Shown here: piece by piece, positions 1 through 64,000 of the stretch | Position numbering within the stretch: the stretch's first letter is position 1 | Layout of the letters: each line of letters starts with the position of its first letter | Assembly: GCA_964016885.1 (NCBI GenBank) | Contig: OZ024754.1 | Coordinates: 37,634,001-37,698,000 of the forward strand | Length of the DNA stretch: 64,000 nt | Direction of reading: 5' to 3' | Origin: Eledone cirrhosa | Taxonomy: Eukaryota | Made by a program: the position numbers and the translations under genes | Notes under the pieces: model-generated | The model's input: the letters and a program-made list of their open reading frames with translations, nothing else | What the model was told of the DNA's origin: nothing | Database searches by the model: none

Positions 1-230
1 TGACTGAGCATTCCAGAGAGATGTCTACTCTTAACGTGGTCTAGAGGGATATTGAACGTGACAGTGTGTGACAAGTCATTTGAAGTACAACTAATCTTTT
101 TACAACTGAGTGAATTCGAGAAACGTAAAATAAAGAATCGTCATGAAGGACACAACACGTCGCAGATTATTCGAACTCACAACCTTGCGATTGTGAGCCG
201 AACATTCTAACTGCTGAACCAAGCACCTCC
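1..230 (-). mobile_element. tRNA-derived SINE (partial, runs off window start)
   Basis: Minus strand reads ggaggtgcttggttcagcagttagaatgttcggctcacaatcgcaaggttgtgagttcgaat (A-box/B-box tRNA-like head); related head at 15342-15430 on +. Confidence 0.6.
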
Positions 231-330
231 ACTCTCTCTTCCTCCCTTTCTTTCTCTCTCATACACACTTTCTCTCACATACACACACACTCTCTCCCTC
301 TCTCGTACACACATCCACTTTCATATACAC

Positions 331-376
<46 letters not shown>

Positions 377-690
377 GCACACTCCATGCCTCTCTTTCTC
401 TCACACACACACACAAACATACCCTCTCTCTTACACACTTTGTCTCTTTCTCTCAAACACACACAATCTCTCTCTACTCAAACGAATAGATACACATAAC
501 ACACACACACACTCTCTCCATATACTATTATTTCATGTCTACCGCAACCCACCGCAACCCAGCGCCCCCTGGACTTTCTCAAGCTCTGGGTTAGAGTGTA
601 GTAATGGGGTCCAAGTTGCATTAAGAAAATTCCCCTTTTTTATGTTAGGCTATGCGATTTATTTGCTAAAAACAAATAATGGTTTCTGAT

Positions 691-884
691 TTAGACACAA
701 AGCCAACCATATTTTGGGAAAGGGAAAGTCAAATAAATCGACGCAAGTGCATTTTATCGACTCCGTAAGGATTAAAGGGAAATCTGACCTCGGCGGGATT
801 TGAACTCAAAACGTAAAGGGCCATAACTCTATGCCACTAAGCATATTGTCCGACGCTCTACTGATTCTGCCAATCCATCACCCT
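691..884 (-). mobile_element. tRNA-derived SINE, family repeated in window
   Basis: B-box gagttcaaatccc on minus strand, then gaggtc..ttt..cctt..atccttacgg.gtcgataaaat; homologous copies at 8010-8191(-), 15114-15292(+), 21390-21580(+), 22423-22606(-), partial 5222-5305. Confidence 0.75.
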
Positions 885-1309
885 AGCTAAAAATAAATAA
901 GAATTAAGTAAAGCTTGTACAGTTACACTGGTAAGCTCGTGATTAAAGAACGAATGATGTTTTTTTTTTCTTTTAATTTACGTGTTTACCGTGTCATTTA
1001 TATCTCAAGTATCGTCATTTAGTACCCAGTAAGGGTAATTACACTTGCTTTTTCTTCTTCTTGTCCCAGTTATTCCATATTATCGGAACTATGATATCTC
1101 AATTCGGAGAAAAAAAAACAAAAACAAAACAAAACGAATCCTAGTTCAAATTTTGTCATTAACAAAAGAAAAAAAAAAGTTAATGAATCAGATCTAAACA
1201 GATTCTTAGTATTTTTCTTTCCGCCATTTTTTTGCGACAGTTAGAACAAGAACAACGCTATTGCTCGAGAATTTACCTTTCAATTTTTTTTCCAATTGAA
1301 AACGCAACA

Positions 1310-1330
1310 AGTCACACATACGTACACACA

Positions 1331-1407
<77 letters not shown>

Positions 1408-1590
1408 CCCCCCCACACACACACGCAAACATACACACACACACACACATACACACATTACACACACATACACACATATACACACACATACACACATACA
1501 CACATACACACACACATACACACATATATACACACACACATACACACATATATACACACACACGCACACACATACATATATACACATGAA
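1310..1590. repeat. (CA)n/(CATA)n microsatellite
   Basis: Direct inspection; source of the HT/CV ORF artefacts. Confidence 0.95.
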
Positions 1591-2274
1591 CATGCCGTCT
1601 CCTTATCTTTCGTCAATATTATTTTAGAAATTGCTGGCCTTGTGCCAAAAGTAGAAATAATTATTTTACCAAACAATGGACTGAGGTAATTGCTGTCCTT
1701 GTGCCAAAAGTAGAAATATTATTTTACCAAACATCTCAGCAAGCAGCTGTATGTAAGTAAATCAATGGAGAAGGTAGGCAACTGACATATTTTTTCGCTA
1801 CCTAAACATTTCCTTCGATGCGAATTAAAATTCCCAATGTAGAAAGAAAGGAAATAGAAAAATAATAGAAAATAAAACCAAAATTCGAATAATTTTCGTC
1901 CATGCTGACCGTCTACAATTAATATAATTTTAAAAGAATTTTACAGAACTGTTTGGATTTTATATTAATATTTCGAGATAAGTAAGCAGTTCTCTTCTTT
2001 CAAATGTTAATTACATTCACACACACACACACAGACACACATTCATGCATGCATGCATACATACATACATACATGCATGCATGATTGCATGCTTGTATGT
2101 ATGTGTGAGTGTGTGTGTATACATACATGCATACATACATACATACGTACATGCATACGCACACGCACACGCATACACACACATACACATACACACACAC
2201 ACACACAGACATACACACATACACACACACAGGCACGCACACACACACGCGCACACACACACAGGCACGCACAC

Positions 2275-2314
<40 letters not shown>

Positions 2315-2674
2315 ACATACACACACACACACACACATACACACACACACACACAGAGAAACAAGCACACATAGACACAATACGTATTCGAATTCGTAGA
2401 GGTATACGACTAAATACATAATTCATTTTACAAGGATTTGCTACAAAGAACATGGCTGAACGCAACAACACCAACAACATTAAGGAAGTACCGAAGAAAA
2501 AAATCAAGAAAGGTAAACAACATTTACATACATACATCTTTTATTCGAATTCGTAGAGATTGCCAACTAAATACAAAATTCATTTTACAAGGATTTGCTA
2601 GTAGCAACATGGCTGAACACAAGGACACCAACATCATTGAGGAAGTACCGAAGAAAAACGACAGGAAAGGTAAA

Positions 2675-3535
2675 GTACAGGACGATACAAATATGAAAGA
2701 ATAGTATTTAACTAATGTATTGGTACGCGATGGGGCCCACCCACAGCCCCGGCGGACAGAATGGAGAAGGCGTTTCCCTGGAGAACGGCAAGGGAGACGC
2801 GCTGGAAAAGCCACTCCAACTCGTGGGGCTCACACCTGCGGCTGGCCAGCTCAGCGCCTATGGTGGTGAGTAAGGAGGTAGCCCTGGGGCCGAGGACACC
2901 AGAAGTTTCCACTGCTGGGAAGGGAAGCCTGCAGCGTCCAAGCCATGCTTAATGACCTCGTTGAGGGCAGTATGGCGTGGAATGCGGCCGGCACTGTGGT
3001 GACAGGAAAGCGGGTGGAAGCCGAAAGAGCCCACGGTGGAACCGCAGCGACATTGGTGTGGCTGGCAGATCCGGAAGCCGAGCCTCATGGAAACGCCGAT
3101 TCGCAGGCTATGGTTGTCTAGCTGCGTGCCAGTGGAGAAGGAGGGCAGAGCATGGAGCCAGGCACCACTGCGGGGTTTGGAGGCCGCACGAAAACAAGCA
3201 AGGCGGTGCTGGTCGAGCTGGCGCGTGAGCCTGTCTGAGGCCAGGCTGCACTGGATGGCATCCCAAGTGCTTTGGGGGGACTTGACGCCAAGAGGGGGAG
3301 CTTATCATGGGTGATGTCTCGGCCGCAGTCAGAGTTGTTGCCTCAGAGGACACTGTCCTCCAACCCACCGAGGAGATCCTGGCTGCTCTGCGGCTCAAAC
3401 ACCCTGAGCCACCCACTGATCTCAGACCCATACCCCCACCGACCTCCACCTGCTCCTTGTGACTATTGATGCAGATATCATGTCATCCATTAGGTCCTTC
3501 CCAGCTAGCAGCTGCGGAGGTGTTGATGGTCACCT
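2675..3535 (-). mobile_element. CRE-clade non-LTR retrotransposon 3' fragment (degenerate)
   Basis: GC-rich insert; minus-strand peptides RLG..ICQPHQCRCG...HPLSC....GRIPRH..LN (zinc knuckle plus RH) and ET.G.LG...WLFQRVSLAVLQGNA, typical of the CRE RLE C-terminus; sits between gtaaa and caaaattt of a monomer. Confidence 0.75.
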
Positions 3536-4042
3536 AACAAAATTTACATACATACATACATACATCTTTTATTCGAATTCGTAGAGATACCCGACTAAAT
3601 ACATAATTCATTTTACAAGGATCTCTTACAAAGAACATAGATGGACCCAACAGCACCAACAACATTAACAAACTACCGAAGAAAAAAATCAAGAAAGGTA
3701 AACAAAATGTTCATACATACATACATCTTCTATTCGAATTCGTAGAGATATCCGACTAAATACATAATTCATTTTACAAGGATTTGCTACAAACAACATG
3801 GCTGAACACGACTCCAACAACATTGAGAAAGTAGCGAAGGAAAACAACGAGAAAGGTAAACAAAATTTACATACAAACATACATCTTTTATTCGAATTCG
3901 TAGAGATATCCGACTAAATACATAATTCATTTTACAAGGATTTGCTATAAACAACATGGCTGAACACGACTCCAACAACATTGAGAAAGTAGCGAAGGAA
4001 AACAACGAGAAAGGTAAACAAAATTTACATACATACATACAT

Positions 4043-4717
4043 AGTGGCTGCCAACTCGTTTTCGAGTACGGCCACTACTTTATATCCATGTAGGAGAACC
4101 CCTACCGATGCGCTGAACGAGTGTGACTTTTTAGTCCAGCCAGCGACTTGAAAACTCTGGTACAAACACTACACTTGTGACAATTATTGATACATAGTGC
4201 TGGGCCCTTGGTACCATGTGACGACAAGTGCAGAGAGATATAAAGTAATGCCTGTGCCGTGAAGCTTTTATAGAGAGCAATGGCACTGCACAAAGCCAGT
4301 CCCACTCTCTTAACCAAGATGATATTTACCAAAAAGAAGAACAAGTCAACATCATTGGATACCATCAGGGTTGCAGGCTCTGACAAAGGCTAGGGGCCCT
4401 TCACTCCCAGTGGTTTAACCGCGCGATCGGGTGTCCAGCCTGACTATTTCTATGTCCCCGCGCATATACACATGCACCCATGTATATACACATATACATA
4501 CATATTTACATGTGTATATACATATTTACACACTTTTGGATGGCCGTTGGCTCTTATGAGTTCTTCCGCCCTTTGTCAGGTTTTGTTTTTTGTCCTGCAG
4601 AGTGTCCAAAATCACCAAGTAAAGTTGGTGGGGTTGCTGGTTTATTCGCCGATGACCCGACCATGCGACATGTTGTACTGGGTTACATGTTACCAGTAGC
4701 ACTCAAGAGTGACTCGA
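4043..4717 (-). mobile_element. Bipartite RTE-derived non-autonomous element (diverged copy)
   Basis: Homologous to 27821-28428; C2H2 tail [23 protein letters not shown]; flanked by (TACA)n. Confidence 0.7.
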
Positions 4718-5407
4718 CATACATACATACATACATACATCTTTTATTCGAATTCGTAGAGATATCCGACTAAATACATAATTAATTTTTCTAGGATTTG
4801 CTACAAACGGCATGGCTGAAGACAACGACACCAATAAGATGAAGGAAGTACAGAAGGATAACAACAAGAAAGGTAAAAAAAATTTTTTCAGAATATATAT
4901 GGTTTTGGGGGGTCTATCTCCAAAACCATAGGAGGAGTTCGTGAACAAAGAAACAAACAGACAGGAACTACAACTTTATACATATTTGAGAAGGAAGTAA
5001 GGTTGTATACAAAAGAGAAGTTATAGAGAAAAAGTGGAATTAGAAATAGCACGGAAAATATATTTTAAGCATCTGTTTATCTTTTTTTCTACTTTTTTTT
5101 TTTTTTAAATAAAAGGTGTTTTATAATGTATATATAAAAAAAAAATATTTTATATATTTTATATACATTATAAAACTCCTTTAAAAAAAAAAAATTGTTC
5201 CTCTCATCTTTTCAATAATTGTTTCTACTTTTGGCACAAGGCCAGTAATTATCACAGTGTATTACAGGTACTTTATTTTATCGACCCCGTAAGGATGAAA
5301 AGCAATAATGTCACTTTGACGGATCAAAGAAGAAAAAAAGAAAAACAGATCCTTAAATATATTTTCCGTGCTATTTCCAATTCCACTCTCTCTCTGTCTC
5401 CACCCCC

Positions 5408-5593
<186 letters not shown>

Positions 5594-6048
5594 AAAAAAT
5601 GGGGAGAATACTGCATGGTTGCACATGGATAACATGTTATAAAATGAGTCCCTCATCAGTGATTTACCAACGGTCATAGGTATTTCATTGCATTAAAAAT
5701 CATATACCTCACGTTGGCGCAATAATAACTAAAATAAGTTATTAGGACAATTAAAACGCGTAAAGCGAGTGAGACAAGTAAACAACACAAAGGAAAGCTA
5801 ACCGAAGATAGGAAAGACACAAGCTACATAGTTATTCTATCAGTATAAGCTGGGTGAATATATGAGCGAGTAGAAAATAGACCTTTCGAGATGAATCCAA
5901 TGTAAGAAAGAAGGAAAATCGTTAACATCGCGAACGGGGGGAAGTGAGAAGGGGAGAAACAGTGAGTGAGTGAGTGGAAGTGTGAGGAAGAGGTCAGTAG
6001 AGAGAAAGTGTTAACTGACAAGACAGAGGGGACGAAAGAAAGTAAGAG

Positions 6049-6179
<131 letters not shown>

Positions 6180-6320
6180 TTATTAAAATAACAGATTAAA
6201 GTTTAAGCAAAGAATCGCTGCTTTCACCCTTAACGGTATCTTCTACGGTTCTTAAATATTCGATATATATTTATCCTTATCGAGCCCTCTTTGGATTTTA
6301 GTCTTCAAATTTATTATTAT

Positions 6321-6390
<70 letters not shown>

Positions 6391-6627
6391 GATATTAAAC
6401 AAATGGAAACTATATTTATAAAACCATATTTATTTCATTATACATATTTCGGGGATACCATATTAAAAATATGGCATGCCTTCTTCAGACAAAATACAAT
6501 ATATAAGCAGTTTTATAAATAATTTTACGTCCGCTTTTCCCTGCTTATATATATGTCCGTATGTGGTTGACGGCTGAGAAGAAAGAGTAATCGTATTCAT
6601 ATATTCATTCACATTTCAGAAATCGCA

Positions 6628-6834
6628 ATGTCTGAAGAAGATCGACATGAAAACAAGCTATCATACCACTCAGAGTTGCCATTAATTTTCTTCACCCCTG
6701 TGATGCTCTTGTCCCAGACAATGTTGCATTTCTACGTGGACTGGCGAATAGGAAAGAATTACTATCAATACCAAAATACCGCCTTCTCTTCGAATTGTAA
6801 CCTTCGCCTCTTTCCTGTAAGAATTCAACATAAG
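6628..6834 (+). CDS. SLC46-family (PCFT-like) MFS transporter, exon 1
   Basis: ATG 6628, MSEEDRH...ELPLIFFTPVMLLSQ...NC...IQHK, donor AAG|gtaaga at 6835; 207 nt, phase 0 matches exon 2. Confidence 0.8.
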
Positions 6835-7807
6835 GTAAGATGAAAGATATTAGGAAAAAAGTGTAAACCATAGCCAGAATCAGTTCCGTATGAACAAGAC
6901 ACGGTCATCTGATCTGGCTTGTCACACAACGGGCCAAATTGTCTAATCCATGCTAGTATGGAAAAATGGACATTAAATGGTGACAACGTCGACAATGATG
7001 ATGATGATGATGATGATGATAACTGTGTTGTTAAGTAGTTCTCTTTGCAATAATATGATACCGGGATAAAAAATGTTATGCGCTGACGTTCTCATTCAAG
7101 CCCCCTTATATCTACTTGGTAGAAGGAGTTATCCTCCTTGACCATTGAAATGCCATGATGGACACAGTCAAACGTCTAGATTGGCACCCCAGCGACTAGC
7201 TGCACCAGTTACGAGAGAACTTGGTTAATAAAAAAAGCACACGTGCGTATTCAGTGAGCCATATTTGAGATGTTCTGGTCAAGGGGTGTCTCACGCGTTA
7301 GAGAGGTTTAGAAAGGGAGGTAATTATTGATGAAGATGTGTGTGTGTGTTTGTGAATTTATATAGCTTGTATTCAATACATGTGTGGATGTGACGTCCGA
7401 ACGAGTATCCCCCACCACCAACTAACTTACCCTCCGCGTCTAGGTCCCGGCCGACCGGATGGAGAATGCATTGCTCTGCAGGGTGGTGATGGGGACGCGC
7501 TGAAACAGCCACCCCACCTCCAGTAAGACAAACTCTCTAGTACTGGTGGCACGAATAAAAGCACCCAGTCCATGCTGTAAAGTGGTGCTGGTGTTAGGAA
7601 GGGCATCCAACCATTATGTATTAATGCCAAAACAATTATGAGCACAACAAATAAGTATCGCAATAACCGCGTAAACAGTAATAACACTAACCAAGTTAGG
7701 GCTGCGTACGGTAGTGGCGTGGCTGGTGCGGCCATGTGCAAGAACACCCCGACCCTCATCAAGCAATCACACAACAAGAACATAATGATATATATATATA
7801 TATATAT

Positions 7808-7847
<40 letters not shown>

Positions 7848-8379
7848 GTAACGTCTATCCTCCGAACTAGCATGGGTTGGACGGGTTTGTCCCACTTGAG
7901 GCAAGATTGTTCAATTAAAGATATTTAGAATCAGCCGACTTTTATATAACAGATGGCAAGCACTCAACGGTATTTGTTCATCTGGAGTTTTGTTATAATA
8001 ATTGTTTCTACATCTGGCACAAGGCCAGCAATTACTCAGTACATTACTGGAACTTTATTTTATCGACCCCGTAAGGATGAAAGGCAAAGTTAACCTCGGC
8101 GGGATTAGAACTCAGAATGGCAAGGACCGTAACTCAATGCGTCAAAGCATGGTTCCCGAATCTCTACCGATACTGCCAATCCACTGCCCTACTTTAGTCC
8201 ATCCCTATTCATTTTACTATACGTATTTCGAAGACGTATGGCTTGTGTACAACATAAGTCAAAATTTGTTCTCTTCAGATAAAATCCACAGGAGATTTAT
8301 GTTATACATATGCCATACATCTTCGAAATACGTACAGCAAAGTAAATAGGGATGGACTAAAGTAACTGTCTGTTTTGTT

Positions 8380-8440
<61 letters not shown>

Positions 8441-8988
8441 GGAAGATGCTAGATGGTCGGTCGTCCTCGGGTCTATGATTTTCAGCCCCATGGATTTTAT
8501 CTGTTACATTCATTTATTATATTTCGAATACCTGATGATATCACCGGATTCATACGGAACCCGGTCATTGAAATGATCATAGTATAATAAACCTTTCAAG
8601 GATTTACACAAGTCCAGCCTCCTGTTACTTTATTATAATATTTAACTCCGTACTCGCACCACCAACTACACAAACGAAGACGGTTGAACTGCTTTACGTT
8701 GAGTACTCTCCATATTATTACATCAAGATTGACGATACGGAATTGACCAGCTCTATCCAGTGGTGAACCTTCAAAACTAAATAAATATATATATATATAT
8801 TTGAAGTATTTCCGTAGGAAAGGTAAAGGAAAAGAGAGTGCTCTGTGTAGGCTACAGAGCTTTTTAGTTATGTAATAAACAACATAAGATAATTATTTCG
8901 TTTACCAAAGGTTTCACGAAAACAGACAAGCTTGGCACATACGTCTGCCTTCAATCGTCAGAACGAAATGAATTTTATTAAAATGGAA

Positions 8989-9325
8989 GTGAGGTATGGA
9001 TGTCAAAACAGCGTCTAGGTCCACCAGCGATGCCATTGATAGCGTTGGCTACAAATAAAACCTCCAATGGAAGTGTATAGTAGATCGTCACTGCACTTAA
9101 AACGATTTTCATGATAGTGCCGGTCAAAGACCGTAATACATTCACTGAGCGAAGTATATGGTTGCAAATTCGGCATGCTGGTGTCTTCGACCGGCACTAT
9201 CATGAAAATCGTTTTAAGTGCAGTGACGATCTACTATACACTTCCATTGGAGGTCTTATTTGTAGCCAACGCTATCAATGGCATCACTGGTGGACCTAGA
9301 TTCTGTTTTGAAATCCATACCTCAC
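8989..9325. repeat. Inverted repeat built from a diverged copy of SLC46 exon 2 (arms 8989-9131 and 9183-9325)
   Basis: 9133-9297 matches 10349-10513 in sense; 9017-9131 is its reverse complement. Confidence 0.9.
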
Positions 9326-9381
9326 CAGAGTCTAGCATATATATATATATATCTGTGTGTGTGTGTATGTTTGTGTGTATG

Positions 9382-9416
<35 letters not shown>

Positions 9417-9804
9417 TTAGTTCAAGGAGATAAACATATATATATATCTATATACTACTAAAACTCTCCGATTGCTTGCTTGTCTGTAATGTAGTACAGC
9501 CAAAAAGGCGCATAATGGGAAAATACTTTGGAAGAAAGTTGCCCCTGAAATGGGAATACAAATGGAATAAAATAAGATATGGGGTTTTCCCAAGATATGG
9601 GGTTTTCCCGGTACCTTCATAAACAGAGTGAGAGAGAGAGAGAGAGAGGGAGAGAGGGAGAGAGAGAGAGAGAGGGAGAGAGAGAGAGGTAGAGAAAGAT
9701 AGAAAGAAAGAGATAGTGGTTGTGAGAGAGTAGATTGAAATTGAGAGGGAGAGGAGACAGAGAAAGAAAATGTAAGAGAAAGAGAGAATTCGTGTTGTTG
9801 TGTG

Positions 9805-9845
<41 letters not shown>

Positions 9846-10273
9846 CTGTGTGTGTCTATGACCAGTGTATATAGATCACAGACAACCATATATATATATA
9901 TATACACACACATGCATGTATATATATGTCTACGTACACACACGTATATATATGGGCCTTCCAGTTTCATTTTACATTATATACATGTCTGTATATTTTA
10001 ATTATTTAAAAATTATTTTTAAGTGAACATGATTTTAAAAAAATATTCTGAACCAAGCGTGACCCAACAGGTCACGTGTAGTCTAGTATCTATTATTCTC
10101 TGTTATTCACCAACTCTCCAAATACCACTGGTATTTTATCAAGCTACCTCTTCAATTTCCTCTCTATATTGAAGAGCTCTATACATCCACTTCCCATTCC
10201 CGCCCCTGACATTATTTCACACTTGTGTTCTTTCTTCCTCTCTCTCATTTGTTTTTTGTTTTATCTTTTTTAG

Positions 10274-11123
10274 GTGCAACGTTTGACAGCTTTATGGATA
10301 ACAGATATGTTAGCTTTGGAATCCTTTCTGAGCTTTTTTACAATATTTGTAATACATTCACTGAGCGAAGTATATAGTCGCAAATTCGGCATGCTGGTGT
10401 CTTTAAGCGGCACTATCATGAAAATCGTTTTAAGTGCAATGACGATCTACTATACACTTCCATTGGAGGTCTTATTTGTAGCCAGCGCTATTAATGGCAT
10501 CACTGGTGGACCTGCGAGCTTTATCACTTGTGCTGTGTCACAGATTACCGATACGTACCCGCACAAAGATAAGAGCTGCCGTAAATTTATAAGAGCTCAA
10601 AATTTTTCATTTGGAATAGCCGGCCTTTTTACAATTTATTTCGGCTTAATCATAGAAATCTTTGGCTATTTCTCCGCTTGCGTATTTTTGCTCCCTTTAG
10701 CTGTACTCAATATAGTCATCATTCTACACCTTCCAGATAACTCCACACAGAAGGAAGTCGATTGGAACTTTTCTAAAATTAAAACGTCGTTTATAAAGAT
10801 ATGGAACGTAATGACTATTAGGAAACGGTTGTTGTTGTTCTTATTCATATCAGCCTCACCCATTAGTTATATGCCTCTTGGAGGACAGACTTTCTATACC
10901 ACACAATTATTTATTAACAGACCATTTTGCACCAGCATTTTCTTCACCGGATTTACTTTGGCTATTTCCGCTTTCACTTTTTTAACACAAAATTACTACT
11001 CAGACCGACTGAATAAACCAGGTTTTTCGGTCAATACTATAATTGCTGGAAAACTGTTTGTCGGATACCTTAGCAGTCTCATCATTACAATAGCAGCAAA
11101 AAGAAATACATATTATGATGCAG
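10274..11123 (+). CDS. SLC46-family MFS transporter, exon 2
   Basis: Long polypyrimidine tract and tag|GTG acceptor; multi-TM ORF with SE.Y.RK (A-motif-like), GITGG and QITD motifs of SLC46; donor GCAG|gtataa, phase 1. Confidence 0.85.
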
Positions 11124-11487
11124 GTATAACTTTTTTATTTCTTTTCTTTGTGTTTCTTTATCATAAAATGCACCTCAATTTGGGGAGGTATTAAAAAAAC
11201 TAATAAATGGGTTTAAACTACGAATGTCAGGTGAAGGGTATAAAGTTAGTACATCGTATTCTTTTATAATCCTTCTAAATTGTAATTCTATTTGTAATAT
11301 TTTAGTACATTTTTAAACATAAGGAAGTGTTTGAGGTTTAATTTAAGGGCCACTGCAGCTCTTGAACTCCTCCTGCCACTGCAGCACTAGAATTCCTCGA
11401 ACCTGTCACCCAAATTGACGTAGGGAGAATTTCTGGGACATTTTTTGGAAAACAGTGCATCTTATAAGCCGTAAAATAGGTATATAT

Positions 11488-11583
<96 letters not shown>

Positions 11584-11697
11584 GTACTCATTGTATATAT
11601 ATATGTGTGTGTGTGTATGTATAAATGTATGTATATATATATATATATATATATTTGCTTTGCGAGCTTTTTGATATGAAATCGTGTGTCGAAACAA

Positions 11698-12242
11698 ATA
11701 TTGTTATACTTGGGGAGGGTCATATTGTTGTAATAATATTGCCAGGAATAATAACAGAACACACTCACTGTTTAGTTGGTTTTCGCTTCTGTATCTTTTA
11801 TATCTCCACAGTTAATTCTTTCGGTCCTCAATGTTTACCATTGACTGACCAACGGTCAAAAATACAGATATAATATAGATATAAACACATATATAGTCTA
11901 ACAAAGTTCTTTCGTTGCCCATCTGCAGCATCGTCAGTGGTGCTATTATGTTCCTCCTGTTGTATTGTATATCTACAATACAATACAACAGGAGGAACAT
12001 AATAGTACCACTGACGTTGCTGCAGATGTGCAACGAAAGAACTTTGTTAGACTATATATGTGTTTATATCTATATTATATCTGTATTTTTGACCGTTGGT
12101 CAGTCAATGGTAAACATTGAGGACCGAAAGAATTAACTGTGGAGATATAAAAGATACAGAAGCGAAAACCAACTAAACAGTGAGTGTGTTCTGTTATTAT
12201 TCCTGGCAATATTATTGCAACAATATGAACCTTCCCAAGTAT

Positions 12243-12250
<8 letters not shown>
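11698..12250. mobile_element. ~550-bp near-perfect palindrome (arms ~273 bp, 7-nt loop), probably the inverted end of a Penelope-like element
   Basis: Arms are reverse complements; right arm is homologous to 16880-17121, which lies 3' of a GIY-YIG remnant; abuts (TA)n. Confidence 0.75.
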
Positions 12251-12329
<79 letters not shown>

Positions 12330-12363
12330 TATGCAGAGCTGTAATACATTAAAAATTAATGTA

Positions 12364-12602
12364 TTACAGTCATTTCTACCTCTACAGAACCACATGTTTC
12401 ATCAGAGTTTATTAAAACGCTTAATAGTAATTGACACAGAAAATATTAGGAACATCTAATACATAAAATCACTTCACAAAATGCAAAAGTTTCAAAAGGT
12501 TTTATCTATTAGATCTTCCTAATATTTTCTGTGTGAATTACTATTAAGTGTTTTAATAAACTCTGATGAAACATGTGGCTCAGTACAGGTAGAAATGGCT
12601 GT
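12364..12602. repeat. AT-rich inverted repeat with CTGATGA..GAAA motif
   Basis: ccacatgtttcatcagagtttattaaaac.cttaatagtaatt.acacagaaaatattagga vs its reverse complement at 12507-12579. Confidence 0.75.
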
Positions 12603-12738
12603 CAGTTTAAAAATGTTTTAAATCTTTGGTATTATTTAAATTTTAATGTGTATATATCATGTTTTATATAGAAATGGCTTCTACATTCATTCAAAAGATG
12701 AAACAGTTCAAGTCCTGTAGAAGCCATTTCTATTTTAA

Positions 12739-13507
12739 ATACAAGCAGATTTACTCGGCGTTGCCCGGGGTTTGAAATAATGCTAAGAATATACAGCTAG
12801 GAAGTAAAAGAAGAAAATTATTTGTCCCCAACCTGTCAAAATTAGCAGAAGTCTTCAATAATTAATGCAAACGAATATTTAGTGTAATCTTTGTACACAT
12901 AAAACTATGCTGATAATGAAGGAGAATTTTGTTTTAACTGATTTCTTCATTGTAATAATAGTTTTTTTTAATAAATTCACAATATCCTGGAAGCATAGAT
13001 AATGCCTGCCTCAAATGTGAACGAAATTAGTTGTAGGTCCCAACGGTTTGAATGGAAAGTCCCATAAGGATTGTTTTTAGATTGATTTCTCCCTTACAGC
13101 ATACACTTTAGAAAAAATAATCTTCTTGTATTACCTCGACGGCATAGGCAATTCCTGCCTCACATTTGGTAAACAAAGCTCGAAAAATGTAAAAGTAATT
13201 GCAACTTTTAATTTGCATGGAAAATCCCATAAGGATTTTGTCTTCATTGTTATCTCCCTTACATCATGCACTTTAGAAAAAATAATTTTGCTATCGATAA
13301 TTTTGCTATCGATTTTTTATTGCTCAACGTGGGTCGATTTGAAAAGCTTTTGTGATGTGACCATTTTAGTGACAGGTGCAACGTGCACAGAAAATTTGGT
13401 CAAATTCGGTTGGGAATTGTAAAAGCCTTAGGTATCGAAAGTTGTCCACAGACACACACACACACACACACACACATCCTCGCTTTTATATATATATATA
13501 TATAGAT
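12739..13507. mobile_element. Non-autonomous Helitron/Helentron (DINE-1/Lep1-like) element
   Basis: Starts acaagc...ctcggcgttgcccggg; internal ~150-bp direct repeat; ends aaatttggtcaaattcggttg...acaga(CA)n..cttttatatatatagat, the usual architecture of this class. Confidence 0.55.
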
Positions 13508-13762
13508 GTTGTTTACACTCTACTAATGTATTGAGAACCTTACTGTGGTTACCCCTGATTGAACCGGGACTCACACACATATATGTATATTTAATATAAA
13601 AGTATCAAAGATCGATGGTATTAATTGAACGTTCTACCTCACTCAATGAATCTGTCGAATTGCAGTAATGCAATCGGTTGTTCAGAGTGCACACATTTAA
13701 TTAATAGTAGAAACGGTGGCTGTGTTTTGGTAGAGATAAAACTAGAAATCTCATTATATACA

Positions 13763-13839
13763 CAGGGTGACCAAAAATGTATACACACTTTAACACCATT
13801 CTAATCAAAGTGTGTATACATTTTGGGGGACACCCTCTG
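13763..13839. mobile_element. Tc1/mariner-type MITE
   Basis: TIRs cagggtgaccaaaaatgtatacacacttt / aaagtgtgtatacattttgggggacaccct. Confidence 0.6.
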
Positions 13840-13904
13840 TGTGTGTGCGTCTGTGCTTACGTATTTTATCTTTCAATTTCTCTCATTTTTACTAACCTAT
13901 CTAG

Positions 13905-13988
13905 TTTTGGTCAACAACAACGCTGTCTTTCTGATATTGTATCTGACCATCAGAACCATGTTACCTTCTCTTGAAATTAAATTGCACG
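13905..13988 (+). CDS. SLC46-family MFS transporter, exon 3
   Basis: actaac branch point and ctag acceptor; 84 nt, phase 1-1, VLVNNNAVFLILYLTIRTMLPSLEIKLH(G); donor gtaaag. Confidence 0.75.
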
Positions 13989-14605
13989 GTAAAGTTATCT
14001 TTATGAAAAATCTGAATCACTTGCTCCAATCTCTCTCACTCACTCACTCACTCACTCTCTCTGTCGCTCTCTCTCCCTCTGTCTCTCTCCTCTCTCTCTC
14101 AGTCACTCTCTTTCACTTCTTTTGTCTAATGTTCATTCACTGGTGTATGTCTCTCTGTCTCCACATCACTCTCACTCCCTCACCCCCTCTCTCTCCCCTC
14201 TCTCTCAGTCACTCTCTCTCACTTCTTTTGTCTAATGTTCTTTCACCGACTGTATGTCTCTCCGTTTTTTTCTTTCGTTTTCTCTCTATTTTTTTCTCTC
14301 ACTCTCTTTCGTTCTTTCACTGTCTATTTGTATCTCATCCCTCCCTCTCTATCTATGTATATATTTATCTCTATATATCTATCTATCTTTCACTGACTGC
14401 GTACATGCACATATACGTATCTGATATTTTGTTAAGTTTGTGTCTAAATCTAACCTTGGAGAGACATGCTACCTCCTCCTTCAAGCGAATGCTTACATGA
14501 GTGAACTCTACTAAAAGTATCCAAGAAGTCCAGTTGGGGAGTGTTCACCCGGGGACACTGGATTAATAGTCTGGAAACATAAATTTACATTCTGTCCCCT
14601 ATTTT

Positions 14606-14886
14606 AGTGTTCTCCAATCTTTTTTATACCACGGGCCGGCTTGATGCCAGACTCTCTTTCCGTGGTCGGTCCAGTAGTTGCTCATATGTGTTATTTAAGT
14701 ACATTTCGCTAAAGAGAGCAATAATAAAAACAGAAATTTATTAAAGTAGATGATTATTGAATATTTAAACAAATCTTTTAAAATTAAAGTCCAATATTCA
14801 ATTTATCTATTATATAATATATAATTTTAAACAAGTTAATTATTTCTTTGTGGCCCGGTAGCAAATGATCTGTGACCTGGTGGTTC
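14606..14886. mobile_element. Probable hAT (Charlie-like) non-autonomous DNA transposon remnant
   Basis: Starts tagtgttctccaatctttttt..ccacgggccgg; ends gtggcccggtagcaaatgatc.gtgacc.ggtggtt. Confidence 0.4.
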
Positions 14887-14934
14887 CCCTATTTTACATA
14901 AGTTATATATTTCTTTTGTCTCTTTATTCTTTAG

Positions 14935-15091
14935 GTTATCTCTATGCCTTGTTGTTCACTATGAATTCATTTGGTACAACACTAATGTTACCTCTACTCA
15001 ATACGATATATTTGAAAACATTCACATACTTTCCTGGTGCTGTATTTTGCCCCTATGCCGCAATCCTTTTTATTGCTACAGTCATTCAAAT
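14935..15091 (+). CDS. SLC46-family MFS transporter, exon 4
   Basis: Pyrimidine tract and ttag acceptor; GYLYAL...LNTIYLKTFTYFPGAVF matches the SLC46 N.IY..T....PG..F motif; donor gtaagt, phase 2. Confidence 0.85.
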
Positions 15092-15113
15092 GTAAGTAGA
15101 CAATTCTTTTGTT

Positions 15114-15292
15114 ATTGGCAGTATCGGTAGAGGGTCGGACGCCATGCTTTCCAGCATAGTTACGTCCCTTTACGATCTGAGTTCAAATCCCACCGAGGTT
15201 GACTTTGCCTTTCATCCTTACGGGGTCGATAAAATAAAGTACCAGTAATGCACTGAAAATTGCTGGCCTTGTGCCTAACGTAGAAACAATTA
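15114..15292 (+). mobile_element. tRNA-derived SINE
   Basis: A-box tggcagtatcggtag, B-box gagttcaaatccc; same family as 691-884. Confidence 0.75.
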
Positions 15293-15590
15293 TTTAAAAA
15301 AAATTAAATTGATAATTTGATATCTCTATTATTAACAAGTGAAGGCACCAGGCTTAGTGATTAGAGAATTGGATTCGCAATCGTGAGGTTGCGAGTTCGA
15401 CACATTATGTCCTTGAGCAACACACTTTTTATATCACGCTACTTTATGTGCCAGGAGTGGCGACTAGTAGATAGTATCAACAATGGAAAGACCATATATC
15501 CACTGTATGTATCAGATAGGGTTTGGTAAAAACCAGCTAGACCATAACCCACGAGAGTACTCGATACTTGGGGTAGCAGAGTGGGTTATA

Positions 15591-15710
15591 TGAAAAGATT
15601 CAGGACTCCCGACAGCTAAGCTCCGGCTGTTTCGACAGCTAGATCCGAACTGTTTGGATCTAGCTGTCGAAATGGCTGGAGCTCGGCCGTCGGGGTCCTC
15701 AATCTTTTCA
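15591..15710. repeat. 120-bp GC-rich palindrome/hairpin in SLC46 intron 4
   Basis: tgaaaagatt.aggac..cgacagctagatccgaac t gtttggatctagctgtcg..gtcct.aatcttttca. Confidence 0.85.
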
Positions 15711-15715
15711 CATTG

Positions 15716-15748
<33 letters not shown>

Positions 15749-16089
15749 ATGTGTGTGTGTATATATTTTTGCCACATCGCCAGTCTGAAGAGCAGATTGA
15801 TAATGGAGACGAGTCCATAACTCCTAAGGATGACCTTGAGCCAATCTTCTGTGATACGCGCATAACAGGTCGATATCATCATCATCATCTTTTAACCTCT
15901 ATCTTCCACGTTAGTATGGGTTAGACAGGTTTGTCCCATTTGAGGCAATTTGGCTCGGGTGACCGTGTCTCGCTCGTATAGGACTGTTTCTAACTGGTTT
16001 TCTACGGCTGGATGTCCTTCCTAACGCCAAACACATTTATAGAGTGTTTGGGTGCTTTTTGTCGTGACACCTACACGCTATTTTACAGA

Positions 16090-16661
16090 GTGCCATGTTC
16101 GTGGATGCTACCCCTGGAGGGAAATTAGCTAAGCAATGTAGAAAGGCCCTAACAAAGACCCATCTAAAGATTAAAGTTGTAGAAAAGCTAGGAACTACCA
16201 GAATATCCCTGATCAGCAAGACACATCCCCTTTAAGAAAACCCACTGTACGAATAAGAAATGTGTTATATGTAAAATGAATCCCCAGATAAATTGTAAAA
16301 CTAGAAATGTAGTCTATAGCATAATATGTACAGAGGGAACTTTCAGAAACATGACAACGACATACAAAGGTGAGATAGCCCAAAGCACAGCACAAAGAAT
16401 AGACCAACACTGTGGGGGAACTAAAAGGAAAAAAAACAAAACAAAATGGTTCAGTACTATATGAACACTCCAGACAAAAACATGACCTTAATATAGACAA
16501 CATAGCAATTAAAATAATATCTAAGCATAGAAATGACTTAACAAGTAAGGCGAATTAGATAAGCAACTGAGATAGAACTAAGAAAACCAAAATTAAATAG
16601 AAAGACCGAATGAAATAACAACAACCATACCCAAACAATACTGACCTCAGGGAAATAGAAA

Positions 16662-16696
<35 letters not shown>

Positions 16697-17119
16697 ATAC
16701 ACAAGTACAATAACAACAAACATATAAATACACACTAGTGAACAAAGATAGAATACAAAAACAAAAACACATACACTCAAACGCGAACACACACACCAAA
16801 CATTAAACACACATGCAAACGCATGCGCAGAGACAGAGACAAGAAGAAATAAATACATTAAAAAAATGAAAGGCTTTACAATACAACGGGAGGAAACATA
16901 ATAGTACCACTGATGCTGTCGCATATGTGTGATGAAAGAACTTTGATATATATTTATATCTGTATTTTTAACCGTTGGTCAATCAATGATAAACATTGAT
17001 TGCCAGATAAATTAACTATGGAGATATAAAAGATACAGAAAGAAAACCAACCCAACCCAAACAGTGAGTGTGCTCTGTTATTATTTCTGGCAATATTATA
17101 ACAATATGACCCTCCCCAA

Positions 17120-17121
<2 letters not shown>
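16090..17121 (+). mobile_element. Penelope-like element 3' remnant with GIY-YIG endonuclease fragment
   Basis: ORF 16276-16464 CKTRNVVYSIICTE...TYKGEIAQSTAQRIDQH matches the PLE pattern C...vVY.I.C...YiGeT.....R..eH; ends in (TA)n. Confidence 0.7.
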
Positions 17122-17204
<83 letters not shown>

Positions 17205-17266
17205 ACAAATGTAAGTTAACAGGTAATCTTTGTTTTGTTTTTTGTTGTTGTTGTTCTTTTTTCTGT

Positions 17267-17302
17267 CCAATATTTCGGGACCTAAAAGTCCCTTCTTCAG
17301 GG
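17267..17302 (-). ncRNA. Minimal hammerhead-like motif (Penelope type)
   Basis: CC-CUGAAGA-A-GGGAC(uuuuag)GUCCC-GAAAUAUU-GG on minus strand. Confidence 0.4.
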
Positions 17303-17614
17303 TTTAAGGAACTTTCAGAGGATAATGTTCCACAAAAAACAAAACAAATATTACCAGGTAACTTACTTTTCATTACCTCATCTTACAGTCCATTTTGTAT
17401 TGTTTAGCCTTCTATCTCTTTCCACGTTATATATATTACCTCTCTAAGACAATGACACTGGATCGAGAGCTCTGGCGCCATGCAGTTGTACAGAAGACCC
17501 GACTGTCATTGCATACAAACCTACAGTCAGAAGGCACCTCTTAACCCTATGTACACCCCACCCCATATACCCCCCACCATCCTCTCTTTCCCTTTCCGTC
17601 CACTGTGTCAATGA

Positions 17615-17866
17615 CACAACAGTCCACACTGTAAGGTGGTTGTGTAGGTGACACGGTAAAAAGGCTCCCAGTCCACACTGTAAATGTGGTTGGTGTTAGG
17701 TAGGGCATCCAGCTGTAATGAAACCTGGCAGAGACACTTCCATACGAACGAGACACGGTGTCTCGACCATTCCTGCATCAAATGGAACCTAACCGTCTAA
17801 CCCATGCTAGCGTGGAAAATGTATCTTAAACGACAATGGTAATGATGATGATGATGATGATGATGA
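17615..17866 (+). mobile_element. SINE/RTE-tail repeat ending in (GAT)n
   Basis: gtggttggtgttagg.agggcatccagc...catgctagc.tggaaaa....ttaaacga(tga)n; other copies near 6870-7020, 7545-7630, 7810-7900(-), 15875-16075(-), 19365-19617, 20790-20840. Confidence 0.65.
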
Positions 17867-17881
17867 TATATATATATATGT

Positions 17882-18032
<151 letters not shown>

Positions 18033-18065
18033 CGAACCATGGGTTATTTTTATTTGTTTTAACAG

Positions 18066-18111
18066 TGGACTGCGGTTTTCAGAAGTTTGGAAGAAAATAT
18101 GGAGTCATTAA
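18066..18111 (+). CDS. SLC46-family MFS transporter, exon 5 (terminal)
   Basis: ttttaacag acceptor, phase 2 gives (I)[14 protein letters not shown]; total CDS 1344 nt = 447 aa. Confidence 0.65.
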
Positions 18112-18189
18112 GGAGAAGCAGTGATAAAAACAGTGTTGCTAATAATTTCAAGAATTATTTACTGCTGCAATTTGGTCATCTACAAAAAG

Positions 18190-18195
18190 AATAAA
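18190..18195 (+). terminator. Candidate polyadenylation signal of SLC46-like gene
   Basis: AATAAA ~80 nt after the stop codon, followed by GT-rich sequence. Confidence 0.4.
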
Positions 18196-19272
18196 ACATC
18201 GCTAAAATGGCAATGAGGTTTCGTTTTTATTGTGGTATATGTATATGCCTGCGTGTGTGTGTTTGCGTGTGTGTGTGTGTATGTGTGTGTGTGTTGTGTA
18301 TGTATGTGAGAGGGATTCAGAGAGAGGAAAAGAGAGGGAAAGAGATATAGAGAAATATATATAGTTTAAAATATTCTTTAAACTAGACTACGAGACCCCT
18401 TAATTATAAGGTAACCGACATAGCCCTGCAGCCGACATAGCCCATATGTAAATCCAGTACTACCTTGAGACGCCATTGCTTCAGTGAACAAGTTACCGCC
18501 TCTTCTCCTTTTCATGAAACTACCTCAAGTTTCCTACCATTGTGCTTACTAATCATTTTTTCAATATTGCTCAACAAACCACGTGTCATTTCCCTGTTCC
18601 TCTAAAATTATTTAACATTTTTCATACAAAATTATTTGGTTTCAAATTCTGTACTACTATAAATTTTGTATTAAAAGTTCTTGTAATAGCAAGTAATTTG
18701 AGTGAGATTTAGCTGCTATGTTTAGCAGCTTTACACATATTAAGTCGATAGAAAAGTTTCGTGCTTCACAATTTACACTCCTGTTTGGTTTCAATTTCTG
18801 GGCCAATTTAAATTTTGGATTAACAGTTCTAACAAAATCGAGTGGGTTGAAAGGAATGTAATTGCTATTTTTAGCAGGTCAACCGACCTAGTATATGGTT
18901 TCAGTCATTAGACTGTGGCCATGTTGGAGCCACATTAATGTTTGTTTCGAGTTTGGCACTTACTTCATCGATTTCGTTTTGTCGAACCGCTACTTTGCGT
19001 GGATATAAACAAACAGTAAACGCAAAGGGCACACACTGCTTCGACCGACCTTATTATTCAACCAGAGGCTACAGTAAAAGATACTTGTTCAAGGTGGTAT
19101 GTAATGTGACTGAGCTTGACCACAATGACAATCTCCCTGTCTCTCATATATATTTACACACATACACTCATATGTGCGTAAGTATACATATATATATATA
19201 TATATATATGTGTACTTACAAAGATATATGTATAATATATACACAAATATATATATATAAACCATTATCATG

Positions 19273-19355
<83 letters not shown>

Positions 19356-19613
19356 ATGTTGGTACCACAAAACATCCAGCCCACACTAAAGTGGTTGTGT
19401 AGGTGACATGACATAAAGCACCCAGCACACACTGTAGATGTGGTTGGCGCTAGGAAGGGCATCCAGCCATAGAAAACCAGCCAGAAACAGTCGTATATGA
19501 GCGAGACACGGTTACCCATCTCAATTTGCCTCTAAATGGGACAATCCCGTCTAACCTATGCTAGCGTGGAAGAAAGACGTTAAACGACGATGTGATGATG
19601 ATGATGATGATGA

Positions 19614-19688
<75 letters not shown>

Positions 19689-19767
19689 TTGTAATAAAAT
19701 GAAAACGAAATTTCATTTCTCACTCTTAGTACGGCACTTACTCAATTAATTATTTATATATATATAT

Positions 19768-19951
19768 AAATAATTTTGAAAACCGTACAATGCTTTAGAA
19801 AATTAAAAGGGATAAGATAATAACATTTTACCTTAGAAAACTTTATAATCCCAAATATTTTCGCATTTAAAAATTTACTAAGGTAACATTCTATTGTTAT
19901 CTTATCACTTTTGATTTTCTAATGCATTGTATGGTTTTCAAAATTATTTAA
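19768..19951. repeat. AT-rich inverted repeat
   Basis: aaataattttgaaaacc.tacaatgc.ttagaaaat.aaaag.gataagataa vs reverse complement. Confidence 0.8.
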
Positions 19952-20049
19952 ATTTGTGTTTCCTATTCAACAATGCCTCAAGCAAACTACAACACTCTGG
20001 GTTTTTTACAAAATGAAAAATAACCGAGGTGTCCTACACGAGTGAAAGT

Positions 20050-20267
20050 GTAAGGAAAAAAGATGAAATCGAAAATGCAACTGGAGTCTTATTTTTAAAT
20101 ATATATATATATTTATTTGGTTCCTTTACCGGTTTCGCAGTTCTTCTGCTTTTCAAAAGTAGAGTTGAGATGGAGGGTCTGTAGTTTTTCTCACATCTGG
20201 AACCAAATAAATATATATATTTAAAAAAAAATAAGACTCCAGTTGCATTTTCGATTTCATCTTTTTT

Positions 20268-20272
<5 letters not shown>
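20050..20272. repeat. Inverted repeat next to (TA)n with a degenerate hammerhead-like motif in the loop
   Basis: aaggaaaaaagatgaaatcgaaaatgcaactggagtcttattttt...ttggttcc vs reverse complement; minus-strand loop ttgaaaa-gcag-aagaa-ctgc-gaaaccggt. Confidence 0.75.
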
Positions 20273-20325
<53 letters not shown>

Positions 20326-20727
20326 TAGAACTTTAGTCTTTGTCACGTTTACTTTTAGATCTATCAATTCTAGATTTTACTTTCATATCTGGAATTTTGC
20401 CTGTAACTCTTCTACAAGTTTAGCCATCAGAAAACAGTAGATCCCATGGATAGCCAGTTTTAAACTCCCCTTTTTATGGCATGGAGAACAATCTATTGTA
20501 CATTAATAATATTTAATTGTTAATTTAAGAAAAGTACATTTAAAGGAAAGACAATGTCATTAAAAGGATTTCACAAAACTTTATTTTTTAGTAACAAATA
20601 CAATTGACAGAGTGACCAACGATCTAAAAAGATATTTCCTACTTTTACTCCTAATATGATAGGTAGATAATTTGAAACAAAATTAAAGAAACACACATAT
20701 ATATAATCAGGGAAAAGCGGACGCAAA

Positions 20728-20762
<35 letters not shown>

Positions 20763-20850
20763 ATATATATATATATATAAGCAGACCTGTCTAACCCATG
20801 CAAGAATGGAAAATAGACATTAAACAGTGATGATGATGATATATATAGAT

Positions 20851-20985
<135 letters not shown>

Positions 20986-21075
20986 TTGTAAGGTTGCAGG
21001 TAAATGCGTCCGTAGGAGGTATGCCGGTTGAGCACTCGATGCTCGCACAGAGCAGAGTATAATACTATAAAGAAC

Positions 21076-21267
21076 GAGGAATCAGTGTTGTATCATGTCA
21101 CATTTATTAACATATAACAGATGTTTCTCCGACGTTCGGCTCGAGGCAGGATCTGTTACATATCGAACCCGACTCTGCATTCGAAGGATCTTCAGATATG
21201 TTTTGTGTGTCTGAACACAGATATGTAATATGTTAATAAATGTGACATGATGCAACAGTGATTCCTC
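21076..21267. repeat. Inverted repeat (40-bp arms) enclosing a CTGAAGA-TCC...GGA-GAAA motif on minus
   Basis: Arms 21076-21115 and 21228-21267. Confidence 0.7.
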
Positions 21268-21389
21268 ATTCTTGTAATGCTGAACGCAAGAGCAAGAATG
21301 AGGGGTTCATTCTACTGACATGGCTTTAAAAAAGAGGCTGTTTGCATAATTGCGAACGAATCGAATATTATTATTAATATTTGAAAATA

Positions 21390-21580
21390 TAGGGGCAGTG
21401 GATTGGCAGTATCGGTAGAGGGTCGGACACCATACTTTCCAGCATAGTTACGTCCCTTTACGATCTGAGTTCAAATACCACCGAGGTTGATTTTGCCTTT
21501 CATCCTTACGGGGTCGATAAAATAAAGTACCAGTAATGCACTGGATAATTGCTGGCCTTGTGCCTAACATAGAAACAATT
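21390..21580 (+). mobile_element. tRNA-derived SINE with 18-bp target-site duplication
   Basis: TSD attattaatatttgaaaa on both sides; empty-site paralog at ~21931-22060. Confidence 0.8.
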
Positions 21581-22304
21581 ATTAATATTTGAAAAACTCA
21601 GATTACATTTATTGTATTCAGCCATGTAGAACGATCATTTTAAAAATTATTACTTAAATAAGGCAAAGCCGGTCATTAATCGCTGGTATACAGGAAACTG
21701 GCTGGCCTGCCTGCTGATGTGCAAATCTGGCTGATCAGTGGATCTGCTAATATGCAGATCTGATTGATCAGCCAGTCTGCTAATATGTAAATCAGGCCGA
21801 TCAGTCACTGGATATTTTAGATAATATCATATATTTTCACTAGCTCTGACAGTTGGCAGGTGATCAGTGAGCTGTATTGATGAAGGGTAATCACCCAGAA
21901 ACATTAGTATCTGCAGTGCTGTTTACATGCCAACACAAGAGCAAGAACGAGGGGCTTATTCTACTGATATGGCTTAAAAAAAGAGGCTTTTGTATAATTG
22001 CAAACGAATCGAATATTGTTATTAATATTTGAAAAACTGTATTCAGCCAAATAGAGCGATCATTTTTTTTTTTTTATATTTCAAAAAGATTCTTTTATTT
22101 CACAAAATGTGGAAAAATTTAATTTCATTCCAAAATTTGGATCACCAGCATTTATAACACGAGTAACTTGGGTTTAACCTCTATCAGTTGCAGGGTTCAC
22201 AAATTCCGTTGCATGGTTTTGTTGTATGACAACAACACCTACCTGTAGTTGTAAACATAGGTTTAAATATATCAAATGTCTATAGAAGTAAAAAAAAATG
22301 TTAG

Positions 22305-22418
22305 TTGATGATGATGACGATGGTGGGGGTGGCGGTGGGGGTGGTGGTGGCGGTGGCGGCGGTGGCGGTGATTTTGGCGGTGATGGTGGTGATGATGATG
22401 ATGGTGATGATGATGATT
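22305..22418. repeat. (GAT)/(GGT)/(GGC) trinucleotide repeat
   Basis: Direct inspection. Confidence 0.9.
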
Positions 22419-22422
22419 ATGA

Positions 22423-23850
22423 GGCCAACCATATTTTGGGAAAGGGAAAGTCAACTAAATCGACACAAGTGCACTTTATCGACTCCGTAAGGATGAAAGG
22501 GAAATCTGACCTCGGCGGGATTTGAACTCAAAACGTAAAGGGCCATAACTCTATGCCGTTAAGCATGTTGTCCGACGCTCTACTGATTCTGCCAATCCAT
22601 CACCCTAAGCTAAAAATAAATAAGAATTAAGTAAAGCTTGTACAGTTACACTGGTAAGCTCGTGATTAAAGAACGAATGTTGTTTTTTCTTTCTTTTAAT
22701 TTACGTGTTTACCGTGTCATTTATATCTCAAGTATTGTCATTTAGTACCCAGTAAGGGTAATTACACTTGCTTTTTCTTCTTCTTGTCCCACTTATTCAT
22801 GAGAGGGTCGTGTGAGCAGAGTCCTCAAACACTCCTTCCAGCGGGTTTGTCAGAAGCAACCGTCTCCAACTGGTCTGGATGAAACCCCAAGCGTGACGAG
22901 CGAAGCACAAGGATGTTATCAACCATGTTGCTCGGGGTCTACCCCGGAGTCTCCTACCTGTTGGTTTTGCCCATAAAATTTGTCCAACGATTCTTTCCTG
23001 AGACATTCTAACCACATGTCCATATTATCGGAACTATGATATCTCAATTCGGAGAAAAAAAACAAAAACAAAACAAAAGGAATCCTAGTTCAAATTTTGT
23101 CATTAAGAAAAGAAAAAAAAAAGTTAAATGAATCAGATCTAAACAGATTCTTAGTATTTTTCTTTCCGCCATTTTTTTTGAGACAGTTAGAACAAGAACA
23201 ACGCTATTGCTCGAGAATTTACCTTTCAATTATTTTTTCCAATTGAAAACGCAACAAGTCACAAATACGTACACACACATACACACACACACACACACGC
23301 AACGCACACATACAAACACACACACATGCACACATATATACACACACACGCACACATGCACACATATATACACACACACGCACACACATAGATATATACA
23401 CCATCTCCTCCAATTGGTAAAATAATATGGACGAAAGGTAATTCCGTCAATATTATTTTACCAATTGCTGGCCTTTTGCCAAAAGTAGAAATAATTATTT
23501 TACCAAACAATGGACTGGGGTAATTGCTGTCCTTGTGCCAAAAGTAGAAATATTATTTTACCAAACATCTCAGCAAGCAGCTGTATGTAAGTAAATCAAT
23601 GGAGAAGGTAGGCAACTGACATATTTTTTCGCTACCTAAACATTTCCTTCGATGCGAATTAAAATTCCCAATGTAGAAAGAAAGGAAATAGAAAAATAAT
23701 AGAAAATAAAACCAAAATTCGGATAATTTTCGTCCATGCTGACCGTCTACAATTAATATAATTTTAAAAGAATTTTACAGAACTGTTTGGATTTTATATT
23801 AATATTTCGAGATAAGTAAGCAGTTCAATTCTTTCAAATGTTAATTACAT

Positions 23851-23870
<20 letters not shown>
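22423..23870. repeat. Segmental duplication copy 2 (upstream flank of large monomer array)
   Basis: Colinear with 691-2035. Confidence 0.9.
22798..23019 (-). mobile_element. RTE-clade LINE 3' fragment
   Basis: GHVVRMSQERIVGQILWAKPTGRRLRGRPRATW matches the RTE C-terminal GH..RM...R.RGRP..W motif; absent from the paralogous site at ~1075. Confidence 0.75.
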
Positions 23871-23930
<60 letters not shown>

Positions 23931-24792
23931 ACGCACACGCACACACACAGATACATACGTACATGCGTGCATGTATGCATGCATGCATACATACATACAT
24001 ACATACATACAGTGTAAGTGTGTGTGTGTGTACATACATGCATACATACATACACACATACACACACACACACATACACAAACAGGCGCACACACATACA
24101 AACACACACAGATACACGCACATGCACACACACACACGCACGCACACAAACACACACGCAGACACTCAAGTTTATTCGAATTTGTAGGGATATCCGAGTA
24201 AATACATAATTCATTTTACAAGGATTTGTTACAAACAACATGGCTGAACGCAACAACACCAACAGCATTAAGGAAGAACAGAAGGAAAACAACGAGAAAG
24301 GTAAACAAAATTTACATGCATACATACATACATACATACATACATACATACATACATACATACATACATACATACATACATACATACATACAGATATACA
24401 TACATCATTTATTCGAATTCGTAGAGGTATCCAACTAAATACATTATTCATTTTACAAGGATTTGCTACAAACAACATGGCTGAACACAGCAAGACCAGC
24501 AACATTAAGGAAGCAATGAAGAAACTCAGCGAGAAAGGTAAACAAAATTTACATACATACATACATACAAACATCTTTTTGAATTCGTAGAGATATCTGA
24601 CTAAATACATAATTCATTTTACACGAATCTGCTATAATCAGCAAGGCTGAACACAAGGGCACAAAAATCATTAAAGAAGTAGCGAAGAAAAACGACAAGA
24701 AAGCTATACAAAATTTACATAAATACATACAAAAATACATACATACATACATACATACATACATACATACATACATACATACATACATACAT

Positions 24793-25403
24793 GGTGGCTG
24801 CCAACTCGTTTTCGAGTACGGCCACCACTTTATATCCATGTAGGAGAACCCCTACCGATGCGCTAAACAAGTGTGACTTTTTAGTCCAGCCAGTGACTTG
24901 AAAACTCTGGTACAAACACTACACTTGTGACAATTATTGACACACATAGTGCTGGGCCCATAGTACCATGTGACGACAAGTGCAGGGAGATCTCCAGATA
25001 TAAAGCAATGCCTGTGCCGTGAAGCTTTTATAGTGAGCAAAGGCACTGCACAAAGCCAGTCCCACTCTCTTAACCAAGATAATATTTACCAAAAAGAAGA
25101 ACAAGTCAACATCATTGGATACCATCAGGATTGCAGGTGTTATATCAGAGTTTTCCTTCTCCTACAATTCTGCCTTGACAAAGGCTAAGGGGTCATCTCT
25201 CCCAGTGATTTGGGATGGCCATTGACTCTAAAGAGCTCATTTGCCCTTTGACAGGTTTTGTTTTTAGTCCTGCAGGATGTCCAAAGTCACCCTCCCTCAC
25301 CAAGAAACCTTGGTGGGGTTGCCAGTTTAGTCGCCAACGACCCGACCATGGGACAGGTTGTACTGGGATACATGTTACCAGTAGCACCAACTGGTGACCT
25401 GAC
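24793..25403 (-). mobile_element. Bipartite RTE-derived non-autonomous element
   Basis: RTE-type 5'UTR motif ggagaaggaaaactctga plus C2H2 end, CTCG-AAAA-CGAG hairpin and (ATGT)n tail. Confidence 0.7.
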
Positions 25404-25534
25404 ACATACATATATATTTATATATGTATGTATATATGTATGTATGTATACATATATGTATATATATATGCACGTATGCATGTATATATATAATCAATAA
25501 CAAAGAACGCCTATAGCATATGCATATCTTTACT

Positions 25535-25580
25535 TGCTAACATTGTTTCATCCGCACTATAAGTGGGACTCATCAGAGCA
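25535..25580 (-). ncRNA. Type I minimal hammerhead ribozyme
   Basis: UGCU-CUGAUGA-GUCC.CAC(uuaua)GUG.c.GGAU-GAAAC-aau-GUU-AGCA: intact core, stems I and II pair, 2-bp stem III. Confidence 0.6.
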
Positions 25581-25684
25581 TAAAGGTTAATTACATACCA
25601 CACAAGCAATAACAAATCCAAGACATTGAAGAAATAAAGAATGAAAAATAATAAAAGATAAAAGATAAAAGATATTGAGGAAGT

Positions 25685-26280
25685 AAAAATAAAAATAAAA
25701 ATAAAAATAAAAATAAAAATAAACATTGAAAAATAAACAATGAAAAATAATTGAAAAATAAGGGGTGCTATCAGTCACAGTTGGGCGGGGTGCTGTCAAC
25801 ATATAGTTACATACAAGCATACACATGGATAAGAGAACAGACAAGAATAGATAAGATAGATAGGATTAGGTAAGAGTAGATAAAAAATAGGTGAAAAATA
25901 GGTAAAAAATAGACTTATAATATATATAAGAAAATATAAAAAAACATACATATAAAATATAAAATATAAAGATAATAGTGATACAGGGTAAGGAATGAAA
26001 TAAAATAGAATAAAATAATATAAAATTAAAATTAAAATTATATAAAATAGAATATAATATAATATAATAATAAAATAAGATAAAATAAAATAAAATAAAA
26101 TAAAATAAGATAAAATAAAATAAACTAAAATAAAATAAAATAAACTAAAATAAAATAATATAATATAAGATATAATTAAATAAATAAAATTAAATAAATA
26201 AAATTAAATAAAATGAAATGAAATAAAATAAAATAAAATAAAATAAAATAAAGTAAATTGAGATAAGATATATATTTTTT
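25685..26280. repeat. (TAAAA)n-type low-complexity tract
   Basis: Direct inspection. Confidence 0.9.
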
Positions 26281-27057
26281 TAGAATATATTTCTTGAATA
26301 TATCAGGGGCCCACGAAGGCACTAAGTGTCACAGTTATCAGTATCACTTGACCATTGCAATGGAGACGTCCCAGGTTGGGCAGTCTCAAAAGTTCACTCG
26401 AAAGTCACGGGTGTGCATTCACACAGTTGAGCGGTGGGGTAATCACAAACCGGTTCACACCCGGGCAGGAGTCCAATGGTCAACAGAGGTACATCGAAGG
26501 AAGGTAGGAGAATTCACGTGCAGCAGCAAGAGGCAGACAGGTGGGCCGAAAGCAAGCAGGTGCAGGCGGGCTAGCCGAAAGCAAGCAGACACAGTTGGGT
26601 CAGGCGGGTTAATATGCATACTCAACAGCGCATACAAAAGATATATAAAAAATAAAAGATATATAAAAAATAGCTTCAAGAGCCAATATCATAAAGTCAC
26701 CGCATTGGGACATCTCAAGATTATACACACCAATATGTTCAGCACGTATATGCACATATACACACCACATGCATAAGCAGAGACGGTATATATATATATA
26801 TATTTTTATATACAGACATATACAACCACCTACACCCATACACATATAAATGTATACACAGACACACACGCACACACACACAGCGTAGGACACCCGGGTC
26901 AAAGCTGATATTAAACACAGAAATACCACATTAGGCAAGACCCACCACCACGGATAATACATTCAAAATAAATACATACGATGAGATGCAGTAAAATAAA
27001 TCAAATTGAAATCCTACGGAGATAATCATGTCCGCACGTGCCATTGCCCGATTCAAG

Positions 27058-27820
27058 TGTATATATATATATACATATATACACACACATACACATATAT
27101 ATATATATACATATATATATACATATACACATATATATACATACACATACATATATACATACATACACATATATACATATACACATATATATATATACAT
27201 ACATATATATATATATATACACACATATATATATACATACATACATACACATATATATACACACACATATATACATATACACACACATACATATACATAC
27301 ATATATATATATACATACACATATATATATATACATACATACATATACATATACATACATACACATATATATATACATACACACATATATATACATACAT
27401 ACATATATATACATATATATATATATACATACACATACATATACATACACATACATATACATACATATACACATACATATATTTATATATATATACATAC
27501 ATATATATATGCATATATACATACATATATATATATATACATACATATATATATACATACATATATATATATATACACACATACATACATACGTATATAC
27601 ACACATACATACATATATACATATATACATACATATATACATACATATACATATATACACACACACATACATACATACGCATATACATACATACACATAT
27701 ACATACATACATATATACATACACACATATACATACATACATACATGTATACATACATATATATACACACATACACACATACATACACACATACATATAT
27801 ACATACTTACATATATACAT
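27058..27820. repeat. Long degenerate (TA)/(CA)/(TACA) microsatellite
   Basis: Direct inspection; source of the 270-300 aa Y/I/H/T ORF artefacts. Confidence 0.95.
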
Positions 27821-28428
27821 GGTGGCTGCCAACTCGTTTTCGAGTACGGCCACTACTTTATATCCATGTAGGAGAACCCCTACCGATGCGCTGAACGAAT
27901 GTGACTTTTTAGTCCAGCCAGCGACTTGAAAACTCTGGTACAAAGACTACACTTGTGACCATTATTGACACATAGTGCAGGGCCCATGGTACCATGTGAT
28001 GACAAGTGCAGAGAGATCTCCAGATATAAAGCAATGCCTGTGCTGTGAAGCTTTTATAGTGAGCAAAGGCACTGCACAAAGCCAGTCCCACTCTCTTAAC
28101 CAAGATGATATTTACCAAAAAGAAGAACAAGTCAACATCATTGGATACCATCAAGGTTGCAGGTGTTATATCAGAGTTTTCCTTCTCCTAGAATTCTGCC
28201 TTGACAAAGGCTAAGGGGTCATCTCTCCCGGTGATTTTGGATGGCTATTGAGTCTTAAGAGCTCCCTTGCCCTTTGACAGGTTTTGTTTTTAGTCCTGCA
28301 GGATGTCCAAAGTCACCCTCCTCACCAAGAAACCTTGGTGGGGTTGCCAGTTTAGTCGCCAACGACCCGACCATGAGACGGGTTGTACTGGGATACATGT
28401 TACCAGTAGCACCAACTGTTGACCTGAC
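27821..28428 (-). mobile_element. Bipartite RTE-derived non-autonomous element (full ~610 bp)
   Basis: Same as 24793-25403; flanked by (TACA)n. Confidence 0.75.
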
Positions 28429-29798
28429 ATACATACATACATACATACATACATACATACATACATACATACATACATACATACATACATAAAACTTTAT
28501 TCGAATTCGTAGAGATGTCTGACTAAATACATATTTCATTTTACAAGAATCTGTAGTAAGCAGCAAGGCTGAACACAAGGGCAGAAAAATCATTAAGGAA
28601 GTACCGAAGAAAAACGACGAGAAAGGTAAACAAAATTTACATACATACATCTTTTATTCGAATTCATAGAGATACCCGACTAAATACATAATTCATTTTA
28701 CAAGGATTTGCTACAAACGTCATGGCTGAACACAACATCAACAACATTATGGAAGTACTGAACGAAAGCAATGAGAAAGGTAAACAAAATGTACATATAT
28801 ACATACATACATATTTTATACGAGTTCGTAGAGATACACGACTAAATACATTATTTATTTTACAAGGATTTGTTACAAACGTCATGGCTGAACACAACAT
28901 CAACAACATTATGGAATTACCGAACGAAAGCAATGAGAGAGGTAAACAAAATGTACATATATACATACATACATATTTTATACGAGTTCGTAGAGATACA
29001 CGACTAAATACATTATTTATTTTACAAGGATTTGCTACAAACGTCATGGCTGAACACAACATCAACAACATTATGGAAGTACCGAACGAAAGCAATGAGA
29101 AAGGTAAACAAAATGTACATACATACATTCATATTTTATTCGAATTCGTAGAGGTATCCGACTAAATAGATTATTCATTTTACAAGGATTTGCTACAAGC
29201 AGCAAGGCTGAAGACAAGGGCACCAAAATCATTAAGGAGGTACCGAAGAAAAAGGACAAGAAAGGTAAACAAAATTTACATGCATACATACATACATCTT
29301 TTATTCGAATTCGTAGAGATACCCGACTAAATACATAATTCATTATACAAGGATTTGCTACAAAGAGCCTGGCTGAACACATCCTCAGCAATTTTATCGA
29401 AGTGCCGAACGAAAACAATGAGAAAGGTAAACAAAATTTACATACATACATACATATATACATACATACATACATACAGATATACATACATCTTTTATTC
29501 GAATTCGTAGAGGTATCCAACTAAATACATTATTCATTTTACAAGGATTTGCTACAAACAACATGGCTGAACACAGCAAGACCAGCAACATTAAGGAAGC
29601 AATGAAGAAAATCAGCGAGAAAGGTAAACAAAATTTACATACATACACACATACAAAGATCTTTTCGAATTCGAAGAGATATCTGACTAAATACATAATT
29701 CATTTTACAAGAATCTGCTATAATCAGCAAGGCTGAACACAAGGGCACCAAAATCATTAAAGAAGTACCGAAGAAAACCGACAAGAAAGCTAAACAAA

Positions 29799-29831
<33 letters not shown>

Positions 29832-31293
29832 CATACATACATACATACATACATACATACATACATACATACATACATACATACATACATACATACATAC
29901 AAACATACATAAAACTTTATTCGAATTCGTAGAGATGTCTGACTAAATACATATTTCATTTTACAAGAATCTGTAATAAGCAGCAAGGCTGAACACAAGG
30001 GCAGAAAAGTCATTAAGGAAGTACCGAAGAAAAACGACGAGAAAGGTAAACAAAATGTACATACATACATACATTTTTTAATCGAATTCGTAGAGGTATC
30101 CGACTAAATAGATTATTCATTCTACAAGGATTTGCTACAAGGAGCCAGGCAGAACACACCCTCAACAACATTATGGAAGTACCGATCGAAAATAATGAGA
30201 AAGGTAAACAAAATATACATACATACATACATCCATCGTTTATTCGAATTTGAAGAGATACCCGACTAAATACATAATTTATTTTACAAGGATTTGCTAC
30301 AAACGTCATGGCTGAACACAACATCAACAACATTATGGAAGTACCGAACGAAAGCAATGAGAAAGGTAAACAAAATGTACAGACATACATACATATTTTA
30401 TTCGAATTCGTAGAGGTATCCGACTAAATACATAATTCATTTTACAAGGATTTCCTACAAAGAGCCAGGCTGAACAAATCCTCAACAACATTATGGATGT
30501 ACCAATCGAAATCAATGAGAAAGGTAAACAAAATTTACATACATACATACATCTTTTATTCAAATTCGTAGAGGTATCCGACTAAATACATTATTCATTT
30601 TACAAGGATATGCTACAAGCAGCAAGGCTGAACACAAGGACACCAAAATAATTGAGGAAGTACCGAAAAAAAAGGACAAGAAAGGTAAACATAATTTACA
30701 TACATACATACATCTTTTATTCGAATTCGTATAGATACCCGTCTAAATACATAATTCATTTTACAAGGATTTGCTACAAAGAGCCTGGCTGAACACATCC
30801 TCAGCAATTTTGTCGAAGTACCGAACGAAAACAATGAGAAAGGTAAACAAAATTTACATACATACATACATACATACATATATACATACATACATACATA
30901 CGTACATACATACATACATACATCTTTTATTCGAATTCGTAGAGGTATCCAACTAAATACATTATTCATTTTACAAGGATTTGCTACAAACAACATGGCT
31001 GAACACAGCAAGACCAGCAACATTAAGGAAGCAATGAAGAAAATCAACGAGAAAGGTAAACAAAATTTATATACATACATACATACAAACATCTTTTCGA
31101 ATTCGTAGAGATATCTGACTAAATACATAATTCATTTTACAAGAATCTGCTATAATCAGCAAGGCTGAACACAAGGGCACCAAAATCATTAAAGAAGTAC
31201 CGAAGAAAAACGACAAGAAAGCTAAACAAAATTTACATAAATACATACATACATACATACATACATACATACATACATACATACATACATACA

Positions 31294-31327
<34 letters not shown>

Positions 31328-32190
31328 CATACATACATACATATATACATAAAACTTTATTCGAATTCGTAGAGATGTCTGACTAAATACATATTTCATT
31401 GTACAAGAATCTGTAATAAGCAGCAAGGCTGAACACAAGGGCAGAAAAATCATTAAGGAAGTACTGAAGAAAAACGACGAGAAAGGTAAGCAAAATTTAC
31501 ATACATACATACATCTTTTATTCGAATTCATAGATATACACGACTAAATACATCATTCATTTTACAAGGATTTGCTACAAAGAGCATGGCTGAACACATC
31601 CCCAGCAACATTATCGAAGTACCGAACGAAAACAATGAGAAAGGTAAACAAAATGTACATACATACATACATCTTTTAATCGAATTCGTAGAGGTATCCG
31701 ACTAAATAGATTATTCATTTTACAAGGATTTGCTACAAAGAGCCAGGCAGAACACACCCTCAACAACATTATGGAAGTACCGATCGAAAGTAATGAGAAA
31801 GGTGAACAAAATATACATACATACATACATACATATTTTATTAGAATTTGAAGAGATACCCGACTAAATACATAATTTATTTTACAAGGATTTGCTACAA
31901 ACGTCATGGCTGAACACAACATCAACAACATTATGGAAGTACTGAACGAAAGCAATGAGAAAGGTAAACAAAATGTACATATATACATACATACATCTTT
32001 TATACGAATTCGTAGAGATACACGACTAAATACATAATTCATTTTACAAGGATTTGCTACAAAGAGCCTGGCTGAACAAATCCTCAACAACATTATGGAT
32101 GTACCGATCGAAATCAATGAGAAAGGTAAACAAAATATACATACATACATACATACATACATACATACATACATACATACATACATACAT

Positions 32191-32593
32191 GGTGGCTGCC
32201 AACTCGTTTTCGAGTACGGCCACTACTTTATATCCATGTAGGAGAACCCCGACCGATGCGCAGAACGAGTGTGACTTTTTAGTCCAGCCAGCGACTTGAA
32301 AACTGTGGTACAAACACTACACTTGTGACAATTATTGACACATAGTGCTGGGCCCATGGTACCATGTGACGGCAAGTGCAGAGAGATCTCCAGATATAAA
32401 GCAATGCCTGTGCTATGAAGCTTTTATAGTGAGCAAAGGCACTGCACAAAGCCAGTCCCACTCTCTTAACCAAGATGATATTTACCAAAAAGAAGAACAA
32501 GTCAACATCATTGGATACCATCAGGGTTGCAGGTGTTATATCAGAGTTTTCCTTCTCCTAGAATTCTGCTTTGACAAAGGCTAAGGGGTCATC

Positions 32594-32594
<1 letters not shown>
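32191..32594 (-). mobile_element. Bipartite RTE-derived element, 5'-truncated
   Basis: Same 3' end, stops at ctaaggggtcatct; within (TACA)n. Confidence 0.75.
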
Positions 32595-32624
<30 letters not shown>

Positions 32625-33846
32625 CATACATACATACATACATACATACATAAAAACATACAAACAGATATACATACATCTTTTATTCGAATTCGTAGAG
32701 ATATCCAACTAAGTACATTATTCATTTTACAAGGATTTGCTACAAACAACATGGCTGAACACAGCAAGACCAGCAATATTAAGGAAGCAATGAAGAAAAT
32801 CAGCGAGAAGGGTAAACAAAATTTACATACATACATACATACAAACATCTTTTCGAATTCGTAGAGATATCTGACTAAATACATAATTCATTTTACAAGA
32901 ATATGCTATAATCAGCAAGGCTGAACACAAGGGCACCAAAATCATTAAAGAAGTACCGAAGAAAAACAACAAGAAAGCTAAACAAAATTTACATATATAG
33001 ATACATACATACATACATACATACATACATACATACATACATACATACATACATACATACATACATACATACATACATACATACATACATACATACATAC
33101 ATGCACACATACATACATACATACATACATAATACATACATAAATCTTTATTCGAATTAGTAGAGATGTCTGACTAAATACATATTTCATTTTACAAGAA
33201 TCTGTAATAAGCAGCGAGGCTGAACACAAGGGCAGAAAAATCATTAAGGAAGTACCGAAGAAAAACGACGAGAAAGGTAAATTAAATTTACATACATACA
33301 TACATCTTTTATTGGAATTCATAGAGATACCCGACTAAATACATAATTCATTTTACAAGGATTTGCCACAAAACGCCTGGCTGAAAACATCCTCAGCAAC
33401 ATTATCGAAGTACCGAAAGAAAACAATGAGAAAGGTAAACAAAATTTACATACATACATACATACGTACATACATACATACATACATACATACATACATA
33501 CATACATACATACATACATACATACATACAGATATACATACATCTTTTATTCGAATTCGTAGAGGTATCCGACTAAATACATTATTCATTTTACAAGGAT
33601 TTGCTACAAGCAGCAAGGCTGAAGACAAGTGCACCAAAATCATTAAGGAAGTAACGAAGAAAAAGGACAAGAAAGGTAAACAAAATTTACATGCATACAT
33701 ACATACATCTTTTATTCGAATTCGTAGAGATACCCGACTAAATACATAATTCATTATACAAGGATTTGCTACAAAGAGCCTGGCTGAACACATCCTCAGC
33801 AATTTTATCGAAGTACCGAACGAAAACAATGAGAGAGGTAAACAAA

Positions 33847-33878
<32 letters not shown>

Positions 33879-36800
33879 CTTTTATTCGAATTCGTAGAGG
33901 TATCCAACTGAATACATTATTCATTTTACAAGGATTTGCTACAAACAACATGGCTGAACACAGCAATACCAGCAACATTAAGGAAGCAATGAAGAAAATC
34001 AGCGAGAAAGGTAAACAAAATTTACATACATACATACATACAAACATCTTTTCGAATTCGTAGAGATATCTGAGTAAATACATAATTCATTTTACAAGAA
34101 TCTGCTATAATCAGCAAGGCTGAACAGAAGGGCACCAATATCATTAAAGAAGTACCGAAGAAAAACGACAAGAGAGCTAAACAAAATTTACATAAATACA
34201 TACATACATACGTACATACATACATACATACATACATACATACATACATACATACATACATACATACATACATACATAAAACTTTATTCGAATTCGTAGA
34301 GATGTCTGTCTAAATACATATTTCATTTTACAAGAATCTGTAATAAGCAGCAAGGCTGAACACAAGGGCAGAAAAATCATTAAGGAAGTACTGAAGAAAA
34401 ACGACGAGAAAGGTAAACAAAATTTACATACATACATCTTTTATTCGAATTCATAGAGATACCCGACTAAATACATAATTCATTTTACAAGGATTTGCTA
34501 CAAAGAGCCTGGCTGAACACATCCTCAGCAACATTATCGAAGTACCGAACGAAAACAATGAGAAAGGTAAACAAAATGTACATACATACATACATCTTTT
34601 AATCGAATTCGTAGACGTATCCGACTAAATAGATTATTCATTTTACAAGGATTTGCTACAAAGAGCCAGGCAGAACACACCCTCAACAACATTATGGAAG
34701 TACCGATCGAAAATAATGAGAAAGGTAAACAAAATATACATACATACATACATACATATTTTATTCGAATTTGAAGAGATACCCGACTAAATACATAATT
34801 TATTTTACAAGGATTTGCTACAAACGTCATGGCTGAACACAACATCAACAACATTATGGAAGTACCGAACGAAAGCAATGAGAAAGGTAAACAAAATGTA
34901 CATATATACATACATACATCTTTTATACGAATTCGTAGAGATACACGACTAAATACATTATTTATTTTACAAGGATTTGCTACAAACGTCATGGCTGAAG
35001 ACAACATCAACAACATTATGGAAGTACCGAACGAAAGCAATGAGAAAGGTAAACAAAATGTACATACATACATACATATTTTATTCGAATTCGTAGAGGT
35101 ATCCGACTAAATACATAATTCATTTTACAAGGATTTGCTACAAAGAGCCTGGCTGAACAAATCCTCAACAACATTATGGATGTACCGATCGAAATCAATG
35201 AGAAAGGTAAACAAAATTTACATATATACATACATACATACATACATACATACATACATACATACTTACATACATACATACATAAAAACATACATACAGA
35301 TATACATACATCTTTTATTCGAATTCGTAGAGGTATCCAACTAAATACATTATTCATTTTACAAGGATTTGCTACAAACAACATGGCTGAACACAGCAAG
35401 ACCAGCAATATTAAGGAAGCAATGAAGAAAATCAGCGAGAAGGGTAAACAAAATTTACATACATACATACAAACATCTTTTCGAATTCGTAGAGATATCT
35501 GACTAAATACATAATTCATTTTACAAGAATCTGCTATAATCAGCAAGGCTGAACACAAGGGCACCAAAATCATTAAAGAAGTACTGAAGAAAAACGACAA
35601 GAAAGCTAAACAAAATTTACATAAATACATACATACATACATACATACATACATACATACATACATACATACATACATACATACATACATACATACATAC
35701 ATACATACATAAATCTTTATTCGAATTCGTAGAGATGTCTGACTAAATACATATTTCATTTTACAAGAATCTGTAATAAGCAGCGAGGCTGAACACAAGG
35801 GCAGAAAAATCATTAAGGAAGTACCCAAGAAAAACGACGAGAAAGGTAAACAAAATTTACATACATACATGCATCTTTTATTCGAATTCACAGAGATACC
35901 CGACTAAATACATAATTCATCTTACAAGGATTTGCTACAAAGAGACTGGCTGAACACATCCTCAGCAACATTATCGAAGTACCGAACGAAAACAAGGAGA
36001 AAGATAAACAAAATTTACATACATACATACATACGTACATACATACATACATACATACATACATACATACATACATACATACATACATACATACATCTTT
36101 TATTCGAATTCGTAGAGGTATCCAACTAAATACATTATTCATTTTACAAGGATTTGCTACAAACAACATGGCTGAACACAACAAGACCAGCAACATTAAG
36201 GAAGCAATGAAGAAAATCAGCGAGAAAGGTAAACAAAATTTACATACATACACACATACAAACATCTTTTCGAATTCTAAGAGATATCTGACTAAATACA
36301 TAATTCATTTTACAAGAATCTGCTATAATCAGCAAGGCTGAATACAAGGGCACCAAAATCATTAAAGAAGTACCGAAGAAAAACGACAAGAAAGCTAAAC
36401 AAAATTGACATAAATACATACATACATACATACATACATACATACATACATACATACATACATACATACATACATACATACATACATACATACATACATA
36501 CATACATACATAAATCTTTATTCGAATTCGTAGAGATGTCTGACTAAATACATATTTCATTTTACAAGAATCTGTAATAAGCAGCGAGGCTGAACACAAG
36601 GGCAGAAAAATCATTAAGGAAGTACCGAAGAAAAACGACGTGATAGGTAAATTAAATTTACATGCATACATACATCTTTTATTGGAATTCATAGAGATAC
36701 CCGACTAAATACATAATTCATTTTACAAGGATTTGCTACAAAATGCCTGGCTGAACACATCCTCAGCAACATTATCGAAGTACCGAAAGAAAACAATGAG

Positions 36801-37204
36801 AAAGGTAAACAAAATTTACATACATACATACATACGTACATACATACATACATACATACATACATACATACATACATACATACATACAGATATACATACA
36901 TATTTTATTCGAATTCGTAGAGGTATCCGACTAAATACATTATTAATTTTACAAGGATTTGCTACAAGCAGCAAGGCTGAAGACAAAGGCACCAAAATCA
37001 TTAAGGAAGTACCGAAGAAAAAGGACAAGAAAGGTAAACAAAATTTACATGCATACATACATACATCTTATATTCGAATTCGTAGAGATACCCGACTAAA
37101 TACATAATTCATTATACAAGGATTTGCTACAAAGAGCCTGGCTGAACACATCCTCAGCAATTTTATCGAAGTACCGAACGAAAACAAGGAGAAAGGTAAA
37201 CAAA

Positions 37205-37235
<31 letters not shown>

Positions 37236-37555
37236 GATATACATACATATTTTATTCGAATTCGTAGAGGTATCCAACTAAATACATTATTCATTTTACA
37301 AGGATTTGCTACAAACAACATGGCTGAACACAGCAAGAGCAGCAACATTATGGAAGCAATGAAGAAAATCAGCGAGAAAGGTAAACAAAATTTACATACA
37401 TACATACATACAAAGATCTTTTCGAATTCGTAGAGATATCTGACTAAATACATAATCCATTTTACAAGAATCTACTATAACCAGCAAGGCTGAACACAAG
37501 GGCACCAAAATCATTAAAGAAGTACCGAAGAAAAACGACAAGAAAGCTAAACAAA

Positions 37556-37588
<33 letters not shown>

Positions 37589-37953
37589 CATACATACATA
37601 CATACATACATACATACATACATACATAAATACATACATACATACATACATAAAACTTTATTCGAATTCGTAGAGATGTCTGACTAAATACATATTTCAT
37701 TTTACAAGAATCTGTAATAAGCAGCGAGGCTGAACACAAGGGCAGAAAAATCATTAAGGAAGTACCCAAGAAAAACGACGAGAAAGGTAAACAAAATTTA
37801 CATACATACATGCATCTTTTATTCGAATTCACAGAGATACCCGACTAAATACATAATTCATCTTACAAGGATTTGCTACAAAGAGCCTGGCTGAACACAT
37901 CCTCAGCAACATTATCGAAGTACCGAACGAAAACAAGGAGAAAGATAAACAAA

Positions 37954-37985
<32 letters not shown>

Positions 37986-38690
37986 CTTTTATTCGAATTC
38001 GTAGAGGTATCCAACTAAATACATTATTCATTTTACAAGGATTTGCTACAAACAACATGGCTGAACACAGCAAGACCAGCAACATTAAGGAAGCAATGAA
38101 GAAAATCAGCGAGAAAGGTAAACAAAATTTACATACATACACACATACAAACATCCTTTCGAATTCTAAGATATATCTGACTAAATACATAATTCATTTT
38201 ACAAGAATCTGCTATAATCAGCAAGGCTGAACACAAGGGCACCAAAATCATTAAAGAAGTACCGAAGAAAAACGACAAGAAAGCTAAACAAAATTGACAT
38301 AAATACATACATACATACATACATACATACATACATACATACATACATACATACATACATACATACATACATACATACATACATACATAAATCTTTATTC
38401 GAATTCGTAGAGATGTCTGACTAAATACATATTTCATTTTACAAGAATCTGTAATAAGCAGCGAGGCTGAACACAAGGGCAGAAAAATCATTAAGGAAGT
38501 ACCGAAGAAAAACGACGAGATAGGTAAATTAAATTTACATGCATACTTACATCTTTTATTGGAATTCATAGAGATACCCGACTAAATACATAATTCATTT
38601 TACAAGGATTTGCTACAAAACGCCTGGCTGAACACATCCTCAGCAACATTATCGAAGTACCGAAAGAAAACAATGAGAAAGGTAAACAAA

Positions 38691-38723
<33 letters not shown>

Positions 38724-39101
38724 CATACATACATACATACATACATACATACATACATACATACATACATACATACATACATACAGATATACATACATAT
38801 TTTATTCGAATTCGTAGAGGTATCCGACTAAATACATTATTCATTTTACAAGGATTTGCTACAAGCAGCAAGGCTGAAGACAAAGGCACCAAAATCATTA
38901 AGGAAGTACCGAAGAAAAAGGACAAGAAAGGTAAACAAAATTTACATGCATACATACATACATCTTATATTCGAATTCGTAGAGATACCCGACTAAATAC
39001 ATAATTCATTATACAAGGATTTGCTACAAAGAGCCTGGCTGAACACATCCTCAGCAATTTTATCGAAGTACCGAACGAAAACAATGAGAAAGGTAAACAA
39101 A

Positions 39102-39134
<33 letters not shown>

Positions 39135-39456
39135 CAGATATACATACATCTTTTATTCGAATTCGTAGAGGTATCCAACTAAATACATTATTCATTTTAC
39201 AAGGATTTGCTACAAACAACATGGCTGAACACAGCAAGAGCAGCAACATTATGGAAGCAATGAAGAAAATCAGCGAGAAAGGTAAACAAAATTTACATAC
39301 ATACATACATACAAAGATCTTTTCGAATTGGTAGAGATATCTGACTAAATACATAATCCATTTTACAAGAATCTGCTATAAGCAGCAAGGCTGAACACAA
39401 GGGCACCAAAATCATTAAAGAAGTACGGAAGAAAAACGACAAGAAAGCTAAACAAA

Positions 39457-39489
<33 letters not shown>

Positions 39490-42019
39490 CATACATACAT
39501 ACATACATACATACATACATACATACATACATACATACATACATAAAACTTTATTCGAATATGTAGAGATGTCTGACTAAATACATATTTCATTTTACAA
39601 GAATCTGTAATAAGCAGCAAGGCTGAACACAAGGGCAGAAAAATCATTAAGGAAGTACCGAAGAAAAACGACGAGAAAGGTAAACAAAATTTACATACAT
39701 ACATCTTTTATTCGAATTCATAGAGATACCCGACTAAATACATAATTCATTTTACAAGGATTTGCTACAAAGAGCGTGGCTGAACACATCCTCAGCAACA
39801 TTATCGAAGTACCGAACGAAAACAATGAGAAAGGTAAACAAAATGTACATACATACATACATCTTTTATTCGAATTCATAGAGATACCCGACTAAATAGA
39901 TTATTCATTTTACAAGGATTTGCTACAAAGCGCCTGGCTGAACACATCCTCAGCAACATTATCGAAGTACCGAAAGAAAACAATGAGAAAGGTAAACAAA
40001 ATTTACATACATACATACGTACATACGTACATACATACATACATACATCTTTTATTCGAATTTGAAGAGATACCCGACTAAATACATAATTTATTTTACA
40101 AGGATTTGCTACAAACGTCATGGCTGAACACAACATCAACAACATTATGGAAGTTCCGAACGAAAGCAATGAGAAAGGTAAAAAAAATGTACATATATAC
40201 ATACATACATCTTTTATACGAATTCGTAGAGATACACGACTAAATACATTATTTATTTTAGAAGGATTTGCTACATACGTCATGGCTGAACACAACATCA
40301 ACAACATTATGGAAGTACCGAACGAAAGCAATGAGAAAGGTAAACAAAATTTACATACATACATACATCTTTTATTCGAATTCATAGAGATACCCGACTA
40401 AATACATAATTCATTTTACAAGGATTTGCTACAAAGCGCCTGGCTGAACACATCCTCAGCAACATTATCGAAGTACCGAAAGAAAACAATGAGAAAGGTA
40501 AACAAAATTTACATACATACATACGTACATACGTACATACATACATACATACATAAATACATACATACATACAGATATACATACATCTTTTATTCGAATT
40601 CGTAGAGGTATCCAACAAAATACATTATTCATTTTACAAGGATTTGCTACAAATAACATGGCTGAACACAGCAAGACCAGCAACATTAAGGAAGCAATGA
40701 AGAAAATCAGCGAGAGTGGTAAACAAAATTTACATACATACATACAAACATCTTTTCGAATTCGGAGAGATATCTGACTAAATACATAATTCATTTTACA
40801 AGAATCTGCTATAATCAGAAAGGCTGAACACAAGGGCACCAAAATCATTAAAGAAGTACCGAAGAAAAAGACAAGAAAGCTAAACAAAATTGACATACAT
40901 ACATACATACATACATACATACATACATACATACATACATACATACATACATAATACATACATAAATCTTTATTCGAATTCGTAGAGATGTCTGACTAAA
41001 TACATATTTCATTTTACCAGAATCTGTAATAAGCAGCAAGGCTGAACACAAGGGCAGAAAAATCATTAAGGAAGTAACGAAGAAAAACGACGAGATAGGT
41101 AAATTAAATTTACATGCATACATACATCTTTTATTGGAATTCATAGAAATACCCGACTAAATACATAATTCATTTTACAAGGATTTGCTACAAAACGCCT
41201 GGCTGAACACATCCTCAGCAACATTATCGAAGTACCGAAAGAAAACAATGAGAAAGGTAAACAAAATTTACATACATACATACATACGTACATACATACA
41301 TACATACATACATACATACATACATACATACTTACATACATACAGATATACATACATATTTTATTCGAATTCGTGGAGGTATCCGACTAAATACATTATT
41401 CATTTTACAAGGATTTGCTACAAGCAGCAAGGCTGAAGACAAAGGCACCAAAATCATTAAGGAAGTACCGAAGAAAAAGGACAAGAAAGGTAAACAAAAT
41501 TTAAATGCATACATACATACATCTTTTATTCGAATTCGTAGAGATACCCGACTAAATACATAATTCATTATACAAGGATTTGCTACAAAGAGCCTGGCTG
41601 AACACATCCTCAGCAATTTTATCGAAGTACCGAACGAAAACAATGAGAAAGGTAAACAAAATTTACATACATACAATCATACATAGATACATACATACAG
41701 ATATACATACATCTTTTATTCGAATTCGTAGAGGTATCCAACTAAATACATTATTCATTTTACAAGGATTTGCTACAAACAACATGGCTGAACACAGCAA
41801 GACCAGCAACATTATGGAAGCAATGAAGAAAATAAGCGAGAAAGGTAAACAAAATTTACATACATACATACATACAAAGATCTTTTCGAATTCGTAGAGA
41901 TATCTGACTAAATACATAATTCAATTTACAAGAATCTGCTATAATCAGCAAGGCTGAACACAAGGCCGCCAAAATCATTAAAGAAGTACCGAAGAAAAAC
42001 GACAAGAAAGCTAAACAAA

Positions 42020-42052
<33 letters not shown>

Positions 42053-42071
42053 CATACATACATACATACAT

Positions 42072-42679
42072 GGTGGCTGCCAACTCGTTTTCGAGTACGG
42101 CCACTACTTTATATCCATGTAGGAGAACCCCTACCGATGCGCTGAACGAGTGTGAATTTTTAGTCCAGCCAGCGACTTGAAAACTCTGGTACAAACACTA
42201 CACTTGTGACAATTACTGACACATAGTGCTGGGCCCATGGTACCATGTGACGACAAGTGCAGAGAGATCTCCAGATATAAAGCAATGCCTGTGCCGTGAA
42301 GCTTTTATAGTGAGCAAAGGCACTGCACAAAGCCAGTCCCACTCTCTTAACCAAGATGATATTTACCAAAAAGAAGAACAAGTCAACATCATTGGATACC
42401 ATCAGGGTTGCAGGTGTTATATCAGAGTTTTCCTTCTCCTAGAATTCTGCCTTGACAAAGGCTAAGGGGTCATCTCTCCCGGTGATTTTGGATGGCCATT
42501 GACTCTTAAGAGCTCCTTTGCCCTTTGACAGGTTTTGTTTTTAGTCCTGCAGGATGTCCAAAGTCACCCTCCTCACCAAGAAACCTTGGTGGGGTTGCCA
42601 GTTTAGTCGCCAACGACCCGACCATGGGACAGGTTGTACTGGGATACATGTTACCAGTAGCACCAACTGGTGACCTGAC
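42072..42679 (-). mobile_element. Bipartite RTE-derived element (full)
   Basis: Same family; within (TACA)n. Confidence 0.75.
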
Positions 42680-43805
42680 ATAACATACATACATACATAC
42701 ATACATACATACATACATACATAATACATACATAAATCTTTATTCGAATTCGTAGAGATGTCTGACTAAATACATATTTCATTTTACAAGAATCTGTAAT
42801 AAGCAGCGAGGCTGAACACAAGGGCAGAACAATCATTAAGGAAGTACCGAAGAAAAACGACGAGATAGGTAAATTAAATTTACATGCATACATACATCTT
42901 TTATTGGAATTCATAGAGATACCCGACTAAATACATAATTCATGTTACAAGGATTTGCTACAAAACGCCTGGCTGAACACATCCTCAGCAACATTATCGA
43001 AGTACCGAAAGAAAACAATGAGAAAGGTAAACAAAATTTACATACATACATACATACGTACATACATACATACATACATACATACATACATACATACATA
43101 CATACATACATACATACATACATACATACAGATATACATACATCTTTTATTCGAATTCGTGGAGGTATCCGACTAAATACATTATTCATTTTACAAGGAT
43201 TTGCTACAAGCAGCAAGGCTGAAGACAAAGGCACCAAAATCATTAAGGAAGTACCGAAGAAAAAGGACAAGAAAGGTAAACAAAATTTAAATGCATACAT
43301 ACATACATCTTTTATTCGAATTCGTAGAGATACCCGACTAAATACATAATTCATTATACAAGGATTTGCTACAAAGAGCCTGGCTGAACACATCCTCAGC
43401 AATTTTATCGAAGTACCGAACGAAAACAATGAGAAAGGTAAACAAAATTTACATACATACAATCATACATAGATACATACATACAGATATACATACATCT
43501 TTTATTCGAATTCGTAGAGGTATCCAACTAAATACATTATTCATTTTACAAGGATTTGCTACAAACAACATGGCTGAACACAGCAAGACCAGCAACATTA
43601 TGGAAGCAATGAAGAAAATCAGCGAGAAAGGTAAACAAAATTTACATACATACATACATACAAAGATCTTTTCGAATTCGTAGAGATATCTGACTAAATA
43701 CATAATTCATTTTACAAGAATCTGCTATAATCAGCAAGGCTGAACACAAGGGCGCCAAAATCATTAAAGAAGTACCGAAGAAAAACGACAAGAAAGCTAA
43801 ACAAA

Positions 43806-43838
<33 letters not shown>

Positions 43839-45068
43839 CATACATACATACATACATACATACATACATACATAAAACTTTATTCGAATATGTAGAGATG
43901 TCTGACTAAATACATATTTCATTTTACAAGAATCTGTAATAAGCAGCAAGGCTGAACACAAGGGCAGAAAAATCATTAAGGAAGTACCGAAGAAAAACGA
44001 CGAGAAAGGTAAACAAAATTTACATACATACATCTTTTATTCGAATTCATAGAGATACCCGACTAAATACATAATTCATTTTACAAGGATTTGCTACAAA
44101 GCGCCTGGCTGAACACATCCTCAGCAACATTATCGAAGTACCGAAAGAAAACAATGAGAAAGGTAAACAAAATTTACATACATACATACGTACATACGTA
44201 CATACATACATACATACATACATCTTTTATTCGAATCTGAAGAGATACCCGACTAAATACATAATTTATTTTACAAGGATTTGCTACAAACGTCATGGCT
44301 GAACACAACATCAACAACATTATGGAAGTACCGAACGAAAGCAATGAGAAAGGTAAACAAAATGTACATATATACATACATACATCTTTCATACGAATTC
44401 GTAGAGATACACGACTAAATACATTATTTATTTTACAAGGATTTGCTACAAACGTCATGGCTGAACACAACATCAACAACATTATGGAAGTACCGAACGA
44501 AAGCAATGAGAAAGGTAAACAAAATTTACATACATACATACATCTTTTATTTGAATTCATAGAGATACCCGACTAAATACATAATTCATTTTACAAGGAT
44601 TTGCTACAAAGCGCCTGGCTGAACACATCCTCAGCAACATTATCGAAGTACCGAAAGAAAACAATGAGAAAGGTAAACAAAATTTACATACATACATACG
44701 TACATACGTACATACATACATACATACATACATAAATACATACATACATACAGATATACATACATCTTTTATTCGAATTCGTAGAGGTATCCAACTAAAT
44801 ACATTATTCATTTTACAAGGATTTGCTACAAACAACATGGCTGAACACAGCAAGACCAGCAACATTAAGGAAGCAATGAAGAAAATCAGCGAGAGTGGTA
44901 AACAAAATTTACATACATACATACAAACATCTTTTCGAATTCGTAGAGATATCTGACTAAATACATAATTCATTTTACAAGAATCTGCTATAATCAGCAA
45001 GGCTGAACACAAGGGCACCAAAATCATTAAAGAAGTACCGAAGAAAAACGACAAGAAAGCTAAACAAA

Positions 45069-45101
<33 letters not shown>

Positions 45102-45136
45102 CATACATACATACATACATACATACATACATACAT

Positions 45137-48100
45137 AAAATGGCGACCGTTGTGGTCAGTGTCTGATAATCGGACGTGTGTAATTACGGCTTACATGAAG
45201 GCAACATACCATATATTGGAAAAAGTTGAGCTACATTACGCGGTAAGATTACATACAATAATTCTACATAAGTGTTTGAACTGTAAGTGTGTTGTAAAAC
45301 ACCTATTTATATGAACGATACATACACTTATGATATATGAACGATACATACACTTTAACATATAAATGCAACGTTGTTATATTACATTTATAAAGAAATA
45401 TTACATTTATATAAAACACAGCTGTAGAATTAAAAACTAACTGAAAAGAAATATTACTCAAGCTGTGAATAACTTTAAATTTCATTCTGACAGAACTTTG
45501 TCGTAACTTTTAAAGAAGATCATCGACTATTTTGAAAAATAAATACGAAATATTAGTGAATAGACGAACTCATCATGGCAAAAAGTACAAGTCTCCTTCG
45601 ACCAAATCGCAATTACAACCGTTGTACACAGTGGACCTACGAGCTTAACAAAGTATTATATGAAGCATACAAACAATCTGAACCCCAAAAGTTCGGTTTT
45701 ATGCAAAGGCTAAAAACTTTATGGAACTCCAAATACCCAGAATTAGACTTTTCTCCAAAGCATTTAAATGAACAGGCAAAACGTATCATTAGATGTAAAT
45801 TGATACATCTAACGGAATCGAGTGATACTACAAATACAGCCCTTGTAGACAACCACCCCACCTCCACTGACAGACAAAGAGAATGGCCAGCTAAATCTAA
45901 CAGTGAACAGCTCACCAACAATTTTGCTGAAATTCATCCCACTTCCACTGAAGAACAGCGAGAAAGGTCAGCTGACTCTAGTAGTAATTGTCACCACATC
46001 AACAACGAGGCTGAAATTCATGACTCTACTGAACAAACAGAGCACCAAAAACTTGTGGGCTCCCTACAAGTGATATGGAATGATATGTTTCAAGAGATAC
46101 ACAGCCTTAATGTGAGTGACAGACCATACAACACTAGAGTCAGTAAAGAACCCACTAAATTGGAATTGGAAGCGGTGAACGAAATAGGTGGCAATTATCT
46201 GAAGGCTATACGAACTAAAGGTGTAGAAACGACATTTGAAACGCTTAATGTTTTGTTATATGTTTCAGCTGTCACATTGCTAGCATATAACACACATCTA
46301 AAACCACGCAATCAAGATACAAACAGAAAGCCTGAACCAGCGTGGATGCGAAATTTAAAAACCAAAATTTTGTCCCTGAGACGAAGTATCTCACACATCG
46401 CAGTCGTTATGAAATGCAACATAGAGAGCAACTTCACACAACACCAGGAAGACCTAAAGAAAAAGTTAGAGAGAAGATTTGGAGATACAAAATTTAAAAC
46501 TTTGAACTCCAAATTACACCAGTTGAAACAACAACTCACAGCTACAACAGAAAGACTAAAATATAAGTCAACAGCACATAAACGACAAGTGCTAAATAGA
46601 TTGTTTGCCAGAGATCCTAAATCAGTTTATCGCAGCTTCGGTGGCAAAAGCTCAATCTCTGTAAATGACACCCCTTCAAAAGAACAGGTTGAGAGCTACT
46701 GGAGATCTGTATGGGAAACGGATGACGGATTCAACAGACAAGCTAATTGGCTAAAAGAACTGGAACAGGACTACTGCCAACATGTCCAGACAAAACAATA
46801 TGACATAGATGGGTCAATACTGGAAACAGCTCTACAGAAAATGTCGAATAGGAAATCGCCAGGCCCAGACCTCATTACAGGATACTGGTTGAAGAATTTC
46901 ACTTTCTATCGGCAAGATCTCATACGGCTGTTTACAGAAACCATTAAGGGCACACAAGAACTGCCCAGATGGTTATCAACTGCCTCTACTCTCCTCATTC
47001 CCAAAAAATAGCCAAACCACCCTTGCTAAAAATTACCGCCCAATTGCCTGCCAAAACATCATGTATAAATTATATACTGGGTGCCTTAACCTGTTCTTAC
47101 AGGATCACTGTGCTACCAACAACATCATAACACCTGAGCAAGCTGGTGGAAAGAGGGAGGTGTGGGGTTGCATAGATCACCTACTAACTAACAAAATGAT
47201 TCAGAAAAAAACAACAAAGAATCGCAGAAACATGACTGTCGTGTGGCTGGACTATCAAAAAGCATTTGATAGTGTACCTCATGGGTGGATTGTTAAGGCT
47301 TTACAGTTAGCTAAAGTCCCACAACCATTGGTAGCTGCTGTTGAACGCCTGACCAAGAACTGGTACACCAGTTTGATCCTTAGAGGTGAGAAGGAGCAGG
47401 TTAAGACTGATAAGATACATTACCAGAAGGGCATCTTTCAGGGTGATAGCTTGTCAGTGCTACTCTTCGTTCTCTCGCTGAATCCACTATCTTACCTACT
47501 CAGGAAACAAGGTCGACAAAGAAGTGGGACCAGAAGTATCTCCCATCTTTTCTTTGTTGATGACCTGAAGTTGTATGGGCCAAATATCAATGACATCAAG
47601 AAACAATTGGACCTCATTACACAATTTTCAACCGACATCAAAATGAAATTTGGTGAGTCCAAGTGTGCATATTTGGCAGTAAAACGTGGAAGAGCTGTGC
47701 CCTCCTCTAGAAATCTAGAGATGAACGGCCTGACAATACAACCTCTGCAGTCAGGTGACAACTACAGATATCTTGGATAGGATGAGAATGTCAGATATGA
47801 TGGACCCATAAATAAGGAGAGAACCAGAACTGAATACCTCAGAAGAGTAAAGAAAATATGGTCATCAGAACTGTCAGCATACAACAAATACATTGCCCAC
47901 AATACTTATGCTGTGCCAATTCTAACGCCAACATTTGGCCTACTGAACTGGTCATTGCAAGAACTAAGTGAGATGGATGTTAGAACTCGAAAACTTCTCA
48001 GTGTTACTGGGAACTTTAACATCAATGGTGATGTGGATAGGCTATACTTCTCACGCAAGGAAGGTGGCCGGGGTCTAAAATCAATATTAACAACATATGA

Positions 48101-49165
48101 GACCCGGATAGTGACACTGAAGCAACACCTTCAACAGAGGAAAAAGGTTGGCAACCATCTTGCCCAGGTTTATGACCATGAAAAAAGAAATATCATTAGA
48201 ATAGCGACTGATCTGGAGGAGAGATATGGAATAAAGCCCGATATAAATCTCTCACCCAGAGAAATCGGAAGATCCTATTCAATGTTCAAACAAGAAAAAA
48301 AAATTGACCAATTTACAGAAAAAGTTGTGCATGGATACTTGAGGCGTAAAACACAGACCATAGAGGGGATAAACCACTCAAAAAGCCTGGCATGGAGTTC
48401 CGACAAGTTTATGACATCACACCTTGAGGGATATCTCTATGCAATACAGGAACAAGAACTCCCTACCAAATATCTGCTGCACAAAAGAGGAGGGCCAGCA
48501 GCTGACAATAAATGTAGGCTATGTAAAACAAAGATCGAGGATGTAAGCCACATTGTTGCCAGCTGCGAAAGAATGTCATCTCGCTACTACCCCCCCATGA
48601 GACACGATGGGATAGCTAGAACCATCTGGAACGCACTCCGGAAAACAAAATCAACAACAAACGAGGAAGAATATATTGAGACAGATGGCACTAAGGAATA
48701 CTGGTGGAACCTGAAAATAAAAACTGCCACCAAATTAAAGCACAACCGGCCTGATATTGTAGTTTGGGACCACACATTGAAAACGTGTTCTGTTGTGGAG
48801 ATCAGCTGCCCACTTGATGTAAACGTTGTCAGAAAAATACAGGAGAAGGAGGACATCTACGGACCATTGATGAGGAGTTTACAAATCCAGTATCCAAGAT
48901 ACACCTTTAGCTTCATACCCATCATTATTGGTGCTACGGGTTATATAGCAACCCGCTTGGACCAAAGTATGACTGAAATTGGATTTGCGGACAAAAAGCG
49001 CAGCTCCCTAATTCATAGTCTACAAATGGCTGCGATAGCAGGCACCTTCAAAATTTGCAAAACATTCTTGCGATTCAAGGGATGACAATTTCTTTTCTTT
49101 TACAACCTTGCCACCAGGAAGGTGGCCGGTCAAAAAATATACTCAAAATTAAGAGAAAGAGAAAA
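45137..49165 (+). mobile_element. Near full-length R4/Dong-clade RLE non-LTR retrotransposon inserted in (TACA)n
   Basis: ~440-bp 5'UTR, a single long ORF with two lesions, ~80-bp 3'UTR; (TACA)n on both sides. Confidence 0.9.
45575..49085 (+). pseudogene. R4/Dong RT-RLE polyprotein with +1 frameshift (~47003-47008) and premature TAG (47778-47780)
   Basis: KSPGPD, NYRPIAC, WLDYQKAFDSVPH, GIFQGDSLS, LFFVDDL, YRYLG, RLY..RKEGGRGL, CRLC..KIEDVSHIVASC knuckle, RHD, RPDIVVWD..VEISCP..K...Y (PD-D/ExK). Confidence 0.9.
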
Positions 49166-49904
49166 CATACATACATACATAATACATACATAAATCTTTA
49201 TTCGAATTCGTAGAGATGTCTGACTAAATACATATTTCATTTTACAAGAATCTGTAATAAGCAGCGAGGCTGAATACAAGGGCAGAAAAATCATTAAGGA
49301 AGTACCGAAGAAAAACGACGAGATAGGTAAATTAAATTTACATGCATACATACATCTTTTATTGATATTCATAGAGATACCCGACTAAATACATAATTCA
49401 TTTTACAAGGATTTGCTACAAAACGCCTGGCTGAAAACATCCTCAGCAACATTATCGAAGTACCGAAAGAAAACAATGAGAAAGGTAAACAAAATTTACA
49501 TACATACATACATACGTACATACATACATACATACATACATACATACATACATACATACATACATACATACATACATACATACATACAGATATACATACA
49601 TCTTTTATTCGAATTCGTAGAGCTATCCGACTAAATACATTATTCATTTTACAAGGATTTGCTACAAGCAGCAAGGCTGAAGACAAAGGCACCAAAATCA
49701 TTAAGGAAGTACCGAAGAAAAAGGACAAGAAAGGTAAACAAAATTTACATGCATACATACATACATCTTTTATTCGAATTCGTAGAGATACCCGACTAAA
49801 TACATAATTCATTATACAAGGATTTGCTACAAAGAGCCTGGCTGAACACATCCTGAGCAATTTTATCGAAGTACCGAACGAAAACAATGAGAAAGGTAAA
49901 CAAA

Positions 49905-49937
<33 letters not shown>

Positions 49938-50283
49938 CATACATACATACATACATACATACATACATACATACATACATCTTTTATTCGAATTCGTAGA
50001 GGTATCCGACTAAATATATTATTCATTTTACAAGGATTTGCTACAAGCAGCAAGGCTGAAGACAAGGGCACCAAAATCATTAAGGAAGTACCGAAGAAAA
50101 AGGACAAGAAAGGTAAACAAAATTTACATGCATACATACATACATCTTTTATTCGAATTCGTAGAGATACCCGACTAAATACATAATTCATTATACAAGG
50201 ATTTGCTACAAAGAGCCTGGCTGAACACATCCTCAGCAATTTGATCGAAGTACCGAACGAAAACAATGAGAAAGGTAAACAAA

Positions 50284-50316
<33 letters not shown>

Positions 50317-51919
50317 CATACATACATACATACATCTTTTATTCGAATTCGTAGAGGTATCCAACTAAATACATTATTCATTTTACAAGGATTTGCTACA
50401 AACAACATGGCTGAACACAGCAAGACCAGCAACATTAAGGAAGCAATGAAGAAAATCAGCGAGAAAGGTAAACAAAATTTACATACATACATACATACAA
50501 ACATCTTTTCGAATTCGTAGAGATATCTGACTAAATACATAATTCATTTTACAAGAATCTGCTATAATCAGCAAGGCTGAACACAAGGGCACCAAAATCA
50601 TTAAAGAAGTAGCGAAGAAAAATGACAAAAAAGCTAAACAAAATTTACATAAATACATACAAAAATACATACATACATACATACATACATACATACATAC
50701 ATACATACATACATACATACATACATACAGATATACATACATCTTTTATTCGAATTCGTAGAGGTATTCAACTAAATACATTATTCATTTTACAAGGATT
50801 TGCTACAAAGAGCATGGCTGAACACACCCTCAACAACATTATGGAAGTACCGATCGAAAATAATGATAAAGGTAAACAAAATGTACATATATACATACAT
50901 ACATCTTTTATACGAACTCGTAGAGATACACGACTAAATACATTATTTATTTTACAAGGATTTGCTACAAACGTCATGGCTGAACACAACATCAACAACA
51001 TTATGGAAGTACCGAACGAAAGCAATGAGAAAGGTAAACAAAATTTACATATATACATACATACATCTTTTATACGAATTCGTAGAGATACACGACTAAA
51101 TACATTATTTATTTTACAAGGATTTGCTACAAATGTCATGGCTGAACACAACATCAACAACATTATGGTAGTACCGAACGAAAGCAATGAGAAAGGTAAA
51201 CAAAATGTACATACATACACACATATTTTATTCGAATTCGTAGAGATATCCACACTTAATACATAATTCATTTTACAAGGATTTGCTACAAGCAGCAAGG
51301 CTGAAGACAAGGGCACCAAAATCATTAAGGAAGTACCGAAGATAAAGGACAAGAAAGGTAAACAAAATTTACATGCATACATACATACATCTTTTATTCG
51401 AATTCGTAGAGATACCTGACTAAATACATAATTCATTATACAAGGATTTGCTACAAAGAGCCTGGCTGAACACATCCTCAGCAATTTTATCGAAGTACCG
51501 AACGAAAACAATGAGAAAGGTAAACAAAATTTACATACATATATACATACATACATACATACATACATACATACATACATACATACATACATACATACAT
51601 ACATACATACATCTTTTATTCGAATTCGTAGAGGTATCCAACTAAATACATTATTCATTTTACAAGGATTTGCTACAAACAACATGGCTGAACACAGCAA
51701 GACCAGAAACATTAAGGAAGCAATGAAAAAAATCAGCGAGAAAGGTAAACAAAATTTACATACATACATACATACAAAGATCTTTTCGAATTCGTAGAGA
51801 TATCTGACTAAATACATAATTCATTTTACAAGAATCTGCTATAATCAGCAAGGCTGAACACAAGGGCACCAAAATCATTAAAGAAGTACCGAAGAAAAAT
51901 GACAAGAAAGCTAAACAAA

Positions 51920-51952
<33 letters not shown>

Positions 51953-54657
51953 CATACATACATACATACATACATACATACATACATACGTAATACATAC
52001 ATAAATCTTTATTCGAATTCGTAGAGATGTCTGACTAAATACATATTTCATTTTACAAGAATCTGTAATAAGCAGCGAGGCTGAACACAAGGGCAGAAAT
52101 ATCATTAAGGAAGTACCGAAGAAAAACGACGAGATAGGTAAATTAAATTTACATGCATACATACATCTTTTATTGGAATTCATAGAGATACCCGACTAAA
52201 TACATAATTCATTTTACAAGGATTTGCTACAAAACGCCTGGCTGAAAACATCCTCAGCAACATTATCGAAGTACCGAAAGAAAACAATGAGAAAGGTAAA
52301 CAAAATTTACATACATACATACATACGTACATACATACATACAAACATACATACATACATACATACATACATACATACATACATACATACATACATACAT
52401 ACATACATACATACATACAGATATACATACATCTTTTATTCGAATTTGTAGAGGTATCCGACTAAATACATTATTCATTTTACAAGGATTTGCTACAAGC
52501 AGCAAGGCTGAAGACAAAGGCACCAAAATCATTAAGGAAGTACCGAAGAAAAAGGACAAGAAAGGTAAACAAAATTTACATGCATACATACATACATCTT
52601 TTATTCGAATTCGTAGAGATACCCGACTAAATACATAATTCATTATACAAGGATTTGCTACAAAGAGCCTGGCTGAACACATCCTCAGCAATTTTATCGA
52701 AGTACCGAACGAAAACAATGAGAAAGGTAAACAAAATTTACATACATACATACATACATTACATACATAGATACATACATACATACATACATACATACAT
52801 ACATACATACATACATACATACATACATACATACATACATACATACATACATACATCTTTTATTCGAATTCGTAGAGGTATCCAACTAAATACATTATTC
52901 ATTTTACAAGGATTTGCTACAAACAACATGGCTGAACACAGCAAGACCAGCAACATTAAGGAAGCAATGAAGAAAATCAGCGAGAAAGGTAAACAAAATT
53001 TACATACATACATACATACAAACATCTTTTCGAATTCGTAGAGATATCTGACTAAATACATCATTCATTTTACAAGAATCTGCTATAATCAGCAAGGCTG
53101 AACACAAGAGCACCAAAATCATTAAAGAAGTAGCGAAGAAAAACGACAAGAAAGCTAAACAAAATTTACATAAATACATACAAAAATACATACATACATA
53201 CATACATACATACATACATACATACATACATACATACATACATACATACATACATACATACATACATACATACATACATACATACATACAGATATACATA
53301 CATCTTTTATTCGAATTCGTAGAGGTATTCAACTAAATACATTATTCATTTTACAAGGATTTGCTACAGAGAGCATGGCTGAACACATCCTCAGCAACAT
53401 TATCGAAGTACCGAACGAAAACAATGAGAAAGGTAAACAAAATATACATACATACATACATACATCTTTTATTCGAACCTGAAGAGATACCCGACTAAAT
53501 ACATAATTTATTTTACAAGGATTTGCTACAAACGTCATGGCTGAACACAACATCAACAACATTATGGAAGTACCGAACGAAAGCAATGAGAAAGGTAAAG
53601 AAAATGTACATATATACATAGATACATCTTTTATACGAATTCGTAGAGATACACGACTAAATACATTATTTATTTTGCAAGGATTTGCTACAAACGTCAT
53701 GGATGAACACAACATCAACAACATTATGGAAGTACCGAACGAAAGCAATGAGAAAGGTAAACAAAATGTACATATATACATACATACATCTTTTATACGA
53801 ATTCGTAGAGATACACGACTAAATACATTATTTATTTTACAAGGATTTGCTACAAACGTCATGGCTGAACACAACATCAACAACATTATGGAAGTACCGA
53901 ACGAAAGCAATGAGAAAGGTAAACAAAATGTACATACATACAAACATATTTTATTCGAATTCGTAGAGATATCCGACTTAATACATAATTCATTTTACAA
54001 GGATTTGCTACAAGCAGCAAGGCTGAAGACAAGGGCACCAAAATCATTAAGGAAGTACCGAAGAAAAAGGACAAGAAAGGTAAACAAAATTTACATGCAT
54101 ACATACATACATACATACATCTTTTATTCGAATTCGTAGAGATACCTGACTAAATACATAATTCATTATACAAGGATTTGCTACAAAGAGCCTGGCTGAA
54201 CACATCCTCAGCAATTTTATCGAAGTACCGAACGAAAACAATGAGAAAGGTAAACAAAATTTACAGACATATATACATACATACATACATACATACATAC
54301 ATACATACATACATACATACATACATACATACATACATACATACATACATCTTTTATTCGAATTCGTAGAGGTATCCAACTAAATACATTATTCATTTTA
54401 CAAGGATTTGCTACAAACAACATGGCTGAACACAGCAAGACCAGCAACATTAAGGAAGCAATGAAGAAAATCAGCGAGAAAGGTAAACAAAATTTACATA
54501 CATACATACATACAAAGATCTTTTCGAATTCGTAGAGATATCTGACTAAATACATAATTCATTTTACAAGAATCTGCTATAATCAGCAAGGCTGAACACA
54601 AGGGCACCAAAATCATTAAAGAAGTACCGATGAAAAACGACAAGAAAGCTAAACAAA

Positions 54658-54690
<33 letters not shown>

Positions 54691-55461
54691 CATACATACA
54701 TACATACATACATACATACATACGTAATACATACATAAACCTTTATTCGAATTCGTAGAGATGTCTGCCTAAATACATATTTCATTTTACAAGAATCTGT
54801 AATAAGCAGCGAGGCTGAACACAAGGGCAGAAATATCATTAAGGAAGTACCGAAGAAAAACGACGAGATAGGTAAATTAAATTTACATGCATACATACAT
54901 CTTTTATTGGATTTCATAGAGATACCCGACTAAATACATAATTCATTTTACAAGGATTTGCTACAAAACGCCTGGCTGAAAACATCCTCAGCAACATTAT
55001 CGAAGTACCGAAAGAAAACAATGAGAAAGGTAAACAAAATTTACATACATACATACATACGTACATACATACATACATACATACATACATACATACATAC
55101 ATACATACATACATACATACATACGTACATACATACATACATACAGATATACATACATCTTTTATTCGAATTTGTAGAGGTATCCGACTAAATACATTAT
55201 TCATTTTACAAGGATTTGCTACAAGCAGCAAGGCTGAAGACAAAGGCACCAAAATCATTAAGGAAGTACCGAAGAAAAAGGACAAGAAAGGTAAACAAAA
55301 TTTACATGCATATATACATACATCTTTTATTCGAATTCGTAGAGATACCCGACTAAATACATAATTCATTATACAAGGATTTGCTACAAAGAGCCTGGCT
55401 GAACACATCCTCAGCAATTTTATCGAAGTACCGAACGAAAACAATGAGAAAGGTAAACAAA

Positions 55462-55494
<33 letters not shown>

Positions 55495-55872
55495 CATACA
55501 TACATACATAAATACATACATACATACATACATACATACATACATACATACATACAGATATACATACATCTTTTACTCGAATTCGTAGAGGTATCCGACT
55601 AAATACATTATTCATTTTACAAGGATTTGCTACAAGCAGCAAGGCTGAAGACAAGGGCACCAAAATCATTAAGGAAGTACCGAAGAAAAAGGACAAGAAA
55701 GGTAAACAAAATTTACATGCATACATACATACATCTTTTATTCGAATTCGTAGAGATACCCGACTAAATACATAATTCATTATACAAGGATTTGCTACAA
55801 AGAGCCTGGCTGAACACATCCTCAGCAATTTGATCGAAGTACCGAACGAAACCAATGAGAATGGTAAACAAA

Positions 55873-55905
<33 letters not shown>

Positions 55906-57480
55906 CATACATACATACATACATACATACATACATACATACATACATACATACATCTTTTATTCGAATTCGTAGAGGTATCCAACTAAATACATTATTC
56001 ATTTTACAAGGATTTGCTACAAACAACATGGCTGAACACAGCAAGACCAGCAACATTAAGGAAGCAATGAAGAAAATCAGCGAGAAAGGTAAACAAAATT
56101 TACATACATACATACATACAAACATCTTTTCGAATTCGTAGAGATATCTGACTAAATACATAATTCATTTTACAAGAATCTGCTATAATCAGCAAGGCTG
56201 AACACAAGGGCACCAAAATCATTAAAGAAGTAGCGAAGAAAAACGACAAGAAAGCTAAACAAAATTTACATAAATACATACAAAAATACATACATACATA
56301 CATATATACATACATACATACATACATACATACATACATACATACATACATACATACATACATACATACATACATCTTTTATTCGAATTCGTAGAGGTAT
56401 TCAACTAAATACATTATTCATTTTACAAGGATTTGCTACAGAGAGCATGGCTGAACACATCCTCAGCAACATTATCGAAGTACCGAACGAAAACAATGAG
56501 AAAGGTAAACAAAATGTACATACATACATATATCTTTTAATCGAATTCGTAGAGGTATCCGGCTAAATAGATTATTCATTTTACAAGGATTTGCTACAAA
56601 GAGCCAGGCAGAACACACCCTCAACAACATTATAGAAGTACCGATCGAAAATAATGAGAAAGGTAAACAAAATATACATACATACATACATACATCTTTT
56701 ATTCGAACTTGAAGAGATACCCGACTAAATACATAATTTATTTTACAAGGATTTGCTACAAACGTCATGGCTGAACACAACATCAACAACATTATGGAAG
56801 TACCGAACGAAAGCAATGAGAAAGGTAAACGAAGTGTACATATATACATAGATACATCTTTTATACGAATTCGTAGATATACACGACTAAATACATTATT
56901 TATTTTACAAGGATTTGCTACAAACGTCATGGCTGAACACAACATCAACAACATTATGGAAGTACCGAACGAAAGCAATGAGAAAGGTAAACAAAATGTA
57001 CATATATACATACATACATCTTTTATACGAATTCGTAGAGATACACGACTAAATACATTATTTATTTTACAAGGATTTGCTACAAACGTCATGGCTGAAC
57101 ACAACATCAACAACATTATGGAAGTACCGAACGAAAGCAACGAGAAAGGTAAACAAAATGTACATACATACAAACATATTTTATTCGAATTCGTAGAGGT
57201 ATCTGACTTAATACATAATTCATTTTACAAGGATTTGCTACAAGCAGCAAGGCTGAAGACAAGGGCACCAAAATCATTAAGGAAGCACCGACGAAAAAGG
57301 ACAAGAAAGGTAAACAAAATTTAAATGCATACATACATACATCTTATATTCGAATTCGTAGAGATACCCGACTAAATACATAATTCATTATACAAGGATT
57401 TGCTACAAAGAGCCTGGCTGAACACATCCTCAGCAATTTTATCGAAGTACCGAACGAAAACAATGAGAAAGGTAAACAAA

Positions 57481-57513
<33 letters not shown>

Positions 57514-58721
57514 CATACATACATACATACATACATACATACATACATACATCTTTTATTCGAATTCGTAGAGGTATCCAACTAAATACATTATTCATTT
57601 TACAAGGATTTGCTACAAACAACATGGCTGAACACAGCAAGACCAGCAACATTAAGGAAGCAATGAAGAAAATCAGCGAGAAAGGTAAACAAAATTTACA
57701 TACATACATACATACAAATATCTTTTCGAATTCGTAGAGATATCTGACTAAATACATAATTCATTTTACAAGAATCTGCTATAATCAGCAAGGCTGAACA
57801 CAAGGGCAGCAAAATCATTAAAGAAGTAGCGAAGAAAAACGACAAGAAAGCTAAACAAAATTTACATAAATACATACAAAAATACATACATACATACATA
57901 CATACATACATACATACATACATACATACATACATACATACATACATACATACATACAGATATACATACATCTTTTATTCGAATTCGTAGAGGTATCCAA
58001 CTAAATACATTATTCATTTTACAAGGATTTGCTACAAACAACATGGCTGAACACAGCAAGACCAGCAACATTAAGGAAGCAATGAAGAAAATCAGCGAGA
58101 AAGGTAAACAAAATTTACATACATACATACATACAAAGATCTTTTCGAATTCGTAGAGATATCTGACTAAATACATAATTCATTTTACAAGAATCTGCTA
58201 TAATCAGCAAGGCTGAACACAAGGGCAGCAAAATCATTAAAGAAGTAACGAAGAAAAACGACGAGAAAGCTAAACAAAATTTACATAAATACATACAAAA
58301 ATACATACATACATACATACATACATACATACATACATACATACATACATACATACATACATACAGATATACATACATCTTCTATTCGAATTCGTAGAGG
58401 TATCCAACTAAATACATTATTCATTTTACAAGGATTTGCTACAGACAACATGGCTGAACACAGCAAGACCAGCAACATTAAGGAAGCAATGAAGAAAATC
58501 AGCGAGAAAGGTAAACAAAATTTACATACATACATACATACAAAGATCTTTTCGAATTCGTAGAGATATCTGACTAAATACATAATTCATTTTACAAGAA
58601 TCTGCTATAATCAGCAAAGCTGAACACAAGGGCACCAAAATCATTAAAGGATTACCGAAGAAAAACGACAAGAAAGCTAAACAAAATTTACATAAATACA
58701 TACATACATACATACATACAT

Positions 58722-59302
58722 GGTGGCTGCCAACTCGTTTTCGAGTACGGCCACTACTTTATAACCATGTCGGAGAACCCCTAGCGATGCGCTGAACAAG
58801 TGTGATTTTTTAGTCCAGCCAGCGACTTGAACACTCTGGTACAAACACTACACTTGTGACAATTATTGACACATAGTTCTGGGCCCATGGTACCTTGTGA
58901 TGACAAGTGCAGAGAGATCTCCAGATATAAAGCAATGCCTGTGCTATGAAGATTTTATAGTGAGCAAAGGCACTGCACAAAGCCAGTCCCACTCTCTTAA
59001 CCAAGATGTCTCATGGTCGGGTCGTTGGCGACTAAACTGGCAACCCCACCAGGGTTTCTTGGTGAGGAGGGTGACTTTGGACATCCTGCAGGACTAAAAA
59101 CAAAACCTGTCGAAGGGCAAAGTAGCTCTTAAGAGTCAATGGCCATCCAAAATCACCGGGATAGATGACCCCTTAGCCTTTGTCAAGGCAGAATTCTAGG
59201 AGAAGGAAAACTCTGATATAACACCTGCAACCCTGATGGTATCCAATGATGTTGACTTGTTCTTCTTTTTGTTAAATATCATCTTGGTTAAGAGAGTGGG
59301 AC
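58722..59302 (-). mobile_element. Bipartite RTE-derived element with inverted 5' half
   Basis: Orientation flips at 59007/59008; gtcccactctcttaaccaagat is present in both orientations. Confidence 0.8.
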
Positions 59303-60499
59303 ATACATACATACATACATACATACATACATACATACATACATACATACATACATACATACATACATACATACATACATACATACATAAAACTTTATTC
59401 GAATTCGTAGAGATGTCTGACTAAATACATATTTCATTTTACAAGAATCTGTAATAAGCAGCAAGGCTGAACACAAGGGCAGAAAAATCATTAAGGAAGT
59501 CCCGAAGAAAAACGACGAGAAAGGTAAACAAAATTTACATACATACATCTTTTATTCGAATTCATAGAGATACCCGACTAAATACATAATTCATTTTACA
59601 AGGATTTGCTACAAAGAGCCTGGCTGAACACATCCCCAGCAACATTATCGAAGTACCGAACGAAAACAATGAGAAAGGTAAACAAAATGTACATACATAC
59701 ATACATCTTTTAATCGAATTCGTAGAGGTATCCGACTAAATAGATTATTCATTTTACAAGGATTTGCTACAAAGAGCCAGGCAGAACACACCCTCAACAA
59801 CATTATGGAAGTACCGATCGAAAATAATGAGAAAGGTAAACAAAATATACATACATACATACATACATACATCTTTTATTCGAATTTGAAGAGATACCCG
59901 ACTAAGTACATAATTTATTTTACAAGGGTTTGCTACAAACATCATGGCTGAACACAACATCAACAACTTTATTGAAGTCCCGAACGAAAGCAATGAGAAA
60001 GGTAAATAAAATGTACATATATACATACATACATCTTTTATACGAATTCGTAGAGATACAGGACTCAATACATTATATATTTTACAAGGATTTGCTACAA
60101 ACGTCATGGCTGAACACAATATCAACAACATTATGGAAGTACCGGACGAAAGCAATGAGAAAGGTAAACAAAATGTACATATATACATACATACATATTT
60201 GATTCGAATTCGTAGAGGTATCCGACTAAATACATAATTCATTTTACAAGGATTTGCTACAAGCAGCAAGGCTGAAGACAAGGGCACCAAAATCATTAAG
60301 GAAGTACCGAAGAAAAAGGACAAGAAAGGTAAACAAAATTTAAATACATACATACATACATCTTTTATTCGAATTCGTAGAGATACCCGACTAAATACAT
60401 AATTCATTATACAAGGATTTGCTACAAAGAGCCTGGCTGAACACATCCTCAGCAATTTTATCGAAGTACCGAACGAAAGCAATGAGAAAGGTAAACAAA

Positions 60500-60532
<33 letters not shown>

Positions 60533-60970
60533 CATACATACATACATACATACATACATCTTTTATTCGAATTCGTAGAGGTATCCAACTAAATACATTA
60601 TTCATTTTACAAGGATTTGCTACAAACAACATGGCTGAACACAGCAAGACCAGCAACATTAAGGAAGCAATGAAGAAAATCAGCGAGAAAGGTAAACAAA
60701 ATTTACATACATACATACATACATACAAAGATCTTTTCGAATTAGTAGAGATATCTGACTAAATACATAATTCATTTTACAAGAATCTGCTATAATCAGG
60801 AAGGCTGAACACAAGGGCAGCAAAATCATTAAAGATGTAGCGAAGAAAAACGACAAGAAAGCTAAACAAAATTTACATAAATACATACAAAAATACATAC
60901 ATACATACATACATACATACATACATACATACATACATACATACATACATACATACATACATACATACAT

Positions 60971-61685
60971 ACAAGAACTCCCTACCAAATATCTGCTGCA
61001 CAAAAGAGGAGGGCCAGCAGCTGACAATAAATGTAGGCTATGTAAAACAAAGATCGAGGATGTAAGCCACATTGTTGCCAGCTGCGAAAGAATGTCATCT
61101 CGCTACTACCTCCCCATGAGACACGATGGGATAGCTAGAACTATCTGGAACGCACTTCGGAAAACAAAATTAACAACAAACGAGGAAGAATATATTGAGA
61201 CAGATGGCACTAAGGAATACTGGTGGAACCTGAAAATAAAAACTGCCACCAAATTAAAGCACAACCGGCCTGATATTGTAGTTTGGGACCACACATTGAA
61301 AACGTGTTCTGTTGTGGAGATCAGCTGCCCACTTAATGTAAACGTTGTCATGAAAATACAGGAGAAGGAGGACATCTACGGACCATTGATGAGGAGCTTA
61401 CAAATCCAGTATCCAAGATACACCTTTAGCTTCATACCCATCATTATTGGTGCTACGGGCTATATACCAACCCGCTTGGACCAAAGTATGACCGAACTTG
61501 GATTTGCGGACAAAAAGCGCAGCTCCCTAATTCATAGTCTACAAATGGCTGCGATAGCTGGCACCTTCAAAATATGCAAAACATTCTTGCGATTCAAGGG
61601 ATGACAATTTCTTTTCTTTTACAACCTTACCACCAGGAAGGTGGCCGGTCAAAAAATTATACTCGAAATTAAGAGAAAGAGAAAA
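60971..61685 (+). mobile_element. 5'-truncated copy of the R4/Dong element in (TACA)n
   Basis: Matches 48452-49165 with scattered substitutions; same 3' junction gagaaaa|catacatac. Confidence 0.9.
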
Positions 61686-62043
61686 CATACATACATACAT
61701 ACATCTTTTATTCGAATTCGTAGAGGTATCCAACTAAATACATTATTCATTTTACAAGGATTTGCTACAAACAACATGGCTGAACACAGCAAGACCAGCA
61801 ACATTAAGGAAGCAATGAAGAAAATCAGCGAGAAAGGTAAACAAAATTTACATACATACATATATACAAAGATCTTTTCGAATTCGTAGAGATATCTGAC
61901 TAAATACATAATTCATTTTACAAGAATCTGCTATAATCAGCAAGGCTGAACACAAGGGCACCAAAATCATTAAAGGATTACCGAAGAAAAACGACAAGAA
62001 AGCTAAACAAAATTTACATAAATACATACATACATACATACAT

Positions 62044-62626
62044 GGTGCCTGCCAACTTGTTTTCGAGTACGGCCACTACTTTATAACCATGTCGGAGAAC
62101 CCCTAGCGATGCGCTGAACAAGTGTGATTTTTTAGTCCAGCCAGCGACTTGATCACTCTGGTACAAACACTACACTTGTGACAATTATTGACACATAGTG
62201 CTGGGCCCATGGTACCTTGTGATGACAAGTGCAGAGAGATCTCCAGATATAAAGCAATGCCTGTGCTATGAAGCTTTTATAGTGAGCAAAGGCACTGCAC
62301 AAAGCCAGTCCCACTCTCTTAACCAAGATGTCTCATGGTCGGGTCGTTGGCGACTAAACTGGCAACCACCAGGGTTTCTTGGTGAGGAGGGTGACTTTGG
62401 ACATCCTGCAGGACTAAAAACAAAACCTGTCAAAGGGCAAAGGAGCTCTTAAGAGTCAATGGCCATCCAAAATCACCGGGATAGATGACCCCTTAGCCTT
62501 TGTCAAGGCAGAATTCTAGGAGAAGGAAAACTCTGATATAACACCTGCAACCCTGATGGTATCCAATGATGTTGACTTGTTCTTCTTTTTGGTAAATATC
62601 ATCTTGGTTAAGAGAGTGGGACTGAC
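62044..62626 (-). mobile_element. Bipartite RTE-derived element with the same 5' inversion as 58722-59302
   Basis: Identical inversion breakpoint and shared diagnostic substitutions (ataaccatgtcgg, ctagcgat). Confidence 0.8.
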
Positions 62627-63633
62627 ATACATACATACATACATACATACATACATACATACATACATACATACATACATACATACATAAAACTTTATTC
62701 GAATTCGTAGAGATGTCTGACTAAATACATATTTCATTTTACAAGAATCTGTAATAAGCAGCAAGGCTGAACACAAGGGCAGAAAAATCATTAAGGAAGT
62801 CCCGAAGAAAAACGACGAGAAAGGTAAACAAAATTTACATACATACATCTTTTATTCGAATTCATAGAGATACCCGACTAAATACATAATTCATTTTACA
62901 AGGATTTGCTACAAAGAGCCTGGCTGAACACATCCCCAGCAACATTATCGAAGTACCGAACGAAAACAATGAAAAAGGTAAACAAAATGTACATACATAC
63001 ATACATCTTTTAATCGAATTCGTAGAGGTATCCGACTAAATAGATTATTCATTTTACAAGGATTTGCTACAAAGAGCCAGGCAGAACACACCATCAACAA
63101 CATTATGGAAGTACCGATCGAAAATGATGAGAAAGGTAAACAAAATATACATACATACATACAAACATCTTTTATTCGAATTTGAAGAGATACCCGACTA
63201 AATACATAATTTATTTTACAAGGATTTGCTACAAACGTCATGGCTGAACACAACATCAACAACATTATTGAAGTACCGAACGAAAGCAATGAGAAAGGTA
63301 AACAAAATGTACATATATACATACATACATCTTTTATACGAATTCGTAGAGATACACGACTAAATACATTATTTATTTTACAAGGATTTGCCACAAGCAG
63401 CAAGGCTGAAGACAAGGGCACCAAAATCATTAAGGAAGTACCGAAGAAAAAGGACAAGAAAGGTAAACAAAATTTAAATGCATACATACATACATCTTTT
63501 ATTCGAATTCGTAGAGATACCCGACTAAATACTTAATTCATTATACAAGGATTTGCTACAAAGAGCCTGGCTGAACACATCCTCAGCAATTTTATCGAAG
63601 TACCGAACGAAAACAATGAGAAAGGTAAACAAA

Positions 63634-63666
<33 letters not shown>

Positions 63667-64000
63667 CATACATACATACATACATACATACATACATACA
63701 TACATACATCTTTTATTCGAATTCGTAGAGGTATCCAACTAAATACATTATTCATTTTACAAGGATTTGCTACAAACAACATGGCTGAACACAGCAAGAC
63801 CAGCAACATTAAGGAAGCAATGAAGAAAATCAGCGAGAAAGGTAAACAAAATTTACATACATACATACATACAAATATCTTTTCGAATTCGTAGAGATAT
63901 CTGACTAAATACATAATTCATTTTACAAGAATCTGCTATAATCAGCAAGGCTGAACACAAGGGCAGCAAAATCATTAAAGAAGTAGCGAAGAAAAACGAC

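Follow-up and report, generated by a model that had tools for sequence, protein, structure and literature searches.

Tandem exon-intron units that vary in copy number or are used alternatively make up the Dscam clusters, the apo(a) kringles and the Olduvai/NBPF repeats. The locus described here, from the cephalopod Eledone cirrhosa, is likewise a set of predicted tandem exon-intron units, but those systems repeat host-derived folded domains, whereas the repeated piece here is the start region of a retroelement. A second point of reference is provided by Lyosin (L1 ORF1-MYL4) and BCNT-p97, in which a sense-oriented piece of a LINE open reading frame (ORF) is spliced as a terminal coding exon; in BCNT-p97, tandem gene duplication and LINE insertion are combined (PMC12129022). 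A single exon keeps a folded LINE domain in both cases and transcripts are shown, and Lyosin is under purifying selection (PMC12129022). Our locus resembles these two in that a sense LINE ORF piece is predicted to serve as a host coding exon, and differs in that the piece consists of 25 low-complexity codons, is present as 6 to 240 predicted exon-intron units per gene and has an excess of replacement changes. The general mechanisms of tandem exon duplication are covered by PMC2592719. By analogy, the locus is predicted to work like LINE-derived coding exons that subsequently underwent tandem exon duplication. Exonization of a transposable element (TE) and tandem duplication of exons are both familiar on their own, and here the two would act on one unit; in the literature searched, which included few subscription journals and no supplements, we came across no account of this locus, nor of any tandem array of coding exons derived from a TE. 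The schistosome MEG genes are also comparable: their exons are at most 36 nt long, their proteins carry signal peptides and TEs flank the exons (PMC8293314). Series of short, symmetric exons, a high replacement rate (dN/dS) and TE-rich surroundings are common to both, but here predicted TE-derived exons of 75 or 78 nt precede a multi-pass transporter. We considered and rejected the classification of the locus as a schistosome-type MEG, given the 75/78-nt exon length and a predicted tail that lacks a hydrophobic window.

Cassette arrays and their host transporter units

The window analyzed is a 64,000-nt stretch of contig OZ024754.1 (positions 37,634,001 to 37,698,000, forward strand), and positions below are counted from its first nucleotide. 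Six arrays, with 6, 240, 44, 32, 12, and 29 cassettes, give a total of 363 in the 404 kb around the window. The arrays are separated by collinear blocks of 22 to 31 kb, each of which holds a transporter, arranged in tandem. Each array lies at the 5' end of an SLC46/PCFT-like unit, with its cassettes in phase with the next exon, and the repeated unit pairs the cassette with a predicted intron of 76 to 90 nt that contains a TACA run. The paralogs are only about 2% to 4% apart. Array 2 (24223–64000, plus strand, continuing beyond the window to 83529) comprises 240 cassettes in all and forms the 5' part of the next paralog.

The first array consists of six plus-strand cassettes: cassette 1 at 2435–2512 (78 nt, phase 1-1), cassette 2 at 2592–2669 (78 nt, preceded by a 79-nt intron), cassette 3 at 3620–3697 (78 nt), cassette 4 at 3781–3855 (75 nt), cassette 5 at 3939–4013 (75 nt), and cassette 6 at 4795–4872 (78 nt), with spacers of 79, 950, 83, 83, and 781 nt between them. 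As the original prediction had stated, all six are flanked by AG and GT, four measure 78 nt and two 75 nt, and none contains a stop, all six being open in the phase-1 frame. The two peptides it quoted were correct, and the last cassette has the TTTTTCTAG acceptor reported at 4795. Cassette 1 holds the retroelement's own ATG, which is the first in-frame methionine of the gene 1 model, and cassettes of this type also open arrays 2 to 4. A motif match at 16706 proved false.

The six had been described as an ancient version of the array, far more diverged than the rest. We found neither: their mean pairwise exon identity is 0.817 versus 0.799 when distinct monomers of the main array are compared, the other arrays range from 0.77 to 0.81, and cassettes 4 and 5 differ by a single base. 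In the cassette tree, the six are scattered and lie next to members of arrays 2 and 5, with 5 label changes, 3 of them forced by starred branches, and cassette 6 is sister to the cassette that ends array 2. Monophyly of the six is not formally rejected (p-AU 0.063).

Two spacers carry insertions. The first, a high-copy sequence at 2675–3535 (minus strand), starts 5 nt past a donor GT and has AA on either side; a Pfam search with it returned nothing and the Atlas gave no result, and by a motif we tentatively take it to be CRE-like. The second, at 4043–4716 (no strand assigned), is a very high-copy sequence inside a TACA run that is tentatively RTE-like, again by a motif, and Pfam gave a sub-threshold C2H2 finger. 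The spacer location and very high copy number claimed for a CRE fragment and an RTE-derived element were borne out, and the two labels themselves are tentative. Because 20 of 23 copies of the second insertion abut TACA, its landing in a spacer reflects target preference. This element, which looks non-autonomous, is present at roughly 10^5 times single-copy depth, and inserts at TACA runs, also occurs at 24794, 27822, 32192, 42073, 58723, and 62045 and in many spacers of the other arrays. The spacers of array 6 contain further TACA-associated elements.

Downstream of the cassettes, the gene 1 model continues on the plus strand with predicted exon A (6620–6834, phase 1 to 0), whose frame agrees with that of the cassettes and which supplies a separate ATG (MSEE) together with the first membrane helix. 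It is followed by predicted exon B (10274–11123), which matches MFS_1 (Pfam PF07690, E 5e-10), by predicted exons B2 (13905–13988) and C (14935–15091) of the gene model, and by a predicted last exon (18066–18195) with a stop at 18109–18111 and AATAAA at 18190. A profile of relatives matches the PCFT structure PDB 7bc6 (E 2e-121), and the host gene body is 40% identical to LOC106869723 of Octopus bimaculoides and about 30% to named PCFT-like proteins; a single-sequence PDB search with the O. bimaculoides homolog gave no useful match. From these similarities, the host genes can be assigned to the SLC46/PCFT-like MFS transporters as a divergent branch. They resemble SLC46/PCFT in the MFS_1 gene body and the PCFT profile match and differ from it in their divergence and in their predicted long N-terminal repeat tails. 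By a crude hydropathy measure, the host protein has 8 windows over threshold, versus the twelve helices of SLC46/PCFT.

Exon B is intact in five copies. Its codon differences between paralogs run at roughly one synonymous for every four replacement, which is close to neutral, and it differs by 1.5% to 3.5% among units, mostly through replacement changes. Across the six units, identity is 98% to 100% for exons B2 and C and for the intron sequence leading up to C (13905–15091). Exons A and B are missing from unit 5 beside an assembly gap (window-relative 178067–178266, right after array 5), and both may lie inside it; alternatively, unit 5 might be a deletion pseudogene. The intron before exon B contains a partial exon B copy as an inverted repeat (9017–9297, also in genes 2 to 4), which could fold into a hairpin able to pair with mRNA of the same gene. 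A distant match to exon B (42%) is located about 300 kb beyond the window, at contig positions 37997631–37997879 on the minus strand.

The source of the repeat unit

Searching 3.0 Gb of genome revealed single copies of the unit on other contigs. Kilobases of common sequence flank these solo copies, and a 36-mer taken from them has 572 exact dispersed matches. The flanks yielded one ORF that begins at the cassette's ATG and contains a reverse-transcriptase (RT) domain (RVT_1, E 6e-8), a CCHC knuckle, and the motifs RPD...VEVSCP...IIGALG, which may be endonuclease-like. The N-terminus of the element matches two RT proteins of ~1150 aa, and its nearest solved RTs are those of R2, a weak match (E 0.006); a single-sequence PDB search with the C-terminal piece gave no useful match. 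Sequence comparison identifies the cassette unit as a piece of this dispersed, apparently R4/Dong-like, RT element. The unit is composed of (TACA)n, ~53 nt of the 5' UTR end, the 75/78-nt segment, which corresponds to the first ~25 codons of the element ORF, and 14 nt more.

With a single RT ORF and a microsatellite target, the element appears to fit the R4/Dong clade. It has an RT and a microsatellite association, and no N-terminal zinc finger was seen, as in R4/Dong (PMC7998251), and its C-terminus may be endonuclease-like as well; the target here is (TACA)n, whereas the usual target in molluscs is (TAA)n (PMC7998251).

A 28-mer that lies upstream of the unit served to select 90 dispersed copies, and TACA runs stand at the 5' end in 79 of them. 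Twelve of the 90 were dropped for a missing anchor, and the 78 with both anchors were analyzed. AG is present in 71 of these 78, GT in 65, and an open frame in 58, and 47 keep AG, GT, frame, and openness together. The element therefore already carries the AG, GT, ATG, and frame of the cassettes. In addition, the last cassettes of arrays 2, 3, and 6 run on for ~265 nt into the element body, which is 5% to 8% from the nearest dispersed copy, and the tandem junction from element to TACA occurs 110 times in the genome, 110/110 at this locus. Since dispersed copies already have these signals, the junction is confined to this locus, and the last cassettes continue into the element, the direction was from element to array. 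The proposals that the unit began as a coding exon and that the locus records a gene-to-satellite transition are not supported.

The same evidence bears on whether an old host exon is decaying into a satellite, with the six cassettes as its ancient remnant, or, in a weaker form, whether the array was coding and its large array 2 part is now escaping into a satellite. Array 2 has the look of such decay, as it combines higher-order repeats with 40 copies that have a dead site and contains each of the three breaks found at the locus, and arrays 1 and 5 are small and have cassette types in common. Yet a dispersed retroelement as the source contradicts an origin from a host exon, the six are no more diverged than other cassettes, and the paralogs are too similar to suggest great age. 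The cassettes of array 2 that have both AG and GT also still lack internal stops (0 versus 7.3 expected). We regard this model, in either form, as highly improbable.

Selection on the cassette reading frame

Changes were counted between observed sequences along minimum spanning trees, and expected values were derived from the mutation spectrum of the dispersed copies. The resulting replacement/synonymous ratios are observed-over-expected counts, not codon-model estimates; cassettes are not independent, and conversion inflates the spanning-tree counts. Cassette length is a multiple of 3 in 362 of 363 cases, including the odd lengths of 51, 126, and 129 nt. None of the 321 cassettes with both AG and GT has an internal stop or frameshift and a single one is broken, by a junction stop, whereas 13 of 60 dispersed copies with both dinucleotides are broken. 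Both internal breaks fall among the 42 cassettes with dead splice sites (p 0.013). Over 580 spanning-tree changes, 19.1 internal stops were expected and none was found; the absence persisted on recent edges (0 versus 7.3) and when distinct codon alleles were counted, ignoring recurrence (0 versus 8.0). Under the same null, the dispersed copies gave ratios of 1.01 and 0.98, with 7 stops versus 4.7 expected and 13 versus 16.6, the dead-donor class gave 1 versus 1.2, and the two other frames had stops as expected. Splice dinucleotides changed 8 times versus 29.8 expected. Non-triplet indels in the unique part of the intron are a weak internal control, with 3 to 4 real types, 3 of the 7 apparent ones being alignment artefacts.

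These counts indicate that the reading frame is under selection at the scale of the locus; for the six cassettes alone, the effect is not significant. With 1.3 to 1.4 stops expected, their zero is within chance. Their changes at codon positions 1, 2, and 3 number 23, 15, and 9, versus 15.4, 13.9, and 17.7 expected, with 1 synonymous to 36 replacement changes (1 to 24 in ungapped pairs, p 0.017). The original prediction saw in the six the best internal evidence that the unit may still be a coding exon. The locus-wide statistics uphold the idea, but the six themselves do not carry it, as 47 of 78 dispersed copies are intact too.

A non-coding minisatellite derived from the element, lying in an intron or upstream, would have inherited AG, GT, and frame and could have spread them by concerted evolution. 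Such an array would look much like the six, which are within chance on their own; the signals pre-exist in the element at the frequencies given above, copies are non-independent, and change per site on spanning-tree edges is similar in exon and intron (8.3 versus 7.3). What it does not predict is that the deficits of stops and of synonymous changes should be specific to one frame while the controls behave neutrally. Nor does it predict that cassettes up to 35% from their source, with 5% in the intron, would still be open, that odd-length cassettes with functional sites would all be triplets, or that breaks would fall in the dead-donor class. We therefore consider a non-coding array quite unlikely.

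The kind of selection was not the one anticipated. An excess of third-position changes had been proposed as the diagnostic, and we observed a deficit instead, with 182 versus 209 expected over the locus, in the same direction as in the six (9 versus 17.7). Synonymous changes numbered 78 versus 136 expected, and replacement changes were in excess (387:78, ratio 1.59). The ratio was 2.49 on deep edges and 1.08 on recent ones, so that deep splits alone account for the excess of replacements. This suggests that selection does not conserve the sequence and instead favours amino-acid change. Across 27 cassette types, divergence from the element amounts to 17.6% for the exon and to 5.9% for the intron next to it, and in cassette 3 to 22% for the exon and 3% for the preceding intron. 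This contrast is tempered by the element itself, in which the corresponding segment varies more than the UTR (4.3% versus 2.4%), by the similar rates of exon and intron on spanning-tree edges, and by the near-neutral look of the transporter body between paralogs.

Two cassette groups deserve separate description. In arrays 2 and 3, the cassette at 24626 and 38 similar ones have CT in place of the donor GT and were amplified in a higher-order repeat; this class behaves neutrally and contains both internal breaks. A GC donor for the class was rejected on inspection, as it matches poorly and would shift the frame. In array 6 (window-relative 209699–212454), there are cassettes 27% to 35% from the element with introns at 5%, together with two fused cassettes of 126 and 129 nt and one of 51 nt, all in frame.

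Predicted splicing and the N-terminal tail

Our preferred reading, to which we give a probability of about two in three, is that the cassettes are spliced as chained symmetric phase-1 exons and form a long N-terminal tail. The unit came from the element and inherited from it AG, ATG, frame, and GT. One sense-strand insertion upstream of exon A would then have been exonized because its frame matched that of exon A. The tandem pattern shows that the exon was amplified together with its TACA intron, probably by unequal exchange at TACA runs, and diversified afterwards; duplication of the whole gene would have given rise to the six units, whose arrays grew and shrank separately. Judging from the statistics above, most cassettes would be read as protein, with selection removing stops, frameshifts, and lost splice sites and promoting amino-acid change. 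Each transcript may include many cassettes, those with dead donors being skipped, and the tail would most likely be a disordered regulatory or trafficking extension and not part of the transport core.

Models that join all AG+GT cassettes to the gene body through canonical sites are open in genes 1, 3, 4, and 6 (603, 1528, 1256, and 1233 aa, respectively). The gene 4 model runs via a cryptic acceptor, since a short deletion (window-relative 154674–154891) removes the exon A acceptor and ATG and leaves an in-frame cryptic AG; gene 4 is otherwise intact, including all 32 cassettes, and would need a cassette ATG. The gene 2 model stops at residue 5042, where the cassette at 82973 ends in T and creates a junction stop, and with its 40 dead-site cassettes gene 2 is thus not readable whole. 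In 4 of 5 genes the cassettes could be bypassed, since exon A supplies an ATG itself. A search based on conserved donor-like sites located no first exon or promoter. Reading through the introns as one ORF was rejected because the spacers are spread over all three length phases (124/104/129).

Instead of one long tail, the cassettes, as translated exons, could yield many short N-terminal variants if each transcript took up just one or a few of them, whether as alternative start exons, through mutual exclusion or through heavy skipping. All cassettes are symmetric, about half have an in-frame ATG (5/6, 111/200, 26/42, 17/32, and 14/29), and the splice signals, which are inherited, are weak, with an AAG acceptor and a short pyrimidine tract; gene 2 tolerates dead-donor copies and one junction stop, and the replacement excess resembles that of diversifying exon sets. 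All of this would suit such use. However, selection on one of 200 alternatives should be weak, and yet recent stops are absent where 7.3 are expected. Introns of 76 to 90 nt would also leave little room for selector elements, and no separate promoters were seen. We think few-at-a-time use unlikely.

Under the preferred reading of chained exons, the predicted tail of gene 1 has 154 aa, with 19% K, 19% N, and 10% E, and is near neutral; no hydrophobic window was found in it (maximum -0.49). It would likely be a hydrophilic, K/N/E-rich extension of about 150 residues on the predicted cytoplasmic N-terminus. A word-based search with exon B found no protein with such a tail among candidates of 497 to 2000 aa, which is weak evidence of absence because a close-length word search with exon B was also empty. 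Three runs from one sample cover 2385–4470, including five of the six cassettes, and among the 15 joints listed of 52 none joins cassette splice sites; these runs cover introns and insertions as DNA would and have no bearing on expression. Nor does the finding that no RNA run was listed for exon B.

A bolder extension, which we put forward tentatively and consider doubtful, is that the TE start-codon region has become a self-expanding exon module whose combinatorially spliced, positively selected tails range from 150 to about 5,000 residues. The locus might then, with equal reserve, represent a MEG- or Dscam-like diversity system built wholly from a TE in a young cephalopod transporter family. 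No less speculatively, its TACA-rich introns might both drive amplification and absorb further TACA-targeting insertions.

The record is unusually complete, with hundreds of dispersed copies as a neutral control, 363 exon candidates, and six young paralogs. If RNA confirms the chained exons, 25 retrotransposon codons would have become a new protein repeat, diversified under selection within a few percent of divergence. Having just six cassettes, gene 1 offers the simplest test case. The locus is also a warning that a repeat which any masker would label satellite or LINE may be coding.

An inverted, diverged paralog lies upstream of the window on the minus strand (contig about 37617000–37627150, window-relative -17023 to -6848) and is 41% identical to exon B. 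A charged stretch of 162 residues containing (KEENG)n is encoded in its exon A, where no methionine precedes the first helix. This paralog appears to have gained a charged N-terminal tail independently in the same place. At the N-terminal extension site, a short acidic repeat is present in the O. bimaculoides homolog; an isoform that is 26 aa longer contains no cassette. Finally, the introns contain palindromic fold-back elements at 8190–8364, 11597–12332, 12366–12602, 19764–19953, and 20051–20272.
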